The notes below the pieces were generated by a model. The model was not told where the DNA came from and ran no database searches. It saw nothing but the letters and a program-made list of their open reading frames with translations. DNA of 63,481 bases, filler included, from Theionarchaea archaeon (lineage in GTDB: Archaea > Methanobacteriota_B > Thermococci > Methanofastidiosales > SZ-28-30), in assembly GCA_018992565.1 (NCBI GenBank). It is 5 parts of 5 records of this genome, joined end to end, with 100 filler letters (N's around TTAATTAATTAA, not from the genome) between each part and the next. Parts side by side here need not be neighbours in the genome. Positions count along the whole stretch, not along the records: positions 1 to 31,558 come from JACVGW010000021.1; 4 more parts are not named here. One strand, given 5' to 3'. Position numbers and translations under genes: made by a program. How positions within the stretch are numbered: position 1 is the first letter of the stretch; each line of letters opens with the position of its first letter. Positions 1 through 63,481 of this stretch are shown here, piece after piece.

Positions 1-69
1 GAGTTCTGAGATGTTTTTCATTTCGATAAAGATCTCTTTGAGGTTCATGTCCTCAGGATGTTTGTCCAT
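1..69 (-). CDS. N-terminal fragment of a probable PhoU/TrkA-C-domain family protein (runs off window edge)
   Basis: Manual translation from ATG at 69: MDKHPEDMNLKEIFIEMKNISEL, resembling the 'xxKExxxEMKxxSELMxDLAY' start of archaeal PhoU-like proteins; only 23 codons visible. Confidence 0.45.
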   Translation of the reverse strand, partial: MDKHPEDMNLKEIFIEMKNISEL

Positions 70-341
70 TGTGATAGTGTGGGGATTGGAGTTTTTAAGA
101 TTTTGTATAGTTGGGGTTTCGAAAAGGCCTTACTATTGCATGGGACAATAGAAGGTGCAGTAGACTACGTGGAAGACGCCTGAGAGAGAGTGATATTTCG
201 CACATCTGGATGAATGAGCATTGTCCTGCCTCGTTGAATGAATAGGGAAAGTGCCCCATGAAACCTGGCCTCAAGAGAACCATCATGAGTATCCTGCAAA
301 TATCAGCACAAGAAACCAGGAATCAGAAAAAAAAAGAAAAA

Positions 342-806
342 TCAAATGAAAAGAGCAATATCAGCTTTTGATGCTTCTTGAACGTAAGTTGCGACACCCA
401 CAACATCGTCAACAGGGATTAAATCTTCCTTTCGCACTCCCATGACTCTCATAGACATCTCACAGGCCAGGAAGGTCACTCCCAGTTCTCTCGCATCTGC
501 AATCATCTCCTGAGGCAGCTTCACGTTTTTCTTCTTCATCATCCGCTTCATCAGCCAGCGTCCCATCCCCAGCATGTTCAGTCTGGAAGGTCCGATAGCA
601 TCGCCGCCTCTGGCCATCAAATTGAACATCTTGCCCATGAATCCTTCACCTTTCCATGCACCCCCTTTCTTTATCACATTCAGTCCCCAGAACGTGAAAA
701 ACATCGTCACATCCATGCCTGATGCAGCAGCCCCTGTGGCCACAGTCAGAGCTGCCAAGGCCTTGTCCAAATCCCCACTAAATACAATAATAGATGCTTT
801 CCCCAT
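342..806 (-). CDS. DsrE2-like (DsrE/DsrF/DrsH family) sulfur-carrier protein
   Basis: SIIVFSGDLDKA, VTMFFTFWGL and ACEMSM...GVATY motifs typical of DsrE2/DsrE-like proteins. Confidence 0.85.
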   Translation of the reverse strand: MGKASIIVFSGDLDKALAALTVATGAAASGMDVTMFFTFWGLNVIKKGGAWKGEGFMGKMFNLMARGGDAIGPSRLNMLGMGRWLMKRMMKKKNVKLPQEMIADARELGVTFLACEMSMRVMGVRKEDLIPVDDVVGVATYVQEASKADIALFI

Positions 807-808
807 AG

Positions 809-1036
809 TCACACCGTTCTGATAAAGTACTTGACAAATGAGCCATTTTCCTCAGAACCCAGAAACTCATTCCCTGTCTGTTCACACCAGGCGGGTATAT
901 CCCTCTTTGCACCTTCATCATCCGCCCACAGTTCAAGTATCTCACCTGGATCCATTTTTCTCCTCTGCTTGGCCAGTTCTACAATTGGCTGAGGGCAGAC
1001 CATACCAGTACAATCCAGTCTAACATCTGAATTCAT
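809..1036 (-). CDS. tusA: TusA/SirA family sulfurtransferase
   Basis: LDCTGMVCPQP (CPxP) motif and DIPAWC; start set at MNSD behind a GGTGA RBS. Confidence 0.9.
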   Translation of the reverse strand: MNSDVRLDCTGMVCPQPIVELAKQRRKMDPGEILELWADDEGAKRDIPAWCEQTGNEFLGSEENGSFVKYFIRTV

Positions 1037-1124
1037 TTTATCACCTTCACTATACATATGTTCAGAATTTTCAGTAATGGTAAACAATCGTAAGACTTAT
1101 AAAGGTTTCGATTTTATTTCATAC

Positions 1125-1562
1125 ATGGATGAAATTGACAGGTCAATCCTGAATGTTCTCCAGGACAATTCCCGGCTGTCCTTCAGAAAAATCGCACAGA
1201 CGATTGGGGTGACTGCAGCCACAGTCAGTGCACGGGTTTCAGACATGGAGAACAGGGGTATCATAAAGAAATACACAGTACTCCTTGATTATGACCACTT
1301 GGATAAGGAAACCTTGCTCATTACAGTAGATGCAGACTTGTCCCAAATCGATGACATTGTTGAGACCATGGTCGGGCTTCCGGAGATCTGCTGTCTCCTG
1401 CGAGTTACCGGCGCCTTTGATCTCGTGGCACTGGTGCGGTGTGATGGTCATGAAGGTGCGCGTCACCTTTTGAACCACTTGAAGAGCATACCGGGTGTGA
1501 GAATGGTGAACAGCCAGATGGTCTTACAGACACTCCAGGAAGACTTGTGCGTGAGAATGTAG
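1125..1562 (+). CDS. Lrp/AsnC family transcriptional regulator
   Basis: MDEIDRSILNVLQDNSRLSFRKIA HTH and C-terminal RAM domain (VTGAFDL). Confidence 0.9.
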   Translation: MDEIDRSILNVLQDNSRLSFRKIAQTIGVTAATVSARVSDMENRGIIKKYTVLLDYDHLDKETLLITVDADLSQIDDIVETMVGLPEICCLLRVTGAFDLVALVRCDGHEGARHLLNHLKSIPGVRMVNSQMVLQTLQEDLCVRM

Positions 1563-1570
1563 GTGGGTTA

Positions 1571-1921
1571 ATGAGAATCGGAGTCATACTGCTGACAGGA
1601 CCTTACCAGACAGAAAGTGCAGATACAGCCATACACTTTGTGGAGGCAGCTTTAAAGAAGGGACACACCGTAAAAGGAGTTTTCCTGTTCATGGATGGGG
1701 TTTATAACAGTAACAGGAATGTGAATCCTCCAGGAGAGAGGAATGTTGTTGCCATATTGAATGCTGTGGGTGAAAAGGTCCCTGTGACCGTCTGTGCTGC
1801 CTGTGCACGATTTCGAGGAATGAAAAAAGACAATCTCACGGAGAATGTGAGACTGGGCGGTCTGGGAGAGCTGGTCAACCTTGTGCAGTCATGTGATAGA
1901 ATTATTACCTTTGGTGGTTGA
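1571..1921 (+). CDS. dsrE: DsrE/TusD family sulfur relay protein
   Basis: GPY, VFLFMDGV, CAACARFRG (active Cys region), LGGLGEL...CDRIITF. Confidence 0.85.
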   Translation: MRIGVILLTGPYQTESADTAIHFVEAALKKGHTVKGVFLFMDGVYNSNRNVNPPGERNVVAILNAVGEKVPVTVCAACARFRGMKKDNLTENVRLGGLGELVNLVQSCDRIITFGG

Positions 1922-1922
1922 T

Positions 1923-2276
1923 ATGAACGTCATTGTATTCAGACAGGCACCCTACGGGACTTCTTTTGCGGGAGAAGGTGTCAGAGCCCTGAGTGCATTG
2001 CTGGCATTTGGGATTTCCACTGCGGTGCTATTCATGGATGATGGTGTATTTGTGCTGGTGAAAGGCCAGGACCCCTCTGTACTAGACATGAAAAGCATAG
2101 GTGAGGGAGTGAGAATGCTGAAAGAAAACGGGCTAGACAGGGTTTTGGTGTGCAGAGAGTCTTTGAAAGAGCGAGGTATTGATGAGAAGGATTTACTAGA
2201 TACAACGCTGGCTGTTGTGGACAAAAAAGAGGTCTCCCGGCTGCTGAGAAGTTGTGATAGTGTATTAACGTTTTGA
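1923..2276 (+). CDS. dsrF: DsrF/TusC family sulfur relay protein
   Basis: FRQAPYG, FMDDGV, ESLKERGI motifs; second gene of the EFH triplet. Confidence 0.85.
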   Translation: MNVIVFRQAPYGTSFAGEGVRALSALLAFGISTAVLFMDDGVFVLVKGQDPSVLDMKSIGEGVRMLKENGLDRVLVCRESLKERGIDEKDLLDTTLAVVDKKEVSRLLRSCDSVLTF

Positions 2277-2285
2277 GGTGCTGCC

Positions 2286-2558
2286 ATGTTATTCATTATT
2301 AACAAGAGCCCGTTTGCTTCCCGGTCTCTTGAATCGTGCCTGGATATTGCTGGAAAAGGCGATGCCATACTCCTCATTGAGGACGGCGTGTATGCAGTAA
2401 CCAGTGATCAGATTCTTCAAGCAGAAGAACGAGACATCAACCTGTATGTACTGAAAGCAGATGCAGAGGCCCGAGGGATTCAGACTGCACTTCCCGTTGT
2501 CGACTATGAAGGGGTTGTAGAGCTGGTGGAAAACCAGACTGTGGTGACCTGGAGCTAA
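2286..2558 (+). CDS. dsrH: DsrH/TusB family sulfur relay protein
   Basis: IINKSP, DAILLIEDGVY, ADAEARG, VDYEGVVEL...VTW motifs. Confidence 0.9.
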   Translation: MLFIINKSPFASRSLESCLDIAGKGDAILLIEDGVYAVTSDQILQAEERDINLYVLKADAEARGIQTALPVVDYEGVVELVENQTVVTWS

Positions 2559-2595
2559 ACCCACAAGTATAAAATGGTGAAGACCTGGTAGAAAT

Positions 2596-4149
2596 ATGCT
2601 TTCACTCTCTTTCATGGATGGGTACAGGATAGGAACCTTCACCTGGAACAAGAAAACAGCACCTGTTCCCAATCTGCTTAAGGTGAAAAAGGATACCCTC
2701 TACCTCAATGAAATCACCGTTGAAAGGCCTACATTGTATGAAAAAGAGGCACAGACAGAGCTGAGGACAGCGTCAGTGCTGAGAATTCCCTATACTGCTC
2801 CAAGACATATCGCCCTGCGATTCACCAGAAAGAATAGTGACCTTCTATCTTCAAATTCTGAAGCATATCCCATTTATGTTACGAAGTATGACGCTCTGAC
2901 CACCAGGTTCCTGTCCACTATTCCTTTCCATCATCTTTTTTTCATATTCTGTCCTGAAGAGAGGAGACTCCTCCGCACGCTCTTCTCTTTAAGGAATACC
3001 AATCCCCGCTCTCTTCTCTACACACGTGCTGAACCAGAGGAGATACCTGTTCTCCTCACAGCCGGCATAGATCTTTTCAATTACACAGAAGAAAATGAAG
3101 AGGCACTCCGCAGATATCTGGAGACGCCCACCAAAGACTACCTGGAAAAAGAATGCAATTCAACCGTGAGGACAAAAAGGCTGCTTCGCCTGTTGTACAG
3201 GGAGTTTTACGAACACATTGAGAAGTATACCTCATTCAAGAGGAAAAAGGAGCTGTACATATCAGAAGATGCCTTATATCGGCCTGAAGTCATGAGGTTT
3301 CGGCAGAGGGTCAGAGAACGCTACATCCCTCCCTCTCGTGTTGTTGTGCTGCTGCCCTGCTCTGCAAAGAAACCCTATTCTCAGTCTCGATCCCACCGTA
3401 GATTCAGGACCGCGATACCCAGGAATGCATTGCTGACTGAATTGATACTCACCTCCCCCCTGGGAGTCGTCCCTCGAGAGCTGGAGGATTTTGCCAGGTA
3501 TGATATACCAGTCACAGGTCACTGGTCTCATGAGGAAGTCATGGAGACAGCTTCCCTTCTCAATGACATTCTGGCTAAAATTCCAGATCCTGTAGTCTAT
3601 TCCCACATATCTGCTGCATACCAGCCCATCATTGAGCATCTCAACGTTCCGGTGATTGACACTGCACAGGGCGACCCCCTTTCTGAACAGTCGCTAGCTA
3701 CCCTCGCTTCCTATCTCAAAGATGTGGATAGAACTTCCTTTTTGGAGCGAAAAATGAGAGCAGTCTCAGAATTTCTTTTTTCAGAAGACATTTTTCCAGG
3801 CAAGATTTCCATTACAGGCAGGAGAACAAAACGTATAAAATCGGACAAAATTCTGGGCAGGTATTCCTCAGACCTCATCCTCACCCAGGCTGGAGCTGAT
3901 AGAGTAACCACCTATTGCGTAACCATAGATTTCGATCTGAAAGGAGATGTTTTCTGTCCTGGAGTCCTCTCTACGTATTCTGGAATCCGACCGGGAGATC
4001 AGGTTGTAATAAAAAGGATTATAAATGGAGAACATGCAGTAGGTGTGGGTAGAGCAGTGCTCCCCGGATGTATGATGAGAGAAATGGACCGCGGAATGGC
4101 AGTCAAAGTGCACACGAGGTTTCACTATGCAGGAACACATAACTGTTGA
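2596..4149 (+). CDS. arcS: Archaeosine synthase subunit ArcS (DUF5591 + PUA)
   Basis: LLPCSAKKPYSQSRSH, TSPLGVVPRELE, YDIPVTGHWS motifs and C-terminal PUA domain. Confidence 0.8.
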   Translation: MLSLSFMDGYRIGTFTWNKKTAPVPNLLKVKKDTLYLNEITVERPTLYEKEAQTELRTASVLRIPYTAPRHIALRFTRKNSDLLSSNSEAYPIYVTKYDALTTRFLSTIPFHHLFFIFCPEERRLLRTLFSLRNTNPRSLLYTRAEPEEIPVLLTAGIDLFNYTEENEEALRRYLETPTKDYLEKECNSTVRTKRLLRLLYREFYEHIEKYTSFKRKKELYISEDALYRPEVMRFRQRVRERYIPPSRVVVLLPCSAKKPYSQSRSHRRFRTAIPRNALLTELILTSPLGVVPRELEDFARYDIPVTGHWSHEEVMETASLLNDILAKIPDPVVYSHISAAYQPIIEHLNVPVIDTAQGDPLSEQSLATLASYLKDVDRTSFLERKMRAVSEFLFSEDIFPGKISITGRRTKRIKSDKILGRYSSDLILTQAGADRVTTYCVTIDFDLKGDVFCPGVLSTYSGIRPGDQVVIKRIINGEHAVGVGRAVLPGCMMREMDRGMAVKVHTRFHYAGTHNC

Positions 4150-5263
4150 TGGAAAGAAGATTGTCCTGGTGGGAACAGTCCATGTATCTCCCGAATCAGT
4201 GCAAGAAGTGCGCCAGGCTATAGAGGAGGAAGCCCCTGACACGGTGGGCGTTGAACTGTGCGAAAGGCGATATGAAATCATCACCAAGAAAAAGCAGTGG
4301 GAAGAGCAGGATATTGTCAAGATCATAAAGAAAGGACAGACGTATCTTTTTCTCGCCAATCTGCTCTTGAGCAATTTTCAGAAGAAAATGGGTGAAGAGG
4401 TCGGTTCTGAGCCAGGTGCAGAAATGGTGGAAGCAGTGAAGATTGCCAAGGAACATGACATGCCAGTGGAACTGCTGGACAGGGACATATCTGTGACGTT
4501 GAAGAGGGCATGGAATGCTATGGGATTCAAGGAGAAGCTCAAATTAGTGTATGTGCTGCTGTCAGGCTTTTTTGTGGATACGGAGGAGGTACTTGAAGAG
4601 TTGAAGAACCAGGACATTGTCACTGAACTGATGGAGGAACTTGCACAGCAGGCTCCAGGTGCCAAGAAGGCGCTCATTGACGAGAGGGACCAGTATATTG
4701 CCTCAAAGATTCTGGAATCCAGAGGAGATATAGTCGCAGTAGTTGGGGCAGGGCACTTGCAAGGCATCAAATCCACGCTACAGCAGAAGGAAGTCTCCCG
4801 TGAGGGACTGGAGAGCGCACCTTCAGGGAGAAGCTGGTTCAAGATGATCGGGTATCTGATCCCGGTGATCTTTGCAGTCATTGTGGGATATTCATTTCTG
4901 CGAGGAGGAGTGGACGTCACACTGCGCCTCCTGTGGATGTGGTTTCTCATCAATGGAACTTTATCTGCTCTGGGTGCTGCACTGGCCCTGGGACATCCTT
5001 TGAGTGTTGGCACTGCATTCCTGGTGGCCCCTTTCACCTCACTGAATCCAACACTGGCTGCGGGCTGGTTTGCAGGACTGGTGGAAGCATACCTCAGGAA
5101 GCCCACAGTTGCCAGTTTCGAGGCACTACGGGATGTACGTTCCTTTAAAGATTTCTACAAGAATCGGGTGACTCGCATCCTGCTGGTTATTGCCTTTTCC
5201 AATATTGGATCTACCATTGGGACAGTCTGGGCACTCCCTTACATGGCACAGCTCTTGGGATAG
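4127..5263 (+). CDS. TraB/PrgY (GumN) family protein
   Basis: LVGTVHVS, VELCERR, PGAEM, DERD, VVGAGH motifs plus C-terminal TM helices. Confidence 0.9.
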   Translation: MQEHITVDGKKIVLVGTVHVSPESVQEVRQAIEEEAPDTVGVELCERRYEIITKKKQWEEQDIVKIIKKGQTYLFLANLLLSNFQKKMGEEVGSEPGAEMVEAVKIAKEHDMPVELLDRDISVTLKRAWNAMGFKEKLKLVYVLLSGFFVDTEEVLEELKNQDIVTELMEELAQQAPGAKKALIDERDQYIASKILESRGDIVAVVGAGHLQGIKSTLQQKEVSREGLESAPSGRSWFKMIGYLIPVIFAVIVGYSFLRGGVDVTLRLLWMWFLINGTLSALGAALALGHPLSVGTAFLVAPFTSLNPTLAAGWFAGLVEAYLRKPTVASFEALRDVRSFKDFYKNRVTRILLVIAFSNIGSTIGTVWALPYMAQLLG

Positions 5264-5531
5264 TGGGCCGAGTGTCCTGTCATAGAAATGTGGACGATCC
5301 ACATACGATCACCGATTAACCACTTTGTCTTCGACGTATCCCGAGGGCGTCTGCTGTCGACTGATTCTCATTTCGTTCTTACACCTCTTTGCTGGCAGGG
5401 AGTTCTACATTGTCAACTTCTACTCTTCCCTCTCGAAAGTCAGGTGAAATGCACCAAAACCTTTATATCCACCAGGTACAAAGAAGGAAAGGACCACTCT
5501 GGGAGCACGGGAGTCCAATATAGGTGATGCA

Positions 5532-6224
5532 GTGAGAAGGATAAAAACCCATGTAGAGGGATTCGACGGGTGTATGGAAGGTGGCATACCTGAAGGTCAC
5601 ATGGTTCTCGTTTGCGGCAGTGCGGGGACAATGAAGAGCACGCTTGCATACTACATATTGTACCATGAGATACTGGAAGGTAGCAGTAGTGGCCTTTATA
5701 TTACACTGGAGCAGAGCAAGGATAACCTGCTCACTCACATGAAGGGTATGGGAATGGATTCCTCGGCTGTAGATGCGAAACTGAACATTCTTGACCTATC
5801 GCAGATGCGTAAAGAGATACTGACTGAAGATAAGAATATGTGGATGGATTTCCTTTCTCATCTGATCCAACTCATACAGGGAGTAGAAAACTGCAAATTA
5901 GTCGTCTTGGATTCTCTAAATGCATTGTATTCTCTGGTGAATTTTCAGAATCCCAGAAATGAATTGTTCCTCTTCTTTGAGAAGTTTAGAGACCTGGGGA
6001 CTACTACATTCTTCATAGCAGAATCCGGCTCAGAAAAGGTCAGTTGTGGTGAGTATGGACTGGAGGATTTCATGTGTGACGGGATCATTCGATTGACCAT
6101 GCGCAGTCAGGGAGAAGGATTCAACAGATATATTAGATGTGTAAAGATGAGGAGTTCACGGTTAGACACGAGTTTCTTTCCTCTATTGGTGACAGAAACA
6201 GGGTTCAAGATCATTCAGAAATAG
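5532..6224 (+). CDS. KaiC/RAD55 family RecA-superfamily ATPase
   Basis: Walker A GSAGTMKS, Walker B LVVLDSL, DGII, VKMR motifs. Confidence 0.85.
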   Translation: MRRIKTHVEGFDGCMEGGIPEGHMVLVCGSAGTMKSTLAYYILYHEILEGSSSGLYITLEQSKDNLLTHMKGMGMDSSAVDAKLNILDLSQMRKEILTEDKNMWMDFLSHLIQLIQGVENCKLVVLDSLNALYSLVNFQNPRNELFLFFEKFRDLGTTTFFIAESGSEKVSCGEYGLEDFMCDGIIRLTMRSQGEGFNRYIRCVKMRSSRLDTSFFPLLVTETGFKIIQK

Positions 6225-6873
6225 CTGGTTCCGGCTCTCCACAGAAAGTGATGATGGATTCCATTGCATCGTCTTCTGTTTCACATTTCTCAAAAGTGGC
6301 GAAAATAGCAGTTTGAATGTCTTCTACCTCTCTTATTTTGTAGTACACTGGTCCAGAGGCTAAATTCATGGCAGTAATGAGAAAGGCAAGTCTGTTCATC
6401 TTTGAATCAAATCCTATCACCTCAACAGTGATGACCTTGTTGCTGGCCCTGATCCTAATATCAATGGGCCACCCTAAATCCCCGTAGAACTCGTTCAACA
6501 CGCGTTCCCAGTCTGCAGGATGCTCGTGGATTTTCTCGTCAAGATCAGACTGTTCCCTGAGATATGAATACAAAGAGAAGAGCAAATACTGCTTGGGAGG
6601 TACTTGAATATTCTTGTTCTTGAGTAACCAGTGCAGGATCTGCGAGGGAACCACAACCCCATAGTGATCTTCAATGTACTGGTCTCTCCTGCTCTTCTTG
6701 ATGAGATTGGATTCACTGAGCGTATCAATACTCCCATACTTCTCCTGCAAGAGATCCATCAGTTCAACCAGTTCTCTGATGGCAGCAGAAAAATTGCCCT
6801 GGTGTTTCTTGATAAGAGGCTGCAGCATTTTTACATGTTTGTTGTCGAGCGCAACGTTCTTCCGCACTTCCAT
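6211..6873 (-). CDS. Hypothetical protein with probable N-terminal ribbon-helix-helix
   Basis: 220 aa ORF; RKNVALD...FSAAIRELV is RHH-like; converges on and overlaps the KaiC-like gene. Confidence 0.6.
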   Translation of the reverse strand: MEVRKNVALDNKHVKMLQPLIKKHQGNFSAAIRELVELMDLLQEKYGSIDTLSESNLIKKSRRDQYIEDHYGVVVPSQILHWLLKNKNIQVPPKQYLLFSLYSYLREQSDLDEKIHEHPADWERVLNEFYGDLGWPIDIRIRASNKVITVEVIGFDSKMNRLAFLITAMNLASGPVYYKIREVEDIQTAIFATFEKCETEDDAMESIITFCGEPEPAISE

Positions 6874-7027
6874 GCCTAGAGATGATGACCCAGGCTTATA
6901 AAGGTTGCCATTTAGTCACACAATTTCACACATATTCACACATTGTGTGATTCCCAGTAAAAGGAGACAGATCAGCTATGAAGTCAAGGAGAAAAAGGTT
7001 TAAAAGAACGCGGCAAAACACAAGACG

Positions 7028-7666
7028 ATGAACATATCGCTGATTATACCTGCCTATAATGAAGCGGAACACCTTCCCCATATTTTTGCTGCTATCCCCC
7101 CCACAGTGAAGGAGGTCATTGTAGTGGACGACGGCAGCTCAGATCAGACTGCAGACATTGCACGCAGCAACAACGCTATTGTTGTACAGCATTCTCAGAA
7201 CCAGGGAAAGGGCAGGGCCATGGTTTCAGGAATCAATGCAGCATCAGGAGATGTTGTGGTGTTCATGGATGCTGACATGCAGCACCATCCCGAAGACATC
7301 GAACGGCTCGTAGCATCTCTTGATGACGGGTCTGCAGATATGGTTATAGGGGTGCGTACACTGGGTTCACGTGGGGAAATGCCACCTCAGCGGAGGTTGA
7401 CCAACTTTCTGGGGAATCTCTTGGTTTTTCTCAGGATCGGAGAGTGGATTTCTGATACTCAATCTGGGTTCAGGGCCGTAAAGAAGGATTTTCTGGATAA
7501 GATGGTCTTTAAGAGCAAACGGTATGAGATTGAAATCGAAATGCTGGTATGGGCACACAAACTGGACATGCGGATAAGGGAGGAACCCATAAAAGTTAAG
7601 TATGCAGGTGAGAAATCTCACTGGAAAGTGAGAAATCTGTTTAGAGTCTTCAAGATTCTGCACTAG
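7028..7666 (+). CDS. Glycosyltransferase family 2 (DPM1-like)
   Basis: IIPAYNE, VVDDGSSD, DADMQH, DTQSGFRA motifs. Confidence 0.9.
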   Translation: MNISLIIPAYNEAEHLPHIFAAIPPTVKEVIVVDDGSSDQTADIARSNNAIVVQHSQNQGKGRAMVSGINAASGDVVVFMDADMQHHPEDIERLVASLDDGSADMVIGVRTLGSRGEMPPQRRLTNFLGNLLVFLRIGEWISDTQSGFRAVKKDFLDKMVFKSKRYEIEIEMLVWAHKLDMRIREEPIKVKYAGEKSHWKVRNLFRVFKILH

Positions 7667-7677
7667 GAGGTATTCCC

Positions 7678-8921
7678 ATGAAAATTCTAGAATATGTGGA
7701 AGCACATGAAAAATGGAGAAGTGAGTGTATCAACCTTATAGCGTCTGAGAACATGTCTTCAAAGACCATGGATAGAGCAGTATGTTCTGGGTTCATGCAT
7801 AAGTATGCTGAAGGCTGGCCTGAGAACAGGTACTACCAGGGATGCTATTACGTAGATAAGGCCGAATTAGAAGGTAATTCCTACTTTTATCAGCTTTTTG
7901 AACCTGAATATGTAGATTTACGTCCTATCTCGGGAGCAACTGCCAATATTGCCATGTTCTTTGGGCTGACCCGTCCTGGCGATACACTCATCAGTTTGCA
8001 TACCTCAAATGGAGGGCACATCAGCCATGCTCAGTTTGGAGCTGCAGGGCTGCGAGGATTGAATGTTCTTACCTTCCCTTATGATAACGAGGAGATGAAC
8101 ATTGATCCTGACAAGACCTGCGAGCTTGTGCGAAAGGAATCTCCCAGGCTCATCGTTTTCGGAGCATCGTTGTTCCTGTTCCCCCACCCTGTGAGTCAGG
8201 TTAAGGATGCAGCCGAAGAAGTGGGTGCAGTAGTCGCATATGATGCAGCTCATGTTCTGGGACTGATTGCAGGGAAGAGATTCCAGGATCCATTCAAGGA
8301 AGGTGCAAAGATCATTACATCCTCTACCCACAAGACCTTCCCCGGTCCTCAGGGAGGAGTCATCATGATAAAGGGGCTGGCCCAGGAACAGGCAGCTAAT
8401 TTCCAGTGGGCTACCTTCCCAGGAGTGGTCAGTAACCATCATTTGCATCACATGGCTGCCAAGGGCATAACAGCAGCAGAAATGCTGAAATTCGGGAAGC
8501 AGTATGCTGAGCAGACTATCAAGAACGCTAAGGCGCTTGCAGAAGCCCTTCATGAAGAAGGAGTTGCTGTGGTGGCTGAACACAAGGGGTTCACTGAGTC
8601 CCACCAGGTAGCCCTGGATTTTAAGGAATTCATTGGAAAGTGGGCAGCGCAAACCCTGGAAAAGGCCAACATTATAACTAACAAGAACCTGCTCCCATGG
8701 GATCCAGTAGAAAACTCTGACAACCCTTCAGGAATGCGTCTGGGAACTCAGGAGATGACCCGGATGGGAATGAAGGAGTCTGAGATGAAATATATTGCTG
8801 AGCTCTTCAGACAGGTGATTCTGGACAAGAAGGACCCCGAATCAGTGAAAAAGGAGGTCAGAGAGTTCAGAAAAGACTTCCAGGATGTTCTGTACAGCTT
8901 TGACCAGGAGCAGCCCACATA
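7678..8921 (+). CDS. glyA: Serine hydroxymethyltransferase (stop codon hidden in gap)
   Basis: LIASEN, YAEG, GGHISH, SSTHKTFPGPQGG (PLP Lys) motifs. Confidence 0.95.
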
Positions 8922-9021
8922 NNNNNNNNNNNNNNNNNNNNNNNNNNNNNNNNNNNNNNNNNNNNNNNNNNNNNNNNNNNNNNNNNNNNNNNNNNNNNNN
9001 NNNNNNNNNNNNNNNNNNNNN
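8922..9021. other. 100-N scaffold gap
   Basis: Run of N. Confidence 0.99.
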
Positions 9022-9383
9022 CGATTTCCTCTCTTCTCTGCAAATATGCAGCCAAAATCAATTCTGCCGAAGTCATCCTCCACCCTCGTAGATACTTCTT
9101 CGATGGTGCTGACCTCCACCAGGATTGAAGCCTCCAGAGCCTCAATGCGATGTTTGATACCAGGTTCGAATCTCAAGGTTTTGCCTGTCTCAAATATGTA
9201 TTCTATGTCCTCAATGATGCAGTGAATTTTCCCATTAATAACAAAAAGAGTTTCCATTTTTTCCTCGTGATAATGGTAGGAGAGACGTTTATTCTTCTCA
9301 ACTTCCAGGATTTTTCCAATGTAGAAACTCTCCTCAGCGAACGTGATCTCCTTTCCCCAGGGTTTCTCCACGACACGCTGCAT
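9022..9383 (-). CDS. Cupin domain protein (mannose-6-phosphate isomerase-like); 3' end in gap
   Basis: VEKPWG, LSYHYHEEKMET, HRI, EVST...RVEDDFGR motifs. Confidence 0.8.
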
Positions 9384-9516
9384 GACTATTTTATAGCCAT
9401 AAAATATATAAAGGTTTCCCTGGTTGAAGGTGGATTTTTGGGGAGAATGGGAGCTTTCTTGTCCTTTTGGACAGATAGTTGATCTTTGTAAAGTACATTT
9501 GAACAACAAAGAGGAG

Positions 9517-9590
9517 CGGGCCGCGAGGGATTTGAACCCCCGACCCACAGGTTAAGAGCCTGTTGCTCTACCAGACTGAGCTAGCGGCCC
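9517..9590 (-). tRNA. tRNA-Lys (anticodon CTT)
   Basis: Reverse complement GGGCCGC-TAGCTCAGTCTGGTAGAGC-A-ACAGG-CTCTTAA-CCTGT...GGTTCAAATCC...GCGGCCC folds as a cloverleaf; no intron, no encoded CCA. Confidence 0.95.
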
Positions 9591-9866
9591 GTGAGGGTAT
9601 CACTTTAACTCTATAAAAACCTTATGGTCTCTCATTCATCTCAGTTCTCTGGAGACCACTTTCCACTGAAGATATGTTACAGAATCGTAAAGAATTGGTG
9701 TTGGTGCAGTCTTCACCACTGCACGTACCAACCAGGTGAAAATTGAGAGTCTAGGGCAGGAGGGATTCTTGAGTGAAGCTCTGCTATATGATGACTCACA
9801 CTGAAAGCCCAAAGAGAGAGATATCGACTCCCAACCACAAGAACCAGTATCAGCAGGGAACTGCTT

Positions 9867-10820
9867 CTAGTCGAATTCGGGGTCTATGAGTCGGGAGAGT
9901 ATGAGACGATACAATGATGTGGATATCTTGAGATTTTCTAGGAGAAGTAATGCTCTTGCAATGGTGGATGAAATATTAGTCCATTTCTCGTAGGGGGTCA
10001 TATCGCCATCTACAGTGTACTCAGGCCTGCCTAGTGTCGTCACAGCTGCCTTCATCAAAGGGTTGTCCAGTGGATTGACTCCCATTTTCAGCGCCCCCAC
10101 CCAATCCACGGCCACTGCAGATGTTCCTCCAATGAGTGTTTTTGTGTGATTAAGATGTTCAAATACGCCCCCGTTCAAACCATCACTGCTCCAGAAAGCG
10201 TCTATAAAGGCAAAATCAGGAGGGAAATTTCTCAAAACGTCCAGTGTAGCTCGATCCCATCCTATAGTCTCGTGATAGTGGCTCCATTTATCCTGGACAG
10301 GCAGGGTACCAAAAACATTCTTCAGGGATAGTGTGTACAGGCACGCCAGATGGGTCTTGTTCTTGCAGAAGGAGATACGGTAGTCTGCATTCTTCCAGGT
10401 AGTTCCTACAAAATCGTTCTTGAGTTCTCCTTGATAGTCATAGGGTTCTGGTTCTTCCGTCAAATCTACCAGTGTATACCCCTGACCTCGATATCCCACT
10501 GTCTTGGCCACCAGCTTCACTGTTCTTTTTGGAAACCACTGGGTGTAGATATTTCTGGATTCCACCACTGCAGTAGTATACCCTTCTTCACTGATCCTCT
10601 TTGCCAGGTACTCTACCAACTCTGGATCTGTACCCACATGGAGGTGATCTTTTGAATAAATAACCATGATATTTGGCTTTATAGCTACTAAAGCCTCTGA
10701 CCTCCGCTTATTTCTCTCAGTGACGACCTTGGACAAATGTGAAAAGAAGTGTGTCTTCTCCATGACTCTTTCCAGTGCAACTCTTTTGTCTTCTCCAGTC
10801 ACAATAGCTACCACATCCAT
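9867..10820 (-). CDS. DUF362 domain protein
   Basis: IKPN, TDPELV, KNKTH, TLSLKNVFG, AVDWVGA motifs. Confidence 0.8.
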   Translation of the reverse strand: MDVVAIVTGEDKRVALERVMEKTHFFSHLSKVVTERNKRRSEALVAIKPNIMVIYSKDHLHVGTDPELVEYLAKRISEEGYTTAVVESRNIYTQWFPKRTVKLVAKTVGYRGQGYTLVDLTEEPEPYDYQGELKNDFVGTTWKNADYRISFCKNKTHLACLYTLSLKNVFGTLPVQDKWSHYHETIGWDRATLDVLRNFPPDFAFIDAFWSSDGLNGGVFEHLNHTKTLIGGTSAVAVDWVGALKMGVNPLDNPLMKAAVTTLGRPEYTVDGDMTPYEKWTNISSTIARALLLLENLKISTSLYRLILSRLIDPEFD

Positions 10821-11139
10821 GACATCACCATCACCCTTCTCACAATATGTTTAAGAAGGTTTCGCAACTGGGAACCAGCGATCAGAAAGGAAATGTGCGG
10901 TGTACAAAGGCATACTGACATATCACAGGTAGCGTTGGATCAATACGAAAGGTTCCAGGAGTCTTTAGACTGTGCGGAAGTCATCTGCAGTTCTCGATCA
11001 CCTGAATTCCCCAGTTCTGGCTTAGCACGTTGTACCTATTCAATGAATCAACGCTGAATTCACCCTATTGTTCACATCAGTCTTCTCTATGAAAAGAATT
11101 ATAAACAAGGGATTGTCGCTTTCTAGAAAGGTGAATTGT

Positions 11140-11688
11140 GTGGATCTTGATGAAGCAATAAAGGGTAGAAGGAGTATTCGAAGCTATCTTACGGACCCCG
11201 TCCCTGAAGAATTGATCAGGGAAGTCCTTGAGGCAGCCACCTACGCCCCTTCAGCAAAGAACGGGCAGCAATGGCGGTTCACCGTGCTCACAGGGAATGC
11301 CAAGAAGGAATTGACGGACATATTCAGGCAGGAATTGAGGTTTCTATGCAGAGAAATCGGTGCAGAGAACATGGGTTCATCTTTTGGTTCGTGCAACATC
11401 ATGGAGGAGGCACCTGTGGTGATTGTGGTATGGAATGCTGGGGAAGAGGGCTGGGAAACTGAAGTTCACAGTGTTGCGGCAGCAATCCAGAACATGCTCT
11501 TGAAGGCATATGGGCTGGGGCTGGGTTCTCTATGGATTGGGGACATTTTCTTTGTCCCTGAGGCCTTTATACGTCATTTTGAGACGCCGTGGAAGTTGAT
11601 GGCAGCAGTGACGCTCGGGTGGCCCAACCATGATCCATCACCTCTGCCAAGGAAATCAGTGGATCAGGTCACTGAGTTTCTAGGTTAG
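11140..11688 (+). CDS. Nitroreductase family protein
   Basis: RRSIRSY, APSAKNGQQWRF, AIQNMLL, GLGSLWIG; GTG start after GGTGA. Confidence 0.9.
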   Translation: MDLDEAIKGRRSIRSYLTDPVPEELIREVLEAATYAPSAKNGQQWRFTVLTGNAKKELTDIFRQELRFLCREIGAENMGSSFGSCNIMEEAPVVIVVWNAGEEGWETEVHSVAAAIQNMLLKAYGLGLGSLWIGDIFFVPEAFIRHFETPWKLMAAVTLGWPNHDPSPLPRKSVDQVTEFLG

Positions 11689-11906
11689 GTCGAATCTGCA
11701 TATGTCAGGAAAACGGCTCTCCTTACCTGGAGACAGAGGACTCTAACCTCTATGAGAGAACGTGGAGCATTGGGCTGAGTTGAAGTCGGGAGCAGGAATG
11801 GAAGAAACGCGGCACTGCCAGATGAAAGGGAGAAGAGAATAGGGCTATAGACTCCAGGAAAGTACTCATATGCAGAATTAGTGCAGAAGTGAGAAGGAGG
11901 AATATC

Positions 11907-12788
11907 ATGTCACATGTATTGGGAACGTTGTCTGAAGTAGGTAGAATAAGACAGATAGCGCTGCGAAGGCCAGAACAGGCTTTCATGAATCAGGAAAAAA
12001 TAGACAGAGAGTGGCGTGACTTATCCTATACAGAGAAGCCATCCTATGTCAGGGCAGTCGCAGAATATGACCACTTTGTGTCTTTATTCAGAGCGTGCAA
12101 CCCAGATATCCATTTTCTTCCCGCTCATGAGGGACTGACTCTGGATAGTCTCTATGTGCGCGATGCTTGTGTTCTCTGTCCTGATGGTGTTATTCTCTGT
12201 AATATGGGCAAGCCACAACGGAGACGTGAACCTTTTGTTGCAGAACAGGTCTTTGCCTCTCTGGACATACCTGTTTTGGGTTCTATCACAGGAACGGGGT
12301 TAATAGAGGGAGGCGATGTTGTCTGGCTGGATGGAAATTCAGTGGCTGTAGGACGTTCCTACCGCACCAACGATGAGGGAATAACCCAGTTCAAATCGTT
12401 TCTGGATGACGTAGACGTGATTTCTGTTCCTCTACCTCATTACAGGGGACCGTCTGATGTGTTTCATTTGATGTCCATTCTCAGTCCTATCGATCATGAT
12501 CTGGCTGTTGTATACTCACCATTGATGCCCATTCCTTTTCGCGAATTTCTCATGGAGAGAGGTATCCAGCTGATTGACGTGCCAGACCATGAATTCGAGA
12601 CCATGGGATGTAACATCCTGGCTGTTTCACCTCGTAACTGCATCATGGTAAAAGGAAATCCTGAGACCAGCCATCTGTTACAACAGGCTGGAGCGCAGGT
12701 AACAGAGTATCAAGGCCAGGAAATTTCAGCAAAAGGCCAGGGAGGGCCCACCTGTCTAACCCGGCCTCTCTTGCGCGAGTTTCCGTAA
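11907..12788 (+). CDS. Amidinotransferase/DDAH (arginine deiminase superfamily) protein
   Basis: YVRD, IEGGD, RTN, FHL, GGPTCLTRPL catalytic motifs. Confidence 0.9.
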   Translation: MSHVLGTLSEVGRIRQIALRRPEQAFMNQEKIDREWRDLSYTEKPSYVRAVAEYDHFVSLFRACNPDIHFLPAHEGLTLDSLYVRDACVLCPDGVILCNMGKPQRRREPFVAEQVFASLDIPVLGSITGTGLIEGGDVVWLDGNSVAVGRSYRTNDEGITQFKSFLDDVDVISVPLPHYRGPSDVFHLMSILSPIDHDLAVVYSPLMPIPFREFLMERGIQLIDVPDHEFETMGCNILAVSPRNCIMVKGNPETSHLLQQAGAQVTEYQGQEISAKGQGGPTCLTRPLLREFP

Positions 12789-13008
12789 GAGATGCACAGA
12801 TGCATGGTATACGGGTGGTCGATGAAAAGTCATGTAGTTTATTCCGCTGAAACGTGCATACTCACACGGTGCTTTCTCGGGGTCGCGTTACAGCCAATAG
12901 AATCAAGGCACTTGGGATGAAGCCGTAATAACTGATAGTAATTAAATTTATATAGAATAACTTCCTTCGGATACTGTCTTTCGACAATAATGTCCGGAGG
13001 TTGATGTA

Positions 13009-13578
13009 ATGAATGTTGGAGAAGCGATAGTGACCAGAAGGAGTGTACGGGACTACCAGGAGAAACCAGTACCAGATGAAGTCCTGGTGGATATTTTAGA
13101 GACAGCAAAGTGGGCTCCCAGCCCGGTAAACAGTCAGCCATGGCGGTTCATTGTCATAAGAGATAGAGAGATTCTCACCCGAGTCATGGCTCATGCCAAA
13201 TACGGGTCTCATCTCAGTGAGGTTCCCATGGCCATCGCAGTCATTGCTACTGATGTGGAGACATTTCACTGGTTTAATGAAATTGAGGAAAACAAGTACG
13301 CAGCGGCTGTGGTTGCTACCAGCATCATGCTGGCTGCATGGGAAAAGGGCGTAGGCACAGGATGGGTTTCAGTGGACAGGAAAGAAATCAATGACATTCT
13401 TGACGTGCCCAGGGAGTACACGGTGGTGGCTGTCATTGCCATGGGGTACCCTGTCAGAGTTGAACCACATTCGGATGCTGACAGACGTCCTCTCGATATG
13501 ATGGTTTTCTCTGGAAAATACGGAGAACGATTCCCCCGCATTGATGAAGAATGGGTTGAAGAGCATATGAAGAAGTAG
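13009..13578 (+). CDS. Nitroreductase family protein
   Basis: RRSVRDY, APSPVNSQPWRF, GVGTGWV, MGYP. Confidence 0.9.
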   Translation: MNVGEAIVTRRSVRDYQEKPVPDEVLVDILETAKWAPSPVNSQPWRFIVIRDREILTRVMAHAKYGSHLSEVPMAIAVIATDVETFHWFNEIEENKYAAAVVATSIMLAAWEKGVGTGWVSVDRKEINDILDVPREYTVVAVIAMGYPVRVEPHSDADRRPLDMMVFSGKYGERFPRIDEEWVEEHMKK

Positions 13579-13666
13579 TCTCTATGGGTCCACTTCCTTT
13601 TCCAGGGTGTATGGACAGTCTTCCTGCACTGCACTGTCAAAAAAATAGAAAAAAAGATGAAAAGAA

Positions 13667-15220
13667 TTAGCTGAGTTCCTGCTCGAATTTCTTGATGAGA
13701 ATATCCAGCTTCTTGAGTTCTCCCTGATCCAGCACTTCTTTGATCAGTTCGTCTGCTGCAGCATCTATTTCGTTGCGAATCTCTTTCAGCGTTTTCTGGT
13801 CCTTAATGGATGTTATCTGTCCATTTCTCACAATTCTACCAGATTCTTCTCTCACAATCAGCTCAAATCCCGCTGAATGAAGAATTCTCTTGTTCTCCTT
13901 GCAGATGAGCTTTACTTTCCCAGAGTAGAGTATCTTCCTGGTTTCATCAACTACCAGATCCAGGTTTTCTCCCTTCACGGTCAGCTTGTCATTCACTGTA
14001 ACCTGCATCTCTCCCCTTACCAGCACTGTCTTTCCATTGGTGTTGATGGTAATATCTTCATCTTTGGATCGGATTTGAATGTACAGTCCCCTTCCTGCAA
14101 ACCGCCGAGCCCTCGCATATGAATCCTTAACCTGCCAGGGGCCGATGCGGACCTGTTCTCTTTCCGGGGTTTCCGTAACCTCAATAGGGCCAACCTTGAC
14201 ATATTCCCCGTGAGGGGTCTCCCGTACCTTGATGAAAGGGAGATCAACATGCGTTCTCTTCAGTCGTCTCTTCACTTCATCAGAAAGCTTCCCATACAAT
14301 TGAACACGCGCAATTTCCAGGACTTCTTCCTTTTTCAATCCAATGTCCTCAAAAGCGTCCTCGCCAGCGGGGACTGTCAGCTGTTCAGCTTTCACAGATT
14401 GCCATTCCCGTCCTGTGACCACTGTCACTCCTCTATACACATCTTTATACACCTTGAGAAGTGCATCTACAGCGTACGAGCCTTCGCCAAAGTAGATACC
14501 GCCGATTTCTTTGTCCCCTGTCACTACAGGGATGTACAAAGATCCTTTGTTCAGCTTGACCGTGGCCTTGTTTCGAGAAATCGTCAAATCCTCCTGGAGA
14601 GTGCATATCTCTTCCTTGATTTCTGGTTCTGCATCTTCCTCGTCTTCAATCTCAACAAAGAAGGTGGGAGGCCGTTTTAAACCTCCCAAGATGTATCCCA
14701 GTCCTATGGCGATGATTCCCACCACCAGTGCATAGTCTTCCCACGGCTGGAAGATATCAAAGATTTTGATAAGAATCCAGAGCAGGAAGGACACTCCACC
14801 AATTGCCAGTAGTACGGAACGTGCTGCCCAGTAGCCAGCCTTGTGCCGTAGAGCCTTCACTGCATACCCCATAAGCAGCATAATGATGCCTGCAGCCAGG
14901 AAGTAGTCAATGTTGAATCCAACCTCCATGGCACCGAACCAGCCTATCCACCGCAGTATCTTAAATCCAATCCACAATCCTGCCAGCGGCCATCCCAGAT
15001 TGGTGAAGAATTTCTGGACTTTCTTTCCTGTGGAGTACCTTGATTTGAATGCCGGGGGTATTCTGGAGAGCAGATGGAATCCCACTGCCACCTGAAGAAA
15101 CTCCACTTCATACTCATATGTTCCCAGAATATCAGTCACTGCTGCAACCAGCCACAAGATCACGAACACAGCTGCTATCCGTCCTAACATGTCTCCAATT
15201 GTTTCTAGATTGTCTTTCAT
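13667..15220 (-). CDS. Hypothetical membrane protein (about 6 N-terminal TM helices, large soluble C-terminus)
   Basis: 517 aa ORF with hydrophobic N-terminal ~180 aa; overlaps the upstream gene by 4 nt. Confidence 0.7.
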   Translation of the reverse strand: MKDNLETIGDMLGRIAAVFVILWLVAAVTDILGTYEYEVEFLQVAVGFHLLSRIPPAFKSRYSTGKKVQKFFTNLGWPLAGLWIGFKILRWIGWFGAMEVGFNIDYFLAAGIIMLLMGYAVKALRHKAGYWAARSVLLAIGGVSFLLWILIKIFDIFQPWEDYALVVGIIAIGLGYILGGLKRPPTFFVEIEDEEDAEPEIKEEICTLQEDLTISRNKATVKLNKGSLYIPVVTGDKEIGGIYFGEGSYAVDALLKVYKDVYRGVTVVTGREWQSVKAEQLTVPAGEDAFEDIGLKKEEVLEIARVQLYGKLSDEVKRRLKRTHVDLPFIKVRETPHGEYVKVGPIEVTETPEREQVRIGPWQVKDSYARARRFAGRGLYIQIRSKDEDITINTNGKTVLVRGEMQVTVNDKLTVKGENLDLVVDETRKILYSGKVKLICKENKRILHSAGFELIVREESGRIVRNGQITSIKDQKTLKEIRNEIDAAADELIKEVLDQGELKKLDILIKKFEQELS

Positions 15221-15552
15221 AAGAGATCACCTTCCAGATCTTTAAATTCCTTAATAAGTTCCCAGATGTCTGAAAGCCCCAGATTGATTCGTATGCTGTT
15301 CCTGGATATGTCGAGCTTCCCTTCTGCTCGCAGGGTCTTTGCCAGTTCCAAGAGTTTTTCCAGCTTGTCTGACTGGGCTGTTTCCGCACCCAGAAACTGC
15401 TCCCCACATGGACAGTGAAATTCTTCCATCTCAAAATCGGACATCATCTGGTCCCAGTCTTCCTTGTAATCAGCGGGATCAATCTCTCTCTTGACATTGA
15501 GTTTTCGCCCGCAGTGCGGGCAGGTTACTGAAAAAGAGACCCGGTTACTCAT
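15217..15552 (-). CDS. Small zinc-ribbon protein
   Basis: CPHC and CPCG pairs; translationally coupled to both neighbours. Confidence 0.7.
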   Translation of the reverse strand: MSNRVSFSVTCPHCGRKLNVKREIDPADYKEDWDQMMSDFEMEEFHCPCGEQFLGAETAQSDKLEKLLELAKTLRAEGKLDISRNSIRINLGLSDIWELIKEFKDLEGDLL

Positions 15553-16033
15553 TCACATCACCTTTCTTTACATAGAGGAAGCCCACCAGACGAAGGGCGA
15601 TCTTCCCATACACAGTGATCAGATACCTGCCTCGATACCGTTCCTGCTCTGCATACCCCACGTCCATCAAACTGGAGAGATGAAATCGCAGAGGACTGTG
15701 CTCCAGGCCTGTGAGCTCCACCATGTCAGTAAAATACTTGCCGTCGGCATAGAGCGCCTGCAGGATTTTCAGTCGTTCACTGTTGGCCAGTGGCTTGAGC
15801 AGTTCTGCTGCTTTTTCAGGACTGAAATCAGTGTATTCCTCGTAGTCTTCTTTCTGCTCTGAAAGAAGCTTTCTCACTTCAGATGCAATCTCTGCTGTAT
15901 CTTCGGAGGATTCAGGGGGAGGCTTCTGTTGTTTGAGCAGTTCGTCTCTCAGCTGTCTCATCTCAGCTCTCAGCTCTTCTTTGAGTTCCCTTTTCACTTG
16001 TTCTATGTCTTCCATGCTGTCACCATTGTACAT
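15545..16033 (-). CDS. ArsR-like winged-helix regulator with N-terminal coiled coil
   Basis: LKPLANSERLKILQAL...LRFHLSSL...GRYLITVYG. Confidence 0.8.
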   Translation of the reverse strand: MYNGDSMEDIEQVKRELKEELRAEMRQLRDELLKQQKPPPESSEDTAEIASEVRKLLSEQKEDYEEYTDFSPEKAAELLKPLANSERLKILQALYADGKYFTDMVELTGLEHSPLRFHLSSLMDVGYAEQERYRGRYLITVYGKIALRLVGFLYVKKGDVNE

Positions 16034-16294
16034 TTCTATGTACTTCTAGTGCTTTCCTATTTATAAATCTTTCGGTCAAAATGTATTTTAAATATATTGC
16101 AGTGTCAATAAAGTGCATTGTGATAGACTTAGAAAAAGAATGAAGTGACCGGAGCTAGGAGCTGTTGGTTGATGATGTGGAGGTAGTCCTCTACGACGGG
16201 AAGACTACAGTGGGTTATGATACTGCAGGTCTGGGAATGGCTGCAGACGATCTGGTTCCAGTATATTTTTATAGTTAAGAGCGTATGAGGATAC

Positions 16295-16780
16295 ATGCTC
16301 GTGATTCTTGATGGAGACGGGACACTGTGGAGCGGGGACGTTCTGGCAGGATACCTGACCACACCCCTTCACCAGATTGATGAAAACACGATAGTAGATC
16401 ATCAAGGAAAGAAAATCTGCTTGAAAGAAGAAGCGAGAGAGGTACTGGAAAAGCTTCATGAGAAGAATATATTTGTGGCACTTGCCAGCCAGAACAGGAA
16501 GCTTCCTGTCATTGCATTATTGAGGAGACTGCAGTTGACCCCATATTTCAATTTTCTTGAAGTTTCGTGGACAGAAAAGGATGAAATGATACAAAATATA
16601 CTGGAGATTTTTGAGAAAAAAGGAAGGGATCCTGGAAAGATTTTTTTTGTAGATGATTTTGCGTATAACCTTGAAATTGTTGAGGCCAGTCCCGGACTAT
16701 CTCATGTAATATGTATCAATGCTTCAGAGCTGGATTCCCTCAAAGACCTCCTAGATATTGTGGGGACCCAGACAGAATGA
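16295..16780 (+). CDS. Magnesium-dependent phosphatase-1 (HAD IIIC)
   Basis: DGDGTLW motif I, ASQN, FVDD. Confidence 0.8.
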   Translation: MLVILDGDGTLWSGDVLAGYLTTPLHQIDENTIVDHQGKKICLKEEAREVLEKLHEKNIFVALASQNRKLPVIALLRRLQLTPYFNFLEVSWTEKDEMIQNILEIFEKKGRDPGKIFFVDDFAYNLEIVEASPGLSHVICINASELDSLKDLLDIVGTQTE

Positions 16781-16975
16781 GTGTCCAAAGGGTTAATGGT
16801 GACCTCATGTAGCAGTCTGAGTCCCGTCTATGAATTGATTCTCACCTTTTAAATCCTTTCTATAGTATGTGCAGATCCCGTGACTTTCAGATATACCTGG
16901 AAGAGCTTCAACCCATCTGAACCACTGAAGAAGGAGAGAGTGAATCTGGTGGTTCCATTCATGACGTATCTGTGT

Positions 16976-17929
16976 CTAGAGCTCCCCTTTTTCCTCAAGT
17001 ACGACCTTTCTCACAATTTCCTGGGTTTCTTGAGGAGGAGTCATGGTGTTCACCAGGTACGGTTCTGCCCGTTCGAAGTACTCTTTAAAGAACGTTGTCC
17101 TGATGCGCAGCTTTCTTTCGTCGCGAACAAGCTGGTGGGGGTTGCAGAAGTCATTTTTCACCATGTAGTCCAGGGCTTCTTTCGGTGATAGGTGATAGTA
17201 CAGTTCATCATCAGGTTCTCTTTCCAGAAAGATGACTTTTACAATACAGGTTTCATCTTTGGCTCTACTTACTCCCAGGACATGACGAATGTCAGCAATA
17301 GCCCTGCCCCTGTTATCCAGTCTCTTGGTTTCTACCAGAGATTCAAACTCAGGATAAATGGAAGCAATATCTTCTCTGATGTAGCAGTTCCTTTCAGAAG
17401 CTCTGGCCAGCACAATGTCACCCATGATGCGGGTGTAGTACCAGTCATCTGAAACCAGGCGTGCTCCCTTTTTCAAGAGAAGTCCATAAGAATGAGTTGT
17501 TTTCCCCATGCCTGAAGGGGCGATAATAGAGACCCCTCTCCCCTTGAAATCTATGGCTGCCCCGTGGACTGAGTGCCTGGAATGAATGGATACATACTCC
17601 TCCAGAAAATCACCTGCTACAGCCAGAGCAAGGCTCTTCACCCATCCATAGTAATCTGAATTGAAGATGAAGCAGGTTTTGCTGACCGGTTCGTACAGCA
17701 CCCTGAACCCCTCGTCATCTGACAAAGCGAACACTCTTCCGTGAGGTCTGATGTATTCGCTCATCTGTTTGAAATTGTCTCCCCACATGTCCTTGAACTC
17801 ATGGTTATCAGTATTCAGCTTGATGCATGCGCCTGCAAGCTCAGCCTTTCTTTCGTAAAATACTCTGTTCTTCAATTTTTCAAGCAATTCGTCCTTTTTA
17901 TCAGGAGTAATCAGCAAGACCTGGTACAT
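16976..17929 (-). CDS. HPr kinase-like P-loop protein
   Basis: VHGAAID, APSGMGKTT (Walker A), VSDD. Confidence 0.7.
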   Translation of the reverse strand: MYQVLLITPDKKDELLEKLKNRVFYERKAELAGACIKLNTDNHEFKDMWGDNFKQMSEYIRPHGRVFALSDDEGFRVLYEPVSKTCFIFNSDYYGWVKSLALAVAGDFLEEYVSIHSRHSVHGAAIDFKGRGVSIIAPSGMGKTTHSYGLLLKKGARLVSDDWYYTRIMGDIVLARASERNCYIREDIASIYPEFESLVETKRLDNRGRAIADIRHVLGVSRAKDETCIVKVIFLEREPDDELYYHLSPKEALDYMVKNDFCNPHQLVRDERKLRIRTTFFKEYFERAEPYLVNTMTPPQETQEIVRKVVLEEKGEL

Positions 17930-18062
17930 GCCCCCTGGTGGGAGGACAGCAATAAATATGTTTTCCTCATGGACTGCTTTCTTCCTTGCGGCATGTCATG
18001 CCAGGCAGCACTCATCACCGGCGGCTCTATAAGAACTCCCCACGACTGCTCCAGATACGATT

Positions 18063-19457
18063 TCATGATGGTGCAGTATCCTTCTTTATGACTTTTTCCT
18101 TCCACATTCCTGTCCTGAATAATGCCAGTGCCAGGACAGCTCCCAGAACATTACTCAGACCCATCCCGAACCATACCCCGCTGGCACTCCAGCCTACCAC
18201 AAACCCGAAGATATATGCAAAAGGTATTCTCATCCCCCATAATCGGGAAAGCTCAATTATCATGGAAGGAACATTGTGTCCAGATCCCATAAAACAGGCA
18301 TTAACGGCGCTGAACACGCCAAAAAAGGGGACTCCAAATACGAAAACCTTGATAAAGGTATCACCCGCTGCTATCACCTGTGGATCATTGATGAATACCT
18401 GGATGGCAACCCTCCTCAAGGGAAACAGAATACAGCTTCCTACCACGAGAATGAAGAACATTAAAACCATTCCTTTTCGGGCTGCTTCTTCAGCTCGTTG
18501 TATTCTGTTGGCTCCCAGGCTCTGTCCCAGTGTTGTAGAAACGCCCACACCCAGCCCATTGATTGCAATGAACATCAGGTTGATGATCCTGTCGCCTATC
18601 CCGTAAGCAGCTAGGACAGCGCTCTGGTTGGGGAGGCGGGCAATAATATACATGAGGATTACAAACCCGAATGCAGTTCCTGACTGTCCAACAGAAGCAG
18701 GAACTCCAATCCTCAGAATCTGGATAATCCTCCATTTGACTGGTTTTAGACTTGGAATGGATACTTTGATCCCAGCTCTTCCTGAGAAGAGAATATAGAG
18801 AGCGATGGTTGAGGAGACAGACTGAGAGAAGATGGTGGCCACTCCTGCCCCTACTACTCCCATATGAGGAAACCCACCCAGCCCGAAAATGAGCACAGGG
18901 TCAAGAATCAAGTTCAGTAGCACGGTGGCGCCTTCTACCTTCATGGGAGTCACTGTATCTCCGTAGGCTCTCAGAATGAACCCGAAAATGAAAGATGTGA
19001 ACATGAACGGTATGCCAATGAAAATAATCCTTAGGTACTTGGTAGCAAGTATCGCAATATCCTTTTCCAGTCCCAGTAATTCAACGATTTGAGAAGAGAA
19101 CAGAAATCCTGCAATACCTATGCACGCGCCCATGATTATAGAAATAAACAAGACCTGACCTGCGGATTTGTTTGCTTCTCTTGAGTCACCTGCACCCGTG
19201 TACTGAGATATCAGCGCCACTCCTGCAGACCCGAACCCGAATGCCAGTGAAATCAGGAGGAAAATAATGGGCCAGGAGATTTGGAGGGCTGCCACTGCAA
19301 AGGTGCCTTCAGGTGGGACCAATTTTCCCAGCCAGAAGGTGTCCACCAGGTTATACATGGTATGCAAAAGGTTGGTTACCATAATGGGCCAACCCAGTAC
19401 AAACAAGGTCTTGATTATTGGACCTTCTAGAATATCATTCTTAAGAGCTTGCGCCAT
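18063..19457 (-). CDS. MATE family efflux transporter
   Basis: YNLVDTFWLG, GDTVTPM, NLILDP, MGVVGAGVAT; about 12 TM; start moved to MAQALK. Confidence 0.9.
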   Translation of the reverse strand: MAQALKNDILEGPIIKTLFVLGWPIMVTNLLHTMYNLVDTFWLGKLVPPEGTFAVAALQISWPIIFLLISLAFGFGSAGVALISQYTGAGDSREANKSAGQVLFISIIMGACIGIAGFLFSSQIVELLGLEKDIAILATKYLRIIFIGIPFMFTSFIFGFILRAYGDTVTPMKVEGATVLLNLILDPVLIFGLGGFPHMGVVGAGVATIFSQSVSSTIALYILFSGRAGIKVSIPSLKPVKWRIIQILRIGVPASVGQSGTAFGFVILMYIIARLPNQSAVLAAYGIGDRIINLMFIAINGLGVGVSTTLGQSLGANRIQRAEEAARKGMVLMFFILVVGSCILFPLRRVAIQVFINDPQVIAAGDTFIKVFVFGVPFFGVFSAVNACFMGSGHNVPSMIIELSRLWGMRIPFAYIFGFVVGWSASGVWFGMGLSNVLGAVLALALFRTGMWKEKVIKKDTAPS

Positions 19458-19748
19458 CGGCTCTGAATACAGGGACAGTATATAAAGATATTTGATTGAG
19501 ATGGTGACAATTCTTCTGCTGAAGATACAGTCTGATTGTATTTCATAATGAGAGGTCAACAGAATCAAAAAGAAAGTGAGATAGTCCAATCTGAAGTTTC
19601 GCTTTTTGAGAAACCTCACCAGAATCTTGAGAGCTCTGGAGATGTGACATCCTCTCTGCTGTGTTCCTATCTGGAAATCATAGGATCTCAAAGATGTTGG
19701 AGATTCGGGCAGTCACTCTACTTGAGAATGTCAGTATCGGCAGAAACA

Positions 19749-19756
19749 TTTTTATA
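19749..19756 (+). promoter_or_regulatory. TATA box (TTTTTATA) with upstream GAAA BRE-like element for peptide 1 / rSAM operon
   Basis: GAAACA-TTTTTATA about 33 nt before the GTG start; same arrangement before peptides 2 and 3. Confidence 0.6.
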
Positions 19757-19788
19757 GGTTGTACTGCAGGGGAACCTAAGGTGATTCT

Positions 19789-19899
19789 GTGAAGTGTGAA
19801 AAAGTTGAAAAAGGGACGATATGTTCTTTGATACCCAGTTGTCCCCCCTTTGGAATACCAAGTTGTCCTCCTTCCCCATGTAATTGTGTCAATATTTGA
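19789..19899 (+). CDS. Putative RiPP precursor peptide 1 (36 aa: MKCEKVEKGTICSLIPSCPPFGIPSCPPSPCNCVNI)
   Basis: GTG start after AAGGTGATT RBS; paralogous to peptides 2 and 3; immediately upstream of the rSAM/SPASM gene. Confidence 0.8.
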   Translation: MKCEKVEKGTICSLIPSCPPFGIPSCPPSPCNCVNI

Positions 19900-19922
19900 T
19901 TTGGGTCTATGCAGGTGGTGTG

Positions 19923-21236
19923 GTGAAATCGTCAAGATACAACTTTTTTGTGCCGCTGGAAAAAGAAGGCGACTATATTCTCTACAACACATTTAGTGGA
20001 GCCATCTTCTTTGTAGATAGGGAACTGAAAGATGCTGTCAGGAAAAATCCTTCTGGGATTCCAGGAGATATTCTAGAGGATTTCAAGAAAGAATGGGTCC
20101 TCCTTGAAGATGATCTGGATGAGCTTCAGGTAGTCTCAGTGGTCCGGGACGAAATGAGATTCAATGCTTCCAGGTTGCAGTTTGTGATCATGACCACATA
20201 TGATTGCAACCTCAACTGTCCATACTGCTACGAAAAGAAAGACCCCATGACCTCTCTCACTGACGATTCCTGTGCCCGCATTTCAAAATTCGTTGAGAGA
20301 CTCATTGAGAGGCAGCGAGCGCGGGAACTTGACTTTCTCATGTATGGAGGAGAGCCCCTTCTTGAGATTGAGCACATGATGCAGTTGATCCGCCACTTCA
20401 CTGTAGCAGCAGGAGACACAGGGTTCACATTCAGCGTCAGCATGACCACCAATGGTACTCTGTTGACTCCTGAAATAGTGTCTGAACTGGAACAGTATCC
20501 TGTGGAGGTGGTCCAGGTCACCCTGGACGGGCCCAAGTCACTCCACGACCTGAAACGGGTGTATGCTTCGGGTAAGGGGACCTACGAAGACATTATCAGA
20601 GGTATAGACCTGCTGCGGTCTTCATCCATCAGACCGAAGATCAGGGTCAACATTGATGGAGTGAACAAAGATCATATCCCCGAATTACTGGATGATCTGA
20701 AAGAAAGAGGCCTCTCCGATGTCCAGATCTACTACGGCATTGTCAGGACAATTTCCAAGGTGTGTGAATCCTACGGACCGTCCTGCATGAAAGACTCAGA
20801 GATAAAATCAGTTCTTCCCAAAGTATGGGGGGAGACCCTGGCAAGAGGATTTCCCATTCCTTTGAAACCCTTCAATAATCTCGTGGGCTGCGGAATGCAG
20901 AGCAATTCATCCTTCACCATCGACCCTGAAGGACACGTTTACAAGTGTGTCACAGGGACAGGGTACCCTGACCAGCGCATAGGTACGATCAATGAGCAGG
21001 GGGATGTTCCAGCATGGAGTCCAATTTATTACCAATGGTTTTCCAGAAACCCCCTGGAGTTTTCCAGTTGCAGAGCATGTACATTTTTCCCGTTATGTGG
21101 AGGAGGGTGCCCCATGATTGCGTATTCTAGGAAAGGTACCTATCAAAGCGGGGGATGTTTTGAAACCAAAGCTGTACTGAAAGACCAGCTTATCCTGTAT
21201 CTCAAACAGACATATCCTCACAAGTTTACAGAGTGA
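19923..21236 (+). CDS. Radical SAM/SPASM-domain protein, putative peptide maturase
   Basis: CNLNCPYC (CX3CX2C), YGGEP, TTNG, TLDG; SPASM C-X18-C...CRACTFFPLCGGGC...C; ~90 aa N-terminal extension (possible RRE); GTG start after AGGTGG. Confidence 0.9.
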   Translation: MKSSRYNFFVPLEKEGDYILYNTFSGAIFFVDRELKDAVRKNPSGIPGDILEDFKKEWVLLEDDLDELQVVSVVRDEMRFNASRLQFVIMTTYDCNLNCPYCYEKKDPMTSLTDDSCARISKFVERLIERQRARELDFLMYGGEPLLEIEHMMQLIRHFTVAAGDTGFTFSVSMTTNGTLLTPEIVSELEQYPVEVVQVTLDGPKSLHDLKRVYASGKGTYEDIIRGIDLLRSSSIRPKIRVNIDGVNKDHIPELLDDLKERGLSDVQIYYGIVRTISKVCESYGPSCMKDSEIKSVLPKVWGETLARGFPIPLKPFNNLVGCGMQSNSSFTIDPEGHVYKCVTGTGYPDQRIGTINEQGDVPAWSPIYYQWFSRNPLEFSSCRACTFFPLCGGGCPMIAYSRKGTYQSGGCFETKAVLKDQLILYLKQTYPHKFTE

Positions 21237-21335
21237 CGTCGGGAAGCGATTCCATTTTGTCTTCTCAGTACTCTCGTATTCAGTAGTTCCTTATGAAATC
21301 ATTTTCTGCATTCTCCAAGAGAAGAAATGAAAAGA

Positions 21336-21343
21336 TTTTTATA
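21336..21343 (+). promoter_or_regulatory. TATA box for peptide 2
   Basis: GAAAAGA-TTTTTATA about 30 nt before ATG 21374. Confidence 0.6.
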
Positions 21344-21373
21344 CGGGGTATCCAAGAGAATGACGGTGATTCC

Positions 21374-21472
21374 ATGAAGTGCGAAAAAGTGGAAGAAGGT
21401 GGACCCATGATAGGGATTCTAGCATGGAGACCTACCTGTCCTCCTTATCCATGTGGATGTATAAACATATAG
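21374..21472 (+). CDS. Putative RiPP precursor peptide 2 (32 aa: MKCEKVEEGGPMIGILAWRPTCPPYPCGCINI)
   Basis: GGTGATTCC-ATG RBS, own TATA box, T-rich tract after the stop; paralog of peptides 1 and 3. Confidence 0.85.
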   Translation: MKCEKVEEGGPMIGILAWRPTCPPYPCGCINI

Positions 21473-21482
21473 ACGTAATTCC

Positions 21483-21500
21483 TTTTCTTTTTTTCTTATT
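21483..21500 (+). terminator. Oligo-T archaeal terminator after peptide 2
   Basis: TTTTCTTTTTTTCTTATT shortly after TAG. Confidence 0.5.
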
Positions 21501-21635
21501 CAATCAGCCATGCCAAGGGACGGATTGGTGTGCAGTCACCCCATTTTTTTGAAAAAGACATTATTACATACGTTGGTGTACTCGTCTCTTTCCCATTCTA
21601 CCTATTTTCAAAAGGAGGATAGCATAATAGAAACC

Positions 21636-21643
21636 TTTTTATA
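21636..21643 (+). promoter_or_regulatory. TATA box for peptide 3
   Basis: GAAACC-TTTTTATA about 29 nt before ATG 21673. Confidence 0.6.
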
Positions 21644-21672
21644 GAATTCAGCTAGGATAAAGTGGTGATTCC

Positions 21673-21771
21673 ATGAAGTGCGAAAAAGTGGAAGATGGTG
21701 TTGAACCATTGTTGGCTATTGGACCTATAAAGCCGTGTCCCCCTTATCCGTGTGGATGTATAAACATTTGA
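21673..21771 (+). CDS. Putative RiPP precursor peptide 3 (32 aa: MKCEKVEDGVEPLLAIGPIKPCPPYPCGCINI)
   Basis: GGTGATTCC-ATG RBS, own TATA box, T-rich tract after the stop; paralog of peptides 1 and 2. Confidence 0.85.
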   Translation: MKCEKVEDGVEPLLAIGPIKPCPPYPCGCINI

Positions 21772-22058
21772 TTTCTTCACTTCTACTTTTCCTTTTTTGA
21801 CTACCAAGGACAGAGCCTTACCTCTGTGCGAGTGAAGCCTGGCTCTGAATATTCATTGATCACTGACCCCAGAGATTCTCCCGTGGAGAGAAAGTGACTT
21901 CCAGAATTCTTCTGCAAGAACCATCGCACATAGACACAATCTGAACCCAATCCCATACAACATTTGAATGAGCAATCGTCTTACATGGTCAAACTGGAGC
22001 CCTGTATGATCCATATTGTGACCAAAACCTATAAATCCCCCCTCCAACCTGTGATACT

Positions 22059-24274
22059 ATGTGGCACACCAAGGAACTGGGACAGGTCTTTGCTGAGCTG
22101 TCCAGTGGGAAGCAGGGACTAACTGAGGAGCAAGCGGAAAGGAGACTGGAAGAATCAGGGTACAATGAACTGAGAGAACGAAAAGGAAGGGGAATCTTTT
22201 CCATTTTTGTTGAGCAGTTCAAAGATTTCTTTACTGGTGTGCTTATCCTGGCTACTGTGGTCTCGTTTCTCCTGGGGGAAACTGTAGATGCTTACGTCAT
22301 TCTTATTATTGTTTTTATTAATGCTGTTATGGGCCTTGCCCAGGAATACAAGGCAGAAAAGGCTATTGAACGTCTCAAAGAGCTATCTTCTCCTTCTGCC
22401 ACAGTCTTGCGGGACAGGAATATCAGAGCTATCCCTGCACGCGAAGTTGTTCCTGGAGATATCATCATTTTGAAGGCAGGAGATTTCATCCCAGCAGATG
22501 CCCGGGTTTGTGAAGCCTCTTATCTCAAAGTGGATGAGGCCTCCCTCACTGGTGAAAGCATCCCTTCCACAAAGGTTACCGAGACCATGCCTGATGTACC
22601 TCTGGCTGATAGAGAGAATATGGTGTACCTCGGGACCGTCATCACTGACGGAAAGGGCAAGGCTGTGGTGACTGCCACCGGTATGAATACTGAAATGGGC
22701 AAGATCGCTGAAGAGATTCAGGCCATGGAGGTAGAGAAAACACCCCTTCAGGGGAAGTTGGAGAAGTTNNNNNNNNNNNNNNNNNNNNNNNNNNNNNNNN
22801 NNNNNNNNNNNNNNNNNNNNNNNNNNNNNNNNNNNNNNNNNNNNNNNNNNNNNNNNNNNNNNNNNNNNTATACAGAGAGGAGCTGGAAGCCCAGTATCCC
22901 CGGGTCAAGGAGATCCCTTTCAGCTCCGAACGAAAACTGATGACAACTCTTCATGAGGTTGACGGTACCTTCCACATGTACACCAAAGGCGCTCCTGATG
23001 TGATTCTTGATTTGTGTACCCAGATCCTTGAAGGAACCACCATTAGAAAGCTGACCCAGGAGAAGAAGGAGGAAATTCTCTCTGTATACCAGGAAATGGC
23101 CTCACAGGCTTTACGCGCTTTAGCCATGGCGTACAAAGACATGAAAACACTTCCAGAGGATCTAGAGTCTGCAGAACAGGACCTCATCTTTGTGGGGATC
23201 CAGGGAATGCGAGATGACCCTCGCACAGAAGTAAAAGAAGCGATTTCCGTCTGCCAGAAAGCTGGCATCAAGTCCATGATGATCACGGGAGACTATAAGG
23301 CCACAGCTGTAGCAGTAGCAGAAGATGTGGGGATTACTGGCGGAGCTCTGACAGGACAGGAATTGGAGCAATTGACGGATGAACAACTGGCAGAAGTCAT
23401 TGATGGTATTGGTGTTGTGGCCAGGGTTTCACCAGAACATAAGACCCGTATTGTCACCGCCTTAAAAAGCAAAGGTCACATTGTGGCTATGACGGGTGAT
23501 GGAGTCAACGATGCTCCTTCTTTAAAAAAGGCAGATATCGGCATCGCCATGGGTATTACAGGGACTGACGTGGCAAAAGAAGCTGCAGACATGGTGCTCA
23601 TGGATGACAATTTCGCCAGCATTGTGAATGCAGTGGAAGAGGGTAGACACATCTTTGACAATATAATAAAATTCATCTACTTCCTGCTGTGTTGCAACGT
23701 TGGAGAGATTCTCGTCCTGTTTTTGGCAATCCTTTTGGGACTGTCCAGACCGTTGCTTCCCATTCAAATCCTGTGGATCAACTTGATTACAGATGGCTTT
23801 CCTGCTCTCGCTCTGGGTGCTGACCCTCCTGAAGAAGGGATCATGGATCGTTCCCCTCGAAATCCAAGTGAAAGCATTTTCGCCAGGGGACGGGGAACGA
23901 GCATTGTGGAGATGGGACTTGTGATGAGTGTTCTTGTATTGGTTGGATTCTATTTCTCTGGACAGGGAGATGCCCATGCCCGGACACTGGCCTTTTCTTC
24001 TCTGGTGTTTGTACAGCTGGCTCATGCATTTAATGCACGGTCTGAGAAGAGATCGATTTTCAGTGTGGGTCTCTTCACCAACATGTGGTTGGTTGGCGCT
24101 GTGGTGCTGTCTGTTTCACTGCAGATTGCCGTGGTGTACGTTCCCGTATTGCAGTCCGTTTTTGGGACATCACCTCTTCACATGGAGGATTGGCTGATCA
24201 TCCTGGGACTTTCGGGAGTTATTGTGGCAGCAGGTGAACTCATGAAAAAATCCAGAGGCTATTCTGGACAATAA
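22059..24274 (+). CDS. Cation-transporting P-type ATPase (type IIA, Ca2+-like), interrupted by a gap
   Basis: LTGES, KGAP, MITGD, TGDGVNDAPSLK, ILWINLITD; the DKTGT region falls in the N gap. Confidence 0.9.
22769..22868. other. 100-N scaffold gap (true size larger)
   Basis: TM3-4 and the DKTGT phosphorylation motif of the ATPase are missing, which needs far more than 100 nt. Confidence 0.9.
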
Positions 24275-24420
24275 GGCCTGTGCTGGGCCGTAGAATGGAG
24301 AGGGGCGCCCTGATGGAGTCTGAACCCCATGTATAAGGGAGTCTTCCATATTGAATGTCCTGATACTTCCTTCCTCCAATCTCCCCAAACCTTTTTAAAG
24401 AAACATTTGGACCTGGGATT

Positions 24421-25722
24421 ATGCCAGAAAAAGTAATCATCATGGGCGCTGCAGGAAGAGACTTTCATGATTTCAATGTATACTTCAGGGAAAACCCCCA
24501 GTATGAGGTGGTGGCCTTTACGGCAACGCAAATTCCTGATATTGAAGGGAGGCAATATCCCTCTGAGCTGGCGGGATCTCGCTATCCTAAGGGAATACCT
24601 ATACTGCCAGAAAGTGAACTGCCTGCGTTAATTAAGAAACATGATATAGATACTGTTTTCCTCTCCTACAGTGATCTTCCTCATGAATATGTTATGCACA
24701 AAGCATCTGAAGTGCTGGCTGCAGGTGCCAATTTTGAGCTCCTGGGACCCAACCATATTCAGTTGAAGTCTACAGTACCTGTTATTTCCATATGTGCAGT
24801 GAGGACAGGGTGCGGCAAGAGCCAGACCACAAGACGGGTAGCAGACATACTGAGAAAAGCGGGAAAGAAAGTCGTGGCAGTGAGACATCCCATGCCATAC
24901 GGAGACCTGAGAGAACAGATTGTCCAGAGATACGCAACTTATGAGGATATGGATAAGTACGAGTGTACCATTGAAGAACGAGAAGAATATGAGCCTCATA
25001 TCGACAGAGGCGTCGTTCTCTACGCAGGTGTGGATTACGAGAAGATCCTCAGAGAAGCTGAGAAAGAAGCAGATATTATCCTGTGGGACGGAGGAAACAA
25101 TGATTTCTCCTTCTATAAGTCTGATCTGCACATTGTCGTGGCAGATCCTCACAGACCAGGACATGAGTCATGCTACCATCCGGGTGAGGCAAATATCAGG
25201 ATGGCCGATGTTGTGGTGATTAACAAGGTGGATACTGCCTATCCTGAGGATGTGTTTGCTGTCAGGGCGAGTATCAGAGAGCTGGCCCCTCAGGCAATAG
25301 TGGTGGAAGCCGCGTCCCCGCTGTTTCTTCAGGCAGATATTGCTGGAAAAGACGTGCTTGTAGTCGAAGACGGTCCTACGCTGACTCACGGAGGAATGCC
25401 TTATGGGGCTGGGGCTATGGCAGCTGAGAAGCTGGGCGCACAGCCCGTTGATCCCTATCCCTATGCAGTAGGTTCCATCAGGAGCACCTTCGACAAGTTT
25501 GAGCACTTGGGACCAGTGTTACCTGCCATGGGATATGGAGAGAAGCAGATCAAGGAACTTGAAGAGACTATTAATGCAGTGGAGTGCGATGCAGTAATCA
25601 TAGGGACGCCAATTGACTTGAGCAGAATAATCAAGATCAATAAGCCAGCCTACAGAGTAACATACGAACTTCAGGAGATTGGAAAACCGACACTGGAAGA
25701 TGTACTTAAGAAATTCCTCTGA
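24421..25722 (+). CDS. Cyclic 2,3-diphosphoglycerate synthetase-like P-loop protein (COG2403 type; possibly arginine synthetase)
   Basis: MGAAGRDFH, AVRTGCGKSQ, RHPMPYG, DGGNND, EDGPTLTHGGM. Confidence 0.75.
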   Translation: MPEKVIIMGAAGRDFHDFNVYFRENPQYEVVAFTATQIPDIEGRQYPSELAGSRYPKGIPILPESELPALIKKHDIDTVFLSYSDLPHEYVMHKASEVLAAGANFELLGPNHIQLKSTVPVISICAVRTGCGKSQTTRRVADILRKAGKKVVAVRHPMPYGDLREQIVQRYATYEDMDKYECTIEEREEYEPHIDRGVVLYAGVDYEKILREAEKEADIILWDGGNNDFSFYKSDLHIVVADPHRPGHESCYHPGEANIRMADVVVINKVDTAYPEDVFAVRASIRELAPQAIVVEAASPLFLQADIAGKDVLVVEDGPTLTHGGMPYGAGAMAAEKLGAQPVDPYPYAVGSIRSTFDKFEHLGPVLPAMGYGEKQIKELEETINAVECDAVIIGTPIDLSRIIKINKPAYRVTYELQEIGKPTLEDVLKKFL

Positions 25723-25979
25723 TCCTTTTTTTTGCTTTTTCTCTTTGTCTTTTCCTGGTCCTGTTTGGGTTGTCCGTTGCCTACCGTAACCTGAGCTCTT
25801 CTTATTGGAGAACATGAGGCGATAGATTGTTCTCCGTTAAATTCGAAACTCGGTGGATAATTCCAGGTTATGCCTACTGGGGTTGAGGAGCTCTTCTCAT
25901 GGGTTGGTGGTGCAGATGTTCTGTGTACCGCCTGTTCTTGCCTGTTATGATTTATAAAGGCAAAAAGGTATCAGGTGAT

Positions 25980-26339
25980 GTGACATTTGCATACGTACTG
26001 GTGATTGAACTCTCCCAGGACACTCAGATTCAAGTGGGGAAGCTGGGCACCATTGATTTTCAGAAAGGGCTGTATTACTATGTTGGTTCTGCACCTTCAG
26101 AGAAAAGGCTGGAAAGACACCTGCGAAAAGAAAAGAAGATACACTGGCATATTGACTACTTCCTGAAAGAAGCCAGAATCAGCAAAATATACATTACAAG
26201 AGAGAGAACGGAATGCCAGGTGGCTCATGATATTGGACTGCCGTATATTGAAGGATTTGGCTGCAGTGATTGTGATTGCCCCTCTCATCTGTTCTATGGA
26301 ACACTTAGGAGGACTCCTGATCTGGAAAGATACTACTGA
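25980..26339 (+). CDS. DUF123 / GIY-YIG-like protein
   Basis: YYYVGSA, RH...HWHIDY, EC, GFGCSDCDCPSHL. Confidence 0.8.
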   Translation: MTFAYVLVIELSQDTQIQVGKLGTIDFQKGLYYYVGSAPSEKRLERHLRKEKKIHWHIDYFLKEARISKIYITRERTECQVAHDIGLPYIEGFGCSDCDCPSHLFYGTLRRTPDLERYY

Positions 26340-26415
26340 TTACCTTCACTACAGGATGTTCTCTTCAAACCCGCACATAAAAGAATATCCACAAGAAGCG
26401 ATCATAATTATTAAG

Positions 26416-29400
26416 CTATATTACGACTGTCTCAGGCTCCAGAGTCTCTTTGTACTCTGCAATCTTCTCCAGTTCTACTGATACAATCTTGGATATGTTG
26501 TCTTTCATTGAGACACCATAGAGAATATCTGCTGCTGCCATCATCACATCCCTCAGTGTAATGACAATGAACTGGGTGCCTTTGGATGATTTCTTGATGA
26601 GCTCTGCCACCCTCGTGGCATTCTCATCATCCAGGTGTGCATCAATTTCATCAAACACATAGAAAGGTGCAGGTTTATACTGCTGAACAGCAAATACAAA
26701 AGCCAGGGCAGTCAACGCTTTTTCGCCCCCGGACATGGCCTCGACTCTTTTCAGCTCTTTCCCTTTAGGAGAAGCCTCAATGTCCAGTCCTCCATCAAAA
26801 GGTTCTTCATCATTTTCCAGCACGAGGGAACCAGAACCTCCAGGAGATAGTTCTCCAAAGATGCGGGAGAAATTCTCTGCCACATTGTAAAAGGCTTCAA
26901 AGAAGACAGTCTTCTTTTGGGACTCAACTTCAGCAATGAACTCCAGTATGGATTCCTTTTCTTTGTACAATTTGTCAATACGAGTTTTCAATTCCATGTA
27001 CCGCAGCTGCACTTCTTCGAATTCTTCCACTGCCCGCATGTTAATTGGTTCCAGTCTTTCTTTTTCCGTTTCCATCTGCTTTATCTTGAACCGCAGTTCT
27101 TTCAGGTCTTCATACACTCCTTCTACAGGGTACTGGGAACTCAAGTCCCTCAATTCATCAATAGTGGTCCCAAGCTGCGTTTTCTGGCTTCCCAGCAAGT
27201 TGAGGGCAGATTCACATTCATAAGCCCTTTTTTGATGACGTTCCTTTTGCTGCCGCAGGGCACCTATCTCGTCTCGTATGCGGGTTCTATCATCGCGCAA
27301 TTTCCTGATCTTCTCATCAAATGTCTCTTCATCATGTACTCGTTCTGCCAGCTCTCTGTCAAGATCTTCTTTTTCTTTCTTTTTTGATGTAATATCGTGT
27401 TCTTTTCCATCAATTTGTGGTAGCAGTTCCTGTATTGTCTTTTCCAGTCTTTCATTATCTTCCCCAAGATATTTTAACACTGACTCTGCCTGCACTTTTT
27501 CTGATTCTGTCTCGCTCAGTTGATTTCGAGCTGATTCCAGCTCTTTCTCGATTCGTTCCAGTTCATCCTGTCTCAGTGGCCTGGCAATTTCCTCTTTTTC
27601 CTGCTCTAAAGAGTTCAATTCTCCCTCCAGGCTACTCTTCCTTTTAGTAATAGTGGACAGCTCTTCTTTCTTGGCGTCAAGCTGCCGGCTGCTCGCATCA
27701 ATTCTTTCCTTTGTACCATCTATCTCCTTCTCCACATCATGTACTTCTTCTGTAATTCTTGTCAATTCCTTTTCAAGAACAGGCACTCTTTCCTCCAGCT
27801 TCAACTTTTCATCATACATCCTCTGCAGTTCAGGTTCAATACTGGACAGGGTCTCTGCCACATCAGTCCGTCTCTGTTTTAACGCGTTCAGTTCCTCCTG
27901 TACCTTCTTGAATTGCGACTGGTCTTCTGAAATGAGGAATGCACTGGAATACTTTCTCTTGAAATAATGTCCCCCTGTTATGGCACCGCCCCTCTCGAAT
28001 ACATCACCTTCCAGGGTGACCAGCCTCTTCCCCTTTAGATCTATGTCCAGGTCCTCCACCACAAGGGTGTCAGAAAACACATCCTCAAACGCTGGTCTGA
28101 ACATGGGATCGAAAGACACCAGGTTTATAGCATAGTCTATTACACCCTTTTCCTTTACGGTGGGGAGACTTCTCCCCTGCATTCTGTCCAGGGGAAGGAA
28201 GGTTGCTCGTCCTGCTTTTATCTGTTTCAAATATGTGATACAGCGTTTTGCCGTATCAGTGGAATCTACCACAATATTGTGAATGCGATTGCCAGCAGCA
28301 ACTTCCAGGGCAGTCTGGTATCGTGCATCAGTCTTGCCCAGTTGTGAGATAGTCCCATACACACCCTGAAGTGTATCCTTAGCTTCGAGAATAGTGTTCA
28401 CTGCCTTATAGGGGGAAGCTCTCTGGTCTTCTTTGAATGCCTGGAGTTTGGAGTGCAACTTGATAGACTCAGACCGCTTGGTAAGGAGTTCTGAATCAAT
28501 GTCGGAGAGGTCAGTTTTTAACTCCTTTCTCTGCTGGAAAAGGCTGTCATATTCAGCAGTGGTCCGGGAGAGTCTCTCCTGGACTACAGTATAGTCCTCC
28601 TTCAGGCCGTTCAGTTCCCGGGTTACTCCCTCCTTTTCCTGGGCAAGAGAAGCTAAGGTCTCCTCGAGCTCAGTCCTGGTATGTGCCAGGGTCTGGATAG
28701 TATTGATGAGAATATCTTCCTGTGCTTCCAGCGAGAAGAAAGCATCTTTTTTCTCATCCAGTTCTTTGGAAATTCTTTCCAGATTTTCCAGACCAGTCTC
28801 TGATAATACTGAGACATGCTTCTGGTATTCTTGCTTGAGTTCTGATATCTTCTGGGTTAATTCGTCCTTTTTCTGTTTTAGAAGAGTTATTTTCTCTGAC
28901 TCGTTTTTGATTTGTGCTGTATTCTCCTGTTGCGTCTTGAGATACGTGTCTTTCCGGGCCAGGAGCTGGGTTCTTTGCTCATGAAGAAATCTCAACCCTT
29001 CTTCAATCGTCCTCAGTTCCCCTCTCAGCCTCTCAATTTCCCGGGTAATAGACACGTGCTTTTCTTCTCCCAGTTTTTCAATCTCAGAATTGATGAGGTC
29101 GAAGTTCTCTTCCTTCTGGGAGATGCTCAGTACAATTTCAGAAATTTTCTGGCTGCTCTCTGCTGCATCTTTCTTGTTTCTCGTGATAGCCTCTTCTGTT
29201 TTCTTGAGTTTTTGCTGGGCTTCATTCAGTTCTCCCTTATACAACCATCCTTTGCCCTTATAGATTTCATCTTTCAAGAACTGGTAGCGAAGGGCGTCAC
29301 TTTTCTCTGCTTCCAGCCTGATCATTTGCTTTTCTACTTCATTCAGGACCAGCTCCACACGAGCAATGTTCTCCTCTGCCTTTTCCAATTCTCTGTCTCC

Positions 29401-29934
29401 CCTTTCTCTCCTTTCGTTGTATTCGGCAATGCCTGAAATCTCCTCAATGACACCTCTTCTTTCCCAGGAACTCATTTTGATAAATCGGGTAATATCTCCC
29501 TGCATTACAATATTGTGTCCCTCAGGGAAGATGCCTACCTGAGAGAGGACATCCAGAACATACGTACGGGTTTCTCTTTTCCTGTTTATTCTGTACACGC
29601 TTTTTCCCGACGTATCAACGCTCCGGGAAATGATTACTTCTTTCCTTTCGAAAGGCAATTCATCATTTGAATTATCAAGGTATAGAGATACCTCAGCGTA
29701 TCGGGCAGGATTCATCTTCTTAGATCCTGCAAAAATGAGGTCTGACAAGACAACTGCTCTCATAGATTTAGTTGATAATCGACCCAGAACAAAGGAGACA
29801 GCATCAATAATATTCGATTTTCCACTGCCATTTGGGCCTACTATGCAGGTAAAGTCTTTTGAGAGAGTAACAGACACTGTCCTGTTTCCGTATGACTTAA
29901 AACCCTTGGTGGTGATCTTCTTGATGTAGACCAT
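26416..29934 (-). CDS. smc: Chromosome segregation protein SMC
   Basis: GFKSY, GPNGSGKS, long coiled coils, hinge (GRATFLPL), MSGGEK, FDEIDAHLD. Confidence 0.97.
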   Translation of the reverse strand: MVYIKKITTKGFKSYGNRTVSVTLSKDFTCIVGPNGSGKSNIIDAVSFVLGRLSTKSMRAVVLSDLIFAGSKKMNPARYAEVSLYLDNSNDELPFERKEVIISRSVDTSGKSVYRINRKRETRTYVLDVLSQVGIFPEGHNIVMQGDITRFIKMSSWERRGVIEEISGIAEYNERRERGDRELEKAEENIARVELVLNEVEKQMIRLEAEKSDALRYQFLKDEIYKGKGWLYKGELNEAQQKLKKTEEAITRNKKDAAESSQKISEIVLSISQKEENFDLINSEIEKLGEEKHVSITREIERLRGELRTIEEGLRFLHEQRTQLLARKDTYLKTQQENTAQIKNESEKITLLKQKKDELTQKISELKQEYQKHVSVLSETGLENLERISKELDEKKDAFFSLEAQEDILINTIQTLAHTRTELEETLASLAQEKEGVTRELNGLKEDYTVVQERLSRTTAEYDSLFQQRKELKTDLSDIDSELLTKRSESIKLHSKLQAFKEDQRASPYKAVNTILEAKDTLQGVYGTISQLGKTDARYQTALEVAAGNRIHNIVVDSTDTAKRCITYLKQIKAGRATFLPLDRMQGRSLPTVKEKGVIDYAINLVSFDPMFRPAFEDVFSDTLVVEDLDIDLKGKRLVTLEGDVFERGGAITGGHYFKRKYSSAFLISEDQSQFKKVQEELNALKQRRTDVAETLSSIEPELQRMYDEKLKLEERVPVLEKELTRITEEVHDVEKEIDGTKERIDASSRQLDAKKEELSTITKRKSSLEGELNSLEQEKEEIARPLRQDELERIEKELESARNQLSETESEKVQAESVLKYLGEDNERLEKTIQELLPQIDGKEHDITSKKKEKEDLDRELAERVHDEETFDEKIRKLRDDRTRIRDEIGALRQQKERHQKRAYECESALNLLGSQKTQLGTTIDELRDLSSQYPVEGVYEDLKELRFKIKQMETEKERLEPINMRAVEEFEEVQLRYMELKTRIDKLYKEKESILEFIAEVESQKKTVFFEAFYNVAENFSRIFGELSPGGSGSLVLENDEEPFDGGLDIEASPKGKELKRVEAMSGGEKALTALAFVFAVQQYKPAPFYVFDEIDAHLDDENATRVAELIKKSSKGTQFIVITLRDVMMAAADILYGVSMKDNISKIVSVELEKIAEYKETLEPETVVI

Positions 29935-29996
29935 ATTCTTCTCCCTTTGATGTAAATTCATCCTTTCCATAAAAAGGTTTCGATGGTCGATTGTTC

Positions 29997-30096
29997 NNNN
30001 NNNNNNNNNNNNNNNNNNNNNNNNNNNNNNNNNNNNNNNNNNNNNNNNNNNNNNNNNNNNNNNNNNNNNNNNNNNNNNNNNNNNNNNNNNNNNNNN
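29997..30096. other. 100-N scaffold gap
   Basis: Run of N. Confidence 0.99.
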
Positions 30097-30296
30097 GGGG
30101 AGGGATACTCTCCTTCTTTCACTTTGGCTCCTTTTGCTGTTATGATCACGTGGTAGAACTTGCCATCAGTCTCCACCTGCAGTACTTTGCCATCATAGGC
30201 ACCAGCCCATTCCGCCATGATTTTCAGTGCGTCTTCTTTCTTGTTCCCCTGCTGTATCACCATCTGCAAAAACTTGTGAACATCTTCTGCTGTCAT
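30097..30296 (-). CDS. Hypothetical protein, possibly SCP2-like (3' end in gap)
   Basis: VLQVETDGKFYHVIITAKGAKVKEGEYPS resembles SCP2 strands; coupled to the upstream ORF. Confidence 0.45.
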
Positions 30297-30571
30297 CCCT
30301 TCTTCACCTCCTCCACCCAGGCTTTGACTGCATTCAATGCAGCAGTATTCACGCTGGATGCGTGAGCATTGCCAAACTTCTTCTCTACAGCAGACAGAAA
30401 GTCCTGATACAGATCGTGATCCATCACCAGGTACACTCTGCCTTTTCTGTTATCTACCAGGGACTGGGCAAGGAATTCGGAATATTGAAAGAATTCATGT
30501 TCAATATCATCAAGCTTCAAGTGGGGATACCCCAGCCACTCAGAACCAGGTGCTTTCCTGAATTTCGCCAT
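30293..30571 (-). CDS. Hypothetical protein
   Basis: 92 aa ORF with GGAGG RBS inside a tight operon. Confidence 0.7.
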   Translation of the reverse strand: MAKFRKAPGSEWLGYPHLKLDDIEHEFFQYSEFLAQSLVDNRKGRVYLVMDHDLYQDFLSAVEKKFGNAHASSVNTAALNAVKAWVEEVKKG

Positions 30572-30572
30572 T

Positions 30573-30809
30573 TTAATCCCTCCTCACTACTTCGTCTTCT
30601 TTCAGCTTCAAGAATCCAGATAGAAAGGGCCACTGAATCACATATCGCATTCCTTTTGCACTTCTCCAGGTACCTGCATAGATGGCACCTCCTGGATTGC
30701 TCACATACTGATCAAGTATGTACGTGACAGCAGTTTCCAGTGGTATGTTAGCTCCTTCTGCGATTTCACTCAGTTTTTTCTCAACTTCAGGAGATACTTT
30801 AACTTCCAT
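30573..30809 (-). CDS. Hypothetical protein with RHH/CopG-like N-terminus
   Basis: MEVKVSPEVEKKLSEIAEGANIPLETAVTYILDQY; GAGG RBS. Confidence 0.65.
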   Translation of the reverse strand: MEVKVSPEVEKKLSEIAEGANIPLETAVTYILDQYVSNPGGAIYAGTWRSAKGMRYVIQWPFLSGFLKLKEDEVVRRD

Positions 30810-30811
30810 AC

Positions 30812-31504
30812 TTATTCCTCCTCTCTAAATGCCAGTCTCTTGTAGGGATTTCCCCACCTCTCACTGTAGAACACTGATTCCAGTGGGAATCGGGAGGGAC
30901 CCATCATCCGTGGTTTCTTGGGGACACCAATTGACAACGTTGCCACAGGCACCCATGTCCTGGGGACACCAATTCTCTCACATATCAATTCATTTCGCCT
31001 GGGTTCCATAATGGGAAAGGCCTGGAATCCAGCCCCGTACCCTAGAGCATGGGCCGCAAACCACATATTCAAGATACCCATGCCCACCACGATAGATCCG
31101 AAGTACTCTAACTCGTAAATCAAGGGAGAGTCATGGAACGTTTCGCTGCCGCAGCCAATGATCACTGCGTCAGCATCCTTGGGGTACAAGAACAAATCAC
31201 CAGAGCGCATGTCCTCAAAGGTTCCTGGTCTGTTCCTGTCAGGCAGGTACCAGAGTCTGCCCTGCGTCAGTTCGTAGGCAGCAGATCCGAATACCTCGCT
31301 TGCCGCATTCTTTGAAATTGCGCTAATAAATTCCTTCAACTCTTGGTCTTCTCTAATGATCACATATCTCCACATCTGCATGTTTTCTGGGCTAGGGGCA
31401 TACCGCGCGGCATCTAGAATCTTCTCTAAGTCTTCATCAGGGATTCTTTCCCCTGTAAAATCTCTGATACTTCTTCTTGTCCTGATTGCTTCAAATATGT
31501 CCAT
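30812..31504 (-). CDS. Nitroreductase family protein
   Basis: MDIFEAIRTRRSIRDF, APSPENMQMWRY, AHALGYG. Confidence 0.9.
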   Translation of the reverse strand: MDIFEAIRTRRSIRDFTGERIPDEDLEKILDAARYAPSPENMQMWRYVIIREDQELKEFISAISKNAASEVFGSAAYELTQGRLWYLPDRNRPGTFEDMRSGDLFLYPKDADAVIIGCGSETFHDSPLIYELEYFGSIVVGMGILNMWFAAHALGYGAGFQAFPIMEPRRNELICERIGVPRTWVPVATLSIGVPKKPRMMGPSRFPLESVFYSERWGNPYKRLAFREEE

Positions 31505-31558
31505 CTTCGAAACCTCCTGAAACCTCAAGGGTTATAAATTTAAAAAGCTTTGGGTAAG

Positions 31559-31658
31559 NNNNNNNNNNNNNNNNNNNNNNNNNNNNNNNNNNNNNNNNNN
31601 NNTTAATTAATTAANNNNNNNNNNNNNNNNNNNNNNNNNNNNNNNNNNNNNNNNNNNN
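31559..31658. other. Artificial contig-join spacer (N-TTAATTAATTAA-N)
   Basis: Six-frame stop linker embedded in N; identical spacer occurs four times. Confidence 0.97.
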
Positions 31659-32210
31659 GCTCCTTACCTCAAGTGCCAGTTCAACCCAGGAGACTTGTTC
31701 CACTTTGCAGGGCTGTTCCTGACATTCGCCTTTCCTGCCCTCATAGGCATGATACAATCAGGATATGTCATGTACATTCTCATATGGATTGCATTCATGC
31801 TGTTCTTCTTTAACGTGTGGGAGAGTCGGATTCTCTGCAGACATTGCCCTTTCTACGCTGAGGAAGGCCGGATACTGCACTGTATTGCCAACTACGGTGT
31901 GATAAAGCTGTGGAAATACACTCCAGCTCCCATTTCCTGGCGAGAAAAAGTCCAGCTGGTGGCGGGATTCATCCTTATTGGAGGGTACCCTTTCCCCTTC
32001 CTGATCCTGGGGAATCAGATGACCCTTGCATTCCTTGCACTCTGGGGATTGATCATTTTTTTCTGGACTCTCCAGAAGTACGTGTGTTCCAGCTGCGTAA
32101 ACTTCTCATGCCTCTTTAACAGAGTCGATAAAGGTGTGGTAGCTCAGTACCTTGATAAGAATCCCTCAATACGAGATGCATGGAACAGCACTGCTGCCTC
32201 AAGAGACTAG
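31659..32210 (+). CDS. Membrane protein with Cys motifs (5' truncated)
   Basis: TM helices, CRHCPFY and CSSCVNFSCLFN motifs. Confidence 0.7.
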   Translation, partial: APYLKCQFNPGDLFHFAGLFLTFAFPALIGMIQSGYVMYILIWIAFMLFFFNVWESRILCRHCPFYAEEGRILHCIANYGVIKLWKYTPAPISWREKVQLVAGFILIGGYPFPFLILGNQMTLAFLALWGLIIFFWTLQKYVCSSCVNFSCLFNRVDKGVVAQYLDKNPSIRDAWNSTAASRD

Positions 32211-33460
32211 CGCGCACCCAATAGCCCAGCAGAAACCAAATGATAGGCCTTCTCCTCAAGTTCGTCCAGGTAGTTTCTTCCCTTCAGGTACTCAGTAAGG
32301 TAAGGTGTAACCTCGCCGGGAACAGATAGTGCTTCAAGCTCTTCCTGACTCATGTGAGTAATATCTGTGTCCAGGTTCTCCAGAGTGGTGACTGCCCTGT
32401 AGACCACAGGAACGTTCTTCTCCCGGAGAATACACTTTCTGATGTAACTGACTTTCAGCAGGAATTCTGAGCATTTCAAATTTCCGGAGATCCTCCCTCG
32501 GGGAATATACCGGTCTGGTGCATACCTGACAGCATGCTCATATCCTATCTTGTATCCTGTGAGCTCAGGGTACACAACCCCGGTCTCCTCCAGCTGATTT
32601 ATATTGATGTTACCGTACCTGTCATTGTTGCCATACAGGAGCTGATACTTTTGAAGGAGGTGAGGGTAGTGCTTCTGTATCACTGAGAGGAATTCCTCTT
32701 TGTTGCGCCCTGGTTTTAGAGTCAATCCCCAGCAGTACACGAATTCTGCACCTACTTCCCTGGCTCTTGTGTACAAAGTTTCCATATTCTCAGCAGTGTC
32801 CCCAATGAAGGGGAGCACTGGATAAAAGTGGATCCCTGCATGAATTCCTTCCCTTCTCAGAGTCCTGATTGCTTCAAATCGTTCGTCTGTTGTGCTGGCG
32901 TGCGGTTCGAAAATCTTCTGGGATTCGTTGTCTGCAAGCGTGATGGTAAAGCTGCAGCACGCATACGCAGTCCTGTTAATGTGTTTCAACAGCTCAATAT
33001 CACGAAGAACTAGTGTATTCTTGGTGAGAATGAAGACTGGTAATCCATAATCACGGGCAATAGAAAGTAGGGTACGGGTCATCTGGGTTTCGGCCTCTGC
33101 AGGCTGGTAGACATCGCACACACCACCGCCAATGTGGAGCACGAACCCTGGTGGCTGACTCCTCTGAGCTGAATCTCTTAAAGAAGGAATAAAATCGACC
33201 AGAGTATTGGTCTTCTGCCTGTAGAAGGGTATATACCCTTTCTTCCGCAGGAACTGCTCCAGCAAAAGGGGTGCATTGGTTTTCACTTTAATACGCTGGG
33301 AAAAATCCTCGTGCATGTAGTATCCCTCTGATTTCCCATCACAATACACACAGTCATGGTAGCACCCCTGATAGGGATTCAAGTATGCCTCTCCCCAGGA
33401 AAAAAGACTGGGAGAACTTTTCCTCATGACAGATTTTGCCGTATATGGCTCCAGTATCAT
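32207..33460 (-). CDS. Radical SAM protein, SplB/Rv2578c-like
   Basis: NPYQGCYHDCVYC, DVYQPAE, LTK...RD, FEP motifs. Confidence 0.85.
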   Translation of the reverse strand: MILEPYTAKSVMRKSSPSLFSWGEAYLNPYQGCYHDCVYCDGKSEGYYMHEDFSQRIKVKTNAPLLLEQFLRKKGYIPFYRQKTNTLVDFIPSLRDSAQRSQPPGFVLHIGGGVCDVYQPAEAETQMTRTLLSIARDYGLPVFILTKNTLVLRDIELLKHINRTAYACCSFTITLADNESQKIFEPHASTTDERFEAIRTLRREGIHAGIHFYPVLPFIGDTAENMETLYTRAREVGAEFVYCWGLTLKPGRNKEEFLSVIQKHYPHLLQKYQLLYGNNDRYGNININQLEETGVVYPELTGYKIGYEHAVRYAPDRYIPRGRISGNLKCSEFLLKVSYIRKCILREKNVPVVYRAVTTLENLDTDITHMSQEELEALSVPGEVTPYLTEYLKGRNYLDELEEKAYHLVSAGLLGAR

Positions 33461-33614
33461 TACACATAGTATGTACTGTGTATTAAAGGACTTTGTGGAC
33501 TCACAGCCACGAGGACGAGAAGGAATAGAAGCTGACAGCTGCTAACCCACCAGATTCTGCATCTCCCGCATGAAAACCTTTATCACACTCCATAGCTAGT
33601 GAACCTGTGGTTTC

Positions 33615-34953
33615 ATGCTGGAAAACATCAGGATTCTGGATCTGTCCCGGTTATTACCTGGACCGTACTGCTCCATGCTCCTGGCCGATCTGGGATGTCA
33701 CGTGATCAAGATTGAAGAACCCACCACAGGAGACTATGCCCGCTGGATGCCCCCCTTTATCAACACGGAGAGTGCCCGGTTCCTTTCTGTCAATAGGAAC
33801 AAGAAGAGCATGACACTGAACCTGAAAACAGAAAAAGGGAGAGGAATTTTCATGCAGTTGGTAGAAAGAAGTGACGTCGTTCTGGAGAGCTTCCGTCCGG
33901 GTATCCTTCAAGCGCTTCAGATCCATTACGAAGAAGCTCAAAAAGTGAACCCGGGGATTGTCTACTGCTCTATAACAGCTTATGGACAAGATGGACCNNN
34001 NNNNNNNNNNNNNNNNNNNNNNNNNNNNNNNNNNNNNNNNNNNNNNNNNNNNNNNNNNNNNNNNNNNNNNNNNNNNNNNNNNNNNNNNNNNNNNNNNGGG
34101 TATCCTTCAAGCGCTTCAGATCCATTACGAAGAAGCTCAAAAAGTGAACCCGGGGATTGTCTACTGCTCTATAACAGCTTATGGACAAGATGGACCGTAT
34201 ACTCATAAGGCGGCTCATGACATCAATGTTATTGGACTGGGTGGAGTACTGAGCATTACCAGGAACAGAGAAATACCCGGGGTTCAAATTGCAGATACTG
34301 CATCTGGGTTACTGGCGTGCATTGGTATCTTGTCTGCCTTGCTTTTCAGGGAAAGAACTGGCAAGGGTCAGCATGTTGATATTTCTATGCTGGACGGCAT
34401 CATATCCTTGCTGTCAGTACATGCAGGAGAGTACTTTGCCACCAGGAAGTCTCCTGTTCCAGAAAAGATGGCTTTATCAGGGGGGCTCGCCTGCTACAAC
34501 GTGTATGAAACAAATGATGAGAAATTCATTACACTTGGAGCTTTAGAATCCAAGTTCTGGCAAGAATTCTGTACAGCAGTTGAAAGAGACGATCTCGTAC
34601 CACACCAATTTGATGAAGATCAGGAAGAACTGAAACAGATAATCAGCAGCATATTCAAAGAAAGGTCCCAGCAAGAATGGATGGATACGCTTGAAAATGT
34701 CTGTGCTCCAGTGAATAACCTGGAAATGGTATGTAGAAATCCACAGGTTCTTCATAGAAACATGGTTTCTCAAGTAGAACATCCTGCTGCAGGGGTCATT
34801 GACCAGGTGGGGACGCCCATAAAGTCCTCCCTGTGTCCCGCTGAGATACGGCTCCCTCCTCCCTTGTTTGGAGAGCATACACGTTCGATACTGCAGGATA
34901 TAGGAATCTCTGAGGCTGAGATTGAGGAGTTGCGGGAAGAAGGAGTAATATGA
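33615..34953 (+). CDS. CaiB/BaiF (class III) CoA-transferase, split by a false gap
   Basis: DLSRLLPGPY, NRNKKS, ESFRPG, HDIN, PPPLFGEHT; 99-nt duplication either side of the gap. Confidence 0.9.
33899..34196. repeat. 99-nt exact direct repeat (33899-33997 = 34098-34196) flanking a 100-N gap; assembly overlap artefact
   Basis: Identical GGGTATCCTTCAAG...GATGGACC on both sides of the Ns. Confidence 0.9.
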
Positions 34954-35332
34954 CAAGATACGAACCTAATCTTCATTCAACAGGAGATTCATGGCATATT
35001 CCTAAGTGTAGTACCTCAGTTTGAAAAGCAGCGGCCATTAAAGCAAGGAAATGAACTCTAATCATAGAATAATTTAGTTCCATATCTTTTTAAAAATTAT
35101 TACATCTTTTTTCCAAGAAAGGCATATAAATGTTCCTCCAGAACGAAAGAACTAGGTAATTCAAACACGAACCTTCCGCTCTGGTGAGGAGTCGGGTTAC
35201 GGCCAGTTCTCTTTTTACTCGTCCCCTGGGCTGATTATCCGGCTTCTCATCAAACACATCAGAACCTTTGTTTTTCAAAAAGTATTTATATGCTCCTCTT
35301 CTTTCTCTACCACTACATGCAAGAGGGAGAGT

Positions 35333-35647
35333 ATGACAACATGCAAGAGATGCGGAGCAGAGCTCCTGGAAAATGCTCAATTCTGCCACAGGTGCGGTGC
35401 TTCTGTAGGTACCACACGGGAGGAATTCTACATAGATTCTGACCATCTCGTGGAGAAAATCAAAGAACTCATTCATGAAGGAAACGTGACGAGAGTCATC
35501 GTAAAGAATGAACATGATAAGCTCCTCCTGGAAATACCTGTTACGATAGGAGTCATAGGAGTACTCATTGCGCCCTGGCTGGCCGCTCTAGGTACTATTG
35601 CTGCCCTTGCCACCCGATGCAGGATCATTGTGGAAAGAAGAGAATAG
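35333..35647 (+). CDS. Zinc-ribbon + DUF4342 protein
   Basis: CKRCG...FCHRCG; KIKELIHEGNVTRV...LLEIPVT. Confidence 0.85.
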   Translation: MTTCKRCGAELLENAQFCHRCGASVGTTREEFYIDSDHLVEKIKELIHEGNVTRVIVKNEHDKLLLEIPVTIGVIGVLIAPWLAALGTIAALATRCRIIVERRE

Positions 35648-35685
35648 TACGTAACGGTTGGCAGGTGCTCTACTTAGGTAATATC

Positions 35686-38013
35686 ATGCTTATTATTAGA
35701 AAGACTACCCGGAAGAAGCCAGAAATTGAGATTTACTCAATAAAGAATGGCAAAAAAATCTATTATCTAACCTTACGAGAAGAAAAAGGTAGAATAAGGC
35801 CTCATCGATTTCGTTCAGGGGATGAAGTGTACCAGCCCAAGAGAGCAGTCCAGATGCTCAAAGCTGAACCCGTGTACCTTTCCCGAGATGAAGAGACCCT
35901 GGCCATTAAGAAAGAGCTGGAAGAGCTATTCTCCTACCTTCAGACACCATATGAATGGATTGACCTCTGCCGCCACTGTTTCATGGAAGGGAGAGTGACC
36001 CAAAATCCTGAATATGTATTTCACGGTGAGAAGATTTGCAGGTCCTGTGCCCTACATGAGGTGAAGAAAGAACTCAAGTTCAGAAAGGTCTCAGTACCAG
36101 TAGAACCAATCCTGGACAGGCTGAAGAACGTAGACCAGATCATTACTCTCCTGGATCCGCGGTATTCCACAGCCAAAGATACGCTGTATGATGTCATAAA
36201 GGGGGAAATGCCAGAGAATCTCCTGTCGGTAGATGATCTGGAAATCCCAGAACGTCTCAAGGCCATCTTCAAAAAGGAAGTCAGAACCCTGCTCCCCATC
36301 CAGCAGAAAGCAGTGGAGGCTGGACTGCTCAACAACCAGAACCTGCTGGTGGTATCAGCCACTGCCTCAGGAAAAACACTCATAGCAGAACTGGCAGGAT
36401 TGAAAAAGGTCTGTGAAGGTAAGAAGCTTCTGTTCTTGGTTCCTTTAGTGGCCCTTGCCAACCAAAAGTATGAGGATTTCAAGAAAAGGTACAGCTCTCT
36501 ATGCAGTGTGTCTATCAGGGTGGGTATGAGCCGGATTCACACTGCAGAAGACCTCCTAGTGATGGACAGTGATGTCAATGCAGATATCATCGTTGGGACA
36601 TATGAAGGGCTGGATTTTCTCATCCGTGCCAATGTGGGCCTGGGTGACGTTGGATGTATTGTCATTGATGAAGTGCACATGGTGTCAGATCCAGAACGGG
36701 GTCCCCGGCTGGACGGGATGATTTCCCGGCTGAGAGCGTTGTACCCGGAGGCGCAGTTTCTGGGGTTGTCAGCCACTGTGGGAAATCCGGAGGAAATCAG
36801 CCGAGACCTAAAATGCAGGCTTGTCTTATACACAGAACGTCCCGTACCGCTGGAACGGCACATTGTATTGACTCCAGACAAGAATGATACTATTAAAGAG
36901 TTGATTGAGAAAGAATGGAAGGAAGTCTCGCGGTACGGCTACCACGGGCAGAGCATTCTCTTTACCAACTCCCGCAGGAATTGCGAGACACTGGCAGGAT
37001 TTCTGAGATCAAAGGGGATACGAGCACAGGCGTATCATGCAGGGTTACCCTATGTCAAGCGGAAGTCGACTGAAACCTCTTTCTGGAATCAAAAATTGCA
37101 GGCAGTCTGTTGCACAGCAGCTCTATCTGCTGGAGTGGATTTCCCATCTTCGTGTGTCATATTTGACAGTTATAAAATGGGGATTGAACCGCTCCGGAAG
37201 CAGGAATTCGAACAGATGACAGGGAGGGCAGGGCGTCCCTTATACCATGAGAAAGGTAAGGTGTATTTACTGGTGGAGCCCTTTTCAGAAGAAGATACTG
37301 TGTTACATCATTTGCTGGAAGGAGAAATGGAAGACGTGGATATGGTGTACACAGAGGAGCAGGAACTGGAGAATGCGCTGGCTGCAAGAGCATGTGGGCT
37401 GAGCCTTGAGGCAGTCAACAGGTATGCACTGTGGGAGCTGCGGCCATCTCTGGCAGGAGAACTGGAGAAGTACGGAATGGTGACAGACGAAAGCATTACA
37501 GGATATGGAAGGGCGGTCTCAGTCTCATTCCTGAATGTTGAGCAGGCTGAATTCATCAGGCGGAATTTGAGGAAGGATATTCTGGACATAGTAATCCCTC
37601 TGGAGCTATTTGAAAATGTGTACTTGACGCAGAGGTTGAAGTCACAGCTAAATCTGGAAGTAGATACACTGTTTTCAGGAGCATGTCTGGAAGTCCTGGG
37701 CAGGAGCGAAGTGGGATTGACCATATTGAAAGCGTTTTTTGTGTGTGATTGCCGGGAAAACCCGTACTGTGAACATTCTAAATGGAATATTTCCAGATAT
37801 ATCTGCGAATTGCGGGTAAAGGGGTTATCGCCCTCCGGGATATCCAAGCGGTTCAGACAGGACTATGGGCTATTATTGTATCCTGGAGATGTATTCTCCT
37901 ATCTGGATGCTATCGTCCACAAACTTGAAGCTGTGGAGAGGATTGCTGAAGTCTTCAAAGAGGGTAGAACTGTGACAAAGGCCAGAATACTGAAGAATCA
38001 GATAGAAAGATAG
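35686..38013 (+). CDS. Archaeal SF2 DEAD/DEAH-box helicase (COG1202/DUF5814 type)
   Basis: LLPIQ, SATASGKT, DEVH, SAT, QMTGRAGR, C-terminal CDC..PYCEH. Confidence 0.9.
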   Translation: MLIIRKTTRKKPEIEIYSIKNGKKIYYLTLREEKGRIRPHRFRSGDEVYQPKRAVQMLKAEPVYLSRDEETLAIKKELEELFSYLQTPYEWIDLCRHCFMEGRVTQNPEYVFHGEKICRSCALHEVKKELKFRKVSVPVEPILDRLKNVDQIITLLDPRYSTAKDTLYDVIKGEMPENLLSVDDLEIPERLKAIFKKEVRTLLPIQQKAVEAGLLNNQNLLVVSATASGKTLIAELAGLKKVCEGKKLLFLVPLVALANQKYEDFKKRYSSLCSVSIRVGMSRIHTAEDLLVMDSDVNADIIVGTYEGLDFLIRANVGLGDVGCIVIDEVHMVSDPERGPRLDGMISRLRALYPEAQFLGLSATVGNPEEISRDLKCRLVLYTERPVPLERHIVLTPDKNDTIKELIEKEWKEVSRYGYHGQSILFTNSRRNCETLAGFLRSKGIRAQAYHAGLPYVKRKSTETSFWNQKLQAVCCTAALSAGVDFPSSCVIFDSYKMGIEPLRKQEFEQMTGRAGRPLYHEKGKVYLLVEPFSEEDTVLHHLLEGEMEDVDMVYTEEQELENALAARACGLSLEAVNRYALWELRPSLAGELEKYGMVTDESITGYGRAVSVSFLNVEQAEFIRRNLRKDILDIVIPLELFENVYLTQRLKSQLNLEVDTLFSGACLEVLGRSEVGLTILKAFFVCDCRENPYCEHSKWNISRYICELRVKGLSPSGISKRFRQDYGLLLYPGDVFSYLDAIVHKLEAVERIAEVFKEGRTVTKARILKNQIER

Positions 38014-38067
38014 AGACAGAAGAACAGAAAGAGTGAAAAGAAAAACAAATAATGACCACGAGAGGAG

Positions 38068-39087
38068 CTACATCAGAATGTTCTCCATGAGATGCTGCAG
38101 GTTACTGAGGTCTTCACTGTTGATAGTCTCTCCCGGAGAGTGAGGGTACAGAGTCGGACAGCCCAGAAGCGCAGTACGGGAGGCGGAGTTCACGAAGAAA
38201 CCCAGCCCATCAGTGATTCCCCTTTCCAGGATTGCAGGCTGCAGCGGGATATTGGAATTCTGTGCTGTTTCTCTGCATTTGATAATAGTTGGATGGTGAT
38301 AGTGCATGGATCCATCCTTGTAAACGATAGCTGGTCCCTGTCCTAGTCTGAGAGCTTGATTTCTTTGAGAAGTAGGTATGATCTCCAGGATGTACGCTTC
38401 ATCAAAGGTCTGTTGGGAGGCTAGTGCATGGGCACCTCTAACCCCGATTTCTTCCTGGACAGTGGATGCCAGGAATATGTCCCGGGTCACAGAAGTCTTG
38501 GAGAGGAAGGCTGCCAGCTGGATCAGGATGGCCAATCCCAGCCTATCGTCCATAGATTTTCCCTTGATTCGAATATTGAGTTTCCTGGTTTGTGCTTTCC
38601 AGGTCAAAGGACAACCCACATGAAGGTGGGAGGAGTAGGCTTCTTCTCTTGAGGTTGCTCCAATGTCCACCAGAATAGTGTCAAGACTGGGGACCTTTTC
38701 CCGGGATTCCTTATCTACAACATGGCCAGTATCCATGGTCAGGACCCCATCTATGGACTGGTAGGTGTCTGTGAATATGGTAACCTCATGAAAAGGGAGT
38801 ATTCTGGTATCAGGGACTCGTGTCTTATAGTTAGGAGCAATTTGCAGGAATCCATCCTCAGTTATATTCTTGACTACAAATCCGACTTCGCAGGCATGGG
38901 CAGCTATGATTGTCTTTGGTCCTTCTCCCGGGAAATGTGCCTGCAAGTTACCGACTCTGTCGAAAGCGACGGATTCTGTGTGGAGAGAGAACTGGGTTTC
39001 CATGTACTGCTGGACCAAAAATTCCCGTCCTACAGGACCGGATAATTCAGTGAGGGTTTTGAGATGGTGATAGAGTGAATCTGGCAT
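38068..39087 (-). CDS. M42 family metallopeptidase-like protein
   Basis: GPVGRE, AHACEVG, MDDR, QEEIGVRG, GQGP, YPHS. Confidence 0.8.
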   Translation of the reverse strand: MPDSLYHHLKTLTELSGPVGREFLVQQYMETQFSLHTESVAFDRVGNLQAHFPGEGPKTIIAAHACEVGFVVKNITEDGFLQIAPNYKTRVPDTRILPFHEVTIFTDTYQSIDGVLTMDTGHVVDKESREKVPSLDTILVDIGATSREEAYSSHLHVGCPLTWKAQTRKLNIRIKGKSMDDRLGLAILIQLAAFLSKTSVTRDIFLASTVQEEIGVRGAHALASQQTFDEAYILEIIPTSQRNQALRLGQGPAIVYKDGSMHYHHPTIIKCRETAQNSNIPLQPAILERGITDGLGFFVNSASRTALLGCPTLYPHSPGETINSEDLSNLQHLMENILM

Positions 39088-39808
39088 GAAGTGTAGTGAC
39101 TGTGGAGCGTAATATACTTTTTGGATGGTAGAGAGACTGGTTGAAGTAGCCTTCCCGGGTTAGTCAGATCGAATAGCTTTTTCGTTATCCATTATCTCTT
39201 GAACCTGTCTTGAGAAATCAGTGAGGCATGATTAAAGGCTTTGATGACTCCCTGATTTTCGTGTCAAAGATTGAACAGAAAAGCCTTCTCTTGATTTCTG
39301 AGTGGACGACACTGGCAAAGATCATGATATTGTTCCCTGATTCCATAACTAGGGATTTTTCAGGTAACACTTCACATTGCTTTGCTGTCGGAATCCTAAA
39401 TAGCTCTCCTGAAAAACTTTGGTTAAGAGATGCTGCATATTTGAGAATCTCAATGGCTCAAAAATATGATTCTATATTCTATATGATAAGGTTCTATAAA
39501 GTCTCAAGAAACATACAAGATCGAAGCAATATTGATGCATATTTTGCTTTCTGTGAATTTGCCCAAAATGTGGCTATCTTCATGGGTTTTCATGATTCAT
39601 TTGGCACTATTCTTTTCTCCTGAATCTGGATTTATTTCAATATCACAGGTCTATTTTTACTGAAAGAGATTCATAAAGTCATATAATACCTTCAAATAAT
39701 TCGAATTAAAAATTTGATATAAAAAGATATTTTTCTTGTGCTTTCATAGAAAGGTTTAAATAATTGCTAGAGGAAGAGGAGTGTCTATGCATGTTTTCCA
39801 ATGTAGAG

Positions 39809-39908
39809 NNNNNNNNNNNNNNNNNNNNNNNNNNNNNNNNNNNNNNNNNNNNTTAATTAATTAANNNNNNNNNNNNNNNNNNNNNNNNNNNNNNNNNNNN
39901 NNNNNNNN
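39809..39908. other. Artificial contig-join spacer
   Basis: N-TTAATTAATTAA-N. Confidence 0.97.
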
Positions 39909-39943
39909 GCATCAAGCATTAGCGTTGCATAGATGTACTCCAT
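39909..39943 (-). CDS. rpl12: 50S ribosomal protein L12/P1, N-terminal fragment
   Basis: MEYIYATLMLD after GGAGGTG RBS, directly downstream of rpl10. Confidence 0.85.
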
Positions 39944-39958
39944 TAAGAACACCTCCAC

Positions 39959-40915
39959 TTAGCCAAATAGAGCTCCCAGTCCTCCAAGGGCATCTTCTTC
40001 GGCTTTTTCTTTTTCTTCTTCCTTTTTCGGCTCAGCTTCTGCCTCTTCTCCTGGTGAGACAGCCGCATGGATGGGTTCGCCTCCTGCGAGGCTGTTCAAG
40101 ACCCGTGCATTGGCATATGCCTTTGCCAGGAGCTGAGGAAGAACTTCCGGTGACATGATACAGGCATTCAGAGCCAGTGATCGTGATTGTCGTACTGCTT
40201 TCTGAACCAGCAGGGAGAGAGTCTGTTCCGTCACAATGCAGGCTTCCACTCCCAGGGACAAAGCCTGCTGGTATGCCAGTCCCAGCTGGGCAGTGAACCC
40301 CTCTTTGTCCACATGCAGGACTGAGGATTCATATAAGCGTCCTTTTTCACAGACACCCAGAAGGTCCAGGCCCGCACTCATGGGCTCAATCCCCAGTTTC
40401 TTGAGGATCTCTGCCTTCTTCTCATCAATTTCTTCCCCTGCTTTAACAAAAACATGATCATTCTGGACGATGATTGACCCTTTCTCAATACGGGCAGGAA
40501 TCCCTGCGCGCTGCAGTTCACCCACCAGAGGCCCCGGAGGGAACCCTGTGTCTCCTGCAGATATGACGATCTCTTCAGGAGCTACATCGCCAGGTCTGGC
40601 GGGGGCAGGAGTTCTGCTCTTCTCCAGCAGCATGTTGAGCTTGAATGGGTCCATGTCTGTGCAGATTATAGATGCACCACCTTCCAGATATGGGGTGAGT
40701 GCTTCCACTTCATGCTTTGATTTCTTCAGAGCAATGGCTATCAGGGTATTCTTGGATCCACGAATCAAGACGCTGCCCCGGAGATCTTCTCTGATTCGTT
40801 GCAGCTGCCGGGCCTTGATACCCTGGACATCCACCAACCCTACGACAGGATATGAATCAAGTGCTGTCTTCAAAGACTGGACTTCCTGCTTCTTGCCTGC
40901 ACCTACATGCGCCAT
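39959..40915 (-). CDS. rpl10: 50S ribosomal protein L10/P0
   Basis: KNTL, TGFPPGP, acidic tail ending GLGALFG. Confidence 0.95.
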   Translation of the reverse strand: MAHVGAGKKQEVQSLKTALDSYPVVGLVDVQGIKARQLQRIREDLRGSVLIRGSKNTLIAIALKKSKHEVEALTPYLEGGASIICTDMDPFKLNMLLEKSRTPAPARPGDVAPEEIVISAGDTGFPPGPLVGELQRAGIPARIEKGSIIVQNDHVFVKAGEEIDEKKAEILKKLGIEPMSAGLDLLGVCEKGRLYESSVLHVDKEGFTAQLGLAYQQALSLGVEACIVTEQTLSLLVQKAVRQSRSLALNACIMSPEVLPQLLAKAYANARVLNSLAGGEPIHAAVSPGEEAEAEPKKEEEKEKAEEDALGGLGALFG

Positions 40916-41545
40916 CTACATCACCCTCACTGCTTTTCCCATACTCGTTTTCATGTAAACAGCATGGATGTTGTTTTCCCCTCGCGGGAGCAGACGTTCA
41001 ACAGCGCCCAGAACGGCCACTGCGTTTTCTGCCAGGTCGTCCTCTGACATCTTTTCTGTTCCAACAAATGAGTGAACGACAGGTTGTCCCTTGCTGTCAA
41101 TCGCCACTGTCTTCTTCAACCGTTCAATAACTGGTTCCAGAGGAGCCATAGGGGGATGGGGCTTGGGCATCTTGTTCCTTCTTCCCAGCACAGGGCCCAG
41201 CGTTCGACCGATGAGTGGCATCATGTCTGCCTGGGCCAGAAAGAACTCATGAGAGTCTGCGATTCCCTTTGCCTTTTTCTTGTCAGCTCCCATATCCTCA
41301 ATATCCCCGGTGCTGTACACATCAACCTTCAATTTCTTAGCTCTCTGTGCCATGTCGCCCTCTGCAAAGACACCAATGCGTACTGGTTTTCCTCTCCCTC
41401 TGGGGAGGGTAACCTCGCTGCGTACTCTGCTCTCCGGCTGCTTGAAATCCAAGTCTTTGAGAGTAATGGTCATCTCAACAGACTGTTCAAATTTTCGCTG
41501 CGTATTCTTCACTTCTTGAATTGCCTTCTTCACTTTCTCTTCCAT
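40916..41545 (-). CDS. rpl1: 50S ribosomal protein L1
   Basis: RKFEQSVE, LPRGRG, LGPVLGRRNKMP, KTSMG. Confidence 0.95.
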   Translation of the reverse strand: MEEKVKKAIQEVKNTQRKFEQSVEMTITLKDLDFKQPESRVRSEVTLPRGRGKPVRIGVFAEGDMAQRAKKLKVDVYSTGDIEDMGADKKKAKGIADSHEFFLAQADMMPLIGRTLGPVLGRRNKMPKPHPPMAPLEPVIERLKKTVAIDSKGQPVVHSFVGTEKMSEDDLAENAVAVLGAVERLLPRGENNIHAVYMKTSMGKAVRVM

Positions 41546-41549
41546 AGTA

Positions 41550-41999
41550 TCACAGCTCCTTCTGGACTTCCCGGGGGTCCTTTCCTTCCACTGTGACACC
41601 CAAACTCACACAGGTGCCCATGACTTCCTTCATAGCGTTCTCTTCGGTGTAAGACAGCATATCGTCCATTTTTATGTGGGCTACCTTCTTCACCTGCTCC
41701 ATGGTAATGTCACCAACGGATTCAACTCCAGGAGTCTGGGCTCCCTTCTCCAACCCAAGTTCCTTCTTTACCAGAGCTGATACAGGTGGTGTGCCCACTT
41801 TTATTTCAAAATTCTTGGTTTCCGGATCAACAATGAGCTTAATGGGTACTTTCATACCGTCAAAGGCTGCAGTCTTTTCATTAATAGCTGCAATGACCTG
41901 GTTTAAGTTAAGCCCCAGGGGACCCAGGGCAGGCCCCAGAGGAGGCCCTGCTGTTGCTTTTCCTCCGTCCACCAATGCATCCACAGTCTGCTTCTTCAT
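41550..41999 (-). CDS. rpl11: 50S ribosomal protein L11
   Basis: [24 protein letters not shown]. Confidence 0.97.
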
Positions 42000-42001
42000 G
42001 T

Positions 42002-42448
42002 CTATCCCTTCTTTTGTACAATTCTTACGTAGTCGCCTCTGACTGTTATAGGAATGGGAACGATAGCCTCAATCAATTCAATAGTCAGCTCTTCCTTATC
42101 CACATCAATGCGGATGACCTTGGCCCGTTCGCCTTTGAAAGGACCAGCTATCAATTCCACAATATCTCCTTTTTCGATACCGGTCACTGTAGGCTTAGCT
42201 TCCAGAAAGTGCTCAATCTCTGAGAACTCTATTTCACCTTCCAGAATACTTCTCACATGCCTGAGACCTTCTATAGCTTCCTCTACAGGTCCCTTATCTT
42301 CCGCCTCTATGAAGAGATACCCTTTTAAAACTTCCGGTGCCAGAATGCTCTGGACTTCAATACCTCGACTGCGGATCTTGCTCTCCAGCATGCGAGCTAC
42401 GTTTCGTTCTTGGTTTAGTGTCACTTTCAACGCATAGATCATTTCCAT
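42002..42448 (-). CDS. spt5: Transcription elongation factor Spt5/NusG
   Basis: NGN domain (KGYLFIEA) and KOW ([13 protein letters not shown]). Confidence 0.95.
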
Positions 42449-42633
42449 CAACCGTAAAACCTGGTAATGAGCTGTGAGACGAGCTTTATTAGAAACCCAA
42501 CAGCCCCAATGACGACAATACCCAGGCCGGTAACCTTGGCCACCTGCTGGTATTCTTTGCTATCGGGTTTTCGAGCCAGCCGCAATACTCGTGTATAAGT
42601 TCCCAGTTTCTCTTTTATATCCATTGAATCCAC
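42448..42633 (-). CDS. secE: Protein translocase SecE/Sec61-gamma
   Basis: YTRVLRLARKP...GLGIVVIGAVGF. Confidence 0.93.
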   Translation of the reverse strand: MDSMDIKEKLGTYTRVLRLARKPDSKEYQQVAKVTGLGIVVIGAVGFLIKLVSQLITRFYG

Positions 42634-43743
42634 CTATAAGAATTCTATTCCTAGATCCAGCTTCTTGTATTCTCCTTCTTTCTCCACCATAATGCCTTTC
42701 TGAGGACCCAGAATGTAGGGAGAATTCACTCCTGCCAGAACAACCATCACCCGCATGGTCCCATGCAGTTCTTCCTCGATTTGGGCACCCCAGATGATAG
42801 TAGCTTCGGGGTTTAATTCGTTGGAGACAGTCTCCACCACATGCTCTGCTTCTTCCAGTTTCAGGTCTGAAGAGCCTGTAATATTGATTAAAGCACCATT
42901 GGCTCCTGTAATATCCACATCAATCAAGGGGGAGTGTAGAGCATCAGATACCGCTTCCTCACCTCTGCGGTCAGTGTCTGATTCACCCATGCCGATCATG
43001 GCTACTCCTCCATCCTTCATGACGGAGCGAACATCAGCAAAGTCCAGGTTGACCAGTCCCGGCTGTGTTATCAGGTCAGTTATGCCTTTTACTGCCCGGA
43101 TCAGAATGTCATCTGCCACCCTGAACGCTGCAGTAATAGGAAGTCCGGGAGCCATCTCAAGCAATTTGTCATTGGGAATGACAATAACAGTATCGGAGGC
43201 TTTTCTCAGATTTTCCAGGCCACGCTCTGCATTTCGCTGTCTTCTCATTCCTTCTACCGTGAAAGGTAAGGTAACAATGGAGACAGTCAAGGCACCTATC
43301 TTACGTGCTACTTCTGCCACAACGGGTGATGCCCCACTACCTGTACCTCCACCCAGTCCACAGGTGACGAAAACCATGTCTGCCCCTTCAATTGCATCTC
43401 TGATTAGCCGTTCATCTTCCCTGGCACATTCTTCTGCTATGATTGGATCATTTCCTGCTCCCAATCCGCCAGTGATGGTCCTGCCAATGAGGAGCTTGGT
43501 CTGGGCCGCCTTCTTCAGGAGGTCCTGGGCATCTGTATTGACAGATATCTTTTCGGCTGCCTCTACTCCCACTTCAAATAATCTCTGGACTGCATTGCAC
43601 CCTGCTCCGCCAACGCCAACTACTTTGATCTTGGCCTGGCTCGAACGGAGGATTTCTTCCAGTTCCTCATCCATGGGGGATGAATAGTGGGAAGCCTCTT
43701 CACGCGAAACATTTTGGACAGCATGTTCAGCAATAGAGCGCAT
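42634..43743 (-). CDS. ftsZ: Cell division protein FtsZ
   Basis: [24 protein letters not shown]. Confidence 0.97.
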
Positions 43744-43937
43744 TTTCTCACTCCTGTAAGGATAACTTATTATGGGGATTGTTAGGTTTATACCTGTGAG
43801 CCTTTATAAAGCTTTTTATAGGAGAAAGCTCATCAAGGGGGAATTGTCAGGGTTGTTTCCCTCATGAGGGTACCATATTTTGGATATAGGTTCAATATGG
43901 GCAGTCATGGGGAAGGGTAGTTCTACAGAGCTTTCAG

Positions 43938-44011
43938 TGGACTCGGCGGGATTCGAACCCGCGGCCTCTGCCTTGCGAAGGCAGCGCTCATACCAACTGA
44001 GCTACGAGCCC
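43938..44011 (-). tRNA. tRNA-Ala (anticodon CGC)
   Basis: Reverse complement GGGCTCG...CTGCC-TTCGCAA-GGCAG...GGTTCGAATCC...CGAGTCC-A; G3:U70 alanine identity pair. Confidence 0.95.
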
Positions 44012-44299
44012 TGGACTACACTGAGTGATTACCATATAAAGAGGTTTGGGTTGCAACCCGTGATACACCTTCGATGATAGCTCCATTCTCCAGATACCTA
44101 ACCCTCTTTCTTCCCCGGAAAATCCATGCTTCAGGTTAGAAAAAGTCTGTACCATAAATTGAAAAGAGGACTATATGGCAGAAATGACACTGCACGTCAC
44201 GTATGCAGAAGACTTCCATAGTTGAGATTCAAAGCACAGCAAAAACTGTCAATTCAAGGCACGGGAACTTTTTTATATTTCTAATCCAGGAGAGGGTCC

Positions 44300-45220
44300 A
44301 TGGCTATCATTGAAACCGAGGACCTTACCAGAACGTTTGACACGCGACAGGCAGTGCAGAACCTGACCATGCACGTAGAAAAAGGTGAAGTCTTGGGATT
44401 TCTGGGGCCAAATGGTGCTGGAAAGACCACAACTGTCCGGATGCTCTCCGGCATTATTAGCCCCACTGCGGGACACGCTACTGTGGCCGGGTTCGACGTC
44501 AGTGAAAACGTAGACGAGCTCCATGAACACATTGGGCTCCTCACAGAGACTCCCGGATTCTATGAACGATTGAGCGCATGGGAGAACCTCCTCTACTTTG
44601 GACGGTTCTATGCCATTGATGCAGAATCCCAGGCCGCCATTTATTTGAAGCGATTTGGACTGTGGGAGAGACGAAATGATAAGGTGGGAACGTTTTCCAA
44701 AGGCATGAGCCAGCGTCTGGCACTGGCCCGGGCCCTGTTGCATGAACCTGACATATTATTCCTGGATGAGCCTACTGCAGGTCTTGATCCCAAATCTGCC
44801 AGAGAAGTACGTGATCTCATTATGGATTTGAAGAAAATGGGAAGAACTGTCTTCCTATGCACTCATAACCTGGAGGAGGCAGAACTACTCTGTGATAGAA
44901 TTGCAGTGTTTCAGACCAGGTTAATTGCCATGGACACTCCTGAAAATCTGAGGAGCAGCCTGTTCCGCAGAGAAGTGGTAGTGGAGCTTGAATCACTGGA
45001 TGACGCCATACTAACCACCGTCCAGAACCTGGACTTTGTCGAGACTGTGAAGAGGGATAAGACCTCCTTGATCCTGGAGCTACAGGACTTTGACAGGAAT
45101 CGTCCTGCCCTGGTAAGAGCTATTGTGGAAAAAAACGGCAATATCACAAGTGTCTTTGAGAAGAAGCATACGCTGGAGGACGTTTATCTGACCCTGACAA
45201 GAGAGGAGGAAGAATTATGA
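44300..45220 (+). CDS. ABC transporter ATP-binding protein
   Basis: GPNGAGKTT, FSKGM, LFLDEPT. Confidence 0.95.
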   Translation: MAIIETEDLTRTFDTRQAVQNLTMHVEKGEVLGFLGPNGAGKTTTVRMLSGIISPTAGHATVAGFDVSENVDELHEHIGLLTETPGFYERLSAWENLLYFGRFYAIDAESQAAIYLKRFGLWERRNDKVGTFSKGMSQRLALARALLHEPDILFLDEPTAGLDPKSAREVRDLIMDLKKMGRTVFLCTHNLEEAELLCDRIAVFQTRLIAMDTPENLRSSLFRREVVVELESLDDAILTTVQNLDFVETVKRDKTSLILELQDFDRNRPALVRAIVEKNGNITSVFEKKHTLEDVYLTLTREEEEL

Positions 45221-46044
45221 ACAGAAGGAATTCAGCTCAGAAAAGGATAACGAATGTCATGAAAAAGGAATGGAAGGTTGTCTTCAGCGATCTGAATTCT
45301 GGTATGTTTGTCACAGTGCTGCCTTTCATCATCATGGTTCAGGCTCTGGTGGTACTGTATCTGGTTTCTCGATATGCAGGTCCTGCAGCTCTCCAGAATA
45401 CAATTCTGAGAGCAGGAATGGAGAAATGGCTGCAGGTATTCCCGGAAATATCGCAGCTATCTGTTGCAGAACAGTTTCAGGTCTTTTTCATGGGGCAGAT
45501 TCCCTATTACTTCTTGCTGATTCCGACAATGATAGCAGTGAGTTTTGCCACGTTCAGTATTGTTGAGGAAAAGCAGACCAGAACATTAGAGCCACTTCTG
45601 GCCACCCCTGTAAGAACCTGGGAACTGCTGTTGGGAAAATCACTGGCAGGCCTTTTCCCCTCGCTGATCCTTACCTGGATTGTTGCAGGATGCTTCCTGG
45701 GTATGATTGCTGCCATCGGTTGGGGTAACCTGATTCAGTACGTGGTCAATCGATTGTGGGTTGTTTCTCTTGTTCTCCTTGTCCCCCTCATCTCATTTTT
45801 GTCTTTCATGCTGGGCGTGATAGGATCTTCCCGTGCACGTGATCCCAAAGGTGCTCAGAACTTGGCGATAATCATTGTGCTGCCAGTACTTGCCATTGTC
45901 ATCATGCAATTGGTGGGAGTGACCGTACTTGTTGGAAGAACACTGCTCTTTGTATGTATGGGAATGGTGGTTCTGGATATCGTGTTCTTGAAGGCTGCTG
46001 TAGGCCTTTTCCAGCGCGAATCAATTGTTATCACGTGGCGCTGA
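45217..46044 (+). CDS. ABC-2 type permease
   Basis: EEKQTRTLEPLLATP...LLGK; multiple TM helices. Confidence 0.9.
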   Translation: MNRRNSAQKRITNVMKKEWKVVFSDLNSGMFVTVLPFIIMVQALVVLYLVSRYAGPAALQNTILRAGMEKWLQVFPEISQLSVAEQFQVFFMGQIPYYFLLIPTMIAVSFATFSIVEEKQTRTLEPLLATPVRTWELLLGKSLAGLFPSLILTWIVAGCFLGMIAAIGWGNLIQYVVNRLWVVSLVLLVPLISFLSFMLGVIGSSRARDPKGAQNLAIIIVLPVLAIVIMQLVGVTVLVGRTLLFVCMGMVVLDIVFLKAAVGLFQRESIVITWR

Positions 46045-46371
46045 CTGGGGCCTTCATTTTTCAGGAAAGCCTGGATCCATTGACCCGCATGCCTCAGAGA
46101 CCTCTCGATAGAGGAAGTCTCTTCTGATAGGTTATTGGTTGCTGTTATTACAGCTTTGCACGAAGTGCATCCGACTGAGTTATCTGAGAAGACAAAGGCT
46201 TATATCTATAAAAAAGAGGGAGAGAAAGGTTTTTATTGAAGCAATCAAAGCATGCAGGACGAAAGAAGGGGATTCTCATGAATAGTCAGAGACTGACGTA
46301 CGCTAGAGCGTATGTGGAAGACTCTTATACTGGTGCTGGCTTCAGCTCTGGGAATGGAAAGGAGGAAAACT

Positions 46372-46884
46372 ATGAGTGAATGGAAGGATTTTGTCCATAA
46401 TGCACATCCTTATCTCTTCGTTACTGTGGGAGGACTATGTGCAGTGGCGCAGATCATTCTGGCAGTGGTCTTCTATAACCGGGAAGGTTCCTCCCTTATT
46501 GCCACTATTGGATGGATCACTCTGTGGACTGCTGGGGGTTTCGGTGTTATGCCCATTATCACTTTTCGTAGAAAAGGTGGAGTTGAAAAAGGAGACTCTT
46601 ATATGCGCACCACGAAACTCGTGGATTCTGGGATGTATGCTGTGGTCAGGCATCCCCAGAATGGCGTTGCGTGGATTTTGATAAATCTTGGAATAATGCT
46701 TGTGGCACAGCAGGTACTGGTAGTGACTTTCGGCGTTCTTTCCATGATATTCGGGTACCTGGACCTGTTCAAGGAAGAGGAGCGGTGCATTGAAAAGTTT
46801 GGGGAGAAATACAGGTTATATATGAAAAGGGTGCCCAGGGTCAACGTTCTATTGGGGATTGTCAGGGTTCTAAAAAGAAGATAG
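46372..46884 (+). CDS. ICMT/PEMT-like membrane methyltransferase
   Basis: LVDSGMYAVVRHPQ, EE...FGEKY..YMKRVPR. Confidence 0.85.
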   Translation: MSEWKDFVHNAHPYLFVTVGGLCAVAQIILAVVFYNREGSSLIATIGWITLWTAGGFGVMPIITFRRKGGVEKGDSYMRTTKLVDSGMYAVVRHPQNGVAWILINLGIMLVAQQVLVVTFGVLSMIFGYLDLFKEEERCIEKFGEKYRLYMKRVPRVNVLLGIVRVLKRR

Positions 46885-46921
46885 GACAGGCTCTTGTTGG
46901 GTATGATAACAAAGAGTCATA

Positions 46922-47296
46922 TTACTCAAACATGCGAAGAGCTTCTTCTTTGGTTATGTGCTGTCTGTGCTCCTGATCCTTCCAGAGCTTCCTGAAAAAA
47001 TAGAGATACTCGTAGAAATCAAGGATATCGCGCGTGTAGACTATTTCATGGCTTTCTATGACTTCTGCTTTCAAATACAAGGGCATAATCTCAAATATTT
47101 TAATATCATAATTAAGATGGAGCGTTTCTCGGTAAATCTTTGATGTATCTGCACCAGGTGCCACGATACATATGTCTGTGTCACTTCTTTCAGTATCTTC
47201 TCCTTTGGCTCTGGAACCATAGACCACAACAGCAAGGACGTCGGTTTCCAGAAATTCAAAATCCTTCTTCAATCTTTCAATGTCTCTCTTATCCAT
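46922..47296 (-). CDS. Minimal nucleotidyltransferase (MntA-type antitoxin)
   Basis: YGSRAKGEDTERSDTD (GSX10DXD). Confidence 0.85.
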   Translation of the reverse strand: MDKRDIERLKKDFEFLETDVLAVVVYGSRAKGEDTERSDTDICIVAPGADTSKIYRETLHLNYDIKIFEIMPLYLKAEVIESHEIVYTRDILDFYEYLYFFRKLWKDQEHRQHITKEEALRMFE

Positions 47297-47697
47297 TTCT
47301 TAACACCCTTGACGAATTCTGTGACACCAGGCAGGATTTCTCTTATGCTTTCAAGTGCTAAGAGGTCATCTGTAGTATTATATCTATGAACAAGCCTATT
47401 TCTAAGTCCGTTGGCTTCTACCAGAGATTCCAGACTGTCAAGAGATATTTGACCTTTGAGCGTCTCAATATTGGCATAGTCGTCTCTTGGGGGAAACCCA
47501 AGATCTTTTAAAATCATGGCTATGATGTCCATACATGCTTCTGCTACTTCTTGAAATGCCTTGTATGTTGCCAGTTTTGTCTTATCATCTATCTCAAATT
47601 CCTCGGGGGATATGGTTGTCCATTCTCTTATTTCAGTGCTTCTCTTTGAGATAAGGTTGATCTTGTCCAGGTATCTTCTTGCTCTATCTTTATCCAT
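47269..47697 (-). CDS. HEPN/DUF86 ribonuclease (HepT-type toxin)
   Basis: RNRLVHRY (RX4HXY). Confidence 0.88.
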   Translation of the reverse strand: MDKDRARRYLDKINLISKRSTEIREWTTISPEEFEIDDKTKLATYKAFQEVAEACMDIIAMILKDLGFPPRDDYANIETLKGQISLDSLESLVEANGLRNRLVHRYNTTDDLLALESIREILPGVTEFVKGVKKWIRETLKD

Positions 47698-47981
47698 TTT
47701 TCATCATCCTGGTCTTTGGATCGTGTGGCTTCAGAATCTCTATTAACAGAACCCTTTCCAACTTTATAAGTGTTATCCATGATCTATAGACAGAGTTTCA
47801 GGTATTTCCATACTCTTCAACGCCTGAATCTGTATGGAATCCTTGGTTCAGGCTCCTCAGATAGTACATTCATGAGTTGGGTCAATTCCTTTGTGGTTTT
47901 TCTGGATTCTTAATCGTACAAGAATGCATGACTGTGCGCCAGGAGAGAAAAGGTTATATAAGACCACTTTCGCTGGTGTTA

Positions 47982-48081
47982 NNNNNNNNNNNNNNNNNNN
48001 NNNNNNNNNNNNNNNNNNNNNNNNNTTAATTAATTAANNNNNNNNNNNNNNNNNNNNNNNNNNNNNNNNNNNNNNNNNNNN
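47982..48081. other. Artificial contig-join spacer
   Basis: N-TTAATTAATTAA-N. Confidence 0.97.
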
Positions 48082-48126
48082 GAACCCACGCAAACCTTTT
48101 TTACCCTGAGACCATGTACATCCATA

Positions 48127-49365
48127 ATGAAGCATCAGAGTTTTGAGACCCCTCGATGCAAGATCTTTGTGGATATGCATAAGACCACCGGTATCTCCCG
48201 GGAGAAGTGCATTTACTGTAAGGGCCGGTTACTGTGTGGTCTCCCCAAATGTCCCGTGTTTGAGCAGGTCCATGTCCAGAGCAAGGTAGAGTTGACTGAT
48301 CAGTTTTTTGGACCCTCCCCCTCCGTTTTCGTGGGCTGGCAAAACTATCCCCGGGTGTATGCAGGTCCCCTGTCGCTGAATTTCAGTCCTGATGATCCTT
48401 CTCTCTTTGATAGCCCCGGACACTGGTATGGGTCCGAGCTACCTCAGATTGTGGATTTACGTTCTGCCCTCATCCGGTCAAAGGAAAAGGTCAACGTCAA
48501 TATACCCTCAGAACCTCTGCAGCTCCTAGCACTGGCCAGGAAACCACCTGACATTGAAGTGACCCTGCGGAGGAAGCCCACCTTCAATATCGTGTTTTCA
48601 GCAATTGCACAGCCTATGGGACCATCGGGGATGATCAAGGACATGGAGATTACAGAAAATGTTGCCGTTGACAACCCTGTGGAGAAGGTGACTACTGATG
48701 AGATGAGTGCGCAGGATGCAGTCTGGAAGCTGTATACCTCCGATGTTGATGTATATGCTCTGGCCCGGCTCATGAGTGCAGGCCTCTTGGGCATCAAGAA
48801 GAAAATGGTTCCCACCCGGTGGAGTATCACCACTGTGGATAATATTCTCGGCAACATTCTCATAGAAAAAATCAAGGATTTCCCTGTCCTGAGTGAATAT
48901 ACCGTGTACAGCAATGAGTATCTGGGAAACCACTTTGAAATCCTATTTCTGCCCCAGAGATGGGAGTACGAACAGCTGGAAGCCTGGGTTCCCAACACGT
49001 TCTGGACTTTTGGTATGGAGGAAACCCGGATTATTGGAGAGCATGAAACCTATACGGGGCGAAGTGATTATGCCATACGAGAAGGTGGGGGGTACTACGC
49101 TGTGAGGATGGCGTGCCTGGAGAAGCTCCAGGAGCTTAGGAAGCAGGCAACGGTCTTAGTATTCCGAGAGACCACACCTGACTATTTTCTATGTGTGGGG
49201 GTGTGGGAATGCAGGGAAAATGTGAGAAATGCCAGTAACACAGGTAGGTTCCCCACGCTTCAGGAAGCTTTAGATGACATATCCTCCCGTCTCACTATCC
49301 CCATGAGAGAATGGAAGGCGAAATCGGTGATCTTGAGCCAGACTAAGCTTGATTCCTGGATATGA
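48127..49365 (+). CDS. nreA: Nre family DNA repair protein (start may be slightly downstream)
   Basis: CIYCKGRLLCGLPKCP, PSVFVG..NYP, VPTRWSIT, GGYYA, VGVWECRENVR, C-terminal PIP-like QTKLDSWI. Confidence 0.88.
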   Translation: MKHQSFETPRCKIFVDMHKTTGISREKCIYCKGRLLCGLPKCPVFEQVHVQSKVELTDQFFGPSPSVFVGWQNYPRVYAGPLSLNFSPDDPSLFDSPGHWYGSELPQIVDLRSALIRSKEKVNVNIPSEPLQLLALARKPPDIEVTLRRKPTFNIVFSAIAQPMGPSGMIKDMEITENVAVDNPVEKVTTDEMSAQDAVWKLYTSDVDVYALARLMSAGLLGIKKKMVPTRWSITTVDNILGNILIEKIKDFPVLSEYTVYSNEYLGNHFEILFLPQRWEYEQLEAWVPNTFWTFGMEETRIIGEHETYTGRSDYAIREGGGYYAVRMACLEKLQELRKQATVLVFRETTPDYFLCVGVWECRENVRNASNTGRFPTLQEALDDISSRLTIPMREWKAKSVILSQTKLDSWI

Positions 49366-49579
49366 CTGGCTTCCCAGTGGTCTATAGGGATACCTTTTTT
49401 TGTCTTTATTCTTTTCTGGACTATTCATCGTATTCCGGATTATTGCAGGTGCTATCACTTCTGCGAAAGTGCAAAAACGCTAAATCAAATAAATTTTCCT
49501 GTTTTAGATAAATATTGAGCAATTAAATGCAAAAAGAGTTATATATTTATTAGATAATTGAGAAATGAGGTGATTACAC

Positions 49580-49654
49580 ATGAATTTGGAATATGCACTG
49601 GCAAAACTGAGGATAGAGGAGAGCCACAAGAACACATTCCAGAACAAGGTGTGA
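49580..49654 (+). CDS. Putative 24-aa small protein (MNLEYALAKLRIEESHKNTFQNKV)
   Basis: GAGGTGA RBS, TTATATA box upstream, pyrimidine-rich tract downstream. Confidence 0.4.
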   Translation: MNLEYALAKLRIEESHKNTFQNKV

Positions 49655-49820
49655 GGCTCTCACTTCTTCTTTATTTGGATTTCTCATTTCCATGTCCCGA
49701 AAGGTTAGATCAGTTCATGTGAAGGAATGATTTCCTTGATTTTATGATTTCTCGTACGTATTCCTGCATCTGCAGCTGTAGTGTAAAAAAGGTTAAATAC
49801 ATCTTCGTCCTGTTCTTTTC

Positions 49821-50990
49821 ATGGATGTCGGAATTGTGGGAAAACCCAATGTAGGAAAATCTACCTTTTTCAATGCCTGTACCTTAGGAGCTGCAGAGGT
49901 GGCCAGCTACCCCTTTACCACCATTAAGTCCAATATTGGAGTTGCTTTTGTCACTGCTCCCTGTCCCTGCAAAGAACTGGAGATCCAGTGCAATCCCAAG
50001 AACTCCCGGTGCATCCAGGGGACGCGCCTCATACCCACCCGGATCATCGATGTGGCTGGACTGGTGCCAGAAGCTCACACAGGGAGGGGATTGGGAAACA
50101 GGTTCCTGGATGATATCATGCGCGCTGAGGTGCTGATCCACATTATCGATGCTTCAGGAAAAACAGACGAGGAAGGGAGACCCACCGAACACCATGATCC
50201 TCTGGAAGATATCAAGTTCTTGGAGCAGGAAATTGATGCCTGGTTCCTTGACAAGCTTACTGATAAATGGAAAAAACTGTCCAGAAGGGTGAGTTCAGAG
50301 CACCTAGACCTCCACAAGCTACTGGCAGAAAAATTCAACATTGTCACAGAAGAAGATATTCTTAGGGCACTGCATATTACAGGCTTTGATGCATCCAGAC
50401 CTGATGCCTGGAGTACACAGCAGTTGCAGGAGTTTTCCATTGAACTGAGAAAGATAACCAAACCCATCGTTATTGCAGCAAACAAGGCTGATGTTGCTCC
50501 TGAGGAGAATATTGAGCAATTGAAAGAGATAGGAGCTGTCCCCACCAGTGCAGAAGCTGAACTGGCCTTGAGGAGAGCAGAGATCCATGGACTGGTAACG
50601 TATGTCCCGGGAACCGACCACTTTGACGTCAATGCAGACCTTAATACTGCCCAGAAGCAGGCACTGGAAAAGATACAGCACTTCCTGTATCGATTTGGGT
50701 CTACAGGAGTGCAGGATTGCTTGAACCATGCTATATTTGACATATTGAACCGTATCGTCGTATATCCTGTTGAAAATGAGCATCACTATTCAGATTCCTT
50801 TGATAATGTTCTGCCCGATGCACACCTGATGCGCAGGGGTGACACTTCTCATGATCTGGCGTACAAAATTCACACAGATCTAGGTCAGACTTTCATCTAT
50901 GCAGTCAATGCCCGAACACGTATGCGTATAAAAGAGGACTATGAATTGCAGAATGGTGATATCATCAAAATTGTGGCAGCTGCCAAGTGA
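49821..50990 (+). CDS. ychF: YchF/OBG family ATPase with TGS domain
   Basis: GKPNVGKST, YPFTT, DVAG, NKAD, TGS (IHTD...GDII). Confidence 0.92.
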   Translation: MDVGIVGKPNVGKSTFFNACTLGAAEVASYPFTTIKSNIGVAFVTAPCPCKELEIQCNPKNSRCIQGTRLIPTRIIDVAGLVPEAHTGRGLGNRFLDDIMRAEVLIHIIDASGKTDEEGRPTEHHDPLEDIKFLEQEIDAWFLDKLTDKWKKLSRRVSSEHLDLHKLLAEKFNIVTEEDILRALHITGFDASRPDAWSTQQLQEFSIELRKITKPIVIAANKADVAPEENIEQLKEIGAVPTSAEAELALRRAEIHGLVTYVPGTDHFDVNADLNTAQKQALEKIQHFLYRFGSTGVQDCLNHAIFDILNRIVVYPVENEHHYSDSFDNVLPDAHLMRRGDTSHDLAYKIHTDLGQTFIYAVNARTRMRIKEDYELQNGDIIKIVAAAK

Positions 50991-51132
50991 TGCGGAAACC
51001 TTTATAAAGATGAATGCTTTTCAGTGGATAATGGACCGCTTTTGGTGGGTAGCTCTGCATAGCGTCAAGAAGACACTGACAGCAGGGCGAGGTGAAATCT
51101 GGCATGAAAGGACCAGTGCTAGCAAGAACTGT

Positions 51133-51765
51133 ATGCTATGGGGAATTGGGGAAATTGTAGTCATTTTTATGCTGGTTATTGGGTGTGTATTACGGCATTC
51201 TTTTGCTATTTCATCATGCGGACTCTGGGTGGCCTCTCTTGTAGGATCCCCCTTTCTCAATAAGAAAGACGCGGCCAATAAATCCTCTTCTGATTTGGGG
51301 GCACTCCTGGAGTCAGGACTGGGATATGTCATATACGAGAAAATACCCGACACGAGTATTCAGCTATTTCAATTACATGTCAACCAGGGAGAGAAGGGGT
51401 TGTTGGTCTCAAGGAAGTTCCCTGAACACACCAAGAGCAAGTATGATCTTGGGAATGTGGAGTATGTGTGGCTGAGCACTGCAGAAGGCGAGAACAACTG
51501 GATTGATCCCTGTAACCTTTCCAAGCTGCACCACGTGATTACAGATTTTATTCGCAATGCTTCCATCTCTATTGTCTTCCTGGAAGGATTCGAGTACTTG
51601 ATGGTGCGAAACAGCTTCTTGACAGCTCTAAAATTCGTGCAGAGTATCATGGATGAAGTAGTCTTACACCAATCCAGCCTGATACTTTCCATTAATCCAG
51701 ACGCTTTTAGTAAGGCAGAACTGGCGCTGATCAGAAGAGAATTGATAGAACTGAATGAGGACTAG
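51133..51765 (+). CDS. DUF835 domain membrane protein (inactive KaiC-like)
   Basis: GLLVSR, VWLS, IDP, IVFLEGFEYL...NSF...FV..IMD; two N-terminal TM helices; start uncertain. Confidence 0.8.
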   Translation: MLWGIGEIVVIFMLVIGCVLRHSFAISSCGLWVASLVGSPFLNKKDAANKSSSDLGALLESGLGYVIYEKIPDTSIQLFQLHVNQGEKGLLVSRKFPEHTKSKYDLGNVEYVWLSTAEGENNWIDPCNLSKLHHVITDFIRNASISIVFLEGFEYLMVRNSFLTALKFVQSIMDEVVLHQSSLILSINPDAFSKAELALIRRELIELNED

Positions 51766-52100
51766 GGCATTACTTCATCGAGAACATGGAATGCATGCCT
51801 GAGATGGGGGATGGTAATAGAACCACCCACGATAAGGGCAACAGCAAGAGCATCGCAGAATTCTTCCCGGGTTACTCCTGTATCTCTGCACTGGATAATG
51901 TGATAGGTTATGCAGTCGTTGCAGCGGAGAACGGTAGAGGCTACCAGTCCCAGAAGCTCCTTGGTCTTAGGGGGTAAGGCACCTTCCCTGTAGACTGCAG
52001 TGTCCAGGTTAAAAAAGCGCGTGATCTCCTTGTGGTGGGTGCCCAGAATTTTCTCGTTCATTTTTCTCCTGTATACCTGGAATTCATCAATTGTTGTCAT
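51762..52100 (-). CDS. Carboxymuconolactone decarboxylase/AhpD-like protein
   Basis: GALPPKTKELLGL...RCNDCITYH. Confidence 0.88.
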   Translation of the reverse strand: MTTIDEFQVYRRKMNEKILGTHHKEITRFFNLDTAVYREGALPPKTKELLGLVASTVLRCNDCITYHIIQCRDTGVTREEFCDALAVALIVGGSITIPHLRHAFHVLDEVMP

Positions 52101-52198
52101 AGAGCTTCTAAGGATGGGGCTCTTAAAAGCGGTAGCCATAACCTCAGATGCGACCTCTCGTGCAAACCTTTATATGAGCTCTCCCGCGAACCAGGAGA

Positions 52199-52900
52199 AT
52201 GCCAATACGAGCTGTCTTTTTTGATCTGGGAGGAACTCTGGTGGGCAATGACCTCAATATATATGAGACATTTCACAGGATCCTGGAATCTCAAGGGATC
52301 TCTGTTTCTGCCCAGCAGGTTGAAGAGGTCTTTGTCCGGGTTAAAGCAGGAGAAGGCCTAATTTTCGACCAGCTCTTGGGGAAGATACCTCCCAATGAGC
52401 TGTACAGCCTGTGGGACAGCATGATCCTACGGGCCCTGGGCATAGAAGATGATGGAACTCTGGCACACATTATCGACAGCGAATGGAACACTATCAGTGC
52501 CCCTTTTGTATATCCTGATGTTGTTCCTTTCCTATCCTTCCTGAAGAAGAGGGGAATAAGAACTGGAATTATCTCTAACGCGTACCAGGAAGAAATACAG
52601 AGGATATTAGAAATGGTAGGGCTTGATCCGTTGGAGTTTGACATTATTGTGGGAGGAGACACAGTGAAGAGAGTCAAGCCTGATCCCCTAGTCTTTCAGT
52701 ATGCAGTGGAGGCCCTGGAGATAGCACCTGTTGAAGCACTGTACGTAGGCAACCTGATGGAGAAGGACTATTCTGCAGCAGAAAAGGCAGGGCTAATTCC
52801 TTTTCTGGTGTTGCGTTCTCCCTCGGATGATTTGCCAGAAGGAACAAAGGCTGTCACCTCTCTTGAAGCTCTGCAAGACGTAATGAGGGATACTCTTTAG
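52199..52900 (+). CDS. HAD family hydrolase
   Basis: FFDLGGTL, ISNA, KPDP, YVGN..EKD. Confidence 0.88.
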   Translation: MPIRAVFFDLGGTLVGNDLNIYETFHRILESQGISVSAQQVEEVFVRVKAGEGLIFDQLLGKIPPNELYSLWDSMILRALGIEDDGTLAHIIDSEWNTISAPFVYPDVVPFLSFLKKRGIRTGIISNAYQEEIQRILEMVGLDPLEFDIIVGGDTVKRVKPDPLVFQYAVEALEIAPVEALYVGNLMEKDYSAAEKAGLIPFLVLRSPSDDLPEGTKAVTSLEALQDVMRDTL

Positions 52901-53047
52901 CTCATATACCTGATGAGAACAGAATGAACCATGATAGTGAAGGACCTGCCTACAGTTGATTCAAGAGAAGACATAAAACCTCAAAAGCAAGCAATCAAGA
53001 AAGAAGAAAGAAGAAAAGAATAGGGTTGATCAGGGACACCAGTCATG

Positions 53048-53215
53048 TCACCAGTTGTACCAGCTCCTCATCATTGCAGTATCAGTGGTGAGCCGATCAA
53101 CTTTAGTCTCCAGTTGATCAGAGTAATCTGGAACATGAGACACGGTCTGAGAAACAGTCCTTCCCAGACGTACTACCCTGTTTCGTACATTTCCCTTGAA
53201 ATTTACAACATTCAT
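53048..53215 (-). CDS. Putative 55-aa small protein with Trp-rich C-terminus (...TAMMRSWYNW)
   Basis: AAGGAGTGA RBS before ATG; long pyrimidine tract downstream on the minus strand; not in the ORF track. Confidence 0.55.
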   Translation of the reverse strand: MNVVNFKGNVRNRVVRLGRTVSQTVSHVPDYSDQLETKVDRLTTDTAMMRSWYNW

Positions 53216-53445
53216 GTTGAATCACTCCTTTTTAGTGTTTAAGACCCTAAAGGTCTATATCATCATATGAAAATTAATATATAAACATTTCGACAAAAAG
53301 AGTGCGTAAAAGACATAATATGACAGAAATATTACATTTATGGGGCTTTTTTACATGAGATATGTATTGGATACAGGGGACATGCATAATGTTTATATGC
53401 CACACATTTGTACCGTATAGAGGAGGGACTATCATCAACCCTATT

Positions 53446-54984
53446 ATGAAAACGCTGCTCTTGATAGACAAACTCAGTAAGGAACAGCTAGAAACCCTTC
53501 TGGCGGGTAAGTCTGTGACCTGCGATGATCACATTCTTACGCTGGACTCCTTTAAAGAGAATGGAGAGTTCAAGGAACCCTACAGGACAGCACTGGTTCT
53601 GAAGGTTCTGGGTAAGACGACGGGTGCATTACTGTGCGCTCTCAGTCTCATTGACTGCGAAGACGGTACATATGGCAGACGAATTGGACAGGAGCTGGAA
53701 AAGGATGATAATTATATTCGGCAGCTTCTCAACATCATGGAGTTGATAGGGATTCTCGAATCTTCTGAAGGAAAAGGAAAACAGAAAATATTCACGTTAA
53801 AGGAGGACCTGATTATTCTACCCCGTGACCAGCTCGGCCGGATGGTTGAAGGACATCCTGTATCTATTGAATTGCTAATTTCTCGCGAACTTGAAAAAGG
53901 TTCTATCTGTCTTGAGGATCTGTTTTCCGCATTATACGATAATGCTATCAACCAGATTGTGCAGCAGGATGATAAGAAAGAGAAATTCGAAATCGGCCAG
54001 CTCATTGAATCCTTGGTAAAGAGTGGCGTCGTGCGCACGTTTGAGACTTCCTCCAGTAAGCGTTTGACCCAGGAAGGATTTATCACATTTTATCAACTTC
54101 TTGAACTCTTGAAAGCAGTCAAGGAAAGAATCCCTAAGGATGAGCAGAAAAATGTGAGGAGTTCCGACCTCACCCGCATCATTGAGGAGGAATTGCACAA
54201 CAGGGACGAGACTGGAGAACTCGCCAGGAGGTACAGGAACTATGTGCAATACCGAATGCGAAAGCAGATAGTCACTGCAAAAGGAACTGCTTCCATTGAT
54301 TTCGCCACTTTGAAGAATCGCATTGACAAGATGGCGAATCAGAAGGGGCTGCGCCTGTCCAGCAAGATGAGAAACGTCCTCGCTGAAGATTTAATCAGCG
54401 GGTTGAAAGGACTTCCCATTACATCGTTTAAAGACGCCTTTCTTGAAAGCTTCATTGACAATCTACTGGAAGATAAGTTCTTGATTACTTCATCAGAAGA
54501 CTTGATGAACAAGGCAGAGACGCTACTGCGTGTGGGTACGCGACTCCTGGAAAGCGCCAGGGATATCCAGGACCTGGATGCCTCCAAGAGCAGAGAGTTT
54601 GCAGCTGAAGCCAGCCTCAGCGTGCTTTCTCTCCTTCTCCTCCTACAGGGAGAGTCTCCTCCTCAGAAACTATCCCTGATGAACAAGGCGTTTCTCAAGA
54701 AAAAAGGGAATGGGTCGATTTTCGCGTCAGTAGTAGAGGATTTCTCGTCTCTGAAAAAGGATAAGGAGTTGAGGGAGAAAGAGGAATTCATGGAAGTTGA
54801 AAAAACCCTCAAAGAGCAGTATGAAGCCTTTGATATGGGACGGTTTCTCATCACGTACTTGAAAATGGTGTCAGGTGAACAGACAGAAGAGTTTTCTCTC
54901 CAGCAATTCATTGAAGCCACTGAGATTCTCCGGCTGTCCGGTGGATTACTATATGAATTCAGAATAAAGCAAATGGAAGGATAG
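53446..54984 (+). CDS. Hypothetical multidomain protein (wHTH, ATP-cone-like, HEPN-like)
   Basis: 512 aa ORF; domain calls by eye only. Confidence 0.6.
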   Translation: MKTLLLIDKLSKEQLETLLAGKSVTCDDHILTLDSFKENGEFKEPYRTALVLKVLGKTTGALLCALSLIDCEDGTYGRRIGQELEKDDNYIRQLLNIMELIGILESSEGKGKQKIFTLKEDLIILPRDQLGRMVEGHPVSIELLISRELEKGSICLEDLFSALYDNAINQIVQQDDKKEKFEIGQLIESLVKSGVVRTFETSSSKRLTQEGFITFYQLLELLKAVKERIPKDEQKNVRSSDLTRIIEEELHNRDETGELARRYRNYVQYRMRKQIVTAKGTASIDFATLKNRIDKMANQKGLRLSSKMRNVLAEDLISGLKGLPITSFKDAFLESFIDNLLEDKFLITSSEDLMNKAETLLRVGTRLLESARDIQDLDASKSREFAAEASLSVLSLLLLLQGESPPQKLSLMNKAFLKKKGNGSIFASVVEDFSSLKKDKELREKEEFMEVEKTLKEQYEAFDMGRFLITYLKMVSGEQTEEFSLQQFIEATEILRLSGGLLYEFRIKQMEG

Positions 54985-54992
54985 TGAGAAAG

Positions 54993-56084
54993 CTAATCTG
55001 AGGATTTTCTTATCCTGACCGCGATGCTGTTGAATGTGGGTCCTCCTCCAATCTCTTGGGTAATCCCCGGAGTAAGGCTGTTTACAGGGATACCATGAAG
55101 ATCATTGCCCTGGCGAGGTATCCACACTGCCCCAGGGGGAATCGAAACTGAGATCACAGCCTTCATAGCTATGCTTCCCAGTTCATTATACAGGATAATG
55201 ATATCAGAGTCTTTGATGTCATTTCTGAGTGCGTCTTTTATCCCGATGAACACCAGGGGTGGAATAGGTCCATATATGTCCTGGAATTGTGTATGGGTGT
55301 AATTCCTCATTGAACTGGTCAGGAGAGTGTAGTCTTTCTCATCTGAGGAGAGAGGATGTTGAACAGGGAGGGGTGACGCATGGTATTCCCCAGCTTTCGT
55401 TGAGGCCAGCTCGATCTTGCCTGTGGGAGTCTGATATTCATCGCACGGATTCATACGTAGAGCAAGGGTGCTACCTGTTCTCAAGTCCTGGACACTTCCA
55501 TTTTCGAACGCATGTTCCAGTGCCTTTTCAATCGCCTTCCAGCAGTCTTCACATACCCAGGTAGTATCAAGACCAAGCCTGTGTGCAAGCTGCGCCATGA
55601 CCCACAATTCTGACCTGCTCTCTCCCACAGGAGGTATAACCTGGCTGGACTTTCTAACATACCGGTGGCCCCAGGGGATAACCACATCTTCTTTTTCTAG
55701 AAAGGTGGGTGCGGGCAAGACTATGTCTGCACAGGAAGCAGTTTCTGTCCAGTGGGTATCATGGACAGCCACAAAAACATCATCTCTCTCGAATCCTCTG
55801 CGGACAGCTGCAGCATTGGGCAGTGTTTGGGCGGGGTTCATATTATGGACATACACAAATGGATAAATCCCCTGTTCAAGCAGAGAGCCTACAGCTACCT
55901 GACTCACAGATTTCACAGGCTTTTTGGCCAGAGATTCTCCCGTAAGATATAGATAATCAATGGAAAAGCCCTGTGCGTTGGAATAAAAAAACCCTCTGTG
56001 TACGCCTGATACTGCAGGTAGTAAAGAGACTGCCCTTACTGATTCAGACCCGTACACACTCTTCTGCATTCCTATGCCTATCAA
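54993..56084 (-). CDS. Molybdopterin-dependent oxidoreductase, C-terminal part (5' truncated)
   Basis: NPAQTLPN, HDTHWTETASCADIVLPAPTFLEKED, TPTGKIEL, molydopterin dinucleotide-binding C-terminus. Confidence 0.88.
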   Translation of the reverse strand: MIGIGMQKSVYGSESVRAVSLLPAVSGVHRGFFYSNAQGFSIDYLYLTGESLAKKPVKSVSQVAVGSLLEQGIYPFVYVHNMNPAQTLPNAAAVRRGFERDDVFVAVHDTHWTETASCADIVLPAPTFLEKEDVVIPWGHRYVRKSSQVIPPVGESRSELWVMAQLAHRLGLDTTWVCEDCWKAIEKALEHAFENGSVQDLRTGSTLALRMNPCDEYQTPTGKIELASTKAGEYHASPLPVQHPLSSDEKDYTLLTSSMRNYTHTQFQDIYGPIPPLVFIGIKDALRNDIKDSDIIILYNELGSIAMKAVISVSIPPGAVWIPRQGNDLHGIPVNSLTPGITQEIGGGPTFNSIAVRIRKSSD

Positions 56085-56184
56085 NNNNNNNNNNNNNNNN
56101 NNNNNNNNNNNNNNNNNNNNNNNNNNNNTTAATTAATTAANNNNNNNNNNNNNNNNNNNNNNNNNNNNNNNNNNNNNNNNNNNN
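56085..56184. other. Artificial contig-join spacer
   Basis: N-TTAATTAATTAA-N. Confidence 0.97.
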
Positions 56185-56237
56185 GCCACAAAAACTAACA
56201 CAACCCAGATGCCTAAAGCTTGCCAGTATATGTTCAT
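56185..56237 (-). CDS. N-terminal fragment of a membrane protein (MNIYWQALGIWVVLVFV)
   Basis: AGGAGG RBS; truncated by contig end. Confidence 0.5.
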
Positions 56238-56315
56238 GTTACCCTCCTAAACGTTGATTTTTCTGTAAGGATATGATTCACTTGATTTTCAGGCTGATAA
56301 GGGTTTTGGTGGTCT

Positions 56316-56343
56316 CACATGTTGGCAAATGTTTACATAAGTA
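56316..56343 (+). repeat. Left terminal inverted repeat
   Basis: Matches reverse complement of 58986-59013; first 14 bp perfect. Confidence 0.75.
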
Positions 56344-56898
56344 AACGTAATAGCTGTGGTTTCTAGTTTTATGTAGATTTCTCAAAATAGGAAAAGCGGA
56401 GAAAAATCGTGATTGCTCTAATGAATTTGGAATATTTGACTGTTTTGAATTTTATACTCTCTATGTTAATTATCAGAAATAATATCGCATCTAAGGCTCT
56501 TAAAAATTATTATGTTGATCTTATATTTTATATTATATCTCTGTTGCTTTCTATTTTTAGTTTAGTATTTCGAAAAATGGTTTCTTATGTCACCACAAAT
56601 TCATAGACAATATGAAACCAGATTGTATCTGGCTTAATATTCCAAAATTCCATCTTAAGAGATGTAAGAAATAACAAATTTATCGAAAGATATATAAACC
56701 TTTATACTTCTGCCTATGTAGAAAATTGAGGGGATACCGAGAAAAGTGAATTCCCTTAAAAACACGAAAATGATCCACGGTCAATCTGCGGAATCTTAAC
56801 TTACTACAGATTGACTACCTAAACGGGATCAAGACAACATCAACTTCTGATTAGGGTCTGTGATGTGGGTCACTAGAACAAAAATAGATGTGGAGAAT

Positions 56899-57126
56899 AT
56901 GTATGAATTACTCGTAATTCTCGTTGGTTCTGTCCTCGCATATTCTGTCTACAGGATAATCGAGCACAGGAGGAAGAAGGAAGAACAAAGAAAGAAACAC
57001 AATGAAGTTCAAAGGAAATGGAGAGAAAAACAGAAAAGGAAACACCTTTTCTGGCAAATGGTAGCTATAGTCTCTACTATTGCTTTGATAATAATCGTCA
57101 TTGCAGTATGTTTCGATCTTCTTTAG
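56899..57126 (+). CDS. Small two-TM membrane protein with basic loop
   Basis: Hydrophobic-charged-hydrophobic 75 aa ORF, GGAG upstream. Confidence 0.55.
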   Translation: MYELLVILVGSVLAYSVYRIIEHRRKKEEQRKKHNEVQRKWREKQKRKHLFWQMVAIVSTIALIIIVIAVCFDLL

Positions 57127-57351
57127 TTTCTTTGGCTTCGATTGATGTTTTCGCACAGCCAAGAGGGTTGCCACAATCCATACGGATATGACTTAAGAGG
57201 ATACTGCATTTCCGAGAAGATATCCTAGAGGAAATTGTACTGGTTGCATCCAGATAAGGAGTGTCCACAAGCCAAATATGATAATGAGAATTATACTCAG
57301 CATCATAAGTTTTCACACTTCATTTAATTCGTTAACCAAGTCTTTTTTCAT
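57120..57351 (-). pseudogene. Probable degraded small membrane-protein gene
   Basis: GGAGGTGA RBS, then one frame MKKDLVNELNEV*KLMMLSIILIIIFGLWTLLIW...AVSS*VISVWIVATLLAVRK with in-frame stops at 57313-57315 and 57193-57195; 3' boundary approximate. Confidence 0.35.
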
Positions 57352-57555
57352 TTCTTCATTAATACTATCACCTCCTTTTATACGCTAAACGAATCTACAT
57401 TTTGAATTCATTAATAATTTAAGCTGAAAAAAGAACAGAGAGCCTGAGGGGGGTGAAAGATTAGAAGTGTTTACAGGCCCTCTGCTGTGCCACTCAGTAA
57501 AAATCCTTTCGGCCTCTGTCCGATTCGATTCTTGCGGTACTATGTGAGAAGGTAA

Positions 57556-57681
57556 TTATCTCGGAATTTCACCGATGCGAGGATATGTCCTTCCTTTCTT
57601 TTTTTCTTTTTCTGGATTGCTATCCTCTCTTTCCCTGTTTTTCTCCTTTTCCAGGTCATCCGGCATGATTGATTCTCCCAT
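57556..57681 (-). CDS. Putative 41-aa highly charged small protein (MGESIMPDDLEKEKNREREDSNPEKEKKKGRTYPRIGEIPR)
   Basis: AGGAGG RBS; divergent from the Lrp-like regulator. Confidence 0.4.
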   Translation of the reverse strand: MGESIMPDDLEKEKNREREDSNPEKEKKKGRTYPRIGEIPR

Positions 57682-57789
57682 ATTTCTACCTCCTTTTTTT
57701 TGTCTCGGATTTTCATTGGTGGAGGCTTGAAATCTCCACGACAGATAGGTTTATAAGCGAGAGCTAGATAACAGTTACGGTGATTTAAC

Positions 57790-58767
57790 ATGCCGAAGTG
57801 GTCGAGGGTACAAATAGAAGACTATTACCACTCTTTGTATCTCTTATTATTGAATGATGCGAGGCAGAATTTCTCTAAAATCGGAAGAAACCTCAATATC
57901 AATGATAAGAGTGCTGCAAAGCTTTACAGGTGGACTTTAGCTGAAGGAGTATTGTCTCCACCATTTCTCAGATTAAATACGTTCCTGAACTATCAGGAGT
58001 ACACATACTTCATGAAGTTTAAGGATGCACAATCAGTCTTCATGAAAATGATTGACGATCCACGCATTATTTATATGGCGCATTGCTCTGGTGCATTCGA
58101 TCTCATGGTGATGTCTCGTGAAAAGATTGATTTCTCCATGGAAAAGGGTTTTGATGGATTCGTTCTGAGTGGACCTAGAAGCGATTTCATATATAACAAA
58201 GTAGAAAGAAGGTCTATGGATGAGTACTACACCATGTTTCAAGATTTCTTAAATACGGGGGAGTTCATTGGATCAGAATTAACATTCTCAGTGAGGAATG
58301 AATTGGTATGGGATGAACAAGACCTCTCTTTGTTTAGATTGTTGAAAAATGACTTGAGAATGAAATATATTGAGATTATTCGCTGCTTCGGTTTTTCTAA
58401 ATCGGTATTCTATGACCACCTTCATAATGTCATGAATACGTGTACAGCATGGATACCATATTATCCACGCGGATATTCAAATTACAATGGTTATTTCATA
58501 TTGTTCAAAACAGATTTTGAGGGGCAGTTAGTAGACATGCTGAGGAAAATGCCTGTGCACTGCCCCATCCTCAAAGTTGATAAGTGGATTTATGCCTATA
58601 TCTTACTAGAACGGAACTTCCTGCAAAATGCCTTTTTTGACTTTCTCAACCTCATGAGTACGTCTGGGTTTGTAGAGGAGTATAAGTATTCTGTTCCAAT
58701 TTCCAACTTTACTAGGAAATGGACTACCCAGGATTTCCCCCACCGTTCCCGATACCTGAGAGAGTAA
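57790..58767 (+). CDS. Tandem-domain Lrp/AsnC-like wHTH regulator
   Basis: Two HTH-like units (DARQNFSKIGRNLNI; WDEQDLSLFRLLKNDLRMKYIEI) and RAM-like SGAFDL. Confidence 0.7.
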   Translation: MPKWSRVQIEDYYHSLYLLLLNDARQNFSKIGRNLNINDKSAAKLYRWTLAEGVLSPPFLRLNTFLNYQEYTYFMKFKDAQSVFMKMIDDPRIIYMAHCSGAFDLMVMSREKIDFSMEKGFDGFVLSGPRSDFIYNKVERRSMDEYYTMFQDFLNTGEFIGSELTFSVRNELVWDEQDLSLFRLLKNDLRMKYIEIIRCFGFSKSVFYDHLHNVMNTCTAWIPYYPRGYSNYNGYFILFKTDFEGQLVDMLRKMPVHCPILKVDKWIYAYILLERNFLQNAFFDFLNLMSTSGFVEEYKYSVPISNFTRKWTTQDFPHRSRYLRE

Positions 58768-58912
58768 GTGGAGAATCTAGGATTGATGCAGGTAACACAA
58801 CTGTGTCGCGACTATTCTCAATTGGGCTATCTAGTGTTTCAGCCAGCAAGTTGGACACTCCCCCCAATAAGAGGAGGGTAGCAAACACCATGGCAAGTAT
58901 GTTCTTATTCAT
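58724..58912 (-). CDS. Small secreted peptide (signal peptide + Gly-rich C-terminus GIGNGGGNPG)
   Basis: GAGGTGA RBS; MNKNILAMVFATLLLLGG signal-like N-terminus. Confidence 0.65.
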   Translation of the reverse strand: MNKNILAMVFATLLLLGGVSNLLAETLDSPIENSRDTVVLPASILDSPLTLSGIGNGGGNPG

Positions 58913-58985
58913 CTTTTCACCTCTTCTATTAATCCAAAGTAGTTTTTAAAAGGTTATGTTTTCTTTGGAGATAAAAGATTTCTGG

Positions 58986-59013
58986 TACGTAAGTAAATGT
59001 TTGCCAACATGTG
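58986..59013 (-). repeat. Right terminal inverted repeat
   Basis: Reverse complement of the left TIR (24/28). Confidence 0.75.
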
Positions 59014-59201
59014 GGTCTGGTCTGTTTACAGACTCCTGAGATAGTCTCCTTTCATTTACTGTCTGATGAAATCATGGCAAAGAATGCCAACAAGGACTCA
59101 GGATAGCCACTCATGGTAAGGGGGCACCAGCATAACATTAATAACCTCAAAAAGCGTATGACTGATGACCTCTATATGAAAGGTTTCACCTAGGTGGTTG
59201 T

Positions 59202-60485
59202 ATGCTGGATAACCTGAGAGCTGTAATCAGAAGGCGGACAGAAAATCCGTATCTGGAAACCCGGTCTGACACAGGAGGGTTTATACTCATGACACTGTTG
59301 AGAGAAGGTCCAATGAGTCTGCGGGAACTGGAAGAAAAGTCCTTCATTCTCATTTCTCAAGTGGGGTTTCACGGAAGTAAACATGAAAAGAACCACCCTT
59401 TTGATATTCCTCTGGAGATGGAAACTCTCTTGAAAGAAGGGCTCGTGACAGTGAGAGAGGAGTGTTACGAGCTGACAGATCAAGGCAGATCAACCGCTGA
59501 AAAGAGTGCAGAAACGATTGAAAGAGGTGCACAGTGGGTCAAAGCCAATATTGTGAATCCTAAAGCAGCTGCCCGAAATACGGTGGTTGCCGATCTCTTT
59601 TTGGCTATAATAAAATTGGGAGCTGCCCTCCTCAGTGGCAGCGTAGGGTTACTGGCTGATGGGGCGGATGCAGCAGTGGACACAGGGTCAGCTGTTGCTG
59701 TGTGGCTGGGTATGAAGGCAAACAGGGAAGTCCTATCAACCGCGGTCATTGTGTGTATGATGGAAGTAACGGGGGTCACTGTAGGATATGAATCAGTCAC
59801 CAAAATCATGGACATACCTCGAGGAATGGTTCAACCCCTGGCTCGACCGTATCTGGTGATTATGGTGGAAGGGGTAGCTTTGGTCTTTGCTGCTCTTCTG
59901 TGTTTCTACCAGGGGTTCACAGGAAAGCGGTTTGGGAGTCTTGCTCTCATATCTCAGTCAATTGATTCAAGGAACCATATGTATGTGGCCACAGCTGTTA
60001 TTGCAGGAGCGGTGTTTTCGCTTGTAGGTATCCACTTTGTGGATGCTCTCATTGGGCTGTATGTTTCCTTCAAGATAATAAGAGATGGGCTTGGCCTTTC
60101 CAGAGAAGTGATTTCTTCATTCAAAGGTGAACCCGTGGATTTCTCCAAGTACGAGGTGCTCCTGGAGAGGCGCTGGAAGGCTGGGCATGAAGATGCAGTC
60201 AGAACCTGGATTCTGTACCTCTTGAGAGATGGTGGACTAACCAGAGAAGAGCTCATTAATGCTCTGGAAAGAACGCTCAAGCGTGCCTATGTCCCACTGG
60301 TTTCAGAGTTTGGATTTGCTCCTGGAACGGGTTATGACTTTAAAGAGCAGTTTGAACAGCTTGTCACTCCGTTGTTGGCTGGAGACGCCCTGAAGGTGGA
60401 AGGTGATACCTTCCTCTTGACTGAAACAGGTTCGTCCAGCCTGAAAAGCACCCTGAAGAATCTCAGGTTCTTTCAACTGGATTGA
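59202..60485 (+). CDS. Cation diffusion facilitator TM domain flanked by wHTH-like domains
   Basis: KL...SGSVGLLADGAD, GSLALISQSIDSRNH, VDALIG; YELTDQG and FLLTETG wing motifs. Confidence 0.75.
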   Translation: MLDNLRAVIRRRTENPYLETRSDTGGFILMTLLREGPMSLRELEEKSFILISQVGFHGSKHEKNHPFDIPLEMETLLKEGLVTVREECYELTDQGRSTAEKSAETIERGAQWVKANIVNPKAAARNTVVADLFLAIIKLGAALLSGSVGLLADGADAAVDTGSAVAVWLGMKANREVLSTAVIVCMMEVTGVTVGYESVTKIMDIPRGMVQPLARPYLVIMVEGVALVFAALLCFYQGFTGKRFGSLALISQSIDSRNHMYVATAVIAGAVFSLVGIHFVDALIGLYVSFKIIRDGLGLSREVISSFKGEPVDFSKYEVLLERRWKAGHEDAVRTWILYLLRDGGLTREELINALERTLKRAYVPLVSEFGFAPGTGYDFKEQFEQLVTPLLAGDALKVEGDTFLLTETGSSSLKSTLKNLRFFQLD

Positions 60486-60742
60486 TGTTCAGGATGGACT
60501 GCTTCACTCCATCAATCCTTATATTTGGAGAAAAATGCAATATATCCTGAACATTCTTCTCCCAAAGTACTTGAGAAAGACTATACTGCCACGAATAGAA
60601 TCCCCGAGAGTGCACTGTTCAACAGTGGCAACGACGGTATCCAAGCTTCTGCTCAGAAATCCCATGTATTTGCAGAAAGGGAAAGTTTTATATGTACTGT
60701 AATATTCCGGTCAAAGTAGTAATAATACAGGAGATGAATGAC

Positions 60743-60910
60743 ATGTGTGAGAGCAAATGCAAGACTGAAGGTCGCTGCGAACATGCAGAGGATGCACGAG
60801 GTTGTGCTTTGAAGCACATAGCAAAGGCACGAGAAATGCTGGCTGAATCCCGATATGAAGAAGCAGACGTCCTGCTGCGTGCTGCTGAGGATCATCTCAA
60901 AGACGTGTAG
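60743..60910 (+). CDS. Small Cys/His-rich protein
   Basis: MCESKCKTEGRCEHAEDARGCALKH; AGGAG RBS; first gene of the operon. Confidence 0.6.
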   Translation: MCESKCKTEGRCEHAEDARGCALKHIAKAREMLAESRYEEADVLLRAAEDHLKDV

Positions 60911-60913
60911 TGG

Positions 60914-61258
60914 GTGCAGCCTGTGTGTCAGAACAACTGCAGGAAAGCAGTACCAGAAGAATCAGAACGATTTACCACGTTCCTAGAATATGCAAGGGCA
61001 CTCCATTGTCCCACGAGGTGGGTTATCATTCGCATCATTGGAGACGACCAGGTGAGCACACATGAGATATTTGAAGCTCTCCAGAATGAAGGGGAGTCCC
61101 TTTCAAAGTCAGGGCTATACTACCATTTATCTGAGCTGGAGAAAACAGGCATTATTGAGTTGGCAGAATATCGCGAAGCGGGTGGGGGAGCTCCTGAAAA
61201 GGTGTGGAGGCTGAAAACCAAGACGCTGACCATCCACCTAGTAGAAGAGGAGACCTGA
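60914..61258 (+). CDS. ArsR-like winged-helix regulator
   Basis: ALHCPTRWVII, LYYHLSELEKTGII, GGAPEKVWRL. Confidence 0.85.
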   Translation: MQPVCQNNCRKAVPEESERFTTFLEYARALHCPTRWVIIRIIGDDQVSTHEIFEALQNEGESLSKSGLYYHLSELEKTGIIELAEYREAGGGAPEKVWRLKTKTLTIHLVEEET

Positions 61259-62173
61259 ATGATTGAAGTCACGCAGTTGACAAAAGTATTTGACACAACC
61301 CGCGCCGTGGATGCAGTTTCATTCACCGTATCAAGAGAGGAAATATTCGGTCTTCTAGGACCTAATGGAGCCGGTAAGACAACCACGATACGGATGCTTA
61401 CTGGTATTCTGAAGCCCACTGAAGGGCATGCACGTATTGGCGGATACGATATTCAAGAGCACCCTCTGGAGGCCAAGCAACTCATGGGGATTGTCCCTGA
61501 AATGGCTAACGCTTACGTTGATTTGTCTCCCTGGAGAAATCTCCTCCTGATGGGGGAGCTGTATGGAATACCCAGAAAAGAAAGAGAAAAGAAAGCTGGA
61601 TCACTTATTGACCTTTTTGCTCTGAGTGAAAAGATGCATCACAGGGTCAGGACCCTATCCAAGGGAATGCATCAAAGGGTTACTGTGGCCATGGCCCTCA
61701 TGAATACGGCCCAGGTTCTCCTTCTGGATGAACCAACGTCGGGACTGGATGTGGAGAGTGCTCGTCTCATCAGGGATATCATCAGAACATCCAGAGAAGA
61801 GGGGACAGCCGTCTTACTCACGACTCACAACCTTCAAGAGGCTGACGAATTATGCAGCAGGATCGCCATCATGAATCATGGGAAGATCATGGCCGTAGAG
61901 CGCCCTGAGAACTTGAAGCGGGCCATCAAGTGTTCTACCTCAGTGGAAGTGGCCTTTGCTCAGGAGGTTGGAGAGCATGAGGTATGGTTTGAGTCAGTTA
62001 ACAGGGTCGAGCGAAAAGGTGATCGATTACGACTCTATACTGAAGCCCCTGAACTCGTTATACCTTTGGTGGTGGACTACTCTAGGAGCACCCAGAACCT
62101 CATTCTCTCCCTCAGCACGATAGGGCCAGATCTTGAAGATGTGTTCCTGCAAGTGACAGGTGGTGGACAATGA
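61259..62173 (+). CDS. ABC transporter ATP-binding protein
   Basis: GPNGAGKTT, LSKGM, LLLDEPTSG. Confidence 0.95.
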   Translation: MIEVTQLTKVFDTTRAVDAVSFTVSREEIFGLLGPNGAGKTTTIRMLTGILKPTEGHARIGGYDIQEHPLEAKQLMGIVPEMANAYVDLSPWRNLLLMGELYGIPRKEREKKAGSLIDLFALSEKMHHRVRTLSKGMHQRVTVAMALMNTAQVLLLDEPTSGLDVESARLIRDIIRTSREEGTAVLLTTHNLQEADELCSRIAIMNHGKIMAVERPENLKRAIKCSTSVEVAFAQEVGEHEVWFESVNRVERKGDRLRLYTEAPELVIPLVVDYSRSTQNLILSLSTIGPDLEDVFLQVTGGGQ

Positions 62174-62910
62174 AAGTGATCGGACAACTGGAAAGATCAT
62201 TGGCAGTGGCAAAAAAAGACCTGCTCGTTTATTTTTTGAAGGGTCCCACACTCATATTTGGACTACTGCTTCCGTCCTTCTTGTTCATCGCATTTGCCAT
62301 TGGCAGAGATTTATCCGTGGAATTTCTCATGCCCGGGCTCCTGGGAATGACAGTATTCTTTACTACATCTGCAGTGGGACCAGTGATTGCTCCCTGGGAA
62401 ACGCGAATGAGAACATTTGAACGGCTAGTTTCCTCGCCCATTGCCTTCTGGGGAATTATCTTGGGTGACGTTATCGCCTCTTCTGCATTCGGTCTTTTCA
62501 TCACGGTAATCGTTCTCACACTTGGGGCTCTTGTTGAAGGTGTGGGAATAATCACCGGCTATCTCGTTGTTGCAACAGTGCTGTCCTCATTTTGCTTTTC
62601 CTCGCTGGGGTTGATGCTGTCTTCTCACCCCACCAGTGACCCATCCCGGATCATGATGCTGTCTACCTTGATCAAGTTCCCTCTCTTCTTAATCAGTGGT
62701 GTCTTTATCCCACTGAGTGAAATGACCAGTGCACGGTTTATTTCCATGCTTTCTCCCCTAACATACTACGTGGATCTTGCCCGGCTCTCAATAGAGGGAA
62801 CCGGGTACTTGAACCCTGGACTAAATGTGGTAGCGCTTGCGCTATGGGGTAGTGCATTCTTTGCCATTGCAGTACTCCTGCATGAGAAGAACCTGGATAA
62901 GCGTTTCTAG
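62170..62910 (+). CDS. ABC-2 type permease
   Basis: PGLLGM, TFERLVSSP, FLISGVFIP, SPLTY. Confidence 0.92.
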   Translation: MKVIGQLERSLAVAKKDLLVYFLKGPTLIFGLLLPSFLFIAFAIGRDLSVEFLMPGLLGMTVFFTTSAVGPVIAPWETRMRTFERLVSSPIAFWGIILGDVIASSAFGLFITVIVLTLGALVEGVGIITGYLVVATVLSSFCFSSLGLMLSSHPTSDPSRIMMLSTLIKFPLFLISGVFIPLSEMTSARFISMLSPLTYYVDLARLSIEGTGYLNPGLNVVALALWGSAFFAIAVLLHEKNLDKRF

Positions 62911-62962
62911 TGTAGTAGAATCCTATGAGAAGACATTTGGACGTGTCAGGGGGTACTGACTA

Positions 62963-63481
62963 TCATCTGCTGTACGTGACGCTAAGGTACACATCCCAGA
63001 CATACAATGCCTTTTTGGGACATCCATCACTCCGCTGCAGCCCTGTATACGCCCATATCATGCCTAATTCTCTCAGATCATCTGGAAATACCTCTAGCAG
63101 ATCAACAAAATCAACAGGGACCCAGTTAACCACGAACACAAACTCGTAGTCACACGCTTTCTTCAACAACAAGGTCATGTAATCTTTCTGGTACTCTTCG
63201 TCGAACTCAAAGTCAGAGTCCAGTGCATGGAAATCCTGGGAAGGAGCTCCTGTCTCCGTTATGGCAATGGGTTTTCCGAACTGGAGAGCACTGTCAAAGT
63301 AATCCTCAGGGACAGGATCCATTCTGTGGGAAGGATCTGCCCATAAAAACGGGTAAACGCTCAGCCCTAGAATATCATTGTATAGCATGAGCTCTTTCAG
63401 TTCCTGCACCTGGACAGCACTATCTGCACCAGCCAACCCCTTAATGTGAGCCAGCGTAAAGGATGCGAACACAGGGAGATC
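62963..63481 (-). CDS. Glycoside-hydrolase-like TIM-barrel protein, C-terminal part
   Basis: DILGLSVYP, KPIAITETG, TGL...DG.PK.AL..W; 5' end outside the window. Confidence 0.6.
   Translation of the reverse strand, partial: DLPVFASFTLAHIKGLAGADSAVQVQELKELMLYNDILGLSVYPFLWADPSHRMDPVPEDYFDSALQFGKPIAITETGAPSQDFHALDSDFEFDEEYQKDYMTLLLKKACDYEFVFVVNWVPVDFVDLLEVFPDDLRELGMIWAYTGLQRSDGCPKKALYVWDVYLSVTYSR

Follow-up and report, generated by a model that had tools for sequence, protein, structure and literature searches.

CteB/CteA (SCIFF, thermocellin; PDB 5WGG/5WHY) is a minimal two-gene cassette of a precursor and a maturase with thioether chemistry. SCIFF precursors are about 45 aa in length, contain six Cys, and carry a motif other than that of the peptides reported here. 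PapB/freyrasin-type ranthipeptide maturases are also radical SAM/SPASM enzymes, and make thioethers at C-x3-D motifs. MftA and PqqA are radical SAM/SPASM substrates that are processed at the C-terminus.

In the archaea of the class studied here, CefA/CefB ('Cys-every-fifth', NF038108/NF038107) combines an enzyme with RRE, radical SAM and SPASM domains and short Cys-rich precursors encoded beside it. The term 'Cys-every-fifth' was not found in the literature searched, so the chemistry of CefA/CefB is apparently uncharacterised. CrpC of Methanococcus voltae (TIGR04463) is an archaeal RRE-radical SAM-SPASM enzyme with three [4Fe-4S] clusters and a 7-Cys SPASM domain. It is reported to install ranthionine cross-links on a Cys-rich substrate encoded beside it, and its paralogous substrates have a common N-terminal recognition region (PMC13692751). 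The screen in that study covered only proteins of at least 100 aa, and peptides of the size seen here were therefore outside its scope (PMC13692751).

Here, a locus of an uncultured sediment archaeon of the Theionarchaea/Methanofastidiosia group is compared with these systems. It is likely to be a self-contained RiPP cassette, whose enzyme would install thioethers within leader-docked peptides. The preliminary description proposed a new archaeal RiPP system. The peptide motif is indeed absent from the HMM libraries and the literature searched, but the enzyme falls in a clade of Cys-rich-peptide maturases that is already recognised (CefB, TIGR04463/CrpC, and Clo7bot). The cassette thus adds to a known type of system, with a new peptide family.

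Three short peptide genes

The features of the cassette are listed in Table 1. The three short ORFs first noticed in the sequence are present on the + strand with the expected translations. Their alignment also bears out the reported common ends, MKCEKVExG at the N-terminus and CPP(Y/S)PC(G/N)C(I/V)NI-stop at the C-terminus. Pep1 contains an internal duplication of IPSCPP and ends with CPPSPCNCVNI. Inverted repeats are not seen in 19300–22100.

Table 1. Features of the cassette. Positions count along the window, which is the whole stretch of DNA analysed (63,481 nucleotides, filler included).
Feature	Position	Strand	Basis
Cassette (indel) of pep1, maturase, pep2 and pep3, about 2.5 kb	19493..22019	+	blastn against G001, gene order
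TATA-like box of pep1 (AAACATTTTTATAGG...), putative promoter	19744..19763	+	direct-repeat family D3 (3 copies), pattern test
Ribosome-binding site of pep1, GGTGATTC	19780..19787	+	sequence, pattern test
pep1, precursor candidate, 36 aa, GTG start	19789..19899	+	translation, alignment
Radical SAM/SPASM maturase, 437 aa	19923..21236	+	Pfam, NCBIfam, homologues, predicted fold
TATA-like box of pep2, putative promoter	21331..21350	+	direct repeat, pattern test
pep2, precursor candidate, 32 aa, ends CPPYPCGCINI	21374..21472	+	translation, alignment
T-rich tract behind pep2, possible archaeal oligo-T terminator	21480..21500	+	sequence reading
TATA-like box of pep3, putative promoter	21631..21650	+	direct repeat, pattern test
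pep3, precursor candidate, 32 aa, ends CPPYPCGCINI	21673..21771	+	translation, alignment
T-rich tract behind pep3, possible terminator	21772..21799	+	sequence reading

Each of the three ORFs is preceded by a TATA-like box and a GGTGATTC site. The pattern TTTTTATA-N18-30-GGTGATTC occurs three times in the window, each time right before one ORF, while the expected number is 0.00 (100 shuffles). With a start codon added, the pattern has three sites in the 2.8-Mb genome, all at these ORFs (reversed control: 0). A profile of the three peptides, searched against the six-frame genome and 176 loci, finds only these three (E 1e-21 to 6e-11), and its next-best match is at E = 1.

The genes are conserved at both ends and variable in the middle. 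Between pep2 and pep3, 20 conserved codons show three synonymous changes and one non-synonymous change, and the 12 middle codons share none of their 12 residues (ungapped register). In the comparisons involving pep1, the conserved C-terminal block shows three non-synonymous against two or three synonymous changes. The extra 12 nt of pep1 correspond to four codons. A diverged contig in the sequencing run X19 spans 19839–19965. In the last 10 codons of pep1, all four differences listed between this contig and the window are synonymous and at the third position; this count covers the listed sites, which lie more than about 30 nt from a contig end and do not comprise 58 further differences. The spacer immediately 3' of the pep1 stop has six substitutions and one insertion in the same contig. 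The stretch is present in 20 DNA sequencing runs from seven studies, and no RNA run is among the listed holders.

Outside the window, four ORFs (P0146, P0148, P0149, and P0158) end in the same 32-residue peptide with an immediate stop. P0146, P0148, and P0149 come from a search with four matches at E <= 0.001 among 1.84 billion proteins. P0147 (1081 aa, with 11 stretches matching profile positions 12–23 only) was dropped as a repetitive chance match. In the alignment of the three window peptides with P0146, P0148, and P0149, the invariant residues are M1, K2, E4, K5, E7, G9, C22, P23, P24, P26, C27, C29, N31, and I32, which gives the core the cysteine spacing C-x4-C-x-C. P0158, on a 632-nt contig and outside this six-sequence alignment, retains all of them as read by eye. 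P0146 and P0158 are the nearest outside relatives of pep3. A pattern scan of viral contigs gives no match.

These facts bear on whether the three units are translated at all. They could be duplicated regulatory or RNA elements, composed of a promoter and conserved transcript ends, with incidental ORFs. The short ORFs are not called by gene callers: a 59-aa window ORF containing pep2 has no match in the protein collection, not even itself, so the short ORFs are not called there. This reading is nevertheless extremely improbable. Frame and length are retained although the middle is fully turned over, and the changes in the conserved blocks include synonymous third-position changes, both within the genome and in the diverged strain. 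GGTGATTC lies at the proper distance from each start. Residues, stop position and GGTGATTC site recur in the outside homologues, whose upstream in-frame sequence is not conserved. Rfam has no family at threshold, with only two chance-level matches (E 0.26 and 0.55), and the antisense ORFs differ in frame and extent among the three copies. Pep1, pep2, and pep3 are real genes, and their conserved ends are under purifying selection. Standard gene calling overlooks these precursor genes.

The maturase and its N-terminal domain

In Pfam, the maturase matches Radical_SAM at 73 bits (cut-off 29.5) and Fer4_12 at 31 bits; SPASM is at 19.2 bits, just below the cut-off of 21.5. The SPASM motif CX9-15GX4C ... 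CX2CX5CX3C ... C is complete. The radical SAM motif CX3CX2C corresponds to C95, C99, and C102, and is invariant in 100 homologues. So are the seven SPASM cysteines (C323-x13-G337-x4-C342, C383-x2-C386-x5-C392-x3-C396, and C412), except for C386, which is nearly invariant. The true start is the GTG at 19923 and not 19884 or 19920, because the database protein P0001 and the orthologues all begin with MK.SRYN. The CX3CX2C and 7-Cys SPASM reported earlier are present, and the N-terminal extension is about 80 residues long.

In NCBIfam, the best scores are those of CefB (NF038107, equivalog; 378.2 bits against a 600-bit cut-off, over the full length), TIGR04463 (the CrpC family; 230.8 against 525), Clo7bot (203), geopeptide (192), and PapB (NF047865; 142 against 340), and the maturase is below every curated family cut-off. 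The CefB model gives 363 and 378 bits with the orthologues P0007 and P0011. The models of the anaerobic sulfatase maturase (TIGR03942; 104.7 against 349) and the SCIFF maturase (TIGR03974; 79.4 against 425) score lower. Among solved structures, CteB is the closest in sequence (E 1.7e-25), with about 19% identity. The enzyme cluster also has a 39-aa member, P0129, which was rejected as unrelated in sequence.

The AF2 model of the maturase has a pLDDT of 94.5. Its N-terminal domain (pLDDT 91–98) contains strands at 7–11, 17–22, and 28–32, and helices at 33–41, 48–56, and 67–79. CteB, the closest solved structure, superposes over model residues 4–432 (Z 30.8), and TigE over 1–434 (Z 26.1). The anaerobic sulfatase maturase anSME (PDB 4K36–4K39), which shares the catalytic core of radical SAM and SPASM but acts on sulfatase proteins and has no N-terminal RRE, superposes only from residue 83 (Z about 29, residues 83–433). 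SuiB and ChlB are also among the structural matches. In the NCBIfam search, the best match of PapB begins beyond the N-terminal domain, at residue 89. Residues 1–80 are predicted as an RRE-like beta3-alpha3 domain, superposing on the corresponding domains of CteB and TigE, an outcome in favour of the earlier interpretation. Pfam finds no PqqD/RRE or other family in residues 1–85 even at E 10, so the assignment rests on the predicted fold. By HMM, sequence and fold, the enzyme groups with RRE-bearing peptide maturases and not with sulfatase maturases, as expected for a peptide-modifying enzyme. No sulfatase gene is seen among the 12 neighbouring ORFs scanned.

A model of the enzyme with pep3 gives an ipSAE of 0.69 (0.67, 0.69, and 0.73 in three runs), against 0.00 for the best control; this mark is reached by 116 of 157 solved complexes and two of 215 mismatched pairs, a calibration that holds roughly since author-made alignments were used, and the score may partly reflect the solved look-alikes CteB-CteA, SuiB-SuiA, and ChlB-ChlA. 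Contact agreement between runs is at least 65%, and the partner pLDDT is at least 53. In the model, peptide residues 1–13 contact enzyme residues 22–58 and 74, with peptide residues 2/4/6 paired antiparallel with enzyme residues 32/30/28. Cys22 and Cys27 contact residues 318, 324, and 396, beside the SPASM cysteines. The leader is thus predicted to dock on the RRE of the maturase. At nine residues, it is unusually short.

Linkage of the peptides with the enzyme

In G001, a genome of the same genus, the same MATE and P-type ATPase genes are separated by an unrelated 222-nt spacer, and the cassette is absent. By blastn, 1500–2924 of the G001 locus L183 corresponds to 18068–19492 of the window, and 3147–3895 to 22020–22768, both with about 80% identity. 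The peptides and the enzyme were gained or lost as one block. The MATE transporter and an HPr-kinase-like gene were considered as members of the cassette and rejected, as both are kept at about 80% DNA identity in this cassette-free relative; MATE stands outside the unit because it is kept there beside the same ATPase. G002 is uninformative here, with MATE at a contig edge and another gene before the ATPase.

Of 133 genomes of the class, a single one contains the enzyme orthologue (E <= 1e-110), and the same one alone contains the peptide DNA motif. The enzyme orthologue is absent from the 33 other genomes of the order, and both are absent from the 132 others of the class, many of which are incomplete. 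The search outside the genome that the preliminary description called for finds the motif in the four metagenome proteins above, two of which share source and contig size with enzyme orthologues. In Logan, a longest contig of 18718 is given for both P0149 and the enzyme orthologue P0004 (63% identity), and a contig of 4643 for both P0146 and the enzyme P0132; co-location is taken here from equal contig size, for two of the three peptides with comparable data. For P0148 (JGI, longest contig 8914), none of the enzyme contigs listed is a match. Scans of metagenome and genome contigs with the generic patterns CGGGCPMI and CNLxCPYC[YF] give, among the matches listed, only paralogues of at most 36% identity.

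Related maturases in other archaea adjoin Cys-rich peptides with similar N-terminal leaders: MEFEIIEKG, MEFYVLEGG, MELTFIGSG, and MEWIVEP. The MEWIVEP peptide, comparable with MKCEKVE of the window, matches CefA at 58.7 bits. None of the three window peptides has an NCBIfam match to CefA NF038108 (cut-off 30 bits) at E <= 1; they lack the every-fifth Cys spacing and have the CPPxPCxC block instead. A scan of small ORFs around the nearest paralogue (contig C154) finds no convincing precursor.

The small ORFs might still encode real Cys/Pro-rich mini-proteins, metal-binding or redox-active for example and left unmodified, with the enzyme acting elsewhere and the adjacency due to shared inheritance. 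With about 30 paralogous maturases in the genome (32 similar ORFs at E < 1e-24), cross-talk is possible and enzyme and substrate need not adjoin; pep2 and pep3 each have a putative promoter and a likely terminator of their own; and a connection with metal handling has been made for Cys-rich archaeal products of related clusters (PMC13692751). Against these points stand the gain or loss of peptides and enzyme as one block, the pairing by size on two other contigs, the 23 nt between the pep1 stop and the enzyme start, and the Cys-rich peptides beside homologous maturases elsewhere. In the docking model, too, the conserved N-terminus lies on the RRE, and the controls score 0.00. Unmodified mini-proteins are therefore very unlikely. 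The three peptides are very probably substrates of the adjacent radical SAM enzyme, as first proposed; the maturase grouping, the predicted RRE-like fold, the recurrence of the motif and the shared contig size all point this way.

Possible chemistry and role of the peptides

For the chemistry, export and biological role of the peptides we infer the following. Three paralogous precursors of 32–36 aa would each be expressed from their own TATA-type promoter, and pep1 would probably be co-transcribed with the enzyme. The invariant nine N-terminal residues, MK[C/Y]EK[V/I]ExG, would serve as a very short leader, added as an extra strand to beta3 of the N-terminal RRE domain in the model. Docked in this way, the peptide could present its invariant C-terminal block CPPxPC[G/N]C[I/V]NI to the radical SAM/SPASM active site, where Cys sulfurs would most likely be linked to carbons of nearby residues as sactionine- or ranthionine-type thioethers. 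Thioether cross-links on Cys are probable by analogy with relatives, which are at most 30% identical to characterised enzymes. The spacing C27-x3-N31 is analogous to C-x3-D of PapB substrates, and the invariant Asn could be considered as the obvious acceptor candidate, although the acceptor would then be Asn and not Asp. The substrate differs from that of CrpC, the one characterised relative: CrpA, at 28.8 kDa, comprises an N-terminal region of 47 residues and ten repeats of 17 residues (PMC13692751), while the peptides here have the nine-residue leader within 32–36 aa. The C-terminus of the product might form a small rigid knot, with a hypervariable middle segment of 12–16 residues above it. 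It can be speculated that the peptide is secreted or acts in signalling, a role also suggested for other two-gene ranthipeptide cassettes.

The peptides could also be substrates of another chemistry, such as C-C or C-O cross-linking, epimerisation, or C-terminal tailoring as in mycofactocin and PQQ; in the last case the product would possibly be a small cofactor-like molecule. The conserved block lies at the extreme C-terminus, all seven family members ending with ...C[I/V]NI-stop. The enzyme is under every family cut-off, SPASM maturases of similar fold (SuiB, TigE, and ChlB) vary in chemistry, and the cassette has no gene for a protease, transporter or exporter. Yet all the top families are maturases of Cys-rich peptides or of thioethers (CefB, TIGR04463, Clo7bot, and PapB, with CteB by sequence), and conservation in the core is dominated by three invariant cysteines. 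A diversified peptide would also account better than a cofactor precursor for three paralogues whose middle is hypervariable. Another chemistry is thus unlikely, and thioether formation is the preferred reading.

Taken together, the cassette might represent the first small archaeal RiPP family made by a radical SAM enzyme, with an undescribed cross-link pattern, a retained leader and a working hypervariable loop, though this combination is rather doubtful. One option would be that the last eleven residues contain three thioethers, one of them joining Cys to Asn or to Pro. The leader may never be removed, because the cassette contains no protease. Activity would reside in the hypervariable loop above the knot. 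If this is true, the 2.8-Mb genome would hold about 30 such maturase systems, the cassette among them, and few known reservoirs of radical SAM peptide chemistry would be as dense as this uncultured sediment lineage.

Many archaeal radical SAM RiPP clusters are predicted and almost none has a known product (PMC12144867). With one enzyme and three naturally varied substrates of 32–36 aa, this minimal cassette is a convenient test case for the clade: how its enzymes act on small peptides, how RRE recognition can be achieved with a nine-residue leader, and why dozens of these enzymes occur in these sediment archaea.

Coding potential of the three short ORFs

The preliminary description proposed a new archaeal RiPP system, with three uncalled precursor peptides around a radical SAM/SPASM gene. 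The three short ORFs (pep1, pep2, and pep3) are present with the translations claimed, all on the plus strand around that gene, and positions 1-31558 are a single assembly contig. The maturase starts at the GTG codon at 19923: MK.SRYN opens both the identical database protein, P0001, and its ten orthologues. This leaves 23 nt between the end of pep1 and the enzyme gene.

Upstream of each peptide gene is the sequence (A/C)(A/C)NTTTTTATA, and 21-24 nt farther on, GGTGATTC(C/T) abuts the start codon. The combined pattern is seen three times in the 63-kb window (0.00 expected from 100 shuffles). Together with a start codon, it is found at just these three places in the 2.8-Mb genome (reversed control, 0). 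T-rich tracts lie 3' of pep2 and pep3. These motifs and tracts are read as putative archaeal promoter, ribosome-binding, and terminator signals.

The peptide gene copies are mosaics of two similar blocks. The 37-nt block, containing a promoter-proximal site and nine codons, shows 81-97% identity between copies, and the 32-nt block, corresponding to the last eleven codons, 75-94%. Between pep2 and pep3, the 20 conserved codons contain 3 synonymous and 1 non-synonymous change, and the 12 middle codons have 0 residues in common in the ungapped register. Compared with the other copies, the leader of pep1 has a GTG instead of an ATG start, three synonymous changes, and one replacement; in its C-terminal block, 3 changes are non-synonymous and 2-3 synonymous. 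Pep1 is longer by exactly four codons, and a second IPSCPP unit is part of the extra length. A diverged 645-nt contig of the public sequencing run X19 overlaps 19839-19965. The listing, which excludes sites close to the end of the contig and another 58 rows, has four differences within pep1 (19869, 19875, 19890, and 19896), all of them third-position synonymous. The 13 nt 3' of the pep1 stop contain six substitutions and one insertion.

Such similar blocks could also be untranslated repeats, which we consider extremely improbable; Rfam gives no family at threshold over 19300-22100, and antisense ORFs over the copies are inconsistent from copy to copy. No RNA run is among the public runs containing the stretch. 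Pep1-pep3 are very probably translated genes.

The leaders of pep2 and pep3 have an exact 32-nt repeat in common, at which public-run contigs break (records 7, 12, and 24, 32 nt each). Short-read assemblies may therefore often fragment the locus or collapse the peptide copies.

A profile of the three peptides has four matches at E <= 0.001 among 1.84 billion representative proteins. P0146, P0148, and P0149 are 58-85-aa ORFs ending in a 32-residue peptide copy followed by a stop. The fourth, a repetitive 1081-aa protein matching 12 profile positions, was discarded. P0158 is a further relative found by a word-index search. M1, K2, E4, K5, E7, G9, C22, P23, P24, P26, C27, C29, N31, and I32 are invariant in all six aligned sequences (the window peptides, P0146, P0148, and P0149), and by eye P0158 keeps all 14. 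At position 3, Cys is replaced by Tyr in P0148. Pep3, P0146, and P0158 are close relatives, whose only differences, at positions 11, 13, and 14, fall within the variable middle. The upstream in-frame part of the longer outside ORFs is unconserved except for the ribosome-binding-site residues (GDS before Met), which argues that the true start is the methionine of MK[C/Y]EK.

Features of the window and of related loci
Feature	Location	Strand	Remarks
pep1	19789-19899	+	GTG start, 36 aa
Radical SAM/SPASM maturase	from 19923	+	437 aa
pep2	21374-21472	+	32 aa
pep3	21673-21771	+	32 aa
Repeat in pep2 and pep3 leaders	21365-21396, 21664-21695		
ORF	13667-15220	-	517 aa; no Pfam/NCBIfam match at thresholds used
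ArsR-type regulator	15545-16033	-	
HAD/MDP-1-like phosphatase	16295-16780	+	
HPr-kinase C-terminal-domain protein	16976-17929	-	35 bits
MATE transporter	18063-19691	-	
P-type ATPase (cation-transporting)	22059-24274		N run at about 22769-22870
ORF	24421-25722	+	433 aa; no Pfam/NCBIfam match at thresholds used
Example maturase-like regions, source genome (G000)	C52:2365-4981, C64:5398-8263, C105:2768-5423, C154:3209-6033, C13:34215-50375, C30:25075-33005		
Candidate precursor, G000	C128:10549-10725	-	58 aa, four CALEVQPTF repeats
Candidate precursor, G000	C30:26636-26776	+	46 aa, ending GCGGSCCSCFDYTCDHW
Candidate precursor pair, G000	C4:7390-7467, 7764-7862	-	start MYI(R/K)SEIEEISMEIDQCMCC
Orthologues of this pair	L113:2821-2919, 3226-3303		Theionarchaea MAG contig
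Two CefA-type peptides adjoining a maturase	L010:733-1074, L010:1501-2715		Thermococcales-like genome; 58.7 and 27.3 bits
Cys-rich peptides	L008:2898-3116, L009:1210-1431, L031:2222-2422		66-72 aa, leader MEF(E/Y)(I/V)(I/L)E

The maturase and predicted leader docking

Pfam detects Radical_SAM and Fer4_12 in the maturase, with SPASM slightly under the cut-off. The radical SAM cysteines (C95-x3-C99-x2-C102) and the complete SPASM set (C323-x13-G337-x4-C342, C383-x2-C386-x5-C392-x3-C396, and C412) are invariant or nearly so among 100 homologues. The top NCBIfam model is CefB (378 bits; cut-off 600), followed by TIGR04463 (231), Clo7bot (203), geopeptide (192), FlmE/OhkG (156), and PapB (142); the anaerobic sulfatase maturase model gives 105 bits. 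No NCBIfam cut-off is reached by this enzyme, two orthologues, or four related archaeal enzymes. Among solved structures, CteB is the closest in sequence. The enzyme does not cluster with the sulfatase maturases, an outcome that would have spoken against the preliminary description.

The AlphaFold2 model, based on 100 homologues, has a mean pLDDT of 94.5 and a pTM of 0.91, with three strands and three helices predicted at residues 7-79. Foldseek ranks CteB first, then TigE and anSME. CteB superposes on model residues 4-432 (second structural alignment; Z 30.8, rmsd 3.9, 389 aligned) and TigE on residues 1-434 (Z 26.1), whereas the alignment of anSME begins only at residue 83 (Z 29.5). In the prediction, residues 1-80 thus resemble the CteB RRE in both fold and placement. 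The Pfam PqqD model has no match in these 80 residues; the RRE assignment comes from the predicted fold.

When the full enzyme is modelled with pep3, the ipSAE is 0.69 (runs 0.67, 0.69, and 0.73); the best of three controls scores 0.00. Of the solved complexes, 116 of 157 attain the ipSAE mark, as do 2 of 215 mismatched pairs; this calibration is approximate because our own alignments were supplied. At least 65% of contacts are common to the runs, with a partner pLDDT of at least 53. The model places pep3 residues 1-13 in contact with residues 22-58 and 74 of the enzyme. Residues 2, 4, and 6 lie opposite enzyme residues 32, 30, and 28, which would add an antiparallel strand to the RRE-like beta3. 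Cys22 and Cys27 are placed against residues 318, 324, and 396, which neighbour SPASM cysteines. Similar complexes have been solved for CteB, SuiB, and ChlB, so the score indicates likeness at least.

Linkage of the peptides and the enzyme

The HPr-kinase-like, MATE, and P-type ATPase genes are collinear with the window in the same-genus genome G001, at ~80% DNA identity. There, 2,527 nt (19493-22019) are replaced by 222 unrelated nucleotides. The cassette is missing between conserved genes, so the peptides and the enzyme were gained or lost as one block. The MATE gene was rejected as a cassette member, and neither it nor the kinase-like gene is counted as a part, since both are collinear in G001, which is without the cassette. 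These two and the HAD/MDP-1-like and ArsR-type genes all lie upstream of the cassette. The N run (X in translations) splits the ATPase gene into two ORFs; in G001 it is uninterrupted and encodes 884 aa.

Of the 133 class genomes searched, the source genome is the only one with an enzyme orthologue at E <= 1e-110 and likewise the only one with the peptide DNA motif; this is consistent but amounts to one observation. Metagenome orthologues form ten clusters at 53-66% identity, followed by a drop to 40%; Theionarchaea and Candidatus Methanofastidiosia MAGs are among the sources named for them. The peptide P0149 and the enzyme P0004 (63% identity) are both from Logan with a longest contig of 18,718 nt each, and the peptide P0146 and the enzyme P0132 are each listed with a Logan contig of 4,643 nt. 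For P0148, no enzyme with a matching contig size is seen among those compared. The contig with P0158 measures 632 nt. Cys-rich peptides are also encoded directly upstream of related maturases, in Thermococcales-like genomes, in another genome of the order, and on metagenome contigs. Their N-termini are similar to those of pep1-pep3: MEFEIIEKG, MEFYVLEGG, MELTFIGSG, MKLKVLIRA, and MEWIVEP, the last a CefA match. Beside this recurrent arrangement, unmodified mini-proteins are a quite improbable reading of pep1-pep3.

X19 record 17, a commoner relative (depth 23), matches the maturase 3' end at 21038-21236 with 29 differences in 199 nt, mostly at third positions (2 residue changes among 24 listed). 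It turns unlike directly past the stop codon; thus downstream peptide content may vary between strains.

The source genome contains 32 ORFs similar to the maturase at E < 1e-24 and 52 at E < 1e-10, often as tandem pairs or larger arrays. At E <= 1e-20, G001 has 13 matches, the same-genus genome G002 has 9, and most other genomes of the order have none. This expansion of rSAM/SPASM peptide maturases is unusually large. Uncalled candidate precursors accompany some paralogues (table). The maturase beside the L010 CefA-type peptides has TIGR04463 as its top model (305 bits), not CefB (231 bits). No NCBIfam model covers the 66-72-aa MEF(E/Y)-leader peptides.

Proposed maturation and relation to known systems

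Leader-guided radical SAM maturation of the peptides is the best-supported reading. The nine-residue N-terminus would dock onto the enzyme RRE, the invariant C-terminal block would move into the active site, and cysteine sulfurs would be joined to carbons of neighbouring residues. Such thioether chemistry is suggested by the ranking of related families and by CrpC, a TIGR04463 member, which was shown to install ranthionine links on an adjacent Cys-rich protein (PMC13692751). Other chemistry on the same substrates is unlikely. It can be speculated that Asn31 is the cross-link acceptor, because the C27-x3-N31 spacing is invariant. The cassette is without a protease and an exporter, so the leader may stay on. 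A hypervariable middle between fixed ends, three paralogues, and a patchy distribution would be in keeping with a diversified peptide that is secreted or acts as a signal.

The CefA/CefB, CrpA/CrpC, and SCIFF cassettes work in the same way, but their family cut-offs are not reached here. No Pfam or NCBIfam model matches pep1-pep3, and neither the four peptide motif strings nor the term 'Cys-every-fifth' appears in the literature searched. Archaeal rSAM-type RiPP clusters are widespread yet uncharacterised, according to a survey (PMC12144867). The scores under the cut-offs and the lack of a model or literature match therefore point to a new precursor family and an unmodelled enzyme subfamily inside an established type of system. 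To a RiPP specialist the cassette is not a surprise, but it is tractable and a good lead.

Follow-up and report, generated by a model that had tools for sequence, protein, structure and literature searches.

A probable gene-carrying, transposase-less DNA transposon of the mobile-insertion-cassette type in a Theionarchaea genome

One of the main routes by which genes spread among bacteria is through transposable elements with passengers. For archaea, documentation of such elements is scarce: the Discussion of a thaumarchaeal mobile-element survey from 2019 says that passenger-carrying transposons had so far gone undetected in archaea (PMC6563490), and open-access text yielded no description of mobile elements from the Theionarchaea, a lineage of uncultured sediment archaea. 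This raises the question of how to read a 2.7-kb segment of a Theionarchaea MAG that is bounded by inverted repeats and short direct repeats and holds several small genes: is it a transposed unit, which enzyme might have moved it, and what does it carry? The window analyzed here is a stretch of 63,481 nucleotides made of MAG contigs strung together with N spacers, in which the segment lies on contig C81 (window 56185-63481); because this contig begins at 56185, only 131 bases of left flank precede the segment. The genome itself (G000, a 2.8-Mb assembly, 88% complete) was compared with the other two assemblies of its genus (G001 and G002, a sister species and a third species), and contigs from four sequencing runs were aligned to the stretch.

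Our preferred reading, to which we give a probability of about 0.7, is that positions 56316-59013 of the window, part of the chromosome, make up a non-autonomous DNA transposon, 2698 bp long and of the mobile-insertion-cassette type, and that the segment is a transposed unit of one kind or another is highly probable. Its ends are as the earlier note had described them (Table 1). A repeat search recovered two 28-bp arms complementary at 24/28 positions (86%), with the outer 14 perfect; GGTCT sits flush with both arms, and the palindrome GTTTAC-ATAA-GTAAAC starts within the left one (56331-56346). A further native GGTCT, absent from that note, follows at 59019-59023, so that the right flank reads GGTCTGGTCT. 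The interior is indeed AT-richer than its surroundings, with a GC content of 0.28-0.41 vs. 0.45-0.50 in the coding flanks (windows overlapping the N spacer being unreliable), and the insertion place is intergenic, with a gene for a small membrane protein on one side and one for a cation diffusion facilitator on the other. Across the 2.8-Mb G000 assembly, 145 distinct pairs of exact inverted 14-mers were found 0.3-10 kb apart, two of which are flanked by a flush 5-bp direct repeat: the pair of the element and a pair at C99:2796-5294. The latter looks like chance, since its arms match at 18/28 only and the right arm lies inside a ligase-like ORF, and a match of at least 24/28 together with a flush 5-bp repeat was found for the element's pair alone among the 145.

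Table 1. Features of the candidate transposon and its target site, in window coordinates (X18, a sequencing run; G000 and G001, assemblies of the genus).
Feature	Position	Strand	Basis
Left target-site duplication copy, GGTCT	56311-56315	.	Read in sequence; one 5-mer at the equivalent place of the X18 empty site
Left TIR, 28 bp, CACATGTTGGCAAATGTTTACATAAGTA	56316-56343	+	Sequence and repeat search
Hydrophobic 65-aa ORF (start codon GTG), a hypothetical small membrane protein in the left-arm cargo	56409..56606	+	Predicted ORF
75-aa ORF, an ORFan with a basic loop flanked by two hydrophobic segments	56899..57126	+	Predicted ORF
Conserved unit of ~290 bp	57428..57714	-	Alignment of 4 copies (window and three in G001)
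325-aa gene, main cargo; predicted tandem (winged helix + ferredoxin-like) Lrp/AsnC-type fold	57790..58767	+	AlphaFold and Foldseek
62-aa peptide gene, predicted exported	58724..58912	-	ORF and alignment
Right TIR, 28 bp, TACGTAAGTAAATGTTTGCCAACATGTG	58986-59013	-	Sequence and repeat search; homology with G001:C6 and G000:C10 ends at 59013
Right target-site duplication copy, GGTCT	59014-59018	.	Sequence; X18 contigs

Between these ends we found no transposase gene, in line with what the earlier note had reported: neither Pfam (six ORFs of the window plus two from a relic on contig C10) nor NCBIfam (four window ORFs) returned a transposase family match, and tblastn of an ISH3-like transposase, P0040, against the element gave a best E-value of 1.9 only. 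The element holds its 28-bp ends alone and no IS bodies, where a composite (compound) transposon would be flanked by two complete IS copies. A site-specific integrase or provirus origin was rejected, as there is no integrase, the end repeats are inverted and not direct, and no tRNA was found near the element that could have served as a target. An Rfam scan returned a single sub-threshold match.

Searches for an empty site and for further copies, both proposed in the earlier note, gave positive results. In run X18, a 132-nt contig (record 9, depth 7.7) joins the two flanks: it matches 56254-56311 and 59018-59088, separated by three letters, which amounts to a net loss of 2703 bases (2698 + 5); because exactly the element and one 5-mer are missing, this contig represents the empty site, and it directly supports mobility. 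The 5-mer at this site is GATTT and not GGTCT, and nine other letters differ in 129 aligned, placing the source strain at ~93% identity; the contig is single, short and from a diverged strain, recruited at a 90% threshold at which joints can stem from other organisms. The filled state is present in the same run, where one contig spans the left junction (record 8, 56254-56614) and another the right (record 13, 57904-59088), both with 0 differences, and the right junction is also crossed by a 7504-nt contig in run X19. Overall, at least 77% of the words sampled from the stretch are present in 20 of the 23 listed runs, from seven studies, with no RNA run among those listed as containing it; in run X17 the stretch is partly uncovered. 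For the related genomes, G001 retains the gene of the left flank and that at 62996-63481, only ~250 bp apart; the whole 6.7 kb is therefore missing there, and G001 provides no precise empty site; G002 gave no match to the flanks of the element.

Copies of the terminus occur in several other contexts. The exact terminal 14-mer is found three times in the G000 assembly, at both ends of the element and at C10:7041, and the 14-mer CASATGTTGGCAAA has seven matches in 34 genomes of the order, six of them in the three genomes of the genus and the seventh within a coding region. The C10 site is a decayed relic (67% identical) in which the peptide gene persists together with a broken C-terminal portion of the 325-aa gene, and an inverted-repeat scan around it found an unrelated 15-mer pair only. 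Contig C6 of G001 has a half-copy, with 89% identity across 1594 bp, whose end corresponds to 59013, and when the C81, C10 and G001:C6 termini are aligned, homology ends at the same base in all. A second left-end context comes from X18 (record 10), which matches 56316-56395 at 90% identity and carries a different flank beginning exactly at 56316. The terminus on contig C74 of G002 is solo, and the TIR-like solo sites of that genome lie in intergenic DNA. Between the element and the G002 relics, the starting bases vary from CACA to CAGA. Complete two-ended copies number one, and for the G001 copy the best candidate left TIR matches at 16/28, which was reached in 191 of 200 shuffles, i.e., chance level.

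Apart from C81, a related inverted repeat was found around none of the other G000 paralogues of the 325-aa gene at the 15 places evaluated (18 places were listed including C81, two being too close to contig ends to evaluate). Genome and metagenome scans of distant orthologous loci likewise did not recover the terminus, the sole exact match being locus L022, a close G001-type copy; the best inverted repeats at the distant loci were of an unrelated palindrome only, GTTACACGTGTAAC, present 2-4 times at each locus around the homologous gene pairs of distant relatives. Viral contigs held 119 exact matches to the 14-mer, which we attribute to chance because none extended past 9 of the next 14 bases. 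Taken together, the empty site, the recurring terminus and the absence of an internal transposase support the view of the earlier note that this is a non-autonomous element with terminal repeats and a target-site duplication.

We next consider the passengers. The 325-aa protein is predicted by AlphaFold (pLDDT 76, pTM 0.73) to contain a winged helix plus RAM/ferredoxin-like module twice, and Foldseek matched it over its full length to NirDL (4ch7, E-value 1.5e-5, TM 0.52/0.54), with single Lrp/AsnC regulators matching each half. It thereby resembles the Lrp/AsnC (FFRP) regulators and their fused tandem form, the NirDL/AhbAB siroheme decarboxylase (PDB 4ch7 and others), in its two winged-helix and ferredoxin-like RAM-type repeats, but differs from them in a sequence identity of 9-20%, in the lack of a Pfam match over threshold (the best NCBIfam model being LysM, 22 bits vs. 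a cut-off of 180), in its confinement to one lineage and in its pairing with a peptide gene. The family is restricted to genomes of the Theionarchaea/Methanofastidiosia type, with 19-25 matches per genome in the genus, and several of its acidic residues are invariant. The peptide gene runs convergently to the 325-aa gene, the 3' end of which it overlaps by 44 bp. The N-terminus of its product is signal-peptide-like, the middle is acidic and the C-end, G-x-GN-GGGNPG, is conserved; of the 15 loci compared, 14 have a homologue at the equivalent position, a peptide gene of this Gly-rich type accompanies at least 5 of the 16 G000 copies examined, and the gene module sits in three unrelated genomic contexts.

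Divergent from the 325-aa gene, the ~290-bp unit consists of a 41-aa ORF (57556-57681, minus strand) followed by a conserved 3' region with a terminal hairpin and a U-run (minus-strand fold, z = -2.2). Homology with G001:C6 begins at its edge, position 57428, and loose ends were seen before 57427 in three of the four runs. In the left part, the 65-aa ORF has no family match in Pfam or NCBIfam and no second copy in the assembly, while the Pfam and NCBIfam matches of the 75-aa ORF all fall under curated cut-offs, its only database match being the identical sequence on three contigs, the longest of 187,669 bp. It is tempting to see the conserved pair as a self-contained peptide-signaling or archaeocin-type cassette, in which a cytoplasmic tandem-RAM protein would sense or control the exported peptide with its invariant Gly-rich GN-GGGNPG end, yet we hold this to be a rather unlikely, speculative option; under such a cassette reading, part of the spread of the family would have come about through capture in a transposase-less transposon.

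Turning to the enzyme, the earlier note had proposed a search for an autonomous partner. On contig C152 of G002, the terminus CAGATGTTGGCAAAGTTTACTTAC lies ~90 bp past a 54-codon transposase remnant, which aligns to residues 334-427 of the 463-aa P0040 (tblastn E-value 3e-13), with a second piece, in a different frame, corresponding to residues 267-280. P0040 is a DDE_Tnp_1 protein by Pfam (E-value 3e-10); among NCBIfam models, that of the ISH3 family transposase fits it best (E-value 1e-28, profile positions 15-296 of 298), at 100 bits and hence under the curated cut-off of 225. The contig that encodes it measures 1758 bp. A decayed ISH3-like remnant is thus present at a terminus, and none of the terminus copies had a different transposase next to it. 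The three assemblies of the genus, which are incomplete MAGs, yielded no intact partner. In G000 (88% complete), P0040, NF033541 and PF01609 gave 0 matches; G001 has one broken ISH3-like gene, whose ends are unrelated. A P0040 search of 34 genomes of the order returned no intact gene, and no close relative was present among 133 genomes of the phylum (again incomplete MAGs in both cases).

According to the ISH3 family description of De Palmenaer et al. (2008; PMC2266710), the family is archaeal, has terminal bases CRGT and a length of 1225-1500 bp, and produces direct repeats of 4-5 bp, typically 5. The element shares with it the archaeal host and the 5-bp direct repeat, and its near-identical terminus in the sister species adjoins the decayed ISH3-like transposase. 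On the other hand, the element is 2698 bp long, its CACA ends agree with CRGT at 2/4 positions (3/4 for the CAGA of the G002 relics), and P0040, the related transposase, stays under the cut-off of the family model. Lacking an internal transposase, the element is not an ISH3 family insertion sequence in its own right. Judging from the G002 terminus and its decayed neighbor, we tentatively regard its family as ISH3-like, and an ISH3-like partner transposase seems marginally favored over the alternatives.

These observations suggest the following scenario. The two 28-bp inverted ends would be recognized by a DDE transposase, and the segment would have been inserted as one unit between the two flanking genes, duplicating the 5-bp target GGTCT. 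The enzyme would most likely be an ISH3-like DDE transposase acting in trans from an insertion sequence that shares these ends and has left decayed relics in the sister species. The passengers carried along would be the tandem Lrp/AsnC-fold protein, the convergent Gly-rich and putatively exported peptide, the 41-codon gene, and two to three small ORFs of presumed membrane proteins.

Several other explanations merit consideration. The most plausible of them, though we think it unlikely, is that the element did transpose non-autonomously with a partner that is not ISH3-like, from another or an unknown DDE family, the adjacency in G002 being coincidental. The CACA ends depart from the ISH3 consensus, the link between terminus and transposase is one decayed locus, P0040 falls under the ISH3 cut-off and the genomes searched yielded no intact partner, all of which speak for such a partner. 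The direction of the G002 remnant and its distance to the terminus are, however, those expected for the right end of an IS, no competing transposase adjoins a terminus, and the 5-bp duplication fits the group of ISH3, IS701 and IS1634 (PMC2266710). Far less probable is an autonomous element, in which the 325-aa protein would itself be a new kind of transposase or its end-binding subunit. This gene is the only sizeable conserved one there and adjoins the terminus in 3/3 contexts (C81, C10 and G001:C6), its product combines two winged-helix domains with invariant acidic residues, the family is multi-copy in the genus, and the left-TIR palindrome is of the kind bound by winged-helix proteins of this type. 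Yet the fold is Lrp/AsnC- or NirDL-like, with neither a nuclease nor an RNase-H-like domain, 0/15 of the other evaluated G000 places are bracketed by a related inverted repeat, distant orthologues retain the gene pair without the terminus, and it is a DDE remnant that accompanies the same terminus in G002.

A segment that never moved is more improbable still: here the apparent TIRs would be two inverted operator sites around regulated genes, and GGTCT a chance repeat aided by the native GGTCTGGTCT tract. The palindrome in the left arm, the recurrence of a different palindrome around homologous pairs in distant relatives, the intergenic solo sites of G002 and the tandem GGTCT on the right would all fit operators. 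This account is contradicted by the empty site, in which exactly the segment and one 5-mer are lacking, and also by homology with the two other copies that stops at the arm's final base and by a gene module found in three unrelated contexts; in addition, a flush 5-mer is expected by chance in ~1 of 1024 pairs and turned up once among the other 144. Hardly credible, finally, is a chimera of assembly or binning in the MAG, as might be suspected from a contig that begins so close to the left end and from a window of concatenated contigs, given that independent assemblies and most of the listed runs carry the segment, that X18 contigs cross both junctions without a difference and the X19 contig crosses the right one, and that the 75-aa ORF is on record on a 187,669-bp contig.

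The preferred reading, a non-autonomous transposon with passengers, has a counterpart in bacteria. Mobile insertion cassettes (MICs) have the inverted ends of an IS and passenger genes without a transposase gene. They were reportedly described by Chen et al. (in 1999) and De Palmenaer et al. (in 2004), with MIC231 of Bacillus cereus, said to be mobilized by IS231, as an example. Like MICs, the element combines inverted ends of the IS type with a target-site duplication, and holds passengers unrelated to transposition in place of a transposase gene; its movement would presumably be by an enzyme supplied in trans. It differs from MIC231 in having an archaeal host, ends that appear related to ISH3-like rather than IS231/IS4 elements, a duplication of 5 bp and not 10-12 bp, and a cargo of a lineage-specific regulator-like protein and a predicted exported peptide. 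Archaeal MITEs, such as the SM elements of Sulfolobus, are also non-autonomous, keep IS ends and duplicate their target, and are short (a few hundred bp) and non-coding. The element matches them in the first three respects and departs from them in its 2.7 kb and at least three conserved genes. That MICs depend on an active transposase is stated in a published account (PMC6542083), and archaeal MITEs are mentioned in general terms in another (PMC13343696).

With its ends, duplication, empty site and decayed sister copies, the locus offers a clean case of an archaeal cargo transposon. If the reading as a mobile insertion cassette is true, it would document a cargo-carrying archaeal DNA transposon, a class that had gone undetected in archaea according to the 2019 survey (PMC6563490). 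It would also mark a lineage-specific pair formed by a regulator-like protein and a predicted exported peptide as mobile cargo, which may give a handle on a family that is present in many copies per genome.

The element (window 56316-59013, 2698 bp) has the ends that the earlier note had read from the sequence: repeat scoring matched its inverted arms at 24 of 28 positions with the outer 14 perfect, GGTCT lies on both sides, and the palindrome is present at the left end (see table). Its interior is indeed AT-richer (GC 0.28-0.41 vs. 0.45-0.50 in the coding flanks), and zero of its ORFs match any transposase family in Pfam or NCBIfam. The background rate was taken from all exact 14-mer inverted pairs spaced 0.3-10 kb apart in the element's own assembly (n = 145), among which a flush 5-bp direct repeat occurred twice (the element's pair and C99:2796-5294), and a long repeat together with a flush duplication only in the element's pair. 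At C99 the flush repeat is TCCAT, the arms match at 18 of 28 positions and the right arm lies within a ligase-like ORF; judged on these sequences, that repeat is probably due to chance.

Features of the element and its immediate surroundings, in window coordinates
Feature	Position	Basis or remark
Left GGTCT	56311-56315	sequence
Left 28-bp arm	56316-56343	sequence
Palindrome GTTTAC-ATAA-GTAAAC	56331-56346	sequence
~290-bp unit	57428-57714	upstream of the 325-aa gene; 41-codon ORF, hairpin and U-run, minus strand
325-aa protein gene	57790-58767	
62-aa peptide gene	58724-58912	convergent with the 325-aa gene, overlapping its end
Right inverted arm	58986-59013	sequence
Right GGTCT	59014-59018	sequence
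Second right-side GGTCT	59019-59023	sequence

The element sits on contig C81 (window 56185-63481), with a left flank of 131 bases only, in an assembly of 154 contigs (2.8 Mb, 88% complete). The window is a concatenation of contigs from a metagenome-assembled genome, not one molecule; the spacer before C81 (56085-56184) reads N44, TTAATTAATTAA, N44, as at five similar places (31559-31658, 39809-39908, 47982-48081 and others), and features are not to be read across these joints. The nearest named relatives of the proteins encoded here are from Theionarchaea or Methanofastidiosia MAGs, and at least 77% of the stretch's sampled words are present in 20 of the 23 listed public runs (seven studies). 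Contigs from four runs of four studies were aligned to window 56185-61500. One public run (X18) has contigs that span the two junctions, 56254-56614 on the left and 57904-59088 on the right, without a single difference; this contradicts an assembly chimera. The same run contains the empty site that had been proposed as a check: a 132-nt contig (depth 7.7) matches 56254-56311 with one part and 59018-59088 with the other, three letters separating the two, for a net difference of 2703 bases, i.e., the 2698-bp element plus one 5-mer. This 5-mer is GATTT vs. GGTCT in the own genome (two transitions), and 9 of 129 aligned positions differ, so that the contig derives from a related strain rather than the same clone. 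Neither side of the contig (58 and 71 nt) is repeated elsewhere in the own assembly; its weak point is that it is a single short contig recovered at a 90% alignment threshold. The element has thus moved as one unit, and the empty-site and junction contigs contradict its reading as a non-mobile operator site.

Other copies of the terminus, which the earlier note had proposed to look for, were also found. In the own assembly the exact 14-mer has three occurrences: the two element ends and C10:7041. At C10 it opens a relic of 67% identity that includes the small peptide gene and, in broken form, the C-terminal part of the 325-aa gene. G001, another species of the genus, has window 57428-59013 at 89% identity on contig C6, ending exactly at the terminus; in a three-way alignment of element, C10 and C6 the flanks diverge directly after ...CAACATGTG, and a left arm sought in the G001 copy gave nothing above chance. 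The left end (56316-56395) recurs with 90% identity in an X18 contig, where the flank before it is a different one. The motif CASATGTTGGCAAA was found seven times in 34 genomes of the order, six times within the genus's three genomes and once as a coding-region match in another family. Two relic termini are found in G002, the third species, one of them on C152. In addition, one TGA and one TAG stop interrupt the orthologue of the 325-aa gene at G002:C63 (L009, L042, L046), and the degenerate terminus beside it retains TACGTAAGT and ACATGG only; by its sequence this locus is a decayed copy. At G001:C3 (L015 1576-1830, compared with window 56260-62995) ~250 bp separate the left-flank membrane-protein gene from gene 62996-63481, so that G001 also lacks, at that place, the genes of 59202-62173 (cation-diffusion facilitator, ArsR-like and ABC transporter). 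Elsewhere, G001 has 558 extra bases (L022 2408-2966 vs. C51:9770-9771 of the own assembly) within a 206-aa membrane-protein ORF beside an ABC transporter.

The proposed cargo of regulatory and small-protein genes was recovered as a regulator-like protein of predicted Lrp/AsnC-type fold plus small ORFs. The 325-aa protein has 39 relatives (54-89% identity, all ~325 aa) without Pfam domain, and its profile, run against 1.84 billion representatives, hit 231 clusters only. Its AlphaFold model (27-row alignment; pLDDT 76, pTM 0.73) predicts a winged helix plus ferredoxin-like domain, twice, which Foldseek likens to the fused tandem protein NirDL over its full length and to Lrp/AsnC regulators for each half. 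Family matches number 19, 20 and 25 in the genus's three genomes, one in a sister genus, zero in 27 genomes searched from the order's three other families, and only two, both weak (E about 5e-6), in another family of the class (30 genomes). No related inverted repeats were found bracketing the other copies in the own assembly.

As encoded, the 62-aa peptide starts like a signal peptide and has a C-end that is Gly-rich and invariant; 14 of 15 loci have a homologue in the corresponding place. Similar peptide genes follow 5 of 16 paralogues in the own assembly (by inspection). Tandem Lrp-like paralogues on C127, C47 and C102 are likewise followed by small ORFs, convergent with them, that start like signal peptides and whose Gly-rich C-end finishes in PG or G; this suggests a protein-peptide pairing repeated across the family. 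Upstream, the ~290-bp unit is ~90% conserved, with a near-invariant 3' region ending in the hairpin and U-run, and recurs three times in G001 (C6, C22, C14; L008, L011, L013), where each copy lies immediately upstream of a tandem Lrp-like paralogue, in divergent orientation. Possible readings of the unit are a small RNA and a small protein gene whose 3' end is structured. The left 1.1 kb holds ORFan membrane-type ORFs. Around homologous regulator-peptide pairs of more distant Theionarchaea (metagenome contigs L025, L026, L028, L031, L033; G002 L009, L018), a 14-bp perfect palindrome, GTTACACGTGTAAC, occurs two to four times per locus; it is a candidate operator of the 325-aa family, and is absent from the whole own assembly.

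A DDE_Tnp_1 gene was sought as the mobilising partner, with zero found in the own assembly (88% complete). In G002, a relic terminus on C152 (CAGATGTTGGCAAAGTTTACTTAC) lies ~90 bp past a 54-codon ORF with motif YRNRWTAENAFK (Pfam DDE_Tnp_1, E 0.014), for which a large protein index supplied a full-length relative, P0040 (463 aa). In tblastn, residues 334-427 of P0040 match the C152 remnant across an internal deletion (E 3e-13), and residues 267-280 match a different frame a little upstream. P0040 carries DDE_Tnp_1 (E 3e-10); among NCBIfam models it scores best with the ISH3 family transposase (E 1e-28, near-complete profile), at 100 bits below the cut-off of 225. In plasmid records, tblastn with P0040 matches mostly entries with haloarchaeal organism names (~26% identity), several at places annotated "transposase." De Palmenaer et al. 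(2008, PMC2266710) describe ISH3 elements as archaeal and 1225-1500 bp long, with CRGT ends and direct repeats that typically measure 5 bp; the length of the duplication fits this description, and the terminal bases agree only partially (CACA in the element, CAGA in G002). On the sequence of this one locus, the probable partner is an insertion sequence of ISH3-like type that has since decayed, or has escaped assembly, in these genomes. That the 325-aa Lrp-like protein is itself the mobilising enzyme seems very improbable.

As to class, the element is too long for a MITE and protein-coding, lacks the IS bodies of a composite transposon, and is no ISH3 member, having no transposase and the wrong length. 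With IS ends, duplication and passengers and without transposase, it works like a mobile insertion cassette and is filed as such, its trans-acting cognate insertion sequence being putative. No description of Theionarchaea transposons or archaeal mobile insertion cassettes was found in open-access full text; the Discussion of PMC6563490 has transposons with passenger genes undetected in archaea, and the main text of PMC13343696, which profiles archaeal insertion sequences, has no "passenger" and mentions non-autonomous elements only generally. The element is a real, archaeal, non-autonomous cargo transposon, and its most intriguing content is the pair of a regulator-like protein and an exported peptide.
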